A DNA stretch of 64,000 nt, from NCBI GenBank assembly GCA_965655095.1, contig OZ296648.1, forward strand, positions 115,010,001 to 115,074,000. Reading direction: 5' to 3'. The DNA comes from Haplodiscus bocki. Lineage: Eukaryota. Within the stretch, counting starts at the first letter, position 1. Each line of letters starts with the position of its first letter. The notes beneath the pieces are model-generated. The model searched no databases. It was not told where the DNA came from and saw only the letters and a program-made list of their open reading frames with translations. A program made the translations under genes and the position numbers. This document shows, piece by piece, positions 1 to 64,000 of the stretch.

Positions 1-649
1 GAAAAGTTTTTGAAAACTTTCCAGCCGACAGATGATATCAGCGGTCGCAGAAACATCAGGGGCATCTATTGATGAAGTAAAAATCCATTATTAAATTTTT
101 AAGTTTCGAAATTCTCAAAAAAGGAAAATTTGGCCAAAAACGGATTTTCTAGTTTTTGCTCTATTCGGGGGAAATTTTTCAAGGAAACACCATTATACTC
201 TCCTAAAAATTCTAAGAATATTTTCTTTCTGGTATTTTTGTCCAAAATGATTATTACGGAAGTTATTCGTGCTTAAAGTTGACTTATGCTTTAAAGTTGT
301 CGCATTAATTAAAATCACTACTGCAGAAAAGAGAACATAAACATAAATATTCGAACATTTTGGCTGCGAGCTATGAAGCTTGGAAAATTGTGTGACCTGA
401 TTATTGAGGAATATTGCAAAATTTTTAATACAAAACTACATCGAATGAGATGCGAATTACAAGATTACACCAATTTAGTTAAGCTGAGCTAACATTTAAG
501 GCTGTAGCCATTTTGCCCTTCTCTACTACATTCGAATAACGATGTTCAACATCATAAACGATTCTTTTTTCAATTCCATTCTTTTGGGGTTTCTCGGCCA
601 TCTGTGCATCATTGTTCTTGGACCCTTCAAACAAAATTGCGCCCTCAAA

Positions 650-1659
650 CACAGTACCGAAAAATTTCGTAGAGGAACCTTTCTGTGGTTCAGAATATTT
701 CTGGTATCGAGAAATGTTAGGGATAAAAGAGGGGGCGGGTATCACGATTTTCCGTCGAAAATGTTTTGTCTCACAGTACCGAAACACTTCGTAGAGGAAC
801 CCTTCCGTGTTTCACAAAATTTCTAGTATCGAAAAAACTTTTGGATAAGACCGGGGGGGAGGAGGAAGAAGGGATTATCACAATTACACTAATTTTGGGT
901 ATCGAAAAATGTTAGGGATAAGAGAGGCCGGCGGGTATCACGTTTTTCCGTCGAAATTGTTTTGTCTCACAGTACCGAAACATTTCGTAGAGGAACCCTT
1001 CTGTGCTGTGTTTCAGAAAATTTCTGGTAGCAAAAAAGTTTATGGATAAGACGGGGGGGGGGGAAGGGAAGGGAGGGAGTATCAAGATTTTCCTTGGAAA
1101 ATTTTTTGTCTCATCGTGCCGAAAAGTTTCGTAGGGGAACCCTTCCTGCTTTCAGAAAAGTTCTGGTATCGAAACTTTTCATGCATAAGAGGGGGGGGGG
1201 GCGGTATCACGATTTTCCGTCGTAATATTCAAGTTAAAAAATGTAGGTAAAGGGTGGGATTCGAACCCGTACCTACCGCTTCAAAACCCTGTTGTCCTAC
1301 CCAATGTGTTATGGGGACCGTTGGAATGCAATTTCTGACAAATGTCAGTGAAATCCTAAAAATATTTGGCACGACAGGGACTCGAACCCGGACCTACCGC
1401 TTCAGAACCATGTTGTCCTACCCACTGTGCCATGGGAACCATTGGAATGCAATTTCTAACAAATGTCAGTGAAATCATAAACATATTTGGCACGACAGAG
1501 ACTCGAACCCCGACCTACTGTTTGAGAACCCTGTTGTCCTAACCCCACTGCTGTCATTTATTTTTGAAGAAGTAGGCAATTTTGAACTGAAAAAAAAATT
1601 AAAACGACCCTACTGAATGAATAATTTTTGTTGCATATTACATATGCGGCGAAAAATAA
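650..1659 (-). mobile_element. Helentron-like non-autonomous element (HINE/DINE-type), family A, 3'-truncated copy with internal tandem repeats and three tRNA-like modules
   Basis: The terminus at 1633-1659 is the reverse complement of the start of the complete copy at 20625 (TTATTTTTCGCCGCATATGTAATATGC). Internal repeats CACAGTACCGAAA..TTCGTAGAGGAACC recur at ~650, 773 and 968 with G-rich spacers. The hairpin end is missing. Confidence 0.75.
1252..1552 (-). repeat. Three tandem tRNA-derived (tRNA-Gln/Glu-like) modules, ~120 bp period, probably pseudo-tRNAs
   Basis: Minus-strand units lie at 1252-1319, 1368-1440 and 1488-1552. They carry B-box GGTTCGA(A/G)TC; unit 2 has the A-box-like TGGCACAGTGG, and units 1-2 have a GGTYCCCAT 5' end. 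Loop triplets are TTG/CTG/CTC. Acceptor and anticodon stems do not pair well. Confidence 0.65.
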
Positions 1660-2755
1660 ACTTCACATGTAACTGCCCAGCAAAGAGCCAATACAGCAAC
1701 CCGCACATTCAACTTCGGCGTTCAGAGAATTTTCACCGACAGAATTTGTTTGACAGCACTATACTTTTCTTTCTTCTCCGCGGCCATTTCGTCAATAACG
1801 CTATTCAAAATGGAAAGCACATTGTCATCAAATTCCCCGCGGTTTATAGAAGCAATGTTACGTGCAAGTTTTTCAGCACGCAAGCGACGTCCGGTCGGAC
1901 TAGCCACCTGAGACTTTCAGGGGACAATAAAGCAGCGATAAGTGCAGGGGTAGCTAGTACACTTCCAGCTACTTGTATATACCTTCACTTGAGCAAAAAG
2001 TGGACCACCAAAGCCAACAGGGTAAAGCCTATTCCGTAAACACCGTCTGCGAGTAACCCAAAAAGGAGAACCTTGCCTTCTGGTATCATTTCGCACTCAA
2101 GGGTGAAAAAAGCCAAATGAATGAATGAGTGTGCAGGCGAAGCCGATTGCAAATCGGGTAGTCAAGAACATACCAATGTTGAGAGTTTGTCCTTCTAGCA
2201 AACACGCATCCATATTAATGATAACTGCAGCAACCAAAACTGGTTTTCGGCCCAAAATGTCACCAACTTGACCGCCAATCACAACGCCGACTATCATGCC
2301 CACTGGAAAGATTACCCTAGCCATGGACTTTAAATATTCTTGGTCGCAAAATAGTTGCAGGTCTGAACTTGCCTCTTGCTATGGTCTTCATAAATTCGTT
2401 GCCAGTTTTAAACGACCTGCACTGGACTTTCTTTTCCACCTCTGAAGTTGAAAAATCGTCTTCATCTCTTTGGGTCGGATTCCGGATCCAATGGTAAACA
2501 CGTCACAGGTACCTTTCATGGCTTCGGTAGTAGATAGAACAAATTCAGTTTCATCCTCTGGCAAAGTTTGATCAATTGAGGTAGTTAAATTTTGAGCTTC
2601 ATCGTCGCACTGCAATTTGACAGTCGGCAAGGAATATCTACTGTCATGGCCATTGGAGGAACAGTTACCGGATAGATGAGGAAAACAATTATAAGAACTT
2701 TCTGATAAACTCCGAAATGTCCTAATTGGACCATGAACTCATCGTATGACCCCAT
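1660..2755 (-). pseudogene. SLC22/organic cation transporter-like MFS gene, intronless, frameshifted and truncated by the family-A element
   Basis: ATG at 2755 gives MGSYDEFMVQLGHFGVYQKV (SLC22 N-terminal GxFGxYQ motif). This is followed by SDLQLFCDQEYLK (WDLVC-like), GQVGDILGRKPV (MFS motif A), TRFAIGFA, LARNIASIN and VAVLALCWAVTC. The pieces lie in different frames. Confidence 0.75.
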
Positions 2756-3646
2756 TCCGAGAATATAGTCTTACAGTCCACCAAACATCAAATCTATTTC
2801 CGATTCCACCGCTTGTCAAAACAAAACTATCAGCAGATATCAATTGAATATTTGTGAAGTCGAAGCCGGTTAATTATGAAAATATTTCATCGATAAATTA
2901 TGAAAAAATTTTGTTAAACCGATTTGTGTTATAAAAACGACATGTGAAAATTTTTGAAATACGACGTTTTCAGCAAAAAGATGGAAATTTCAAAAATTGA
3001 TTTCATGTGTTTCTAATCGATAAATCTAAAAGAAAGTTGATGATAATTCCGTGTTATATAATGCAGTTTGTTCAACGAAAAAAGTGACATTAATCGTTTT
3101 TCATTCGTTAGAAAGAAAACGAGACCACGCAATTGAGTGTTTTAAAGCAGTTTGTGCTAATGAACGATGTGTGATTAAGTGATTCCTTCTGTTACTGTCG
3201 TTTCAGTAAATCTGTTGAAGAAAGGGTCTTAAATGATCCACTATTCAGACGCTGCAGAAAAAAACATCAAGTACCATAATTCGGAGCGAAACGAACAGTT
3301 TTTTGATTAAATCATTTCAACTCATGCTAAAATAATAATCAGTACAGTGAAAGCAACAACATGTCTATTTTATTTCAGACCATGTGACAAAAAAAACTCG
3401 ATCACCATGTGTGATAAAAAACAAATTTCGATCATCATGTACCAGATGCTCGCCAAAACCAGGGTTACGTTTTCATGCGATTAAGCGAAATTTCCTATTT
3501 TTCCAAGCTTGTGTGCAGTCGGGACAATTTCAGTCGATAAAGGAAAAAATCACACATTGAGTACTCAAGTAATCATAGTCCCTCACACTATCAAAACTAT
3601 CAATCAATCAAATTATCAATTAAAATTACCAATCAATCAATAACTA

Positions 3647-4560
3647 ACAAGAAAGGGAACGGCCCAAGGCCCAATTCGGCGAGGCCCGCAAAGTCCAAAA
3701 TTTTTATTGGGGCCGTTGTTTATGAAAATGGCGACTTTTTGAAAAAAATGACTTAATGTTTTTCTCGTTCAAAAAAATCGTCGAACAAGACCAAAAAAAT
3801 AGTTGAGGGCAGTGAATTACCCGCTTACTGAATATGCTCTTTTCGACGATTGTACTTTTTCCAACCTCGCTCTTCGCTTAAGCCGGTTGCTGGTGCGGCT
3901 CGTTCGCTTAATACGTTTTTCGCTGACAACAACACACTAGTCACTATTCAACTTAACAACTGTTATCGGATTGAGCAATTCAATGACAATAGATGGAACA
4001 CGAGGGTGTAATTTTGGAAAGCTTCAGTAACATTTTAAGACGTTAGTAGCCGTAAATGGGACAAAATTTGGTAATTTTACAAAATTAGCCTTCAAATAGG
4101 TGATGTCGAAGAAGCACTTTTGCGGAATTACTTAATGAAAAGCGACCCTCGTTAAAAATATTGAAAAAGTAGACTGAATACAGAGAATTCAGCCGTTATT
4201 CCTCAGTACTTAAATCGCTTTGTTGAATTTCTGGTACGATTTTCGCGTAAACAAGTGCTTTCGCTTTAATCGAGCCATTCACTGTAAGAGGGACATTTTG
4301 CTACAATGTTTACTGCCTGCGGAAGTCATGCAAGTACAGTCTACAAATCTATGAGAAGCATATACAAGAACTTAAAAAACTAGAAAGTCCGTTCTTTTGT
4401 CAGTCCAGAAAAATTTCGACCAAAAATCATGAGACACCCTCTTACGCATTTTTTTTGATACCAGAAACTTTCATGAACACCAGAATAGCCTGTCGCGAAT
4501 TTTTTCGGTACTGTAAGGCAAAACGTTTTCGACATCCTTTTTGTGAAACCCCCTTCCAAG
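3647..4560 (-). mobile_element. Probable Helentron-like repeat remnant (hairpin end at 3647; family-A-like units at ~4410-4550)
   Basis: The minus-strand end GGCCTTGGGCCGTTCCCTTTCTTGTT has a GC hairpin and the same TCTTGTT terminus as the 21601 end. 4410-4550 resembles family-A internal units. The other end was not found. Confidence 0.35.
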
Positions 4561-5766
4561 GTTCACCACTTTCAACTTTCTCAGCTGGTTTGCTACTAGT
4601 CCCAACTAACAAAGTTCGAAGACACATTTCCAACAGATTATAGCCGGTCAATTTTTTCTTAATTATAGGTTTTCTCCGTTACATAAATAAAGCAGGTGAG
4701 AAACAACTAAGTTTTGGAATTTTGCTTTCTAATGCCGTTTTAGCTGCGAGTGCGTTAAAAATCTTTGCTAAAAATATTTTCAACTTTTTCTGAAAAACAG
4801 AATTGGCTGCTTTTTCGAAATGTTTGATATTTTGCTTTCTAATCAACCCGATGCCTACGCATCCAACTTAAATCAATGCAAAATGATAAACTTTGAAAAT
4901 TTGCACGAAATTGAGAACATTTCGTCCAAAATAGTACTTTTGTTGCTCTAAAAGGCAACCAAAATACAGATAAAGTCATCAATTTTTTACAAAAATTTCT
5001 TTCTTTTGCACTCCAAATCAGCCTTTGAGCTTCAAATGCATCAATTAGGATAACACACATGTATCACTGTTTTAAAGAGGATCTGAATAACCCGTTCTCG
5101 CCAAAGAATCTATTTTAGGAAGTCAAGAGCGAACCTTCTAGTGCCCCAAGGCTCCTATGTTTTTCGCAAGACATCGTAGTCGGCATCAAATGTGCTTTTT
5201 GCGGATACACTAATGCGTTCTGATGCTTTTCAGTGGTATCACCTGTAGCTTCAAAAGATCGCGCCAAAAAAATTTCGGTTGATTGTGAAATGTTACCTCC
5301 CAAATCGATACGATATTCGGATTAAGCGTAGTGAACAATTATAAGTGTGAATTAAATTCACATTTCAATTTCAATTTCGCCAAATTCTTCCAAATTTGTT
5401 ATAGAATTCGTCAAGTATAGAAGTCTTTTTCAAATTGTCCTTCTTGGCAAAATAATTTCGGGTTTTTAAAAATAGATATTTTCAAGCTTCAAGGCAATTT
5501 TTGAACTCTATTCTCACATTTTTTCTGCTTAGCAGCATCACATCTCTCAAAAACGCAGACTTCCCATCATCACTGAGAGGTTTTTATTTGCTTGGCGTAA
5601 AATATCCCGGAGTTTGCTGGGCATCTTGCATTACTTCTTTTTAGACTCAATTATTTGAACGCCAGCTTAATTCTGGTGTAAAGAAAGATCAATTTAAAAC
5701 TTTTCAAAAGCAACATTAAATTCACTAGTTCTCTATAAATCAGGAAAACAATTCATGCTGTCCCGT

Positions 5767-6159
5767 CTACTTTTTGGAGTTTGCTTCTAAAGCGGCGACA
5801 CGTGAAATCTCTTTCAGATCACGAATTGACCCAATATCCAGGATATAAGCACCAATGGCAATCAATGAGCCCACAGCACACACTGAAGCTAGAGACCCAT
5901 AGGCTAAAGCTCTTCTAGCCAATAAAGTACCTTCTCTCTCGAGCTCAACAGTCGAAGTCAACGCAATGTCGCCCTTTAATCTCTTTTTTGCCCTTGAAAA
6001 ACCTGTTAAAAACCCAGCTCCGAGACCAACAGCTCCAATGCCAGTGAAAATCAATCCGGTAACAATCCCACTTTTATTGTTCAAACTCCGCAAGCCAGTG
6101 GTAACATTTGTATCTCCTGCTGATTCATTTGGACAACTTAATTTATTCACATTTTCCAT
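5767..6159 (-). CDS. TMEM242: Transmembrane protein 242 (mitochondrial ATP synthase c-ring assembly factor)
   Basis: Intronless 130-aa ORF with two TM segments. GFLTGFSRAKK and EREGTLLARRALAYGSLASVCAVG match the family pattern GFxxxxxxAKK...ESGxxLAxRALxWGSL. Confidence 0.85.
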   Translation of the reverse strand: MENVNKLSCPNESAGDTNVTTGLRSLNNKSGIVTGLIFTGIGAVGLGAGFLTGFSRAKKRLKGDIALTSTVELEREGTLLARRALAYGSLASVCAVGSLIAIGAYILDIGSIRDLKEISRVAALEANSKK

Positions 6160-6161
6160 AC

Positions 6162-6680
6162 CTAAAGTTGACTAACGAGTTTCTTAACTTTCGATAGAAT
6201 AATTTCGTTTGCACTGAAACAAGTTTCGGGGGTGAATGGCGAATGAACTTCGACGCAATTTAGAACTTTTATCACATCTGAGTTTGTTTGCACAACAAAA
6301 GGCAGATGCTGCTTTCCCAAAGATAACAACAACAATTTCTTTCGATTCTCCAAATCTGCGTTTAAAAACCCTTTACTGTGATCAGAATTTTTAGTTTCGC
6401 GTTTCCGAATTTCTTCCTGCAGACCGTGGAAATTCTTCTCAATCAAATTGCACCGATCAAAGTTTTTCGGATTCTTCACTTCATCGATTGCCAAGATTGA
6501 AGATGGAATAACAATTCTGGTTCCCGATGACGTGGCAACCAGAAGAGTCAAAGATTGAGGATCGACTAAGGCAATTATTCCAACAGAGGAAGGCAGTTTG
6601 TGCAAATGTTGAATCTCCACCAACTTCCCGACAAACTTGAGAACGTCCGAAAAAGAGTATTCCAAAATTGTTTCGTTCAT
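6162..6680 (-). CDS. GEMIN6: Gem-associated protein 6 (SMN complex; Sm-like N-terminus plus AD domain)
   Basis: Intronless 172-aa ORF. It has the Sm-like VDPQSLTLLV and the C-terminal DLENRKK...HLPF...VHSPFTPETCFSANEIILSKVKKLV, matching Gemin6 DLEERK...HIP...IDPPYGPENCSSSNEIILSRV. Confidence 0.85.
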   Translation of the reverse strand: MNETILEYSFSDVLKFVGKLVEIQHLHKLPSSVGIIALVDPQSLTLLVATSSGTRIVIPSSILAIDEVKNPKNFDRCNLIEKNFHGLQEEIRKRETKNSDHSKGFLNADLENRKKLLLLSLGKQHLPFVVQTNSDVIKVLNCVEVHSPFTPETCFSANEIILSKVKKLVSQL

Positions 6681-6819
6681 TGGCCGGACAAAGTAGAAGG
6701 GATTTTAAACATTACAGAAAATTTCAAGAGCAAATAAGCATCTGAAAGATAGGATGGGGTGAAGCGATTAGATTTCACAGAAAAGCTTTCCTTCTTTTTA
6801 CGCAACTAAACTAATATGA

Positions 6820-7210
6820 CACAGAGGTGAAGCGGAACTTCGCAACAAATTCTGACTTTTCAGCTGAGATTACGGAACCCAAAAAACATTTGAAACCATT
6901 ATCAGACACATGATTGACACTTTATAATTATTACACCAACTGTCAATCAAAAGTTAGTTCGAAAGAGTCGAATTGAGACATACGTGTCACACTGTATTTT
7001 GCTTGGAAAGTTGATCTGTCGACCATGTCTTTTCAAGTGACGCAAAATTGCAGTCCAATGTTTAAGAGACCCGAAGGCGAACAAATACCTGCTATATTGT
7101 CTTGTAAGCAAAACACTGATATGCCAAATATGACCATTAAAACACTGCTGTACAGCAAGGTCTACTGGTGCAATAATCTAGCCGTTAACGCATTTGTTCG
7201 ACCCTTAATG
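6820..7210 (-). mobile_element. Helentron-like non-autonomous element, family B, partial
   Basis: Begins with the hairpin GTGAAGCGGAACTTCGC. Shares the body (CATTTGAAACCAT..CAGCTGTCAATCAA) with copies at 11225 and 32845. Confidence 0.6.
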
Positions 7211-7559
7211 GATTATTCTGCAGAAGGTTGCTCTGTTATAAGTTACTAAAACCTCAAGTGTCATTCGCGATAATAAATTTGAACAAGCACATCAATAAAC
7301 GCAATGAAACATCGCGTAAAGGCACTTTTTCCAAAAAAAAAAAACATTTAAAATTCAAAGTCCCGGTCACTTTTGCCGTCATTTCCTTTTGAAATGGAAA
7401 CTTTTGGGCCATATTTCTTGACCTTGCGGCAGCAATTGTTTTAAAGGATTATATAACTACTTTTCGAGCATCGCGCCATTATACTGAGTCTCGCGCGTGC
7501 GCGCTCGACTGCAGTGCTATAATCGGTCGCTGCTATAAAAGCAGCCATTTAACATATAC

Positions 7560-10500
7560 TCAGACCATTGGGTCAAAAAATGAGGACTTATCAGGACTTA
7601 TAGCTGACGGCAAGAAGTCGATGTGATCTTATTGATGTTCAGAAGACATGCTTGGCAGCAAAAAAAGCACTCAGCCTATACGCTCAAGGAGAAACAACGA
7701 AACGAACGATAGAAAAGTGATAAAAGAACGATGAAACCGGGATATAAAACCAAAACTTTACTTTTCTTGCATTTATTTATCGGGTTATTTCAAACACGGA
7801 ATGTTGGATTATCCTTCGTTTTTCATTCCTAAAAAAAACAAACCTTCAGATTTTACTATCACCTTATTAGAAACAACTTTTCTAAAGATGTGTTCGGTTT
7901 AGACGAACGATTTAGCCTGAGGCACCGCTCTTGACCGTAATTGGCAGTGGATTCCCCGCGCCTGGAGATCCCCCACGCGGAAACCTGATGCTCAAAACTG
8001 ATTGAGTATGAAGGAAGTACAGGATTTTCAGTGGTCAAGGGCCTTGTGCTTCCTTCGTTTCCTCAACCCATGAAATCGGTTTCGCATGGAGATTTCGCCT
8101 AATAGCAAAATTTATTGGTGATCATAGAGGAATCCTTGGTTTCCTGCCATGGAGAGGATTCTAAATTTGCATGCCCGGGGAGGGTTCCCACCGCGCCCAA
8201 GCATCAGCACGCTAATTGGAAAAACCAAGGAATTGCCAAAAAAGGCACAGCAGCAAGTGGAAAGACTCCCATTTACCGGGCAACTTATTTAACAAGGTCT
8301 TGAAAAACAGCCATCCGAATCGCAACAAGAAGTCACGCTGGCAACGTGCGATACACAGCAGGGCCAAATGTCTTGCGTCAAAGTCAAGAAATGGAGTCAG
8401 CAAGGCACCGGATGAGAGTATGTTTTGAACCAATCCGGTACAATTCGAAACTACTTCAATCAAATTTCAAGTGGATACGGACCCGACCAACCCCACATCA
8501 TATCTAATAGCTGGAAGTCGAGAACCCTTACTGGGCACGTATGAGATGTGCATATAGTTGAGAGAAATAATCGAAGCAGAGTCATATTTTTGGAAAATGA
8601 TCACTATCATTAAGAATCAAATACTAGTGGGTCCTGAAGCCTTAGAACGATCTCTAAAGTACTGGTAATTGGAATTTAAGAGCAATAACGATCTCCATGC
8701 ACGTCTTTCACTCCGCAAGAGCGAACTGCCACTTCCATAACTGGTATACTCTAGCACATCTGATGTCTCCTACTCACCCTCATGTTCCCAGATATTCGGA
8801 TCTTTAGAAGCATTTCGTCACCTATCAACGTAATCCTGGAACACTACGAGCTCCCAAGCAAAATAAAAACAGAGGGACGACCCCTCAATCAAAACACTTG
8901 GGCAGATAAAAAGTATATCCTGAGTCAACAAACTGTCATGAAAGTCTTGGATCCAACAAACAGAGGAAAAGATTCAATTCCATGAACACAGGAAACAACC
9001 AGACCACAAAGGATGAACTTGGCGTGAAGATAACAACATCGTTGAGGTGCGAGGACGCATAGCGGTAGCCACCCTTCCCAATCTGAGATCCACATCCAGA
9101 ATTTCGGACAGCCATAATGGGGGAATTTAGTGAGGATCTGATCTTCATGGAGAGACCTACAATCGGGAAAGTCGTTCACACTGGAACGCACCACCTTGAG
9201 GATCACTTAAGCCATGCCTTCTAACTGATTAATACTGCCTCGTCTAAGAACGAACCCGTCACGGAGGATCTCGCATTATGCTTGGAAGACCTCAATGTCA
9301 AATAAAAGAATTGCAATCAAACGAAAAGCAATTCCTCAACCTCGATATTAAAAAAAGGTTGCACGAATGAGCACCTGGTGGACTACTTTGAATACACTGG
9401 GATATATGTGGTGCTCTATGACAGTCTCTACTGATCAACGCTGTCATCTATTACAAGGAAGGGAAACTGGATCATCCTCAACCTGAGACGAGTTAGCCAA
9501 AATGATGGTGAAGGATCTCTACGATGGAGGAAAGGACAGTTGAATCTGGGCCTTAAAACCCTCTGAAGAAAAATGCTGCGGCAAGCGGTCGAGGCGCCCC
9601 CAAATGTCAAGTTGCGTCCTGTCGTTATCTGTAATTTAATCTTTTGGCATCTGGTTTCAACTGAACCATGGTAGTCAAGTGATTGATTCGCTCAAGACTT
9701 CCTGTAATCACTATTTTGTCAAACGAATTATCTGGAAAGCCTCAGCCAAACGTGGACAAATGAAGCTGACCCACTCAACCGAGAGTCAACTTGCTAAGAA
9801 CTTCCACATTAAGTAGAAAACTTCGCTCTTGGACTACAACCATTCCATCGGGACAGTACTATCTTTTCGGTGCTTCGCGCTACAATCAAACAATCTCCCT
9901 GTTTTCTAATCCAACCTGGCAGCAAAGGTAATAGTCAACTGCATCAAATACATTCACCAGGCGTTTTTTTCATATCCTTCAAGTTTCCTGCTCCTTTATT
10001 TAAAAAAGCAGAACTCCCAAAGTTCATTTAAACTCAATTTTCAACAAAACTTCCTGCGAATTGCCCTTTACCTATCACACCGGAAACCGTTACGTTGCTA
10101 CTTAAATTCATTTGGTTGTTCCATTCGTCTAGTTGCTGCCATATTTACTTTTGTATTTATTGGATACCGAATGCAGATACTTAAAAAACCTACAGAAACA
10201 AAGAAGACATAAAGAACGCAACAAAAGAAACGTAAAATAACGAGAAATTCAAATTCACGTTCATGCTTCAATTCTAATGAGATTGATTAGGTTTAAAGCA
10301 AGAAATCTTTATGCGATTTAGTAAATTTTAACATCTTGTATCCAACACAAGTCAACGTATTCCCATTCAAAGAACCCGATCCCGGATCCCATGACAACTA
10401 AGATTGCTAGTGATTTCTCGGCCTGCTGATTCACAAACAGTGGAAAATGAACCAAAATTGGCGAAATGATTGACGCCTCGTGTCTTCATGGCCATATTCC

Positions 10501-11030
10501 GTTGGTGCTTCTGCAGCAAACTCGGCGTGACATCAACTTCCACGATCTCCCTCAGTGAGACGCATTTGACCCGCCAAGCGAACTGAATTAAGAAGTAGGT
10601 CTCTGGCACGTCAACCCCCCTCCCCTGGATCGAAGACGATCTTGAGCAAACCGGGGGAGCGATGTAATCAAAATCAATGGACGTCAAAACTTTTTGTTGA
10701 CTTTTGCATAGATGACGTCAAAAAGTCGATGTCACCTTGATGACGTTCAAAATTCATGCTTCGCAGCAAAAAAGGATTGAGGCCATAGGCTAATCGAGAA
10801 CACCAAGAAACAAAAAGACAAACGAACGAAAAATGGTACAAGAAGAACGATAAAACATACGTCTAAATCTTTAACTTTGGTTAATTTGCATTTAATTATC
10901 GGCTTACTTCGAAATAATATATAGTCAGATTCTCATCCGCTTTTCATTCCCAGAATGCAGAACCTTTAGATTTTATTAGCACCTTGGATCAAATTACTCA
11001 TTGGATGTAGTTGATTTCGATGTTCAGAAG
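7560..11030 (+). mobile_element. Highly degraded Gypsy-type LTR retrotransposon
   Basis: Diverged ~300-bp direct repeats at ~7600-7870 and ~10720-10990 are LTR-like. There is a gag knuckle remnant HSRAKCLASKS (~8350) and a protease remnant FQVDT (8465-8479). A polypurine tract GGGGGAGCGA (10653-10662) is followed by TGTAA. Confidence 0.5.
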
Positions 11031-11224
11031 AAGTATTTTAGCTCAATTTTTTGTATAAAATTAATAAAAAAACATGAACTATGCTGGGAATTAAAACTGC
11101 TAGGGTATGAATGGTTCGATTTCCAAAGCGGATTCTCGCAATGAAAATGTGAATGGAATGTAGAGTTTTTTTCGAAAATACGTACATTTTTGGTAAAGTT
11201 TCCGGTATAAAATGTAAATACAGT

Positions 11225-12020
11225 AAGCGGAACTTCGCAACAAATTTGTCAGTAAAAATTACAGTTCGCGAAAGACATTTGAAACCATGATCGCAGATGT
11301 GATTGACACTTTTAGAAATAAGGCACCAGCTGTCAATCAAGAGTTTGTTCGAAAAGGTCAAATTGAGACAAGTGCCTGTAACAGAGTATCACTCAAACAT
11401 TTGATGTCAATCATCTCTTTATAGATTACACCATTTTGCCGCCCCATATTGAAGCAGTTTGCACAGTTAAAAACATGAAAATGAACAAGAATCTGCTGAA
11501 AAGAAGTCATTTTTGACCATTTACACAATATGTTTAGACTCTCTGATGACGCCAAGTTTTGAACATGATAGAAAAAAGCCGAGCATAAGCTGGATTCAAA
11601 AGTTTCTTCCTTTCAGTCAGAATGTGTCAAAACAGATCGATTTTCGCGAAAAAACATATCGAAAAGTTGTCACACCGCAACCAAAATTTAGTATGTAGTA
11701 GACTCGAGACTTGTAACGTTTTTGCAAAAATCAGAAAGATCTGTCAAATAGGTGACGAGATATTGCGCTTTGAAAAAGATTTCGACTTGAAAATGTAACA
11801 GAAAAATTGCCGCTGAATTTTCCACTGTTGGCGTCTAAAAATGGTTCGCTTCGCTTTCCTAAAAGACAAGCGCTTTTTAGAACGCGAAAATGGAAACGTA
11901 CGTTGAAACTAGAGCTCTAGACTCTCAGATGGCGTAAAAAATGGAAATTTCGGACAGGATAAAAAAACTCAGCAAATGCCGGTTTCAATACATAATCTTC
12001 TTTTCAGTCAGAATGTTTAG
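11225..12020 (-). mobile_element. Helentron-like non-autonomous element, family B
   Basis: GCGGAACTTCGC hairpin remnant and shared body. The terminal motif TTCAGTCAGAATGT occurs twice (~11612, ~12003). Confidence 0.6.
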
Positions 12021-15000
12021 TAAATAACAATATAAACACATACCCTCCATTTTCTTACCAAATTAAAGATTTGTAAACCTATTCTCTCGAATCTTTACTA
12101 TTTTGACCTGAGGTAACAAAAACATTGTTACGACGGGAACCCAATCAGTCCAGATAGTTTCCAACTTGCAACGGCCCAAAATGTACCAACTCGAAACACA
12201 GTAATAGTAACTCCAGTATGTTTTTTTTTCAATCCAAAGATACCACAATTTAGAATAAATATCAAGCAAATAGCACAATCGATCATTTCAGCTGGATATT
12301 AATATCATAATATTCTGCTTTTGAAAACATTTTGGTATACTAAATACTAAATTTTGGTATACTATGACAAAGTTCTGCCCCACATGTTTTTGAAAACCAA
12401 GCAAATCTGTTAGTTCACACGGTTTTTAAAACGTCAGAAATAGCCATCTTGTTTCACGCTCAGACTAAAAATGAGCGGTCAATTTACATACTAAAACATT
12501 AGAGTATCTTGGAAAATATTCGGCTCAAAAGAGTGCACTGTATCAAGTTTATTTTGCTTTGAGACGCGACCGTGTGTTCCCAAAAAATATCCAACTTTTG
12601 AATGGCTTCACAGTTAGATCAAATTCACCATCACAATCAAATTCAATCATTCAAAAACATAGTTGAACACTATAAAGGTTTTTACAATGTGTTTGTAGTC
12701 TTTCATATGCACCAAATAGTAGCTTTTCAGAGCAAATACAGCTGCAGCGACTAAATTTATGAGCAATTTTTCATTTAAACTGTCATGCTTATGAATTTTA
12801 CATCAATTTCCTTGATAACTAGCTATTGAGGCACTTATACATTCCAATTATCTCCCTCAATCAAGTGATGAAAAGTTAATTTTACAAAAAAGATTTGCAA
12901 ACGAGGCTCCCCATTTCTAGGATGCTATGAAATTACAGACAAAAATAGGGTCTGATAAAAAGCGTACCTCAATTCAATATCTTGAATTCAGAAAGAAAAT
13001 AAGTATATGTAAACTATATCTAAACGGTGCCTAATTCCTTTTGATAACATTATGTATGAACAAAACATACAAATATTATACATACTTGTGTCATACTGGT
13101 GTCATACAAATATTAATTCCAGGATAGCATGACATAGTTCTCATTCTACACAGAGGCGAAGCTGCACATCGCATACACTTGCGACGAAGGTGAGCAAGGA
13201 CATCGACTAATTTCCAACCGACGAATGGTTCAATTGATTGTCGTTTTCAAAATGAAAAATTTACAAAAACTGATTACACAGAGAAGGAGTTTGAAAAAAT
13301 ATCTAAAAGTAGGAAATTCCTGCACCTCCGCCGAATTCCAAGATTGTGGGCTTTGAAAAAAAACTGGATGGCCGCAAGCCAACCAGTAGTCTTCAAGAAA
13401 ATCAAATTCAGGAGGGACGCAAAAAATGAACATAACTGTTGGCGCCTCAAACCTACATAGGTTTTATAAAAATACCCGTGATAATCTGGTCAATCCAACA
13501 TCAACTGGAAGATCAACCATGCTAGTAATCAATGTCATTGGTGCTTTCTGATTATCTACCTCTTATGTGAACAAACCCGCTAAATTACATCGGAACTAAC
13601 AAACTAATTTTGGCAAAATAATATTCATTCAACGTGCTTCGGAGCTTATCTCTTCCAACTGTAGTGGCAGTACATACCTCCATCCCTAAAAATACAACTT
13701 ACCATTAAACTTATCAATTGGAATGTAGTGAACTCGAGACAGATTTAATCTTGACATCTGTGAAGTTTATGAACTGAGTCAAAATTTCTAAATTGGAGAA
13801 GCAAATTTGGTGCTCGGACGATAGGTGTTTAATAACGAGACAATTTTTATTCAATATTTTCTTCATACACGAAATAGGAGCAGATCCTTAATTTCAGAAG
13901 AAATTGATATCACTAGAGTGCTTCGTTGGAGAGGAGCTAATTCCACAAAAACTGAAGTTATCAACACATGGGAGTAGTTACAAACAATTCCATCAAAAAA
14001 AATCATAATACAGTCCTTTCATCAGAAACTGACATAGAGTTGATCCCAAGCAGTACGAACCAGCGCCGGCGTAAGAATTGGATTTACCTTCGAGTGCCGT
14101 TATAAAATTCGAAGTCAAACAAGACAAAAACTCGCATCAAGGTATGGAACGCCACATCTCGCCAACTCCACATGTTCCAAAAATAGCAGGTTTTTCAAAG
14201 AGCCCTGGATACCGCAATCCAAGCATTAAACTTTCAGAGAAAACACTTTCAAGAAGGAAGCAAACTGAAAGTTTTTCAAATTTCGAAAAAGAATTGAAGA
14301 AACTCCGCTCAAAAAGTAAGAAACGTGACATCCCTGCTTCTCTGAGGATTCAAACTAATGCGTGTTTTTCAATGAGAGTTGGATATTTAAAATCGGAAGA
14401 AGATGCTAGTACTCGTTAAAAGATTCTAACAAAAAACAGTTAAATTGTCTTCGACGTTCCAAACCCAAATTAGGATACTTCGCGGAAAAAAGTTGGAAAC
14501 AAACAATCCCATCATCTTGTCGGAGGAATCATTCTGTAGCGAGTGGTTGAATTAGGACCTTATGGGCCTGATCCGTATAGTAAAGAGAAAAAAACTTCAA
14601 ACGACCGCCGTAATTAGAAAACAAAATAAGATAATTCGCATTTAGCCAGAAAAGTTGAAAAAAACATTCAGTTGCTCCCTGCAAGCTGCCAGCAACGGAA
14701 TGAAATCCAAATAGACCAAAGCCGGCCAGTAGTCTTCAAGAAAAACGATTTTACCGAAAGATGACGGCATAAACACATCATTGATTTTTCGCCAAGAAAA
14801 TCACGATAATTCGAATAAATGCACGAACGATTCCCCTTCCAATTCTTCCTAGACCCCAGCTTATTAGGTAGTAAAATAGGTTCAAGAGGGACGCATTATG
14901 ACGATTGTGCATGGAGAATTACGCTGTTATCGCACAAAGCCAGTAAACTCTTCATTGATTTTCCATTTACAACTCGAGGTATTTCGTGATGAAGTTACAA

Positions 15001-17096
15001 AACAAACTATCGTTCCTCCGCAGAACATATAAGGCGTCAATAGTTGAATTATCTAACGATGAATGCAGTCCGATCAATGAACTTTACACAAAACACTTTG
15101 GACGAAGAATAACAAAACGCAGTTCGACTCAAATGTAACAGAAGCAGAGCAGTGCTTCGCAGACATTCGCGAACACAAAAACAACTTAATGTAAAGTAAT
15201 TGAAATATAGCCGGCTTGATCGCTACACCAAAACTAGCAAACGTCGATCTAGAATTAGAACAAGGAAGCGACGAGGATTTTCCGATTACAAATCAAAAAC
15301 TCTGGTCCCAGAATTACGAAACGGTCCAGCCCTGCAACAGAAAGGCATCACAACGAAGCTAAAGGTCGAAATCCCGCTAGATGGGCGCATTCCAACTTAT
15401 TGTTGAGAAAAACTCAACCAGCGGCACAAGAAAAACCATCGTTAATTTTCTAATCAAATGCTTGAATTTCTTAGGAAACGACGAAGCAATTAACACCTGC
15501 TACTCCATAAGACAAGGTAGGAAGAACGTGAGTTGCCGCTGGATGGAATTGATATTACTCAACTGAAAAAAAAACAACAGGAAACGACACGGCATGAACA
15601 TATTTCTATACCAGCGGAAACGCATACTTTGTCCGCGAGAACGCGTAAGTTACGAGTTTTAAATGGATGGGAAAAGAATATGGCGACCATTCTCCATATC
15701 GTGCTAAAAAGTAAAACACAGGCAAAACTGCACTTCGAACATCTGTGAGACTATTGAGCTGACTTCAAGCAGATCGTTGAGAGATGAATCTTGCGGTCTA
15801 AAGGTTACACCAATACTATAAGAAACACGGGAATTCCTGAACTTCCGAATGAATGGCACGCAAAATAAAGTGTCCCAATTGTCATCTGAAGTTCCGCCTA
15901 ATCATTAATCGAAAAAAGGCGCGATGATGTCAATCAGATCGATACTTTCCGAGTAGAGTCCATTTGACGAACATCGCAATTTACAAATAATTTGATTTTC
16001 TAATTAGAAGTTACCAAACAAAAAAAACGAATTCCACGACTATCAGTCTCCGCTACTTCTCGGGTAATCCGGGCGAGGAGTAGTCAACACAGGGTTTGAG
16101 AGATGGAAATCGAACGACAGTCTCTAAGAAAAAGTCTATCGTTGAAATACCTGCGAGAAAATTTCGTTGTTTCCAATCAGAAGTATTTTTTTACAAACTT
16201 TGAAAAGAAACATCCCTGATACCCCGCAGAGCCTCCATTCAACGTGTTTTAGAACATGTTCAGAATACTGCCGGTGGGATGCAACCCGATTAAAAGACTC
16301 TATGAAAAACAATTTTGGAAAGAAACGCCACTGAAATTATTTTCGGCTTTTGATTTTCAAGTCAACATGAATAGAATAAAACGAAAGTGACTGTGTCTGC
16401 TACTAAGCAAAAGTGTCAATCATTGAGCTTTCGAAATCTCATTGGATGGACGAAAATCAACCAGTACTCACAGAAAATCTGTCTCAACTAAAAACACAAG
16501 TACAAAACATCATGCAGCCCGGTCAGTGGATTTTGGGCAAAACATTGTTGATTTAGAAAAAAAATTCGTACCTTTTGAAATCAGCATTTAGATGAATGGT
16601 GTACTTTCTTTTATCGCTAACGCACCAACTGAAATTCTGTTGAAAATGCGCCCTGGAAATTAAGTCACTTAAGTCACGTGAACACGTTTCTGCACTAGAA
16701 CGAAACGCACCAGGAAACTTTGGGCAGTGATATCTAAAAAAGTTACACCAATGCGATTTTGTACAGGATGAAAAAGATCGAGTCGACAACAAACTTACTT
16801 GCTCCGCTTTCTACGCTCGACTCACAAATGCATCAAAGAGACGAAGCAGTGCTTCGTAAACACTAGCGGCACAAAAATAACTTCCAGTAAACAAATATTG
16901 AAATATAACCGGCGTAAGGGTTGCAGCGAAATTAGCGAACGCAGGCAAATTTGAGACACAATATGCTATATAGTCGAAAATTAACACAGAGAAGACCCAG
17001 TCAGTCATGAAAAAAATTCCAATTTCATTTGGTTTGAGCGCATGAACTGAAATCTACTCATTAGTCTCCGAGAGCATTTCGGAAAATTGCACAGAT

Positions 17097-19101
17097 CAAT
17101 GGTGCCACTCGTAGGGAAATTCCCCTACAGAAAGGAAATTTAGCTATTTGTAGGTTGTAGGGGATACCTACGGGGAAAACTGTAAAATGTAGGTGGATTG
17201 TAGGGGGAAGGAAATATCTTTTTGAAAAGAGAATGTCTGTTCTCATTTTCTGCCAAAATACTCTTTTCCTGTGTTCTGACTATGTTACAGGTTATTGTAA
17301 CAAAATCTTTTATTTGGCTCATTTTCTGACCATATAAGGCAAAAGACGATTAACATGCCGTGAGTCATCATTATTTAGAAAATAAAAACAAATCGCGTGC
17401 GCTGATTGGTCAAGAGCTGTGCAAACACAGTAAACACATCTTTTATTTCTTAACTGTTGCGTCACTTGCATCCTACACTACAAGTTAATTTATTATATAT
17501 AGTCCAGGTGTTCCAAGTTTTTTCACTAAACTGTAGAGGGTAGCAATACTTTGAGCGGCAGTTAATCATGCCAAAAATCAACGAAAAAAAACTATCGCTG
17601 TCAAAAACATAGCAAAGAATGGGAGAAAGAAAGTTGGGCAAGTGATTGGCTGTCTGTTTCCAAACGTATACCTGGCAAAGCTTATTGTTCGCTCTGCGAC
17701 AAAGATCTTGTTGCTGGAAAATCAGAATTGATGGGCCATGCAAAATCGTCCAATCACATTCGTCAAAGCAAGAGTTCGGCAGAATGTTCCAGCATGAGAG
17801 CATTTCTAAATACAACCAAGGCATCCACAATCCAAGCCGAATTGAACACCGTTGCCTTAATTGCCAGGAAGAACACATCTTTCAATGTGCTCGACCAGCT
17901 TCTATCAACGTTGCACTACAGATTACGTCTTACGAGAATTAACTGGCTTAAACAAACTGTTCCAGTCAGACAAATTCAAGTTGCACCGATTGCTGCCTGA
18001 GGTTGAACGTGTCATTCGCATGTTTTCTCAAAACTTTATGATAAAGCCAAACAGATACATAGAATTTGCCAAGATCAACGTTGATGACGAATCAAAATGG
18101 TTCTCCATTAATGAAGTGTATCCTGCCTTCGCTGCTGCTGAGACTTTGGCAAATATGAGGCCGCATGAAAATACGTTGCCGCAACTGGTACAAGGTGGCA
18201 ATTCGCCAGATGCAGAAGCGTATTGATCTGCCTCGTCCAATCTTGGAAGCCTTCGTCGATGTTGACCACGTAGCCATAGTAAAGGGAAAGGCTGATGTGA
18301 AATCTGGTGGAGTATTGGCTTCCAAACTTCCAAGGCGACTTTCCCAATGCTGTGGTGTGCAAACCATCGACCGCCAGTGGCGTTCCCTGTTGGTAGATGA
18401 AGACGTAAAGAAGGGTGGCTGGGAAACCAGACAGTCACATGATTTCTGGAAAGCCATGGCAGACATAGAGCCATACAAGGAGTTGGCCACTTTTGTGCCA
18501 GAAATCACAGCATTACCCCAGAGCACCGCAGTAGTGGAAAGAACTTTTTCAAAGTTGAACAATAACAAAACAAAATTGAGAAATGCCTTGGGTTTTTGTA
18601 CTATGGAAGCAATTGTGAAAGTGAGCGAAGAATTTCCGAGCAACTTCGATTCAAATAAACGTCTTCCCGAGCTACATTCAAAAGCAAGAGCCAGCTATAT
18701 GAGAAAGTACACTGAGCAAGAGCGTCAGACGGTTGAAGACAACTTTTGAAATTTTAATGACTTTTTATATATCTTTTAGACTTTTACCATGATGAAGTAC
18801 TTATGAAATATGAATGGATTGTGATTAATTGGATTATGTTCTATTTTGTGCCATATAAAGTAATTATAATTTGTATTTCTAGCCAATATATTACCCCAAT
18901 TAGATTGCTAATGAAAGCTTTTTTATGTGTTTATTTAATTGAACACAGTTCACTAGTCCAAACCGACGTAGGTATATAATAGGGGGATATGTTTTTGGTA
19001 GGGGAAAAGTAGGGGAAAAAGAGGAAAACAGGCGTAGGGGGAAGTAGGTGGAAAAAGAAATTTTAGTAGGGGAAATGTGCATAAGCAGAGTGGCAGCACT
19101 G
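17097..19101 (+). mobile_element. Internally deleted hAT DNA transposon
   Basis: Imperfect TIRs CAATGGTGCCACTC (17097-17110) and GAGTGGCAGCACTG (19088-19101). Flanks GCACAGAT/CAGCAGAT form a degenerate 8-bp TSD. GTAGGGG subterminal repeats are present. Confidence 0.85.
17568..18749 (+). pseudogene. hAT transposase remnant (N-terminal zinc finger and C-terminal dimerisation domain; catalytic core largely deleted)
   Basis: WLSVSKRIPGKAYCSLCDKDLVAGKSELMGHAKSSNH is a BED-like finger. LPQSTAVVERTFSKLNNNKTKLRNAL is the hATC motif. Frameshifts separate the pieces. Confidence 0.85.
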
Positions 19102-20624
19102 CAGCAGATTTCAAGAAAAATACTGTTGACGCACAAATTGTTCACTTTTCGAGTAGGACTGAAAGCCATTCCGTGGAAAAACACAGAACCAGCAATCTCT
19201 GCAACTCTAGATAACTTCAAAGTCTGACAAATTAAAGAAAAACTAGATTGACGGAATGCAAGAGACGGTTTGCAAAAAAAAATCGGCCGAAAGATCAAAA
19301 TAAAAACTTCTTACATTTGCCAAATACAAGCTAACATAATTGCTTTAAAAAAATGACTCAGACCCTCGCTGACCTCTCCATTGATCTCCCGACAACAATC
19401 GGTGGAATCAACCAGGACTCAACAACATCTTACCAAACGCCTTCAAAAAACATTCGGTGAGGGGCACAAGTAAGGCCATCTATGGTTTCAAAATTACTAG
19501 TTGTACATTTTTCGTCACAAAACCATAAGGAACGACAACCATCCCCACTGAAAAAGAACTCTAAGTAGTGAACACTTGAAATAGCGCCGGATGCACCCAA
19601 TTCGACCAGTGTTCATAAATTACTTTCAATGAACGATAATTGAAAAAATTTGAATTCTCAAACGGAAGAACACATTATTCCCGCAAAAAGTTGAAATTAA
19701 ACATTCCCGCTGCTCAACAGAGGCTCCAAAAAACAAGTATAGTCAACGATTAATTTAATCAACACCAGATGAACCCAATCCGACCAATTGTTATTTCGAA
19801 AAACAAACTTTAGCCAAGGACACACTTTCAAAAACAAATCAAGATATATTTCCAAAAAAACATGACAAAAAGCAGTGCCAGCTGCTCATTCAAAATTACG
19901 AGCAGCGACTTTTTTAGTGAGCATTGGATGGGCCCAAGACGATCAGCTGTCTTCAAAACCACCAAACGAACTACGAAAGTGAAAACAACTTCAATTTTTC
20001 ACTTTCCAGTCCTGATTCTTGTAATAGAGCCACAAAATAGGCTCTCCAAGCTACTCCAAAGCATCTTTATAATACACATATATGATGGAAGAAATGCCAC
20101 CAATAGTAAAAAAAACTTCAACGAACATTGGAAGAAAAAACGTCTTCAAGTTTCCAATTTTAAGTCAAGAGTTCTCGCAGTAGACTTACAAAACAGACTA
20201 CCCAAGCTACTTCGCGGAGCTTAAATACCATGATTAGTTGAATCAGCACGTGAGAGACCCAATCCGATAATTGGTCACTGAGAGAAACACTTTGAACGAG
20301 CGACGCAAGTAACAGCATTGCTGATTTTCCAGTTACAAATCGAACTTTTCTTCAATTCAAGTACGTACTGCTGATCCACTTCACCATTGCAAACGAGAAA
20401 ACAAGCCCGATGTAGACCGTGAAGAATATTTTGACCGGGAACAACTCGACGTGAACGTATATTTTGCGAGTTGGCGACGCACGGAAAAAACGAAAGCCGT
20501 CCGTAACATTCACTTGGCTTGCTCGCTCGTGTGATCAAGCCAAGGAAAAAAGACAGTTGAACATATTCAATTTTTGTAAGCTATTCACAAACGGTTTGCT
20601 ATAACAAGATAGGACTAAACTTGA

Positions 20625-21601
20625 TTATTTTTCGCCGCATATGTAATATGCAAGAAAAATTATTCATGCCGTAGGGTCGTTTTTCTTTTTTTTTCAGACC
20701 AAAATTGCCAACTCTTTTTATTCAAAAAAATGACCGCAGTAGGGTTAGGACAATAAGGTTCTCAAGCAGTAGGTTCGGGGTTCGAGTATCTGTCGTGCCA
20801 AACATTTTTACAATTTATCCTTAGCATTTTTCGATAACCGAAATTAGCGAAACACTAAAGTGTTCCTTTACGAAAATTTCGGGACTGTGAGACAAAAAAA
20901 TCGACGGAAAATTTTGATTCTTCCCCCCTCCCCTCCCCCCTTATCTAAAAACTTTTTCACTATCGGAAATTTTCTGAAACACAGCACAGAAGGGTGCCTC
21001 TAAGAAATTTCTCGGCACTGGGAGCCAAAAAATTTTCGACGTAAAATCTTGACACTCTCCCCTCTCCCCCCCCCCCCCTCGGTCATCCATTAACTTTTTC
21101 GCTAACGACAATTTTTTGAAACACAGCACAGGACGGTTCTCATACGAAATTTTTCGGTACAGCGAGACAAAAAAAATCGACAGAAAATCTTGACATAACC
21201 CTGTTAAGCATAAAAATTTTCGATACCCGAAGTTAGTGAAACACTGAAGGGTTTCTTTACGAAACTTTGGCACTGTGAGACAAAAATTTTTGACAGAAAA
21301 TCGTGATACTCCCTCCCTCCCCTCACCCTCTCTTAAGCATAAAATTTTTCGATACCAGAAATTTTGTGAAACACAGAAGGGTTCCCCTACGATGTTTTTC
21401 GGCACTGAGACAAAAATTCTTCAACGGAAAATCGTGATACCCTTTTGCATAAAGTACGAAAATCAGTGGTGGAATTGATGTTTGTAAAAACTTCGAAAAC
21501 TAATTTCAAAACAGTGGTTTCGTCTTTAACCGTTTGCAAAATTGATCAAAATATTTGTAGTTGGGCGAAAAATATGCCGGTGCTAGCCGGCCGTCTTGTT
21601 T
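20625..21601 (+). mobile_element. Complete Helentron-like non-autonomous element (HINE/DINE-type), family A
   Basis: Subterminal inverted repeats TATTTTTCGCC (20626-20636) / GGCGAAAAATA (21564-21574). 5' palindrome GCATAT-GTA-ATATGC; 3' hairpin GCCGG-TGCTAG-CCGGC (21576-21591) then TCTTGTTT. T-rich junctions, no TSD, internal tandem repeats, and one tRNA-like module at ~20735-20810. Confidence 0.8.
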
Positions 21602-21959
21602 CATTATTCGCTGAGCTTATCTATCATACCGGGCTGGGAAGATTGGACCAAAAACGATATAATTTCTTTACGTGTTTCCACTGATGGAGTATAAACCAAA
21701 CTCTACTGCCCTGTATCATCTAAATATCAAACAATTGAGATTCACGAGGTCAGCCGAACAGAAATCAGCTGGTTAAGAAGTTAACCGAAAACATTACTTC
21801 GACAAAATCTAACTTTATAACTGATAAAACACGTTACAGGCATCATTGGAGTTGATTCAGTTGAGTTGATGAAGACGCATTCTGAAAGGCGGTTACGAAA
21901 TTCCTTAACTGATCATAATATTTTAATCGGTTAACCACGTCAAGCTTCACTAAACAATA

Positions 21960-22739
21960 TCAACTCATATCTAATTTAACAGTCTCTCCTGATTTGAAAG
22001 GCGGCATCCCCAAATATGGGCAAGTGCTGCACCGAAAAGCATCCCCGAGATAACAACTGCCGCAGCTGCTTTTCACGGCCGGAGCTTTTTTGCCCTCAAG
22101 TTCCTCGGCAAGTCCACAAGTGCAGTTCTTGCACGCCTTTTTCTTTCCCGAATTTGGACCACATTCAGCTTTCAAGGAATCGGCAGATGGTTTTATAAGG
22201 TCAGACTCTTTCAAAAGGGCATCGGTGTCGATTAAATCATCGTCGTCATCGTCCATATTTAACTTCCAAACTTTTGGCTTTTCTAGATTCCCCTTCAAAT
22301 TGGCCGAGAAATTCAACTTACGGGCCGCCCCAGATTGGAACTTTTTCTGAGCACGAAAAACTTTGACGGCGCCCTCTGTTTCTTTGGACTCAAGTATAGA
22401 CAGCCCTGACATCTTTGCTGTTTTCTGCATACTTTGTCCATTCAAATCAACAATACCAGCGACAAGAAATCCATCTGGTTTCAGAACTCGAGCTGAAAAG
22501 TCGGCGACATCTTCTGAAAACTGGACACTGTTGGCGGTTATGACGTAATCAAAGTGGTTGGCAGGTCTGGCAGATTGTAAAATTTGAGCAATCTGTTCAA
22601 ACGCGATGTTAGTCACATCTGGGAACTTTTTTTTCACTAGAGACAAGAGAGCTTGCAGCTGCTCTGGTGATTCGGTTCCCCATATCACGATTATGGAAGA
22701 AAAGTCGCCTTCCACTGATTCTAGAAGGTTATCAAACAT
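21960..22739 (-). CDS. CIAPIN1: Anamorsin / Dre2 (cytosolic Fe-S cluster assembly factor)
   Basis: Intronless 259-aa ORF with a degenerate methyltransferase N-domain (RVLKPDG) and an acidic linker [14 protein letters not shown]. Cys motifs are C-x9-CKNCTC and [24 protein letters not shown]. Confidence 0.97.
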
Positions 22740-23215
22740 CTTCCAACTGAAATTTGGAGCCTAAATCAATTTCACGTAAACCGGCTGAAAATTGTGAAAA
22801 AAAAATCTGGAAACTTGAAAAGATTAGCATCCAATTGACAGATAATTGAATAAGTTGTGATCCACACGAGAGGAAAAAGTAATTGGAAACGTCCACCTGC
22901 TAAGCAAAATTAGAAGGAAAGATTGCTATTCACATCCCTGAAGTCGCAACAAAAAGCTGGTTGCAATCTTTTGAGTCATACGTCATAACTTTGGTAACGC
23001 TCGTGACAAGATTCCAGAATTTACTAAACTCGGTGAAGAAAAAATTAAAACAACTGGAATTAAGTTTTCGCTCAATGCCTGTAAAAGAGATGCTTTCTAT
23101 TTAATTACACGACGCATGTTTCATCAACAAGAGACAAAAAAATCATTGCCAACTTGCTAATCAGCTCAACAAATGCGTTTTCATCAAAATACAAAGTTTT
23201 CACACGAATCAATCA

Positions 23216-24687
23216 TCAATTAACGTTCGGTATTTGAATCAGATCAATTTGTTTGGACAGATTCTCGATACTTTGGTCAGCCCAGTTGAGAGAGTCCACG
23301 TGTGCATTCAGAATTCGTTCCAGCTGTCCAAAAGGTGACGAAATCGTAGTTTCTTCCCCATGACCCGTTGAATTAATTCTCTCAATCACTTCCCGAAGAT
23401 CTTGAGTCATTTGCTTCAGCTGACAGTCAATGTTCTCAGCTGCTGAAAAAATATCTCGCCTTTGCTCGTCCGCCGCGTCTTGAGGTTGGCTGATTGCACT
23501 GTTAGCCAGAGAACCTTCCAGATTTACAATGAATTCTTCCAGATCTTTCTGCTGGCTACCGATAAAATCCAGATCTTGATCTAAACGGTCTTGATTGGCT
23601 TTAATTTTAGCAAGTTCCTCATTCAAACTGGTAATCCTGTCTCCATTTTCGAGCACGAGTCTATCCCAGGCATTTATTTGCGTGGCCTGGGCCAAAAACT
23701 GACGTTCCAGTTCATCTAGATCGTCATTCCATTTGTTCACGTTTTCTTCAAGCTGGCGGAAGGTGATTTCATTGGCACTGGTTTGAGAAGTTGCTCCAGT
23801 TTGAGAAGCGAGAGCTGTGCTTGTAGGGGCTGTAAACGATTTGGCAGAAAACGTTAGGCCTGTAGCCGCACTAGTAGTTGTTTTATCCAAAACTGACGTT
23901 AAGCCAGTTCCAGAAGTTGAAGTCACAGTTTTGGTAGGTTGAGCCAACAGTGGTCCCAAAGCACTGCTTGAATTGTTTGCAGTGGATGGAGCCGTAGTTG
24001 CGACAGAGAGACCAGATGACAATAATGATGAGGCAGTCGTCTTCCCTGTGTTAGCAAACCCAAATCCGGAGCCAGCACTTGCTTGGGCCACGGGCGTAGA
24101 TGTGCTGGTAGAAGGAATACTGGATAAGTTACTTGCGGGTCCAGCCACTGTGGTGGCAACAGGTGCTAAATTACTTGCAACCCCTAATCCTAATCCAGCT
24201 TTCGGAGTCTCTGTAGTTCCTCCAGATAACAACCCACTTAGAATTGGAGTTCCTGATGTTGCAGTAGAAGGTGTACCCAAAGAAAATGGAGCAGTGCCTA
24301 AAGGCTGCTGTCCAAATAGATTAGCGGATGCTGCAGCTGCTACAGAGCCTGAGGTTTGCCCAATGAAATTAGCAGTTGCGAGTGACGCCACTGAACCCGC
24401 AGTTTTTCCAAAAATATTTATAGATGCTGCACCTGAAGTTTGCCCACCAAAAATGTTTCCGGGCGCTGGAGCAGCTGCTGAGCTTACAGGCGTACCAAGA
24501 AAACTAAGTGTCCCACCAACGGCCGCCGAGGCGTTAGAAACAGTTTGAGCAGTCGGCTGATTCAAGAACGATGCAGGCGCAACTGAGGCCGATGGTTTGC
24601 CAAAAAGAGAAACCGAGTTGTTCGGAGCAGCGGTGGATAATCCAAGCAGACTTCCTCCAGTTGCTGCTGTTGAATTGAACAGTCCAC
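23216..24687 (-). CDS. NUP62: Nucleoporin Nup62/Nsp1, main (last) coding exon
   Basis: FG and Ser/Thr/Ala-rich region followed by the Nsp1_C coiled coil (TFRQLEENVNKWNDDLDELERQFLAQATQINAWDRLVLENG...ILNAHVDSLNW). The frame stays open upstream of the ORF-track TTG to a phase-1 acceptor TTTGCTTTAG|GT at 24688/24687. An in-frame TGA lies just upstream and there is no ATG. Confidence 0.95.
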
Positions 24688-25532
24688 CTAAAGCAAACTT
24701 TCGTCAAAAAGATATTCAATTTTTTAATTCACGTATTTGACATCATAAAAATCATCGAATAAAAATATAGTAATCAAAAAATCTATAACAACATTGCATG
24801 GTGACCTAATCACAGAAGGCTGTGTCATCTTCAACTTGAGCCAAAGAAAATTGGTTTTCGCAAGCAGCAAACCTCTGCTAATAGTATTTGGCGCGCTGAT
24901 CTGACGTTCACTCTTAAATCATTTCTTCAAAATTCAGAAGAGTTCCTCAATGTATTTTCAAGTGCAATTCATGTCTTTTGGTAGGAAATAATTTCAATTC
25001 CTTTCATTTTCGAAAGTTTTCATGCACGTGACCATATTTAAAGAACAATATAAACTGAATTACAGGGAAATCATACTCAATCTGTCTTATTGTGCTTTCT
25101 GCCACCTGGCTGACACGAATCTCTGAATAAAGCAATACTTCATACTCATTAAGAACATTTCAGTTGAGATGCTCTTCATACGTATTGGCCAACCATTTAT
25201 AGCACGACAGGGGAGCTATATTTTATTCATACACTCACTCTTAATGTCCAATGGTGTTCGAAGTTTGGTTACACTCCGTGATTTCAAATATGCACTGCGG
25301 AATTAACAACAATAAGAGCATACAACAGTCCATAATTACAACTTATATATCCACAAAAAATGATTAACGTTTCCTTGTTTCCACCTTTTCAATTCTGGAA
25401 TGCCTGAAAATATTTCGTTTCGGTATGAATAATTGAATCGAAAAACTTGAGAACCAAAATTATTCGGATTCTTAAAACCTGGTCAGCATTTAACACGTTC
25501 AAAGCGTTGCGAAAATTCACAGCTTCAGCAAT

Positions 25533-25941
25533 ATGAAATTGAAAATACTGCCGCCATTGCCTTGCAAGGTTCGGTATTTCAAGCTGGTTCTTGCCGCGAT
25601 CGGTTTATTCTCTTCCTACCAAATTTCTTTCAAAATTATGCACCTTAATTCGCAAACCAAGCAACAACCTACAATACCAGCAGATGCCAAATTATGTGAC
25701 ACTGAATGTCAAATCTACAATGACCTTTTACACTTATTCAAAAGACACAAACCTATCATTGAGAATGTAGCCGATCAACCTATTGAAGTGCGCCATTCAA
25801 AAAGAAAAGCCAATTTGAAGAGGTTCTGCTCTTCGCCAGCGTATTATAACGCAACAAAAGTTGTGTCTTTGAGTGGAAAACGATCAGAGATAACTGAGTA
25901 CAAACCCCTCAAAGTGTTCCAATGCAGCATCCCAAACACAG
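25533..25941 (+). CDS. Carbohydrate sulfotransferase (CHST8-14/HNK-1ST family, Sulfotransfer_2), exon 1
   Basis: Type II membrane anchor (YFKLVLAAIGLFSSY), stem region, RKANLKRFC, and the 5'-PSB-like VFQCSIPNTG. Donor ACAG|GTACTT at 25941/25942 (phase 1). Confidence 0.7.
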
Positions 25942-26406
25942 GTACTTTGTTGCTTTTCGAAAAATACAATATCTTTTTTTACAAAAGTTTGCACGAAAAT
26001 CCTCATGTGGGGCAAGTCGCAAAATGTACCAATAGCCTCAAAAAACAAAAATAGAGTAACACTATAAAATTAATCTTTTCCGAAGTCCTAAGAAATGATG
26101 TTTTTAGCAAACAAAAACAGGCTTTTCACATCCCAAACAATGAGAAATATCAGACCAGCAATTGTTTTTGGCAAAGATTTTTGAAATTCTAGCTACTGCA
26201 GCAATTTCAGACGCGTGAAATTAATAATTCATTGTTTCGAAACAGTTTCCACGCCAACAAAACTTTGAAGACAAAAGTTAACACGACGTGCTTTGAAAAA
26301 AAAATAGTTTTTATTTACGGGACTGTAACTGCGAACAGATGCTATTTATGTAGTCAATTTGATTCAAAATTGCCCATAAGCGTTCTTCAATTTATTTTCC
26401 TTTCAG

Positions 26407-27000
26407 GAAGTTTACTCACAAACTTGCAAAAATTGAAAACTCTATGCAAAAAGAACCACCAAAAATGCACATTAAAGTCTGAAGCACCAAGTATTCTTTC
26501 GAATTCTTGCAAGAGATGCATTACTCAGAACTTTGAATCATACACTAAACTGTGAAAAACATATTATATTTACCTCATAAACCACAAAAAAATCGTTGAG
26601 CTGTTTCGATGATAAACGATACATTCTGCTGAACGGCGTGGACACATTGCTTTTCGGACATTACTACCTCCAAGAAGATGCAATGTCCCGGTAAGTTAGT
26701 GAGGACATTGAATGGGGAAATGATGTACTGAGGGAGGAAACGAAGAAAGAGGAGGAGGATATTCACCCTAACCAAGCAAAAGATACCGAACTGCCCATAT
26801 TTTCACCTGCTGATCCCGGAATCTTTCAGAATCCATTCACCGATGGCGAAAATTTTGATGTAATCACTCTTGTAGAATTGTCAGATACTGAAAACGACCC
26901 GCCGAGTACAGAATCCAACATATTTTTGGAAATGGAAGTCTCAGAAGTCCCTTCGAACAGTCCTCCTCCCCGAAAAAAAGTCAGATTTCACAGCTATTAA
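26407..27000 (+). mobile_element. Polinton/Maverick protein-primed DNA polymerase B C-terminal fragment (pseudogenised)
   Basis: One frame reads KLYAKRTTKNAH*SLKHQVFFRILARDALLRTLNHTLNCEKHIIFTS*TTKKSLSCFDDKRYILLNGVDTLLFGHY. This matches the Polinton pPolB C-terminal signature KxxLSxFDDKRYIxxDGxxTLPxGHY (core 26581-26664). Confidence 0.8.
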
Positions 27001-27949
27001 TTTAATAGATTTTTCAACAAAAACAAATTGGTGGAATAATTCAACGTATTGTCTTTCCGTGTTTTAAGAAGACAAAATAGCTGGATTTGTATTTAGTTGG
27101 AAGTACAAGGTGTAGTTGCTAGATTAGAACTTTGAGTTTCATAAGACTGGACCACCAGAAAGTTGAGTGAACACAAAAGTAGAGGAACGCCTAATGAAAG
27201 CAATTCTTGAGTGGAAGAAACTCTGTAGGTGTTATGAAAAGCACTACCACCGCCGCTACAGATGAGCGAAGTATTAATAACATTCTTATTCCCAACTAGC
27301 AAGTTGGGAAAGTTTTATCAAAAAAGTTGGGATTGCTTGAAAGTATTAGTAAATCCACCGCAACTTTACAATTGACTTACACTAGAACAAAATTTCAAGG
27401 TTAGTTCTCACTAAACTTACAGATATTCAAATGAAATTAAGAATGTCTACGCTTTTACATATAGCTCGGAAACTTAAATGTCCTTTTATGGATGGGTCGT
27501 AAATTTTTGAAACAAGCACCACCCCCCCCCCCCCCCCAATGAAAGGCCGGCCATTTTCCACACTACTTATGGATGTTCCCGGAAATTCTTCCATGATGAT
27601 GGAATTTTCAGCACATTATATGATTGCTTCCATTCATGGAAAATCATCCGTGCCATCTTCCATGTTTCAGCCCTAACTCTTCACGTACAACAAAAATAGG
27701 AAGATAGTCAACCATCTTTCATAGAGCTGAGATTGTCGATCAGTGTTGAAATTGAGTAAATGAAACATCTGCGATATCGAGGGTATCTACTAGTTTCAAA
27801 ATGAAAGTTAGAAAAAAACATCGGCAACTTTGGAGAAAATAAAAAAACATTTGGGAACTAATTTTATTTTTTCATTTCTGTCCATTAAATGGGATTTTTG
27901 ACCAGTAGTTCTTATAGATCACCACCCTTCTAGATGTGACATTAGAGTT

Positions 27950-30250
27950 TGCATGTTGCAATTCAGAAGTTTGCATTAACATCTGAAATGACTGAACGAG
28001 AGGCGCAGTCGCACTGCGATATTTTCCATCAAAACGGAGCAGAAATGATAGTTTGAACATACAGCAATTGATTTTGAAAAAGACACTAATTTTTGAGAGA
28101 GAATAGTTGTCGATGAGGAACGTGATGGAAGAATTCAAGCCAAGCTAAAGAATAAAACCAGAGATTCTTCAGTGTGAAAGTCATGTAATAGTATTAAAGC
28201 GTCAATTCAGAAAGTTATATAGGAATTGAAAGCTGTAGTTTCAGCGAAGTATGAGTTGGAATTTCGAGATATGTCTGAAGTAAGAGAACTTTTGTCACTT
28301 CTGGCCTATCAGGCTTCCAATTCCGATGTAGAGATCAATATTTAGGATATTTAGAAACGAACAATCCGCTTCAACAAAAGAGCTATCGATTGACACCTCG
28401 ATGGAAATAAAAATCAAACAGGTAGATATGAGGATGTATACGTTTGAATAACGCGGTATGTCAAGACTAAAGCCACTTTCTGGCAAGTCTGGTCTATCAA
28501 AACTCCACAGAGGGTTACAAATTCAACAATTTCTTCAACAAATAATCCAACTCAAGTAGGAAGCTCTAGATTGAGACTTTGAAGTAAGACATGGTGTCAG
28601 TAGTTATGGTGACACCTGGGTTGGAAATTCGAGAGGACTCCATATTTCAAAAATTTGAAATTTTTGGACTATCAGAAGTCCATCGCAATGAACGGAACGA
28701 AAAGTTATTAACACCAATAATCCTCAAAAGCAGGAACAATTTGACTGGGACCTTGGTGGAAGAAATGAAGCCAGTAGTTACGAACAAAGATGACTTTCAA
28801 TACCGAGATAAATCAAAGGTAAGGGCAAAATTGGGATTTTTCGGACAATCAAGATTCTGATGCGAGGAAAAATCAATGATTTGTCAAACGAACAAGTTTC
28901 AAGCTTTCGGTAGAGACCAATATGGAAGGTACCAAGCCTGTAGATACAGAGAATTAAGAGTTTCATTTTTCAGATAAAACATTATAATTAACAATATTTG
29001 AAACATCGGACTGTCAGTATTCCAATGCAAGCAACAAACTCGACAAAATTACCATCGAGAATGCTTCCAAGACTAGAAAAATTCTATTTGAGACCTTACA
29101 GAAGAAATAAAGCCTGTAGTTATGGGTGAAATATGAATATCGAGAAAAATTATAGATAAGATTTTTCTGAAAGACAAACGGAATATGCGGATTCTGATGC
29201 AACAAAATCAATGATTTTTCACCTTAAAGTTTCTCTAAAAGTGTTATGTTTTAGATTGAGATCTTGATGGAGGAATTCAAACTCGAAGTGGCTGAGGAAT
29301 ACAAGTTTGAAGATCAAGCGAAATCAAAACAAAACTTTTTGGAATTTTAGGACTGTCAAGACTCTGATGCGAGGGACACCAATCGACATTAGTATTGTCG
29401 GAAAAGTCCATGCAACTAAAAAGTTTTGGATTCTGATACTCATGGAAGAGATAAAGCCAGTAGTTTCGGGAAAAGATTATTTTGAAAGTCGACAAAAATT
29501 GGAATTAAAAGACTTTTCTTTGGAACTTTCAGACTAACAGGATTCCAATGCAGGGGGGAGAAAATCATCAGTTTTTCAGTTGAATATTCCTCTAGACGTG
29601 CTAAATTTTCGATTGAGATCTTGATAGAGGAAATCAAACATGTAGTGGCTGGCAAACAAAGGTATATATCGATAAAAAATCAATATCAACAGCACTTTTT
29701 GGAATATTTGGAATGTCAGGAATCTGATGCATGGGTCAAAAAAAAATGTTCGTGATCGAATCCTCCTCCGCAGAACCAAAAATCTGTATGGAGACATTGA
29801 TTGGAGATATCAAGCCTGTAGTTAATGAGAAAGCAGAGTATGATTATCGGAACAAATCACAAAGATTACACAATTTTTAAAACTTCTGACTGTCGGGATT
29901 ATGATGGAAGGATCAGAAATATTGGTTTTTAAACCAAATCATCTTCTACAAATGTCAGGCTGTTGATTGGGACATTGATGGAAGAAATCAAGCTTATAGT
30001 TGTTGTGAAATAAGTTTGAATTTCGAAAAAAAAATCACTACAAATAGCACTTTATACAATTTCACGACTATCAGGATTCTGATGCAAGGAATAAAGTCGA
30101 TACTTCTCCAAGAAAAGAATTCACTACGAAAGTAAAGCGTTCGATTAACACCTAGGTTGAGGAATTAAACCGGTATTTCTGAAGTAAATTAAATTTCAAC
30201 ATTATGGAAATTCAATGCTAATCCGGCTTTTTGGCATTATCTCGATGTCG
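27950..30250 (+). repeat. Degenerate tandem array, ~177-bp period, about 12-13 units
   Basis: The motif (T)GATGGARGAAATCAAGCCWGTAGTT recurs near 28753, 28922, 29099, 29264, 29441, 29622, 29799, 29976 and 30156. The companion motif GATTCTGATGC also recurs. Confidence 0.8.
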
Positions 30251-32840
30251 AGATCACAGAACGATATAATGCAGCTGACATATTTTCGGAGAAAATGCAT
30301 TTTTTGCTTTTGGATAAGTTAGGATAGTGAAAATACTGATACATAAAAACTTTCAAAAATTGTATAGTCAATTAATTTTATAATTAAACTTTTCCGACTT
30401 AAATAATTTTTTCTTTTTAAGGGAAGCGATAATTATTTCTAAGTGAAAAAGAACAATTTGTTTCAGTTACGTCGGAAAAAGGGTAATTTTTGGGATGAAA
30501 AGCCCACTTACCAAAAAACCCTCAATTTTTGTAGAAAAAAAAACATTTTTCCTGTTGAAAATTAAGAACGTGTTAACGAGTATCTAAAAATAGGTTCAAA
30601 AAATATGGCAAACAGCGGGAGTCAATCCAATCACCTGTGGGCTACCTGACCCGGGTGCCATCCGACATATGTATCATGCAAGCCTCCAACGACTCTGCGG
30701 ACACAAAGTCTGCGCGTTTCAGAAAAAGGGTAAAACTCCGACTACTGGATTGAATATTTTCCTTTCGAAAAATCTTTCACAGAAAAAAAAATAAAACATT
30801 GGGCTACAAGTTCTAACCAGCGAAACCAACAATTGCAAAACTACTTGAAGTACACCACCAGCCAAAACAACTCCTAAGTAAGCCCTGGATGAAAGAAATT
30901 CATCGGTAGTTGAGAACTTTCTGAAAAATGACTAAATAAGACATACGCTTCTGAAGTAACGTCAGGATCATGATTTCTAGAAAAGAGGACCATCAATCCT
31001 AAATAGAAACTTAAAGTCAAAACCGGCTCTATTCAAATCGATCTACAAAGAACAAGCCTTCCAGTGAGCCCAGAAACAGTGATAAAAATAAATGCATCGA
31101 AGCTCAAGTCTCATTTGAATTTCACAAAAACCACAACGATTTTCAAAAAACGTCTGTCGGTAAAAGTTTCGTAATTTACAAAAGTGTTTATTTGGACGTT
31201 CTACGGTCAAACATGCGAAAGTTACGAACACCCAGTTTTGGACACCTTTGGCTAAAACTGGACGCTTTCCGGTTTTTTACCACTAAAAAAGGTTTACCGG
31301 CAAATTTTACTTTCAAAAACTTTGACCATCCCAAAGCCATTAAGATGTGAAGAAATAAAAACCAAATTGATATAGTAACAAAAAGAAGCTTCAAACACAA
31401 CTATATTCGAAATTGCAGGTAATCTAATAGGATTTCGAAATTTGCAGATTCAGGTCTTACAATTTATAGAGGAAATAATTATACCTTTGATATCGAAAGG
31501 AACCAGTGGCTTCAGGGGATTCGTCTGCGAAGAGAAGTGTTGCGAAAAGCATTTTATACCACTCAAATATAGCTGAAAGTGAAGAAGCAATCGAAATTGT
31601 CATTGTCAAAAGCACCATAAGGAGTTTCATTATTTATCGTAAACAACCAATGAGCTTTTTCCCTACTGTAGATCGAAACAATTCAATGCGTAGTAGTTAA
31701 AGAGAAGAAAGATGTGGAACATCGGCCCTGAAGCAGTGCAAGCATCGTCATTTCAGGAAAATGAGAACATACCACTGAAAACGATCCACAAAAATCAATC
31801 TACATATGAAGATCTTCCAATTATGTCTTGGATTACAGAAGTTGAAAGTAGTCCCAGAGAAAACCATAATGAATGGGGGAAAATCAATATTATATGATTT
31901 CAGAGCAATGTTTCGAGTCATTTTGTGCTAATTGAACACCTCGAAAAACTGCTCCACTAGCGTGAACTTTCAAATAGAACAGGCTGAAGACTAATCCATG
32001 AAAGAAACGAACTGAGAGGGTAGTTAAGGAGAAAAAGCAATCAGAAAAGGACTAAACATTTCGACCATCATTTTTAGAATTTGGGACACAATCTGGAAAA
32101 AAATTCCAGTTAAATGAATTTACATATAAAAACCTGCCGGTTAAAAAGAATGAGTTTGTAGTTTGAGAGAAAAATCTTTCACGAAAAGGACTATAATTGA
32201 TTTTGTATGCATGACTAGCATTGTTTGGACAATAACTTTCAAAAAATCGGCTGAAGTCTCGCAGAAATTTTCCAATTGGAGGATTTACATTTTAAAAGTT
32301 GTCGATTAGGTCGTAAATAAAAAATTGACTCGGTTTAAGAGAAAATGCATTTGGAAACGTGACTAAAATCGGCATCAAATGCGTTTGTGGCAAGGCTTGC
32401 ACAACAATATTTGGAATAAGCAGCAAAATCTGGAAGGAATGCTTCAAGTGATTGAAGTCTACATTAAAGAAACTGCCAACTCAGCCGTGAATGAAAAAAA
32501 AACTGATTAGTTGAAAAGAAACAGCATTTGCTAAATCATATGCAATTGTAGCAATGTTTGGAATATCATTTCTCAAAAGAAACAATATCTCAAAAAGCTC
32601 CTTTTGAATCAATCTACAAATAAAAAGCTTGCGATCAAGTTCTGGATAAATGGAATTGAGTGAGCAGTTTGAGAAAAATCATTTTTGAAATCGACCAAAA
32701 TAAGTCCTCTAGGCATTTTTTTGTCGATTTTAGACGATCATATCTGGAAAATGAAAATAAAACGTCAAAAATGGTTCCCCTTAAGTTTTCTATATATTGC
32801 TAGCTTTAGGAAATTCTCGGCTGAAAACGAGAAAAAATTC

Positions 32841-33396
32841 AAACATAGAGGCGAAGCGGAACTTCGCATCTACACATTCTGTTTTGTCATGAGATCACGG
32901 ATCTCGGTAGACATTTGAAACCATGATCGGAGATGTAATCAACACTTTTAGAAATACTACACCAGCTGTCAATCAAGAGTTTCTTCCAAAAAGCCAAAAA
33001 AAGTCAAAGGGTCGCATATTCGAAAAAGAAAAATCTCAACCATGTCTTTTCAGCTTACGCCATTTTGCTGCCAATATTTAAGAAGTTTGCACAGTAAACA
33101 AGCTGAAAACGAACAAATACCTGCCACAGTGTGATATTGACAAATTGATAAGTCAGTCATGTCTTGTCAGGTTACGCCATTTTGCTGCCCCGTGCTCAAG
33201 AGGTTTGCACAGTATACAACGCTATAAGTAACAAGTACCTGCCAAAAAGAGGCCATTTTGACGGTTTACACTAAATGACTAGACTCCCTGAAGACGTCTA
33301 AAAATGCAAGTTGTAGACAGGATTAAAAAACTAAACATTAGCCGGTTTCCGACACACCAATACACATTATTCCTTTCAAGTCAGAATGTGTAAAAA
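32841..33396 (-). mobile_element. Complete Helentron-like non-autonomous element, family B (DINE-1-like architecture)
   Basis: Hairpin GCGAAG-CGGAA-CTTCGC (32851-32867). Perfect 11-bp subTIRs TACACATTCTG (32871-32881) / CAGAATGTGTA (33382-33392), plus an extra partial inverted copy TACACATT at 33361. A/T-run junctions, no TSD. Confidence 0.8.
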
Positions 33397-33569
33397 CGAT
33401 TTTCTAAATTGAAGATTTTTGAGAAAATTGAGGTAGAAAAAAATTGCGATATCAAATACTACCTTGTGAAAAGTTTATTCCTCGGTTGCAATAATTTTGG
33501 TCCTTTCAAGTTAGTCCGCATATAACTCATAGAAGTTTAGAGTGAATCATAAACATTAATTCTCTTTAG

Positions 33570-34195
33570 GCATGGACACGATTAGCATTCGTTCCAGTCA
33601 ACAAACAATCCAACAAGAATCTGCAAATGAAGCCTACAAACATCCAAAACTGCGAGCAGTGAATCACACACAAGAAAGTTTCATAAAGTCCCGATTACAC
33701 AAAGAACAATTTGGATTCATGTTCGTGAGAAACCCTTTACACAGAATTCTATCGAGATACATAGATCGGAAAGTTGGAAATCAATGGCACTTTAATTTAG
33801 AAACTAATTTACCTGAATTTTTGCAGCACATTTCATCGCAAGACTACCCACAAAGCCCCGATTCTCAATTGTTCTTCTGCGATCCATGTCTTTTGAAAAT
33901 ATCGTTTTTGGGAAAATGGGAGACAGTGAAAAATGATTTGGCCTACCTCGTGAAAAATGTCACAGCTCTGGGCAAAGTGATGGCATACAATGCGAAGAGG
34001 AATCCCTCAGAGGAATACTTGGTAGGACAGCAGTTCCTTACTCACAGAAGAATGCTTAGACAACACATACCACGCAAGCTGTTGTTGCAGATACTTTGGA
34101 CGTTCAGACTAGAATATCTCGTTTTTGGTTATGACCCTTTTGACGATTTGGAGCTAAGATTGAATTCTTCGTCTCAACACAATGCTTTACATTAG
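33570..34195 (+). CDS. Carbohydrate sulfotransferase (CHST11-like), last exon
   Basis: Acceptor TCTCTTTAG|GC at 33569/33570. Motifs are SANEAY..LRAVN, the 3'-PB motif FMFVRNPLHRILSRY, CDPC, FLGKWET and FGY. It joins exon 1 in frame (344 aa). Confidence 0.8.
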
Positions 34196-35299
34196 AAAGT
34201 TCTTAGAATTAAAAGTAAATTTTAAAAAAGGAAAATGAAGCATAGGCACCAAGGCATCAAGCCCTGAGAACTAGGAGTAGTAAAATAACTCAGAATTAAG
34301 GAAAAATAATATCGTGTCCAAAACCTGCAAACTAATCAAAGTGTCGAAAATTTCGGAGCATAAAACGGTCTACTATGGGAATCAGCAAAGTTTAGACGCA
34401 ATGATTGTCACCACTATAAAAAAGGGAAACCAAGATGTGAACTCCGATTATGGCAAATTTCTCGAGCTGATTCGGAGGAACAAGTTGCCAGCACTGCTAC
34501 TCGACTTTTGCAGAAGAGAGGATTGTTAAAATCTTTTCAACAGAGCTCACAAACTATGCGATGAAATTCTTGCCCAAAAACCTTTGAGCCGACTTCAACG
34601 ATAAATACCAGGCCACCTACTAATTCCAAACGTGAAATCAGCAGCAACGGGGGAAAGTTATTTCATTAGATGAAACATTTCATCAAAGCTCTGCTAAAAA
34701 CACGAACGTAAATCAAATGGCGACTAAAATCGAACACAAAAAACATCAAATAGTACCAATTGTCATGGAAACGAACACAAGCCTCTCCGAGTATGTCTAA
34801 AATCAATAAAAACAGATCCGTACGTTTGATATACCTTGTCATAACTTTCAAAATTTGTGTAACGAGTTTAATAGTCAGTAACTGTCCACTGTTTCAAAAT
34901 CTCAAGTGAAGTTTGACGATGTAGCTCTGTTTCTACATCGCAGACAATTTCTTTCACAGACTACGCGCTCGTTTCAGATTTCAACTTGTTTTATATAAGT
35001 TTAAGAACCAGCAAGGCATTGAAGAGTGTTTTCAACTGAAATTTTCATGACAAGCGTATTTTCAGGGCATGCTCTTTGGCTGTATTCCATATCTGAGAGC
35101 AAATTCATCTCTAAATTCAGGTTTTGTAATAATAAAATAGTATCTCAGCAATTGAAAAGCATCAAGGCTTTTGAGGCGCCGCTTTCCGCAGCAAGATCAA
35201 AGACAAACTGCGTGTATGCACTCATTTGTGACAGTTCGGAGAAAGTTGTGCCCATTTTCTTCCATTTTGAATCTCTAGCCGGACACTCGAAGATAGCGT

Positions 35300-36140
35300 G
35301 CTTAGTGTCGTATGTCTTGGATGATTGAAGTCATTCGCATGCGGGAGTCTCGGATTTGTCAAATTTGAAGTTCGTCACTTCTAGCGGAGGGTGTGTAACG
35401 TGGCGTCCTCTTTTCTGATCGTCTGCATCTAGCTGTAGTGTTCCATCTCTGTCAGGACTCCATGTGGATGGCCTTCGTCCACGTTTGCAAGGTAGCGGAT
35501 TTTGAAGGCTGTCGGCTATAATGTTTATGCAAGCCATCGTGTTTTAACCTGTGGAGAGTTCTGAAAGCTCTTTCAAGGTGGTAGACCTCCAGTCTAGTAA
35601 GTACAGGCCTGATTCTCCTCGGGACTTGAGTCGAGGACGCTAGCATGTCGGTTTTGATAAAGATAAATGAAAAAGTGTATGGTCTGTCGCAAATGACTGG
35701 CACTTGTGAAAAAATCTGGCCATTGTATCTGCTGTGTGGTATCTAAGTTTTGGGAGCATGGTTTTCGCTAAAAACTGGATGGAGGAATTTCCTCCGGGGG
35801 CTTCAATAATCAGCCTTGAAGCGTTGTTGCATGATTCCATCTTATGTATCGAGGTATCAGAGACGAATACTCCCTATACCACCATCGCGTAAGCTGCTCC
35901 CTGCCTTAAACTTGATTTGTACAATCTTTTAAAATCTGTGGAGCTGAGGCCACATTAATTGCTGAAGAGTTTACTGAGGATGTTCTCTCTGTTGTCGAAC
36001 TTTTTCTTCATGTCCTTCACTTGCTCCGTAAATGCCAGTTGGCTGTGGATCTGCACGCCCAAAATTTCGGCAGTTTTCCCAAAACTTGGTCCACTGAACG
36101 TTTTCGTAGAATTATTCTGTGTTTGATTTTCAAGCACGGG
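35300..36140 (-). mobile_element. LINE ORF2 3' fragment (end of RT domain and C-terminus)
   Basis: AEILGVQIHSQLAFTEQV matches the LGVxxDxxLxF motif. It is followed by a CGL/LYKS-type segment and a terminal Cys/His region, with many stops. Confidence 0.55.
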
Positions 36141-36916
36141 TTTAGGCGAACGGAGTGTTTTCGTACAAGCATACCATTGAAAGATTTCGTTTTTTTCTAA
36201 GCCATGACGACCTTATCGGCGAGTCATTATTTAAAAAGTTCGATTTTAGGAAAATTTAGTTGGCGACAGCTATGTTTTTCTCCATGAGAAGCTTGAAATT
36301 ATCTATGCCTTTGGACTAATCGAAAACTCGACATTCTTTCAAGCACCGCAAATTGAAGTCGTCAAAAACATTTTCTCTGGAAATTTTCAGCCAAATGGCG
36401 AAAAAAAAGAGTAAGGTTTTTTTCTAACTTAACAGGATACTATCATGATTGATTCCACTGGACGTAAGGTCAATTCTGCCTACATATACATTTTGAATTG
36501 CCGACCTCCCTTTGGGAAGTACTATCGCTTGGGTGGACTGAGCTGCAATGCACACAATCCGAAATCATCCAACTTACATCAACAGAGCTGGGAAGTGATG
36601 CTTTGAAAGAAAACGACGGTTAGTGATCCGGCAATTTATGAACATCACGGTTAAATGCCACTAAAAAATTCCCCTTTCTCCCCTTCTCGAACTTAATGAA
36701 GTACTAGTACGATGATTTTAATTCAAATTTATACATATCTTCATTTCAGGGCGAGCGGAACAATCTTCGGTGAGCATTGTCTTCTCTTTCCGATGTTGAA
36801 GAGAGAGCTCGCGCAAAATTTTATTCAATCAGTATATTTCTTGCTATGGTCTAAATCAGCAAAGTTTTTTGTACTTTATAATATCATAATTCATACTTCG
36901 AATAAGAATTTACTTC

Positions 36917-37015
36917 ACCATATTCGGTATCCCATTGACCAAAATTTCCAACTATAGAGGATGTTTGTAGATCATGATGGATATTAATTAAAGTTCATGA
37001 CGTTTAAGTCAAGAC
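36917..37015 (+). repeat. ~100-bp dispersed repeat, copy 1 (copy 2 at 44178-44279)
   Basis: ACCATATTCGGTATCCCAT...CTATAGAGGATGTTTGTAGATCATGAT.GATATTAATTAAAGTTCATGAC.TTTAAGTCA.GAC is present at both positions. Confidence 0.85.
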
Positions 37016-39299
37016 ACTCTCTATTGATGAAAAAATGCTTTTTAGACAGGGTTGATCCTGAAAAACGTCTAGACAGTCGAATGTCATAACGTTACAAGAG
37101 TTTGAAAGATGGCTGATTGAAATATCCATTTAGAAAGCCGATTTGCAAGGGTGATGAAGAAGCCACTCATTAAAAATAAGAAAATGGTGAGGCAGAGGAA
37201 AGCAGAGGTGTAGCAAGATGCGTCAGGAGCCGCAATTGTCGAGCGTAACTGCAAATGAGGATTCATTTCAAGCAACCAATGAAATGGTACAAGCCGTGCA
37301 TCCCCGTAACGGCGACAAAAGGCCTTTCAATGAGCCGAACTTATTTACTTTTGAGGGTGTTCTAGCTGAATTGAGGGGCCCAAAAGGAGAAAGCGAAAAG
37401 TCGGCTTCCACAAAAAATGATTGAAGACGCCTCCAAAGTCATATTGGATGTCCTACCTTTGCATCTTCTATTCATCATAATCGAATTAGGGCAACTGAGC
37501 ATTGTCATAGAAGCCACTTTTGCATCAACTCCAAAAAAGTAAACAAGGAAACAGAGAATAGTAAGGAGATTTGAGGATGTGGAAATAATGGAAAAAAGGA
37601 CCGTTGTGCATTTGGTAAAATGGAAAAGAGGGCATGAAAACTCATGGAAAAATCCAAACAATTTCCAAAGGCGTGGGCAGTAAAGTATTTGTAGACTAAC
37701 TTTGTTTCAAGAGACTTTATGGAATATGAATTTTGAAATGAAAATTCACCTTGAAGTTGCTTGACATTTCTAGAGGGTCTTGATTATCTATTTCAAGGTT
37801 TTGACGGAATTAACAGTGTTATGCGAAATCTTCAGAATTGCTTTTGCAATGAAAACAAAAATGATTGCTTTCGAAGTGAGTGCCATATTGTGGGTCTCCA
37901 CATGGGCTTTCAACCCTAATTTCTATGGAAAAAAAAGGGGAGACAAATCGGCAAAAACGGATTGGTCTTTTGTGTTGCCCTGATGGCAGTTTTCTTTTTG
38001 AGGACCAGCAAATAACAGCCAAATTCGATGAGTCAATGGAATGCTAGGACTCAATGAAGACCTTAAAAAGATCGCCCACCAAACAGCAGAAAAGAAAAAC
38101 TATCATTCAGTCAAAGGGTTCGCAACCGTAACCGCGCCAACACTAATCTTGCTAGTAGTCGCTTTATGTAGAAAATTTTGTACCCGGATGCATGAGTTAA
38201 ATTAATGCAATCTGTACTAGTTGTGCTTGTAAGTTGATGTCAACATCCAGTTTAACGTACAGTTTAATGTGTAACATGTTCAGGCAATTTTCGTTGGAGC
38301 AACAAATTGTTGTCGCACGGTGTTCTGAAATGACTGGAACTTGTTTTTAGAGTGACGACAGTCTCGAAAAAACAATTTGTGCTAACATGTTCGTGATTAT
38401 CAACGATCTTTCTTTATTTATGCGTTCCCCTTTTCTGCCAAGACCTGCTCCCGTACAATAGGAGCGTCAGCTGCGAATGGTCAAACCCTTTTTTAGTTGT
38501 TCAGCTTTGATAATTTCAAGTTTCCTTTTTGTGTTCGATTGTAACGTAACGTTTTTTATCTGAATGCATTTCGTTTGAACATCTCGGTTTGCAGTTAATA
38601 CAAAAAAATTGAAACTTCGATGTCACGACATTGCATTGAGCTAATACTCAAATGCTTGGCATCCAAAGCACTGGCTAGATACATCCCAACATCTTGAGCG
38701 GTGTTTCGCGATGCTTAGTTGGGAAATATAGTTGAATTGTTGAGTCAACGGCTGTTAATCAGTCGACAGCTCAACTGCACTGAAATAAGTCTCAGTCATT
38801 TTCCCGGTAAGATTTTGGCCATACCAGGGGGTTATTCTTTGCCAAAAATTTCCCGAAAAGCTAAGTTCGTTTTGGGGGTCCAATTTCGAAAAGATTGGAA
38901 AATTTGGAATGAACAGTTTCCTAGGTTTCATTAAATAGAAAAAGTGCACTTTGTTAAAAATTCGAAGTATTGGCAATTCGAAGGTACTTGCACGAGTTGA
39001 CTGGAACATCTGTTGTGGATGTTATAGCACAAAAAACGTAGCGTTGATCTCTTTCGGAACGCAAACAAATATGTGAGCCTTCTGGAAAATGCGATGATCG
39101 GGGTTTTCTAGCAAATATTCCCAATCGTTTGTACAAACAACCGCCACGACCGGGCTTTTAATTCGATCGAACAGTAAGTTGCAATCGGAACAGAAAAGGC
39201 GGCGAACTTTGTCGTATTTTTGCATAAAGTACGTAACGAGTATATGAGCTCAAAGGAAACCACGACTGAAACGGTAGCAAAAATCAAGTAAGTGGATCA

Positions 39300-42200
39300 T
39301 TGGACCGTTCCAAACTTCAATGAAAACTGTGGATTAAAAATAGTCATTTCAGAAGTTTTTGGATCGGCTATTTTCTCTATTTCTGCTAAATCGCTGGGCT
39401 AATAATCAGGTATCTCTGCGAGCTGAAATTGGATTTGTTCAAGTAACTGAATTTTCGCTGTGTTTCCATTCAAAATATGAGGCATATTACTAAACGGTGG
39501 TAGTTTTGAAAAACGTGTTGGAGAATCGGTAATGCGATATTTATTCGTTTTGGTTTTTGTAAGGCACATGTGGCCGAATCAGATCTAAGATCGATATTGG
39601 GCCCTTCTAACTCTCTACCGCAAGGAAAATTGACAAGATATACCCTACATCCTTTTTTGCGTACCACTTTTCTGGTCTGGTAGAGGATGACGAATCTAGA
39701 TGCGTCTGAGTAATACGTATGTGCCCAAAATTATACGCAACACGTGATTTTCTCAGATTGTATCAGGCCTCTGTGTTTACTGTTGACTGGGTGGACAGTG
39801 GTGTCCTTGAACTCGGTATGAATCTTAATTGATGTAGGAAGTTCGATAATTGATCTGGTGACATGACATTTGAATGAAATGACCTGACTGATGGAATTGA
39901 AGGTGATACACATTGATCAAAGGTAAGATTAGAAGCAAATGGAATAATAGAAATGCATGACATTGAGCTTTCACTGAACATTGAACAAGTTCATAAACTT
40001 GTCGGTTCCTCAAAATCAGGCGGTGTCAAAACTCTGATTCTGGTAAATGTGCTTTTGGAGGTTACTGTATGTGAAATCGAAAAATTCAGGAGTGGAGACA
40101 TCGTTCACAGATCCTCTTATTGGTGGCGTTCCTGGGTTTGGATGATTTCCATGTTCCGGTGCTCCTCGACTATGAACGTAAAGAAGAATGTTAGGTGGCT
40201 CATCAGAAGTGACGTTTTTATCCGTTTTATGTCCGTTCAGTAAATCATGAAGTGTTTTGTCAAAGAGACTGGTTCACAAAAAGTTTGGTTTGTAAGATCA
40301 GCACGGAAATTATTCGATTTAACCTCAGGTGGGTCTTCAAACTTGTATTTTGGTCTGATTGGTCTTTATTAAAGTCGATGCACACACTGTGTGAAACTAG
40401 TGTCCACTTTGCGAACAAGGCAATTGGATCAGTGAAGAGAAAGCCATCTCTGCCAATTTCATCATTCACGTTCACTAGTTTTGGCTATAGAAAAATGTAA
40501 AAGCTAGGTTTCGTCAGAGGTGATGCTGACGCTTTTCTATCAAAATAGCTACTATATTTGTGGTACGCTTAAAGAGTCGTAACTCTAGCTGTTGTTCAAA
40601 AATCGGCAAGACTATTTTCATTCGAGAAATCGTATCGGTTTCGAACGTTTTTCGTGGTTTGTTGACAGAAACGAATTTTCAACGCTGCTGTGGGTTCACG
40701 CCCATGGAAAACAAACGTCGGATTGCAACCGATTGAAGGATGAAACGTAGAAATGTGTACAAAAACTGCAGGATCGACATGCAAATGCCAATCCTTCTGA
40801 ACCAAAACTTGGTCATTGCCAAGGTATTTCTCAGAAGTTGATATACCTCTTTCAACCACTCCCAGTTTGGGGATGTTTAACTGTTGCAAAATTCATTTTG
40901 ATATGCAGTAACTGCCAAAGTTCTTTCATCATATCGGATGTGAAAACTGTTGCTAAATTTGATAAAATTACTTCAAGCAAACAAGAATGCTCCAGAAAAA
41001 CTTGAAAATGCTTCAGCAGCTAAATCAGCTGCGGCTGCTCTCAAGGGAATTGCAAAAGGTATTTGTTGAAGACATCTATGGCCGTTAGTATGTGTGTGTA
41101 TCCCCAGAAGTTGGCAATTTGCCTACAAGATCAACTTGTAGTATATCCCCAGGGAAGGACTGCTACTCTGCTACAGATTGCAAAGTGGCCTGAAAGATGT
41201 CTACCTTAATGGTTTTATTCGCAGACATGATGTGCAGTTTTCGATAAAATTTGCAAGGTATTCAACGGCCTCAGAAAACAGAACGTTTCCCTGAAATTCT
41301 GTGCTGTTTTAGTCCCAAATGTCCCCAAACTTGCTGTTGTGTCTTCTGAAAAGTACTCCGTACCTCAGTTGTTTTGGTACGACATAGTAGTCCTAAAGTT
41401 TAAAATTCTGTCCTGTATCATGAAATATAACTTTCGATAGAGGACTCTGTTGTGTATTTCCAAACTTTTCAGATTGTTGTAGTATATTCCTAATTCAGGA
41501 TTGATAAAATAACGCGGTTGGAAACCGGTTAGTTTTTATCCATTCAATGACCGTGCAACTTTTTCGTCTTGTTTTTGTTCCACTGCTAAGTTAAGTGGCT
41601 CCGTTTCATCGCAAAAGTCAAATCCATCCGGAGGGTTTGCTCGATGAAGAGCATTAAGGATATTAAGGATTAAAGCTTTAACATAAATCAAATCCATTAA
41701 CTGGATCATTTTGAACGTAATTCCAACTACTGTTCGGTAACTGCAACGCTAAATCGACATCAACATCGCAAACTGAAGAATAGGACTGAAATTTCAATTA
41801 AGTTTTGTTTCAGGGTTAATGTCAACAATCTGAGGCTAAAGTTGTTTCACCTGGAATGTGTCCCAGAAAGAAATTTAAAAATCAGGACAATATCTAAGCA
41901 TGTCCAAAAACTCGACGGAACTGTCTTGGTTTGAGGAAGTCTCGTCAGACTACAATTGTTTGTCAGCACCAGAACTCGTTTCGTTCTCTCCCACAAAATG
42001 TGAGCAAAAGAATCGAAAGCGAAATGGACTGTCAAAGATCCTTTAGCGTAGATTGACTATTTCAGAAGAGTTGAATTGAAAACTTTGGAACTAAATGACG
42101 CAGGCAAGTAAATTTTCATTTCGTTCCTAGATTGCTCGTTTATACCGTCTCCTATCAATAGCACGATCCTGTTGAATAAAAACTGGCGTGAGCCATACTG

Positions 42201-43700
42201 CATACCGTGAAATGGACTTCGGGAGCCGTATTGATGTTTCACAAGCTTGTATCAGGTCAGTGCGCAGTTTTTCAAAAGGAATTTTTCTCTCAATTCAAGA
42301 ATGACTGCTCTGAAAAACAAGAAAAATCCAAACATGAGTCCGATTTGTGTTGGATTTTTCGGCATTTTCATGTTTAAAAAATGTTGTACTTTTTCTTTGT
42401 TAAGTGGCATTCCCTCGCTGGAAATAGTACTTCCTGAACATTTAATTTCCGCCGATCCAAATTCACATTTGGACATTGTTAATTTCAAAACAGCTCGTCT
42501 GATGCAATTTAAAAAATTCACTCAAATTGAGGATTGCTTCCTCGATTATATGTCCTGCTGTTCCAAGATCATCGACGAACTGAAACCTTGGATCAGCGGC
42601 TATGCAAGGGTCCATGTATTTACGCATGAACCAGCTAAAAGCGCTCATTGATTCACTCAGTTTTTGTGGTAGTCTTAAATATGCAAAAGTTCGGAAAACG
42701 AAACTGAAAAATAGTAGTTGGATTGACACTAGATCGGTCATTTTCAGAGCATGATAGGCCTGGGTGCAGTCTAATTTTGCGAAGAATTTCTTGCTAGATA
42801 AATGCGCGCTGGCATCAGCACCGGCAGTTATTGGAAAATTGTGTGAATCGTAATCAAGCCAAATCAAGTGATTTACGCGTCGTAGATCATTCAAGTGGCT
42901 TAGAGGCCCTAAGGTTTGCGCTCCGTGAAGATTGGGCTCGAATATTTGAAACACGGCAAAGTTGTTATAATGCCAAATTATTGGAGTATTGCGAGTTCTA
43001 CCAGAATGTCCTCCTTGAAATGTATTGGTGTTGGAGGGCTCTGCGTATACAATGCTGTCATGCTCAGGCGTGACATTGATTTCGAAAAATTATCGCCTCC
43101 GATATCAAGTCGGTGTCGCGCAAAAACAACATGGCACTTATCAAGTAGTTCTTCAACTCGTTCTTTCTCATGATCCGTTAAAATTGACTTGGGCCAATCA
43201 AATTAGCTCGAAATGATTTTCGGTTCGTGTACCTTTTGGTTGAATCAAGCTATTCGCGTTGTTTCAAGTCTCCTAGTTCTTCATAAATTCGTTTATTAAT
43301 GCCCGTTATTTCTGCTGGATTTTCGCATGTTTCTGGATTGGGAGACAAAAATTCGTTGTCGCTTTGTGGTTTTATATCCATTAGTAGGATCAGCCAAAAT
43401 GAGTTCGTGTATTGAAGGTTCAAGTGTTTCGTAAAAAGTTCAGGCTTCAAAGGTTGTATAAATGATTCATGTTTTGGTGTTAAAAGTATGATTCTTGCCA
43501 CTTTAGTATCCTTGGGAACTGTGATTATCGTAGAGGTCATATTAGGAAAACCAAAAAGAGTGCTCTCTGCTTCGCCGAATTTTGTGAGTGAACCAGTTAA
43601 TGATTGACTAGTCTCTTTCAAAATTTGGTAAAGGTTCAACAACTGCACATGTTCGCTCAGCTAAAAGGCGACAGGTTAAAAAACAATTAGAAACTACTTG
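39300..43700 (-). mobile_element. Degraded Ty3/Gypsy LTR retrotransposon pol (RT-RNaseH-integrase)
   Basis: RT motifs DLRRVNH, FAKLDCTQAYH, FAYLRLPQ and FVDDL. RNase H YLPASFSSKVF and VLVLTNN. Integrase LQVDLVGKLPTSG..ILTAIDVF and GVVERG. Domain order is RT-RH-INT, with many stops and frameshifts. Confidence 0.9.
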
Positions 43701-44177
43701 GGAGTTTGGATGTATAACAAATTTCAGCTGCGTTTTGAGAAAAAAACGATTTCGAAGTTGAAGAGTTGACCATCCTGGAAGGAAGCGATTTCATTCAATC
43801 GCAGTCATATTAAGGATTTTAATGTTTTATTGCCTGGGTTGGAGTTGATTTCAAATTTTTCAAAAAAAAAACAGGCAATTCAAGAATAGGTCTATTAATG
43901 GTTCTTGAAGGCAGAAAATTTTCGGAAAAGGTTTCTCGAAACCGAAAGTGAGAACTACGGAACCGAGCGTAGAGAAACGTTGTCCATTTGCAACTTTCAC
44001 CGAGATGGAATCATTGTGACCAAATGCGTTAAGAGGTTAGGCAAGGAATGGGATATGAAACAGTTGTTTCATCTTGCGGGTACCATGGTTGATTTTGACT
44101 ACCCGAGTGCCACTGTCCCTGTTTCTTTATTTTACTTTATATTATCAATAGCCATACTTGAATTAATAATTTACCTA

Positions 44178-44279
44178 ACCATATTCGGTATCCCATAAAA
44201 TAAAAGTTCTAACTATAGAGGATGTTTGTAGATCATGATTGATATTAATTAAAGTTCATGACTTTTAAGTCATGACTAG
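44178..44279 (+). repeat. ~100-bp dispersed repeat, copy 2, ending in a hairpin followed by CTAG
   Basis: TCATGACT-TTTA-AGTCATGA (44256-44275) followed by CTAG (44276-44279). Confidence 0.85.
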
Positions 44280-44659
44280 AAACATAGAAATCAAGAATCT
44301 AAGCTATGGTTTACATTAAAGTTTCGGGTCACCATTCATCCTGAGATTCCCGATACAAAAATTACTGTGACTGACGCTTATAAACAACTGATATATCATC
44401 GAAAGAGTAACAAGAAAAATCTACTGAGATCTCTCTCAATTGCATCCCTCAAAAATCGCTGAGGCAAGGCTTTTGTGGCCAACCTGGAAAAACCGATAAA
44501 AGCTTAAATGCTTTGGATTTAACTACTTCGAGTGAGAATTAGTCAAAAAGAACAATTCACTGAAGAAACAGCGCCAAAAAGGACAAACAATTTAAATGAG
44601 TTGATTGGCTGAATATTATGCCTTCTAAATCTGTAACTGGCGGGAAGGTGCCCTACTGA

Positions 44660-47600
44660 ACTTAAAGTGTCTTGTATTTGGACCGATACAGTACCTTCTA
44701 TGTCCTTAATGGGTGGGAAAGCGCCTTATTGTTCAAAATGCCGCAGTCGCAGCATCTCAGTAAAGTTTCCTTGCGGCAAATGTAAAAGCGAATGCGAAGA
44801 TGATACGCTATTTTGTGCCGCATGCAGTAAGTGGTATCATGCTAGTCAATGCTAAAGAATAGCTGCAAACTAATTGAACTCTCTTCACAAAAAACAGAGT
44901 AGACTATTCTAATAGTGCAAAAACTGTAATTGAGGGGTAGAAACTTTCTGACCAACTCTTGAGCATTTCCAAGATAAGGTGCAAAAACTACGAGATAAAG
45001 AAGAGTCAACTGAGAATAGAGAAACAATATCAACCCATTCGAAGACTATCGAATTTGAAACGAAAAAGGGATCCTCCAAACAAGCTGTGAAGATAAGCTG
45101 AATACTACGATAAATAGCAATGCAAAAGGGAATCCCCAACAATTTGATAAATAAGTAGAGCAGCACTTGATCGACAAAAAAAGGAATTTGTTCTCCTTCG
45201 AATAACTGCAAGTGTCAGAGAAAATGACCCAGACCGTTACAATGAGGAGGTCGCATATTTGAATGAATTCTGTTTGGAAGTATTGAAATGTTAATCATTT
45301 AGCTGTAATGAGCACTATACGACTTGGAGATCAGGTCAAGCCGAAGAAACCCAAGATAGTATCAACACCACTCAAAGAAATACTCGAAAACAAGGAATAC
45401 AGGGGCGAAATCAACAACAACCTGCGAAACTTGCAGAGGGCTCCAAACGAATTCCAAACTGTCAGTGTATCACATGATTACTCACGAAAAGAACACGAAT
45501 TGGTCAAAAACAAACTCCAGGCAGCGCGTGAAAAATATGGCGAGAACGCAAAAAAATTATGTTTTCAGCAGTGGCCGCCGAACACGTCAAAATATAATGC
45601 CGCAAGAAAAAAAATAGTCCGTCCACCGGAGATCAAAACAAATGACTAATAGAAACTCATCAAGTAATACTATACAATGTGATGACCTTGTTGAACTTAC
45701 CAAAACGAATGAACTTAGTCGACTATGCGACCACATACGACTATGACATAATGCTTGTAACGAAGCTTGGCTCACTTCTGACCTGGATTGCACTGAACTG
45801 TTTCCCTCTCCATTCAATACTGTCAGAGTTGAAAGACCCACCAAAAATAACGACACGGCAGTTGCATCATTGCAGTCAAAATACAATCATCTATATTTGA
45901 TCAAACTGTCGCCAGCCACACAAACTTCGCTCCCAGCAGCGAAAGTAATCCAACACAAAGCGGTTTTTCATAGCATTACCCTAAGTCACCCAGCGGCAGT
46001 TATTATCTCAAAACGAAGTTGCTTTGATGTTCAATTTTTTACTGCGCCTGAATGACAAGAACGTAATCCCAAGTAGAGATTACAACTAACCCAAAACATA
46101 TGGACACACCTACCACTCCACCGATGAATACGAAACTTTTTGCCAACCAAGCTCTTCAATTTGGGACTCTGTCTTCAGAATGAGCATTTCTCTGACTTAA
46201 GCGACTGGGGAGTCACAGGAAATACACGACTTCTCACACCATTAACCAGTTAAATAATTTTGCACCCAAGAGATAATTAAACAGGACCCCATGTATATCA
46301 TAGCTACTATATCTGTTATTTCGACTACTTGAACGAACAAATCCTAGAAGACTGTTTACCCCGTACTGCTACAGCAGCGTTGAAAAAAATGACTCAACTA
46401 TCGTATGAATGGACTTTCGTACTCATCGACGTAAAAAGTACACGAAGAACATAGAAAATATAAGCATTCGCACCTTGCCAATTACCAGTCAATTCACATA
46501 CTCTCATGAAGCTAAGCACACAGCAGAAGAAATATGAAAAAAAATGAGCACAGTAAAATAACAGTCAACATCAGATTACGTGAAGCCCACACTCAAAGAT
46601 GGAAAAATAAAAGTCAAGTTACAAACAACAGACCGGTGACTCTACTGCCCATAAGACAAAAGTGATCTTCACAGCAATGAGGAAAGGTATCTATGCTTCG
46701 CTCACACAAATCAGTTTGGACTACTACCGAGATCGGTAAAACTCAACTCATCAAAAGTGTCTTTGAAATCTACGAAAACATTGCGGTCACAAAATTCATT
46801 TTCTGATGTGTTCGCGTTGTTCTCAGCAGGCATACATTAACTCTTACTCTCAGCTGACGTTATTCCAGTTTCTGAGGTACAATTATCATTCCTTTCCAGT
46901 GCAGCCCTTTCTTACCGCAGTTCGTCCACAGAAAACATAGCCACCGAACTAAATTCAAGACTAAATGAACGTTTACTACTAAGAAGTTTTCCAGAAAATT
47001 TCATGAAAGTATGGCAGAAAGTTTCCACTATTATGTCTATTTTGACTTGTACAGTGTCGCCTAAAATAACCAATGGTACATGCAGCCTGCAAGATTCCTT
47101 AAAATTGTACAAGTTCACCATAAAATTACTTACTAACCGGTAATCTCACTTCTGGAAAAATTCTTTCAGAAAAAAGGCCACTACAAGAAGACTAGGATAG
47201 CTGAGGAAAAATTGAGTTGCGACCGACTTTAAAGAACTTTAAAAAATGTTCTCCCTTTTCATTAACTCCTTGGCTTGATTGCACGACAGCATGGTGACTG
47301 ATGAGGTCCGTTCTAACTTTATTTTCGTTATTACAGGCCATTTCCTGGAGATCAATGAAAAGTTATCGTTCAAAAAAACAGGTAAAGTTTCAACGATCAT
47401 ATCTCACGAACGCAACAATTCAGCTCAGATTGAAGCAAAGAAAACGCCAGTCAGAAAAACGCCTCTCGGTTCAGAACAGTCCCCGAACAGCTTGCCTGAG
47501 CCTGGAGGTCCTAAGATATCTGACTGCGTTGATTTAACTCGAGAGTTCGAATGATAAAAATCAGTTAATAGATATTAAAATGATAAAAAATGGCGAAAAA

Positions 47601-47950
47601 CAAGTCTCACTGGTCGAAAGATTAGCTGCACTGTCTTTCACAGATTCACAAATATTTTAGTACTGATTGCCCATGCGTAACTATTCCTAATTTTACGTTT
47701 CGCCTCGCCCAGTAATAGACCCAAACTCTCTAAACAACATTCACGTTGGATTAATCTCTTTATACGGAAAATTTCATAAGAATTCCAGAGAAAAACAATG
47801 GCCATACATCTTCCTACGGAAAAAATCCGCAGAACTGATAACTAATTCCCACTTTGATTTCGCCCGCCATTTCCACTATTTGGCATAACCTCCCTGACCC
47901 TTTTACTCAAGCTGAAATATTCTCCACCTCGACTTTGTTATTTTGAATTC
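44660..47950 (+). mobile_element. Degraded LINE (CR1/L2/Jockey group) with PHD-containing ORF1 and APE remnant
   Basis: PHD CGKCKSECEDDTLFCAACSKWYHASQC. ORF1 C-terminal RLG..KP....NLRNL...VSVSHDYSRKE. APE start LNLPKRMNL...YDYDIMLVT. The downstream RT region is very decayed. Confidence 0.65.
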
Positions 47951-48549
47951 CTTCCTCGCCACAGCTCGTTAGCAACAATGACTTTATCCATATAGCACCC
48001 TGGAAAAAATAAGATAATTGAAAATAATTTCTCATTTATACTCCCACTACTTAGCATGTTGTGCACATCTATGTCTGCAAGTTGGAATAATCTTTCTTAT
48101 GATCAAGATTTTTCTCATACCCTGCATTCCCAAGCTTGAAAAAAGCGACACCTTTGCCCGGATAGAAGCACGATTTGCGATTGAAAGCATTCAACCACAT
48201 CAACTCCACGAATCTTCCCACTACCTTCCCTATCCTGCCTAACCCCTACACCCATAGAAACTAAACTTTTTAACAATTTTGCCATTCCTACTGCCTAGAA
48301 ACGGCTACTCCCTTGCTGCATAGTCCCCTGTAAGGCAATTGGGAACTTTCCTCAATTGAGCATACTCCCCCAAACAGGTACTTCTCTAAGCACTGTAAAG
48401 TGAAATTTTCTATGACCTCATTCTTTATCAAGTCCATTCAATCTCACCACCTAAGAAAAACCAGATCCTTACCGCGATCGTACTTCGCATTACATATTGA
48501 AAACTATTCCGCTCTTCAACGGCCACTCCCACTATTTAGCATATCCTCG

Positions 48550-48860
48550 CTTACCCCTGTACCCAAAATTGATGAATATCAAGGTTTCAGGTGTTTTCAA
48601 TCCCTCGGTTCCCACAGCCTGCTAAGAGCAACCCCGCCACCCGCAAACACCCCTGGATTAGAACTAAAAGTTGTTAGCCACTCCAATAACCACTAACCAT
48701 CCCACTACTTTTCCTAACCTCCTTAACCCTTGTATCCAAAATGACGATATCTTAAGGCCTTCAAGTTTTTCTGATTCTGCTGGTTCGCACAGCCTGGGAA
48801 AGGCCAGGATCCTGCGCGATTCTTACCCCGGATTAGAATTGGAACCTTTAAACTAACTAA
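48550..48860 (+). repeat. Two diverged tandem copies of a ~172-bp unit
   Basis: CTTAMCCC.TGTAYCCAAAAT...CACAGCCTG...CCCYGGATTAGAA occurs at ~48550 and ~48722. Confidence 0.6.
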
Positions 48861-49749
48861 ACTTCCCTTGAAGTTCCCGCTATTAATGTTCCTTAGAATA
48901 AATACATTCAGAGGGTTAGGAGGCGATTTTTCGTTTTTTTTCCACTTTGTGCAGTGTCAAAGACCCTGTGCTGGTGTGTAGGGCTCCTCCTTGACTTTTG
49001 TTCCCTTCTCCAGCAATTTGGGAAGAAACAATTGAGAAGTTTCCAAGAATTAATTTTGGTATAATTATATTCACTTGCGGAGCAAAAAAAATTGAATTTC
49101 ATTAGCGCGCTCTAACCTCGACGATGATGCTCCGTATGGTTCCTACTCCACTCCCAGATAGCTTTGCTGCGTTTTGAAACGAAATGTCCCACGAAATTTC
49201 TTATTTCTTACGAGGTCGCAAAATATACGAAAAAGCGTAAAAAGAATAAAACCTGAGTAATACTATCTATAGGTACTTTGTAAAATTGAAATTATCCGAA
49301 GTCACAAAAACAAAAAGAGCAAGACTTTGAGTACTTCGTAAAAATAAAATTTTCCCGAGTCATAGAAACAGAGTAACAGTACAAGTACTTCATAAAATTG
49401 AACCTTTTCGATTTCCTAAACATTCGAAATCTATACAAACCGGGAACGGTTTATGTCGGCACCGTCAGTATGGCCCATCATATCCACGGGCGATACCTTT
49501 TATGGGATCATTTGCCCGTCTGACAATAACTTTGTAAAATCATATTTTTTCCTGTTTAGTACTATATATATAATTGTTTATGTTGAGTTATTCTGGCTTC
49601 AGGTTGGGGGCCTCTGTCAGCTCAATCTAGTGACAGGGTTTTTCCATTTTTGTGGTCGAAAATCTAAATCGAATTTTCCTTCGGTGCTAGTCCACATTCC
49701 TTTTGAACTCCTGCAAGTTGTTACTGTACACAATTTCCCCTGCTATCTT

Positions 49750-50800
49750 ATTTTAATCACTTACTACCGACTTCTGAAAATTCTTCCGTTGACTCAGCTC
49801 CCTTTTTGTCTTGAGTAATTGCAGTTGTTTTCTTAGTGTTCTCTTTTCCTGAAATGTATCAAGTCCCTTCGATACTTTACGGTCATTATAGAGAGTTCAC
49901 TAATTTGAAAGCCTCTATTATTGATTCCTTCAATAAATTTTAAAGTTTTTAATTTAAATTTTAAAATAAATTTTAAAGTTTTCAATCTTTCCTCAAACGG
50001 TAGCTCTCGTGAAGAGGGTGTCAATTCTGTTACTCTACGTAGGACGTTTTCTATGTGATTTTTTGTCTTTCAAGTTTTGCATAACAGATTTAATTGAAGT
50101 TAACAGATTTTAATTAAACCAAGATGTGGTCTAACGAGCACTTTGGAAAGACTCGATACTATATTTCCAGTAAGTTTACAGAAAGCTCTTTCGAGAAGTG
50201 CTAAAATATCGTTAGCATTGATTTTTGTCGAGACATGTTTGTTAAAGATAAGTTTCTCATCAATTTCTACTCCAATTTTTTCTTGTCCAGTGCTGTAATG
50301 TGTCCATGTCCTGCTGTAATTTCGGTAGATTGGTGTCTGATTTTATTTCTCAGGATAACGGTGCAACACGATTTGAACAAGTGAAATGGAAAGGCATAAT
50401 TATTAAAAAGTCTATCACAACAATTCGGCCGGAGAAAAATTTCATTTGAAAAAAAATTCAAGAAGAAAGAAAATGCCAGGAAAAATTGCACCAAAGGTCC
50501 AAAATTGTTGCCCAACAGAGGCAATGATGGTCGACTTTGAGAAATTGTTGGTTTTAGCGATAATTTTGTGTACGGAAAGAAAGTTATAATTTCATTCCCA
50601 GGATTTTGTTATAACCCTTTGTAAAAAAAAAAAGAGTCCAGGTTTGTGTAAGGGGTTTTGAGAAAAAAAAGGACCTTCTGTGTCTTAGACGTGATGGTCG
50701 AGTTTTTGAAAAACTTGATTTCTGCCTCTGCTAAATTTTTTGGAACGTATTGGTAAGTTCTAAAAAAGCCCAGTGGCACAGCCTTTCTTGTAGATAGCTG
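49750..50800 (-). mobile_element. Degraded CR1/L2-like LINE ORF2 fragments
   Basis: KVLVRPHL, ELPFEERLKTLK and RRDLI are typical post-RT motifs of CR1/L2 ORF2. Small tandem duplications at 49934-49983 and 50083-50115. Confidence 0.55.
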
Positions 50801-50940
50801 AAGTGAAACAATTTATCATTTCTCTGACCATTAGGAATATTGCATCATTTACTTTAACATCAGCCAAGAAATCAATTAGAACTAATTGAACAGATTCTCG
50901 AAATTCTTCTCACGGAGTAATTGCTGGCTCCAAACCTAAC

Positions 50941-51037
50941 CTGAGGGTTGAGGATCAACTGGCGCAGCATTGGCTTGTCCAAACAGTGGGCCTCCTCCGA
51001 CAACTGGAGCGGTGTTACCCGGAGGTTGTCCAAACAT
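50941..51037 (-). CDS. NUP62: Nup62 first coding exon (FG-repeat N-terminus)
   Basis: 97 nt encoding MFGQPPGNTAPVVGGGPLFGQANAAPVDPQPS+G. It is preceded by a strong acceptor TTTTTTTTTCAG|ATTCA-ATG (AG at 51044-51043) and ends at a phase-1 donor matching the orphan acceptor at 24687. The LFGQ style is the same as in the main exon. Confidence 0.82.
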
Positions 51038-52152
51038 TGAATCTGAAAAAAAAACAGTGAAATATTGTTCAATTGAATTTATTCTGGCACAAGTAAATTT
51101 ATATCAGAAACAGGCATGACGAGCATCAGAAAGAGACCCTCTTCCAAGCATACGCCTTTCAGGTTTGGAAGCCCCAACAAAGCATGTACATCAAGCCAGA
51201 AGGTATAGAGCTAGTGAAACCAGAACTCTTATTCCAAGAGCATCGAAAAAATTTATGCCAACCAGTACGCCTCTTATATCATCTACAAGGTTCTCAACTC
51301 CCGTTTGGTTTTTACATTCTATATCATAGACTAAGCCATTGCTGATCAATAATTTATCAGAGCTGATCCTCGCAAAAAAAAAAGAATTTTAACCTGTACC
51401 TTTAGTCACCGTTGGAAACCAGAGGTACCACTTCTCGTTATTTCGTAACTTACGTTGATATAGAGTGTTCAAATACTCTGTCGGTAACAACCTATTTATC
51501 GATGTAAAAACGAACTTCGCCTGTTCACCAATATATAGATAAAAGACGCAACTTTATCTACTATTTTCTGAGCTGAATTACTCAACCGATTTACCCTGCA
51601 GCTGAAAAATTTATTCTGGCTACGATATATATTCTAATTGTCTCGACAAACTGGACAGACCGAAAGAAGCTTTTGTGGTAAACTGTTACTATGCAATCCA
51701 AATTTTTCCTTTGGGCCCTTAGCACAGAGGGATTATTCCCTAAATTCATTAATGATTTTCCGTCGTGATGTTCATTACGAAACGAAAAGCATACTCTCAG
51801 TATGTCGAAATTTTATTTCTATGATTTGCCAATTCTAGCTGCGATAAATGCGGAATTTCCGGGAAAAATCGCTCAAGAAGCTCCACGGTGAATGCCGTTC
51901 TGAAAACGCAGTCAATATTTTTTCGCTCGGTCCGAGAAAGGTGACAAAAATTCGACAAAATTTTGTATTTAAAATGTTCCTCTGAACACGTACAATAATG
52001 TAATTTTGGAAACACTAGATTTTTTCGGGATAACGCCATTAAATTATCTAATGAAGACAACATCAAAAATTATAAATCAATCTCGAATCAGTTAATTATA
52101 CAGATAGACTTTATTTTTTCAGCTATTTGGTGTCTTCGCTATTCTTTTATCA

Positions 52153-53555
52153 GGAGATTCCATACCGCAACTCCGAAAAAAATGAAAGTAGTTCACAACT
52201 CCGAAATTTGAAAAAGTGATCCACAGCTCCGAAAATAATTTAAGTGTTGCTTAACTCCGAAAAATATTGATTGAAAATTATTAAATACAAACTGAAAATA
52301 TTGAAATTTTTATTATTGGTATTAAATTGTATTACAAAATTGGGCCATCGTATCCTAATAGCTATCTACACATCTATTTCCCAAGGTAAGGGAATTCTTC
52401 ACCGCCAAAATTCGGCAGTTATATTTTCGCCATTTTTTTGCAAGGCATGAGCTCGTCCGCGGTTTAGGTGGGCAACCTTATTTCGGGTTTCTCGTTCCTA
52501 TAATTTGAGAAAACGCATCGATATCCAAAAATTAGGCCTTGTACGATTCTTTTTCTGATTCCACGAATTGTTCATCCTTCACAGGCATTAGTTGTCCTCA
52601 CTTTTTCGTTTCGATCAAAAACGTTCCCCATCAAAATCGGGAAAGTGCACACTCAGGACTTTGCTTTTTCTCTTCGAAGTTCGCAATAGAAATCGATACT
52701 GGGGGGGGGCAGCTTTTCCATTCATATACGAATATACCAAGGGCTGTTTATAATCGTCAACATCTCCGAAAATTATGTACAATTCATCATAGGGCTCTCG
52801 GGTAGCCTTGAAGGTACCATCACCCAAAACCGAAAAACATCGCCAAAAGATTCAGGGCTTCCCGGGTTGCGAAAATGTAACAACTATTGATGCATCATGT
52901 TTGAGCAAAAAGCTCTTGCCATCTAAAGTTCTTGCCCATCTTCCTTCAATGCGGATATCAGAGAGCTAAAAAAAACTCGAAAGAAAAATATCGGGAGAAA
53001 ATTTTTTTAAACGTGGAAAAATACCTCATGTGGGAGGGATGGAACTTTTTCTGCCCTGATTCGGTATAGGCTGGTTCTTACTGACCTGTAATCCGGGGCC
53101 AGTTGTCTGGGATTTTCTTCCAGAACGATGTTAAAAACATCTTTCAAGTTTTGAGTTGGGTCTTTTCTCGTCTTTTTTTTTCATTTTTTGTGGAATTTTC
53201 TCGGTGGCCAGATCATCCAGAGATTCATCAGGGTGACTATGAGGTGTTGGGAGCGATAAAAAATCTGTAATTGAATCAACTATCATTCTTCTACCGCATC
53301 TGCGATTTCATTCCAATTATAAATTCTGCGTGGTTTTCTTGTTAATCTTGTACAAAAATTTTTCGTGGTAAATCAATTTTCCACGTTTACCTTGAAAAAT
53401 CTCAAGCATTGTGTACTTTTTCGCAGACTGAGAATATTTAAAATGAAGTCCGAAAATTAACGCCGCGTGGGTCGCATGTCTGAAAATTTTCGGAGTTGAG
53501 CTACACTTTATTTGTTTTCGGCGCTGTGAAGGTTCGGAGCTGTGAGACGACACCC
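52153..53555 (-). mobile_element. FLYWCH-MULE (Mutator-like) DNA transposon, pseudogenised
   Basis: Inverted terminal arrays of CACAGCTCCGAA/ACTCCGAAA (left) and TTCGGAGCTGTG/TTCGGAGT (right). FLYWCH-like GKRGKLIYHEKFLY. MULE DDE motif GDGTFKATREPYDELYII and PLVYSYM. Confidence 0.85.
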
Positions 53556-54024
53556 ATCAGGAAACAAAATTTAAAAAAATAACTTCGAAAAGATTTTTCC
53601 GAACACCTCGTTTTATGCATCCTGCATGCTGAAAAAATCAAATGTTTTTTGTTCGACGTTAGAAAACACTTCTCTCTAAAACTGCATCTTTCAATTATTT
53701 TATCAGGTTCTGTCGAAAGCCCATGATTACAGAGGACCTTTCAAAGTAAAAATCTTTTTTTTCTGTTCGTCCGAATCCTGACAGGCCAACAATGTCAAAA
53801 AGGCCAAATTATTTACAGATGGCAGGGCAGCTCCATACTTAGGAACTACTCTTTAACAAAAAAATGGCTTTTGACTTCCGCCGGAAACATGAAAATGAAA
53901 AGGGCCAAAAGATGAGATATTTTGACGAATCCCGTTTTTGAAATCTAAAGTTCTCCATAACTTTGGCTCGCCTTCTAGCATTTATGTAACATGGCAACCA
54001 CTAAGTTTGTATTTAAGTCTGGAC

Positions 54025-57000
54025 TTTTTTTACGGGAAAAAGATTGAATTCATATCTTGGCTCCAGGCCGTTGTCAATAAAAGGAAGAATCTAATGATTA
54101 TTGGAATGTATAAAGGGTGTTGTAGCAACTTACTGAACTTTAGTCGATTTGACCTTCGGCCAGAATGCAGGAGATCGCGTCTTCAATGGTGCATGTCGAT
54201 TTAAGGGCTCTGCATCCTCTGATGATACATAGAATGGAGCTCTTCAGTAGTGCAAAACTTATTTTCGTCCGGATGAATGACATCACATCGGAGTATTTTT
54301 CTTCCCTATTCTCGGAGTTTTTCTCGGCCAATCGTTTCATGACTTACTCGCCGAAGGTCCTGCGCCGCCAGTTGACGAAAACACGAGGGGGTTGAAAGTG
54401 CTGTTCTCGACGTCTCTAATCCTCTGTTCATATTTGAGTTTTTTGAGATCTTCGTGGTAATTGTAAGAGTCTCGTATGGTTTTGGGGCAGCTCTTCGCTA
54501 GCGGGTTGAAGATCTTGACATCGAAGAAAGTTCTTTCAAAGACTGTTCCCCAGAGACCATTGGCCTTTATGTCAAGACGGGCGTCGTCCGTTGCAGTAGA
54601 GTTTCTATCGAATGTTTCCCCATCTAAGGGTTGCAGTAATGGTTCGACAGCCACGTCCCGGCAGACCTCACTATCAAGTTCGCAAATGTGTCCTTTATTT
54701 CATTGTGGCGAACAATTGTGTTGCCGCTTTTAGGGCAGTGCAAGGCATGAGTCAGACTGAAAATCTCTTCGCATGGGCAGTTGAGTGGGGCATTTTTTGG
54801 ATTCCAACAATATCCAAGGCTGAGACCTTCTCGAATTTCATGTTTGTTTGATTGAAATCCGTATCGCTTCAGCGGTAGTACAGTCAGCTAGGCCAATGCT
54901 CCTTTTTCCCATGCTCTTCCGAGTGCATATCTCTGCTCCGTGCTCAGGATACTTTTATTATTTGATATTTTCTCGGCGATTTTCTTCTTCTTCGCGATTA
55001 ATAGACCACCGAGGGTGCACTTCTGCGAGACTTCTGCAGTCAGATGATCTTTGCTTTCCAGTGGCTCGGATAACTTCTTTGACAGTTCGTAGTCGTCGTG
55101 TTGGTTTTCTGGGCAGTCTATGCCTAGTCCACCTGACATGAGTGGCAGTGAGAAATTTCCCTTTCTATTGGTAAGGGTTCTCCTCCTGAGGTTAGCACCG
55201 GACTGATGCCTTCCCTGATTATTGTTTCCGTTGTTTCTAAAAAGGCTGAAGAGGACGGTGTTGTTCGGGTAATAAAGTTCACTTTGTGTTTCAACCCTTT
55301 GGTAAGGCACGCATACACATTCTGCGGATTCGTTTTACCGATGTCTCCTAGTTTTCATAGCAAATTTTTCTGCTCTGTGCTTTTGCCGTCGAGGAAGTTG
55401 TCGCATGTTTCTTGGGTGCCTATGACTGAGCCGAGTACTCTGTTTCCGAGCGTTATTTGCACATTTGATCCCGCAAACGTCTCCAGGGCGAGGTCCATCT
55501 TTTCTTTCTTCACTACCACTTGGCATTTTGGGGCGTTGACGAAGTATCCATATCCTGGGCCTTCGGTTTTTACAGCCCTGAACGTTTCATATAGGTCGGA
55601 TATCCGTCCACACGCATTCCCATCATCTGAATACCATTTATAGATTAAGTTCACCTCTGAAACTTTCTGTATCAGGGGAAGGAACGCAACTGCGTATATG
55701 CACATTGCAAGCGGATTGGCTTGCGTGGTACCTTATTCTGACCATAGTGTACTTCCGTTCACATAAAGTGGCGATGGGGATGAACACGAGTCTTTTACCG
55801 CGTTAAAAAGAGCCGGGCAAATGATCTCCATGCTTTCTAGCCCTTGTTTGCGATCAAAGAGGTTGAAAGCGTTTGTTGCATCAATCAAAAGGACAGTTTC
55901 ATTTTCGTCAAAATTTGTTCTCAATGAGTGAATAGCGTGTTCTATGCCAGAACGTTGTCCCATGCAAAGCTGCTGGTTTCCACAGAAATGTTTCAAATCT
56001 GTCTGTATGCAAGATACAATTGTTCTACGAAATATCCGCTGAAGTACTTCCCCAACACCGATTGGACGAACACCGGGACACTTGTCTAGAGGTATTCGTC
56101 GACACGCGATGTAAGCTTGAAGACTCGTTGGATCTTGTTCCTCAGTCGCGAGTCTTAGAGCTATTTTTGCAATTTTTCGGCAATGGGATTTCGAGCGACT
56201 TCCAAAAGCCGTTAGATACCGGTGCCATTCCAAGGCATCGACTCCATACGGTCCGCGGCCGCCACTGGTTATGAGGGTTGCCCTTCGTATGACGTGTGCA
56301 TCGATTCTGTCGATTATCGGGGGGTAATATCGTAGTGTATTTGGTCCGTCATCCACGATAAGGGCAGGACCGTACGGTTGAGACGACAGATGTTTCGATT
56401 TGAGGATTTGCAAGCCGGTTTCGCCGTTGATTTATTCTTGGAGGTGAAGGACACCTCCGTTTCGCTCATTTTGTGATTTTGGAGTGTGCGTATGGTGTTT
56501 GCTACCTTTCCTGAATTCATTTGTCTGTTGAATTCTTTCGCCTCATCAAAAGGTAGCTTTCCGTTCGTTCTGATTCGTTTCTGTAGTGCATGGCTCTCTT
56601 CTTCAAAAAGTTTGTCAAAATCTCCCTTTATCCAGAGTTGTAGTCGTTTTTGCAGTAGCTTATTAACGGATCCGTCACTGCGGTCGGTGGTTCGAGCTAG
56701 AATTAGGTAGGGTAATACCATTGTGGCCTTCGATGACATTTCATAGTGGTTTGTTTTTTCTGCAAGGGGTTGAAGTGTCGTCTCCAGACATTTCAGGAAG
56801 AGTTCGCCAGTTTTGTTTTTGAAGATGTTGAAGAATATGGGTTTCCAGTTTACGATTTCCTCGCAGATCTTGTTTTGTTTCTGGTGGGATGAATAGTTGA
56901 GAACTGTCAAGAACCTGTCGGGAATGTTGACTTCAATGGAACATGGTGAGGTGCCAGCAGCAAGCCGCCGGCGAGTCTCTCCATGTTTCCCGCTATCTTT

Positions 57001-57295
57001 GTCCTCACCCTCGATTATTGTACTGGCTGGTCCATTCTTCGAGATGTGGCCGGGACTTTCAGGGTACACTAGGCGAGGACATTGGCGTTCTAAGCATTCA
57101 ATACATGTCCAGTTTTGATTTTCAAGGTTTTTGATTTCTTCGGCTGTCAGGTTGGTGCATTTTTTGTGGAACCAATACTCGCAGGTTTTGCATAAAATGG
57201 ACCATTGTCTCTTGACTTATTGCAAGCTCCACACGACCATGTGTTCATCATGTCATTTCATACCGGAAACTATTTATTAAGTTTATCACAACATT
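54025..57295 (-). mobile_element. Full-length CRE-clade non-LTR retrotransposon (PHD-RT-zinc knuckle-RLE), frameshifted
   Basis: RT motifs GVRPIGVGEVLQR, IDATNAFN, GTTQANPLAM and WYSDDG. CCHC ..HALHCPK..RHNEI. RLE RLDIKANGLWG..FFDVKIFNP..KLKYEQR. N-terminal PHD at ~57100-57240. A7 tail at 54025-54031. TSD copies at 54002-54024 and 57296-57317 (exact core TTTAAGTCTGGAC). Confidence 0.92.
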
Positions 57296-59289
57296 TAAGC
57301 TTTGTTTAAGTCTGGACAGACTACTGGAACAGGGGGCTGTGATGTTATGGTCAGCAAGCTAGTTCGCGAATTTGATGAATGGGTTGGAATGCTCCCAGTT
57401 CTAGTTCTTTGATTTAGTGTCTAGTTTGTGTAGTTGGTTGCTATACTGGCACAGCTGAATTGTGTCGCTGACTCCAAAGATTGTCTTCGTGTACGAATAG
57501 CGAGGGCCGGAACTCCTTTGAGATGGGAGTAAGATAGAAACCACCGATCTTGTTTTCAAGTCTACAGAGGTGGCTTGGAAATACTACGTAAAGTGTAATG
57601 GTCAGCAGGCTGCGTCGCAGAACGAAAGAAGAGGTTCCACTGAATTCAGCTCAATTTTTTCTGTTTCTGTGTCTAAATAGTGTACTGGATTAATACATTA
57701 TTTTCTGACAGCGTTCTATCTGTAAAAGAATCATCAATTTCAATGTCCTTGATTTAGTAGCAATCAACAAAAATTCCTCCAGAAGCTGAAAGGGACAAAA
57801 AGCTTTTCATTTTTCATCGAAATCAAAATCAATTGACTTCCTCCATTTGTTTTGAATTCTACTAGAGACAGCCACACAGACACAAAGACGCAAGAAGCGA
57901 ACTCAACATCTGACTCAACGATTAAACATGCTGGAACACAGTCGAAATCAGCTCTCAGCAGCGCATCACGGGACCGATAGAGCTTCGTCCTTTTTTCACA
58001 CTGTTACTTCACCGCTCCAATCCAATTTTGCAGCTTTCAGATGGTGTGGTCATAAGAAAAGGTACTGAACGAATAATTTGCCGCGCTCGGCAAAAACACA
58101 AACTACCGGCTACTACCGAGAAATACCGAGTGATCTTCTCACACATCAACCACTAGCGAAAGACCACAACCGATTCACCAGCATTGCAGAACTAGGGAAG
58201 GACAAAAAGCATTATTTTCACATCCAACAATCGTCGAAATTACAGAATTGGCATTTTTCGGTGTTGGTCCCAAAACAAGACAACTAGCAGGAAAAGAAGC
58301 CTGCCAGCCTAAAGTTCTGAATACTTCTTCACAAGCGAAGGAGAGCTGTAACCACTGTAAGTTATGATAAACCTTTTGAAAAGACCGTTTTCACCCCGTT
58401 TGGAAATAATGTAGTTTCAATTAAGAGGCCTAGGGACTGAATAACTCTTCTACACACTCTTGTAAAAGTCCTGTCCGTTCCAAGCCGATAGCAGCTGAAG
58501 AAATCTGTGTTCAATATCCTTTCTTTTCTTTTCTGTCCCACTACAACAACTCCCCAGTCAATTAGTTCACTATTAGGACACAAATCCCTTCATCAAGCAA
58601 TCCTGTATTTCTATTAAGTCCTCAAGAGTCAACTCACTTACATTTCCTTTAAAAAACCAGGCCTCAATTTCTGCCACTGGAACACCTTCAAAAAATTTAA
58701 GGACCTCCTGATAGACGGAAGCCTCTGAAGACTAGCCAGCTTGATTGCTGACAATTGAAACGACGTCAATCGTAACAGTGCTTCGCCTCACAGCAGCAAA
58801 AGCTTCGCCCTAGCTGACTCCCAGCGAACTGGTTCAATTTTTCTCCAAACACAAGAGAAGGATGGCTACAGTTCTATACGTGCAACGATCATGATCCATT
58901 AACATCCTCAGCGAATTGAAAAAAGCAGGTGTTCTGATAATTGACGTAAGAAGACACCTTCTCTCCGAACTTAAGCGAGCGAAGGAAAAAATTTGTCGAC
59001 ACCTGAAGCAATTGCATTCTGCATCAATTGTGCAGCCGAATTTTGTAGCAACTGCTCTCCATTGTGAAAATGACCTCACTAAAATTTCCCAACAGAAATA
59101 CAAACAAAACACAAAAAACAAAAAGAATAATCAAAGAGAGACGCAGCGACGCAAACCAATGTCTGAAACTAGTCCTAGTTTTGCCTAATTCTTAGTCCTT
59201 TGAGTGACACACCTGGGGTTTATTCATTCTGGTGGACCTCAGAGATTACAATGGTTTGGGCAAAATGACCAGAACAAGAAGCTCCTCAC

Positions 59290-62200
59290 TGAGTGACATC
59301 AATTGTGGGACATGTTAAAAAAACATCTAACAAACCCACCGACAAAAAAGAACTCTGCGTCGGCTGTGAATTATGGTTTCACATCACTTGTGTTGGCATG
59401 AACGAAGAACAATATTAAATCCAGAGAAAAATCACATAATTAACCTGGTGCTGCAATAAATGTTATCTGATGGCCCAGTCAAGGTTCGAAGCTGGCAACC
59501 ACAAAGCAACGAGCGCTAAAATGGCCAAATATACGTCAAAGCAACATCAAAAAACTGTATTTGAGATGCATTATGTGAGGAGGGAAGTGGGCACGGTGAA
59601 GGCACCTGCAATAGGTGCAGAAAACCATAGCTGCAATGGTGAACAAAATAGCTTAATTCCAGGAAACGATTAAAAAGTTGAACACGAATGTGACATATGC
59701 ATTTGTCACACAGCACGATCAAGTTGTCTCGGAGCAAGAACACGTAAATGTTCAACCACTGAAAGCTCATAGGAACCCAAAGCAGATTGTCATCCTTACG
59801 AACGCCGATACAAGCATCCTTAAGAACAACCCGGAAACCAGAAAAAAACTTCCTTGAACTCTTACCAGCAACAAAATTGCCAAATGCCTTCCGAAACGAC
59901 CAAAACAATCTACACCTGGAATTCGACAACGAACAAGACGCAACAGATGTTGATGAGATCTGGAACCCAACCTTTCTCGCTACAAAATTAGCAGCAAGAT
60001 ACACACGGACCCATGAACCGAAACAACCTCTGCTGACCAAAAAATTTGACAAGTCGTTCGCAAAAACCGACATTGGCCAAGATATTCAACCGAGCATACC
60101 AAAATAAGGCATTTAGGTGCGCAGATTCAGAACGAAAGATGCGAAAGATTTGATCACTGCGAAAATTGGAGTCAATGAACAGGACATATGTAACACGCTT
60201 ACTGAGGAAGGTATCTCCCTGTCAAAGCATTTCTAACCCCAAGTAAAGTACGAGCGATCGAAATTCATTCAAAATACAGAATGCTAAAACTGTCAGAAGT
60301 CTAGAAACTGTAAAAACATGTCGAGTGAGTGTGAAAAGCGGAAACTGCAATCGAGCCCATCAAACCAACGACTGTACTGAAACGGAAAACCATGATTGCG
60401 CTAACAGCAAAAATGAACGCACGTCAATCTCAGGGGATTGTTCGGTACATCTGCTGATACTGAAGGAAATTTCTGAAAACCGCAACCATCATAAACGACA
60501 AAAACTTCAGCGAAAAATACTCGACGCCAAAAATGAATCCTAACACTTTGACAGTAAACTTCCTACAGCTAAACACCATGGGACTTAGCATGCACAAAGT
60601 AGTTGCGCTGAATAACTACGTTGGCGACACACACTCACAATAAGTAGGTCCAGGAGAAAGCTACAAAACTATCTCCAACGATGAGTTTGCCATTTTCGAA
60701 GTACTCCAGAGGTGCAATTGCTGGAACAAGGGAGGGGTGAGCCTGCTCATCAGAAAAAATTACCGTTCTGTGCAGAACAGGATTTGAAGACAAACGAAGT
60801 TGATGCGGTCTGGCTTTTTTTTCTAGTTGGAATGTTTTCCTTTATTAGTAGCGTCTGTATACAAACCATCAGAGTGTGAGACTTAGATGATGATCTCTCT
60901 AGAGTTTTTGAGAAAAGCCTGAGATTGCTGTAGAACAAACAAACGTGGGGTCTGCGTCGTTCCAGGGGACTACATTGCCAGACGCACAATGTGGCAAGAT
61001 ACTAAAATCAACTATCACGAAACTCTGCCCGACAATTTTTTAGCATCACCTCAGAGTTGTCTCTAGTGAGCCCAGATGTGCCCACGTACTTTTCAGTCAA
61101 TGATAACAGCGTCATCCACTTGGTTTTACTCTCTTCAAACGTGAAAGCAAAACTGATGCCTCACTACAATGATGGTGAAGTGGAATTTTCCACTGGAGCT
61201 CACAGGAGAAGACACATACCATTATTGATCGCCCTAGACATACGGCCAACCAAACCGGGTTGCCTGGAAATTTGAACTCAAAAAACCTAGGCACAAAACG
61301 TTTTGCCCTTGATAGAAACAACAGACGCAACGTAAGTATGGGAAATGACTTCTGAACGATGCAAAATTGAACTCATGAGAGGCAAACGGTGTTGCATGCA
61401 CTCAAAATTATTCCGGAGCAAAGATGTCACGGAAGCGGGTCAGCGGCTGCACACCGCCCACAAGAACTTTCGAATGAGATGCACACCGATGAATGAGGAA
61501 GTCTTCAAAGAACAACAAGGCAACTTCAGAAGCTTGTTGACAGAAAGGTGCATCATCGGGACCAACTAACTGTTAGACGAAATCAATAAATGAAAAATCG
61601 AAATTCCTGGGAGAAAGTGGGTGAAATATTCAAAACCGACATGAGCAAAGGCATTGCTCCGCTGAAGAACAAGTAAGGTCTCGTTTTTGGAAACAACTAG
61701 AAAATTGAACCTCGGAGAGAAACCTTCTTCAAGGGAAAGCACTTCACAAATTATAATTTCGACAACATTTTCGACAACTCAATCAACAAAAAGGCGGAAA
61801 AACTCTCTGTACAAGCTGGGGAAGAAACTTACTGGTGCAACGGTCCCCTGAGCTGGCAAGAAATAAACTGCGCAATCAAGCAATTCCTAACTGCCAAAAA
61901 AATGGCACAAACAATGTTGAACCCAAGATGCTGACGAGGACTGCACCAATTTTCAGGGAACTTAGCTTCAACTGTTCAACCAATCTGGCCATGGAAAACC
62001 AGCGAAGTAATGTTTTTTCAAGAAGCAGGGAAAACGAACGAATCCAGACCTTCGTCATACCGCCCCATATAAACATCAAGCTACATGGGAAAACTAATCG
62101 AACGCGCCCGGGAATCAAGAATCCGAACCTTCGCAGAATTAGAGGTAACTTTGGAAATAGTACAAGAAAGATTTCGGAAACACAAAAGCGTCGTACGAAA

Positions 62201-63724
62201 TCTGTAACAACTGATGATTCTATGCAAAAACTTAACGATCAGAAAACGACTCAGCGCTTTGCTTTCATTGGACCTTGAAAATTTTTTCGACTCTGTCAAG
62301 GTGAATGGACTTTTGTTGAAGCTTAAAAACATCGGAATTTTAGGCAACCTGTTTGGCCCTTTTTAGGAGTTTCCTGAAAAACCGCAGTTTATTATTGAAA
62401 GTGGCAACCATAAAAAGGAAACGTTCAGAACCAACAATAGAGTACTACAAGATGCACTTCTCTCATCTCTATTGTTTATCATTTTTGTCTAAGAAAAATA
62501 TCCCGGATTGAAAGCGGAGAAAATCAAATTCGCTGACAATGGCAACCTTTTATTCAGCGCAGACACCAAAACAGAATTGGACTGAGGAACGAGAACAGCC
62601 TTTTGAAAGTTTTCCAATGCGGCAGCAAGAGGCGGCTCAAAATGAATATACAGAAAACTATACTAGTTCTGATCAACCTAGTAGACAGTTACCTAAAGTT
62701 GCACAAGATTGGCAGTGAAACAGTCACAGTTTCCGATAGCTGGAGGATTCTAGGCATAGACTTTGACTCCAAGTTGTCATTCAAATCCCATTCAATTAAT
62801 ATGAAGGGACTCGATCAACATCTTTTGCAGACGATGGCTAGGCACGTTGGACTCAGTTGGGGATTGAGCCCCAAAGCAAGAAGCAGACTCTGTCTTCAAG
62901 TTTTGTTGACAAAAAGTTTATACGCAACGCCAGTGCGTGCCCGGAAAAATCTTTGCACTCTTCACAAGTCGAACAGCAAAATTGTCGGGCAAGCGCTCGT
63001 TGTTGTAATATCGAGAAGCAAAGACGCTGCGGAAAACTTCGCCGGAACATTCCCATTAGATCTCCACTGCAAGACACTGACAGTAGGGTTTCTCAAAAAA
63101 TTATGCAATCAAACGACAACTTGAAAAGCTGTGTTTTGGAGTTCCAAGACAAAAATCTGAAAAAAGATATCACGATTTCGAAGGACTTCGAAGAAAAAAC
63201 AAAAGACGGTGGACGAAACTACAACCGTGCTGATATAATATCATTTGTTGAGCACAAGTGGTCCAGCAAACTAAGTAGTTCGGAGCAACTTAGCTCAACA
63301 TCTGTACCAATCCACAAAACTAAACGGAAACCTACCGCTTTACTTCAGTTTTGCTGTCTGAAGTTACAGAAAACAGTCCACAGGATACTACCCGATAGAG
63401 ATCGGAGCATCTCAAACTACGCCTACAATTACAACTTAGTGCCCTCACGAAAATGCAACCACCAAAGAGCATAAGAAACTTCCCAACACTTCCTCTTCCA
63501 TAGTGAGAGGCACGGCACACAGATGAGAAAACTACTTGAACCCTGACATTTACGACTAACACTGGATCACAGAACTGATCAAACTCACAGAAGAATGCAG
63601 TATATCCCAGCCCTCAAAAAGGACCAACTCCACAACCTGTCAACTACAGAATGGTCGAAAACACTGTCTGAAGAATCTCTGAATAACATACCGCATTTAC
63701 ACGTAATCTGAAGATCATAAATAA
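59290..63724 (+). mobile_element. Degraded I/Jockey-group LINE (PHD plus CCHC ORF1; APE-RT ORF2)
   Basis: PHD CVGCELWFHITCVGM..WCCNKC. Decayed triple knuckle at ~60280-60440. APE start FLQLNTMG. RT FIDLENFFDSV, LQDALLSSLLF, FADNG, ILGIDFDSKLSF and SWGLSP. Confidence 0.85.
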
Positions 63725-63924
63725 NNNNNNNNNNNNNNNNNNNNNNNNNNNNNNNNNNNNNNNNNNNNNNNNNNNNNNNNNNNNNNNNNNNNNNNNNNNN
63801 NNNNNNNNNNNNNNNNNNNNNNNNNNNNNNNNNNNNNNNNNNNNNNNNNNNNNNNNNNNNNNNNNNNNNNNNNNNNNNNNNNNNNNNNNNNNNNNNNNNN
63901 NNNNNNNNNNNNNNNNNNNNNNNN
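63725..63924. other. Assembly gap (200 N)
   Basis: Run of exactly 200 N, a fixed-size scaffolding gap. Confidence 1.
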
Positions 63925-64000
63925 TCCAATTCAACTTTTTACTCCTAAATCAAAAAACCAGTTATTTTGTTCTTCCATATCTTTCACAGAAACCTTTCTG

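What the first reader, a model, noticed from the sequence alone, without database searches (positions are those of the whole stretch)
5767..6745. GEMIN6-TMEM242 zero-spacer gene pair: the upstream stop codon is the downstream splice acceptor
Seen: on the minus strand the junction reads ...AGT CAA CTT TAG GT ATG GAA. The GEMIN6 stop TAG (6164-6162) is separated from the TMEM242 ATG (6159) by 2 nt. There is no room for a GEMIN6 3'UTR/poly(A) signal or a TMEM242 promoter, and the frames differ, so readthrough would not give a fusion. CTTTAG|G is also a canonical 3' splice site, identical to the TTTAG|G acceptors at 24688 and 33569. A second acceptor (CTATCTTTCAG, AG at 6743-6742, with a CTAAT branch-like motif upstream) precedes GEMIN6. 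Known: animal operons are resolved by SL trans-splicing, and spacer-less operons occur in Ciona and as SL1-type operons in C. elegans. Inference: two unrelated housekeeping genes (snRNP assembly; mitochondrial ATP synthase assembly) come from one precursor. Possible routes are SL trans-splicing at the stop-codon AG, alternative acceptor choice from a shared 5' exon, or termination-reinitiation. Splicing at this AG would cut exactly at the GEMIN6 stop, making the two products potentially mutually exclusive.
Basis: partly seen in the sequence, partly recalled or inferred. Interest (0 to 1): 0.82.

Follow-up and report, generated by a model that had tools for sequence, protein, structure and literature searches.

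The report
Conserved acoel Gemin6–TMEM242 two-gene message
Two unrelated housekeeping genes (Gemin6 and TMEM242) touch end to start in this acoel worm and in five related genomes, and the sequence suggests one shared messenger RNA whose second protein is made by ribosomes that skip the first start codon, not by splicing at the stop codon.

Summary
On the minus strand a 172-codon Gemin6 ORF (6680-6162, stop TAG 6164-6162) is followed after 2 nt by a 130-codon TMEM242/DUF1358 ORF (6159-5767). Independent DNA contigs confirm the junction. Both genes are single copy in the 1.5 Gb genome.

The genome is an acoel. It carries a tandem array of SL RNA + 5S rRNA genes, and the 29-nt leader matches the published Symsagittifera roscoffensis spliced leader.

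The adjacency is conserved in six acoel-type genomes, including Convolutriloba macropyga. The start of TMEM242 lies +2, +4, +12, -4, -4 and -29 nt from the end of the Gemin6 stop, and the frame relation varies.

The stop-codon CTTTAG|G acceptor is specific to this genome. Relatives use TAA or TGA and have no pyrimidine-rich AG at the junction.

Four other features are conserved:
- a strong T(T/C)TCAG|A acceptor 10-61 nt before the Gemin6 ATG
- a short uORF whose TGA overlaps the Gemin6 ATG (5 of 5 species)
- no internal Met in Gemin6 (6 of 6)
- a roughly four-fold lack of ATG triplets across Gemin6 (15 seen, 62 expected), all in weak context

Best reading: one dicistronic mRNA, with TMEM242 translated by leaky scanning or post-uORF reinitiation. 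No RNA data were available, so this is inferred.

The parts
6742..6761 (-). Pyrimidine-rich 3' splice site caccccatcctatctttcag (AG at 6743-6742). Probable SL trans-splice (or cis 5'UTR) acceptor that forms the 5' end of the mature message.
   Evidence: T(T/C)TCAG|A with pyrimidine fraction 0.78-0.83 in five species, 10-61 nt before the Gemin6 ATG. Between-species DNA homology starts here. The SL RNA gene exists in this genome.
6724..6741 (-). uORF1 (ATG CTT ATT TGC TCT TGA), which starts at the first base of the exon.
   Evidence: Also present in L002/L003 (9 codons), absent in L001. Weak start context.
6677..6712 (-). uORF2, 11 codons. Its TGA stop (6679-6677) overlaps the Gemin6 ATG (6680-6678) as ATGA.
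   Evidence: a uORF ending in a TGA that overlaps the Gemin6 ATG is present in all five species that have upstream sequence (10-11 codons in window, L001, L002; 2 codons in L096, L098). The -3 position is a purine.
6162..6680 (-). Gemin6 CDS (172 codons, stop TAG 6164-6162). It has no internal Met and only two internal ATG triplets (6484 and 6277), which open 2- and 1-codon ORFs.
6157..6164 (-). Junction TAG GT ATG: Gemin6 stop, 2-nt spacer, TMEM242 start in strong context (g at -3, G at +4). CTTTAG|G also looks like an acceptor.
   Evidence: and 15 (DNA contigs confirm it).
5767..6159 (-). TMEM242 / DUF1358 CDS (130 codons, two hydrophobic helices). ATG 6159 is its only Met.
6142..6147 (-). 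AATAAA hexamer inside TMEM242 codons 5-6, a possible but unconserved poly(A) signal for a Gemin6-only mRNA.
   Evidence: Not present at the matching place in L001, L096 or L098.
5583..5588 (-). AATAAA 179 nt after the TMEM242 stop, the likely poly(A) signal of the shared message (AATAAT is also present at 5655-5650).
   Evidence: by inspection only.

Best explanation
Gemin6 and TMEM242 form a dicistronic gene that is conserved across acoels. One primary transcript is processed at the conserved TTTCAG|A acceptor 61 nt before the Gemin6 ATG, most likely by addition of the acoel spliced leader. It is polyadenylated after TMEM242, giving a mature mRNA with the order SL, two short uORFs, Gemin6, TMEM242.

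Gemin6 is translated by ribosomes that start at its own AUG, which has a weak context in this species. TMEM242 is translated by 40S subunits that miss that AUG. They do so either by leaking past it, or by first translating the short uORF whose UGA lies on top of the Gemin6 AUG and then resuming scanning. Gemin6 has no internal Met and almost no AUG triplets, and the few it has are in poor context and open ORFs of 1-26 codons. These subunits can therefore travel about 520 nt and start at the first well-placed AUG, that of TMEM242.

Shown here: the anatomy, its conservation in six genomes, the AUG scarcity, the uORF overlap and the presence of the SL system. Inferred: the single mature mRNA, use of the SL at 6742, and the translation route.
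For: - Adjacency is conserved in six genomes, with spacers of +2, +4, +12, -4, -4 and -29 nt.
- In L002/L003 the first TMEM242 coding exon is physically continuous with Gemin6 and is followed by a 0.65-1.1 kb intron.
- Both genes are single copy in the genome.
- Gemin6 has no internal Met in any of the six orthologues, although identity falls to 36-44%.
- Internal ATG counts are 2, 4, 3, 4, 0, 2 = 15, against 62 expected from base shuffles (0 of 5000 shuffles as low) and 26.8 from codon-order shuffles (P 0.0017).
- All 15 residual ATGs lack both a -3 purine and a +4 G.
- Controls have normal ATG density: TMEM242 1.0-2.7 per 100 nt, anamorsin and the sulfotransferase gene 1.9, against 0.39 in window Gemin6.
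- Start contexts: Gemin6 is ccaATGa in three species, and TMEM242 has g at -3 and G at +4 in those same three.
- A uORF stop overlaps the Gemin6 ATG in 5 of 5 species.
- A 5' acceptor is conserved in five species.
- SL RNA + 5S tandem array: more than 700 leader+GT hits, donor AG|GTAAGT, 5S at 117.8 bits, SL RNA-like fold with z -4.2.
- The leader is identical to the SL published for S. roscoffensis, where 30.2% of genes are trans-spliced (PMC9911081).
Against: - No RNA evidence of any kind. The only runs that hold the stretch are genomic.
- Against the strictest null (synonymous-codon shuffles) the off-frame ATG deficit is not significant overall: 15 against 18.1, P 0.14, and significant only in the window species and L098. 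Much of the deficit therefore sits in the amino-acid sequence, and protein constraints could contribute.
- Whether a Met-free Gemin6 is unusual among animals was not tested.
- In L096, L098 and L101 the Gemin6 AUG has a -3 purine, so simple leaky scanning is less obvious there.
- Scanning alone does not explain why the stop and start stay within a few nucleotides.
- CTTTAG|G at the junction resembles real acceptors in the same window.
Confidence: 0.58

Rival explanations
1. One reading: the shared precursor is also trans-spliced at the stop-codon AG (CTTTAG|GT, 6163-6162). This gives a monocistronic SL-GU-AUG TMEM242 mRNA at the cost of the Gemin6 message, so the two products exclude each other on any one precursor molecule.
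For: The organism has SL trans-splicing. YTTTAG|G is a real acceptor type in this window, including one 2 nt before an ATG at 33569. L096 and L098 have TTAG|A and CTAG|A 4 nt before the TMEM242 ATG.
Against: The acceptor is not conserved. L002 has no AG within 10 nt of the ATG. Junction AGs have a pyrimidine fraction of 0.33-0.61, against 0.78-0.83 at the 5' acceptors. In L101 the ATG lies inside Gemin6. An SL site next to the TMEM242 AUG gives no reason for an ATG-poor, Met-free Gemin6 or for the conserved uORF overlap. No SL-capped retrocopy of either gene exists that could show a splice site.
Confidence: 0.17
2. Termination-reinitiation coupling: ribosomes that finish Gemin6 stay on the mRNA and restart at the adjacent or overlapping TMEM242 AUG. 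This would work as at the ATGA or UAAUG junctions of calicivirus VP1/VP2 and influenza B M1/BM2. The uORF-to-Gemin6 ATGA overlap could work in the same way.
For: The stop and start are held within -4 to +12 nt in five of six genomes, with exact ATGA overlaps in L096 and L098. The same ATGA overlap occurs between the uORF and Gemin6 in five species. Proximity is what this mechanism needs, and scanning does not need it.
Against: From established knowledge, reinitiation after a 172-180 codon ORF is normally very inefficient in eukaryotes without a dedicated upstream element, and none was looked for here. The mechanism does not predict ATG scarcity across Gemin6. In L101 the start lies 17-29 nt upstream of the stop.
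Confidence: 0.15
3. Separate TMEM242 transcripts start from a promoter inside or upstream of the Gemin6 CDS, and the tight packing is only a gene overlap.
For: Nothing direct. An ATG-poor Gemin6 CDS would also suit a long TMEM242 5'UTR that overlaps it.
Against: The genome is 1.5 Gb with a 15 kb gap to the next gene, so there is no pressure to compact, yet the abutment is kept in six genomes. The ATG-poor zone covers the whole Gemin6 CDS, so scanning would have to begin at or before its start. That is what the dicistronic mRNA already provides.
Confidence: 0.07

Closest known systems
Eukaryotic cellular dicistronic mRNAs read by leaky scanning or reinitiation (for example Drosophila dicistronic genes, mammalian MOCS2A/B and SNURF-SNRPN, polycistronic mRNAs of green algae and fungi). 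Named from my own knowledge, not checked in papers here.
   Same: Two unrelated conserved ORFs sit on one transcription unit with no room for separate processing signals. The upstream cistron is poor in AUGs, and in three species the upstream start context is weak and the downstream one strong. The arrangement is conserved across species.
   Different: This is a new gene pair in a new clade (Acoela), in an organism that also has SL trans-splicing. A conserved uORF ends on top of the first cistron's AUG. The stop and start are held within a few nucleotides, including ATGA overlaps.
SL-resolved operons without a spacer (C. elegans SL1-type operons, Ciona operons).
   Same: An SL RNA system is present. 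The genes are co-oriented and unrelated, with essentially no intercistronic DNA. The SL-type acceptor lies in front of the first gene.
   Different: In those operons the upstream gene keeps its own 3'UTR and poly(A) signal before the downstream acceptor. Here the stop codon is 2 nt from, or overlaps, the next ATG. The junction acceptor is not conserved, and the upstream CDS carries a scanning signature.
Viral termination-reinitiation junctions (calicivirus VP1/VP2 ATGA, influenza B M1/BM2 UAAUG).
   Same: ATGA stop/start overlap in two acoel species, and spacing of no more than 12 nt in three others.
   Different: These are cellular genes. No TURBS-like 18S-complementary element was sought or found. 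ATG depletion of the upstream ORF is not a feature of that mechanism.

Membership tests
Gemin6 (SMN complex subunit; Pfam PF20417 Gemin6_C) | Match to the Gemin6_C model above Pfam's gathering score | tested here: met
   45.8 bits against a cut-off of 33.4, E 4.8e-12. The orthologues in L001, L002, L096, L098 and L101 carry the same precomputed Pfam hit.
Gemin6 (SMN complex subunit; Pfam PF20417 Gemin6_C) | Sm-like fold and pairing with Gemin7 | not tested
   No structure was predicted. Sequence and profile searches of PDB chains found no Gemin6 chain.
TMEM242 (Pfam PF07096 DUF1358) | Match to DUF1358 above the gathering score, and two hydrophobic helices | tested here: met
   32.5 bits against 23.4. 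The segments GIVTGLIFTGIGAVGLGAGFLTGF and YGSLASVCAVGSLIAIGAYIL are conserved in the alignment. The profile search retrieves DUF1358 proteins of other animals.
SL trans-spliced operon | The organism has an SL RNA gene with leader, GT donor and SL RNA-like fold | tested here: met
   tandem SL RNA + 5S units on G000:C9 from 72.47 Mb, donor AG|GTAAGT. The leader equals the published S. roscoffensis SL.
SL trans-spliced operon | A conserved trans-splice acceptor between the cistrons | tested here: not met
   only the window has YTTTAG|G. Relatives have purine-rich AGs or none within 10 nt, and ATGA overlaps or an internal ATG.
SL trans-spliced operon | The upstream gene has its own 3' end and poly(A) signal before the downstream acceptor | tested here: not met
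   the spacer is +2 nt here and -29 to +12 nt in relatives, which leaves no room.
SL trans-spliced operon | Mature monocistronic, SL-capped mRNA of the downstream gene | not testable with these tools
   No RNA run holds the stretch.
Dicistronic mRNA read by leaky scanning or reinitiation | Scarcity of AUG in the upstream cistron | tested here: met
   15 against 62 (base shuffles, 0 of 5000) and 26.8 (codon-order shuffles, P 0.0017). It is not significant against synonymous shuffles (P 0.14). No internal Met in 6 of 6.
Dicistronic mRNA read by leaky scanning or reinitiation | Weak upstream and strong downstream start context | tested here: inconclusive
   met in window, L001 and L002. In L096, L098 and L101 both starts are 'adequate'.
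Dicistronic mRNA read by leaky scanning or reinitiation | One mature mRNA carrying both ORFs | not testable with these tools
   Inferred from the lack of room for processing signals. No RNA data are available.
Termination-reinitiation junction | Stop and restart codons overlapping or within a few nucleotides | tested here: met
   -4, -4, +2, +4, +12 nt; L101 is -29 or -17.
Termination-reinitiation junction | Upstream element that tethers the 40S subunit (TURBS-like) | not tested
   No 18S rRNA sequence of this organism was retrieved and no complementarity scan was run.

The most novel reading that the evidence does not exclude
Acoels may use stop/start overlaps as a cellular translational coupling device. 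In this reading a uORF-AUGA-Gemin6-AUGA-TMEM242 chain (exact in Convolutriloba macropyga and L098, relaxed to +2 nt here) lets the uORF set how ribosomes are shared between an snRNP-assembly factor and a mitochondrial ATP-synthase assembly factor. In this species the stop-codon CTTTAG|G may add an SL-dependent switch on top. That would be a cellular, conserved analogue of viral termination-reinitiation after a long ORF.
Probability: 0.15. Interest if true: 0.72.

Novelty: new member of a known kind. Interest (0 to 1): 0.48.

Why it matters
SL trans-splicing in acoels was reported only recently, and I found no paper on acoel operons or dicistronic genes in the library searched. This locus is a clean, deeply conserved case in which a gene pair in an SL-using animal appears not to be resolved by the SL. 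It seems to be read as a true dicistronic mRNA with a uORF placed on the first start codon.

It offers a compact, testable system for how scanning, uORFs and stop/start proximity share ribosomes between two essential single-copy genes.

It also warns annotators of acoel genomes that an acceptor-like AG in front of an ATG is not enough to call an operon boundary.

Tried and rejected
- RNA evidence: the look-up of sequencing runs returned four runs of one study, and all proved to be genomic contigs when laid on the window. There are no splice joints, leaders or ends at 6161 or 6741 to report.
- Readthrough or frameshift fusion was rejected. The frame offset between the ORFs is 2, 0, 1, 2, 2 and 1 in the six genomes, and L001 has a second in-frame stop.
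- The calanoid copepod spliced leader is absent from the genome. An early guess of Arthropoda, based on atlas neighbours of anamorsin, was wrong.
- At first I read the 29-mer as a 3' tail of repeats. The ORF direction and the SL RNA array showed it is the leader at the 5' ends of LINEs.
- PDB sequence and profile searches did not reach any Gemin6 chain.
- The metagenome-contig scan with the Gemin6 profile found nothing.
- Paper searches for Gemin6 with 'bicistronic' or with TMEM242 gave nothing relevant.
- TMEM242 loci of two non-acoel animals (L099, L100) show multi-exon genes with no Gemin6 neighbour within 5 kb. I did not analyse those loci further.
- I could not fix the exact donor/acceptor pair of the L002 TMEM242 intron. 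Two in-frame pairs are possible by inspection.

Full report
**1. The observation**

Reading the minus strand and listing ORFs confirms the finding at its coordinates.
- A 172-codon ORF runs 6680-6162 and ends in TAG at 6164-6162.
- Two bases follow (GT), then ATG at 6159 opens a 130-codon ORF that runs to 5767.
- Pfam places the first ORF in Gemin6_C (45.8 bits, cut-off 33.4) and the second in DUF1358, the TMEM242 family (32.5 bits, cut-off 23.4).
- The upstream acceptor-like CTATCTTTCAG (AG at 6743-6742) is present.
- Contigs of three DNA runs from one sample cover 5000-6844 with no difference. A collapsed spacer is therefore unlikely.
- Both proteins are encoded only once in the 1.5 Gb genome.

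**2. What organism this is, and whether it trans-splices**

Earlier first-stage notes on this genome mentioned a shared "leader" on LINEs. I fetched one such place and traced the shared sequence genome-wide.
- Homology between element copies stops exactly at the 29-mer.
- The LINE ORFs run away from the 29-mer, so it sits at the 5' ends of several LINE families.
- Searching for the leader followed by GT found more than 700 hits. Most lie in a tandem array on G000:C9 from 72.47 Mb, with a period of 1.7-2.6 kb.
- One unit reads ...GCCTAATTGTTGTGATAAACTTATTAAATAG|GTAAGT....
- The unit folds like an SL RNA, with a stem that holds the donor, a U-rich single strand and a 3' hairpin (z -4.2).
- It is followed by a 5S rRNA gene (117.8 bits).
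- The leader is letter for letter the spliced leader reported for the acoel Symsagittifera roscoffensis, where 30.2% of genes are trans-spliced (PMC9911081).

The window therefore comes from an acoel with a working SL system. It is probably not S. roscoffensis itself, because that species' public runs did not appear among the holders.

**3. Relatives**

The word search, the exhaustive profile search and contig look-ups found the same gene pair in five other genomes:

| Locus | Source | TMEM242 ATG relative to end of Gemin6 stop |
|---|---|---|
| Window | this genome | +2 nt (stop TAG) |
| L001 | a Logan contig | +12 nt (stop TAA) |
| L002/L003 | two contigs of one ENA assembly | +4 nt (stop TAA) |
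| L096/L097 | L097 is GCA_964194025.3, Convolutriloba macropyga (PMC13650328) | -4 nt (ATGA overlap, stop TGA) |
| L098 | another ENA assembly | -4 nt (ATGA overlap, stop TGA) |
| L101 | a metagenome scaffold | -29 nt, or -17 for the second in-frame ATG |

- Gemin6 identity to the window protein falls from 63% to 36% across this set.
- The relative reading frame of the two ORFs varies, which excludes a readthrough or frameshift fusion.
- In L002/L003 the first 12-20 codons of TMEM242 are continuous with Gemin6 and are then interrupted by an intron of 0.65-1.1 kb. The ATG at the junction is therefore the real start, and it belongs to the same exon as Gemin6.
- Anamorsin lies upstream on the same strand in L002, L003 and L096, at 0.95-2.7 kb. 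In the window it lies 15 kb upstream, with repeats and hAT remnants between.
- In two non-acoel animals TMEM242 is a multi-exon gene with no Gemin6 neighbour.

**4. Testing the "stop codon = acceptor" idea**

YTTTAG|G is a genuine acceptor form in this window, so the resemblance is fair. It is not conserved.
- L002 has no AG within 10 nt of the ATG.
- L001 has GGAG and TAAG in a purine-rich setting.
- L096 and L098 have TTAG and CTAG that arise from Leu-Glu codons.
- In L101 the ATG lies inside Gemin6.
- The pyrimidine fraction in front of these AGs is 0.33-0.61.
- In contrast, every species with upstream sequence has T(T/C)TCAG|A with a pyrimidine fraction of 0.78-0.83, placed 10-61 nt before the Gemin6 ATG. 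Between-species DNA similarity begins there.
- The published SL consensus ends ...ATAGA. Its last A fits the A that follows each of these acceptors.

The conserved processing site is the one in front of Gemin6, not the one at the junction.

**5. A scanning signature**

I listed every ATG from the exon start to the TMEM242 start.

- *No internal Met.* Gemin6 has no internal Met in any of the six species.
- *Few internal ATGs.* Internal ATG triplets number 2, 4, 3, 4, 0 and 2, in all 15. Expectations are:
  - 62 from base-composition shuffles (none of 5000 shuffles came below 37);
  - 26.8 from codon-order shuffles (P 0.0017);
  - 18.1 from synonymous-codon shuffles (P 0.14; significant alone only in the window species, P 0.008, and in L098, P 0.012).
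  Most of the deficit is thus written into the amino-acid sequence. Selection against AUG would produce this pattern, but protein constraints could contribute too.
- *Weak context.* All 15 residual ATGs lack both a -3 purine and a +4 G. They open ORFs of 1-26 codons that end well before the TMEM242 start.
- *Conserved tiny ORFs.* Two of them are conserved in the window, L001 and L002: ATG AAG TGA at 6484 (ATG AAT TGA in L002) and ATG TGA at 6277.
- *Controls.* ATG density per 100 nt is 1.0-2.7 in TMEM242 and 1.9 in both anamorsin and the sulfotransferase gene, against 0.39 in window Gemin6. A Nup62-like ORF is lower, at 0.74.
- *Start contexts.* In the window, L001 and L002 the Gemin6 start is ccaATGa (weak), and the TMEM242 start has g at -3 and G at +4 (strong).
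- *uORF overlap.* All five species with upstream sequence carry a uORF whose TGA overlaps the Gemin6 ATG as ATGA. It has 11 codons here (6712-6677), 10-11 in L001 and L002, and only 2 in L096 and L098.

**6. Mechanism**

The simplest account of all conserved features is one mature dicistronic mRNA. Its 5' end is made at 6742|6741, most likely by the SL, although a cis-spliced non-coding exon is not excluded. It is polyadenylated after TMEM242; an AATAAA lies at 5588-5583.
- Ribosomes that start at the Gemin6 AUG make Gemin6.
- Subunits that leak past it, or that translate the short uORF, terminate on top of the Gemin6 AUG and resume scanning, cross an almost AUG-free 520 nt and start at TMEM242.

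The very tight stop/start spacing is not required by this model. It keeps termination-reinitiation after Gemin6 alive as a rival or an added route. An extra SL acceptor at the TAG of this species remains possible. So does a Gemin6-only mRNA ending after the unconserved AATAAA at 6147-6142.

My odds are:

| Reading | Odds |
|---|---|
| Scanning-type dicistronic mRNA | 0.58 |
| Junction trans-splicing | 0.17 |
| Termination-reinitiation as the main route | 0.15 |
| Internal promoter | 0.07 |

**7. Comparison with known systems and novelty**

The locus works like the cellular dicistronic mRNAs known from insects, mammals, algae and fungi (named from my own knowledge). It fails two defining tests of an SL-resolved operon: there is no conserved intercistronic acceptor, and the upstream gene has no 3' end of its own.

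I found no paper on this gene pair or on acoel polycistrons. I class it as a new member of a known kind, with an unusual added feature: the uORF and the two cistrons are linked by ATGA overlaps in some species.

It is of moderate interest. It is a well-conserved, experimentally approachable case in a clade that matters for phylogeny, and it corrects the more exotic reading.

Noticed in passing
G000:C9:72472242-72670000 (for example L075:1490-1860): Large tandem array, with units of 1.7-2.6 kb, each holding an SL RNA gene (leader GCCTAATTGTTGTGATAAACTTATTAAATAG|GTAAGT) and a 5S rRNA gene. The leader is identical to the published Symsagittifera roscoffensis SL, which identifies the genome as an acoel. 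A second set of eight exact leader+GTG matches, about 10 kb apart, lies at C7:57.91-57.99 Mb.
   Followed up: yes
Window 57270-57294 (-); L036-L065 elsewhere in G000: More than 1,100 dispersed copies of the SL leader sit exactly at the 5' ends of several unrelated LINE families. Homology between copies stops at the leader, and the zinc-finger ORF1 and endonuclease ORFs run away from it. This fits retrotransposition of SL-trans-spliced LINE mRNAs, as other first-stage notes proposed. In some families the shared part extends to ...AAATAGTTTCAG.
   Followed up: partly
Window 6819-7067, also 11225-11370 and 32843-33083: A dispersed repeat of about 250 nt lies 75 nt upstream of the Gemin6 acceptor. 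K-mer depth in the DNA runs is about 260-500 times the single-copy level, and contigs break there.
   Followed up: partly
Window 24565-21960 (-): A Nup62-like ORF (Nsp1_C, 7e-26) and anamorsin (CIAPIN1) lie head to tail about 480 nt apart on the same strand as Gemin6-TMEM242. Anamorsin has TTTCAG 7 nt before its ATG. The anamorsin-Gemin6 linkage is conserved in L002, L003 and C. macropyga at 0.95-2.7 kb, but is stretched to 15 kb here by repeats and a hAT transposase remnant (18168-18749, +).
   Followed up: partly
L002:5584-6694 and L003 (matching place): Only this species has an intron (0.65-1.1 kb) after the first 12-20 codons of TMEM242. The obvious GAT|GTAAAA donor does not fit any AG acceptor in frame. 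Two other in-frame donor/acceptor pairs are possible. An AATAAA lies inside the intron about 100 nt after the Gemin6 stop.
   Followed up: partly
Window 33560-33575 (+): CTCTTTAG|GC ATG in front of a sulfotransferase-domain ORF: the same acceptor-2 nt-ATG layout as at the Gemin6/TMEM242 junction. The Pfam match lacks the first 45 profile positions, so this may be an internal exon rather than a start.
   Followed up: no
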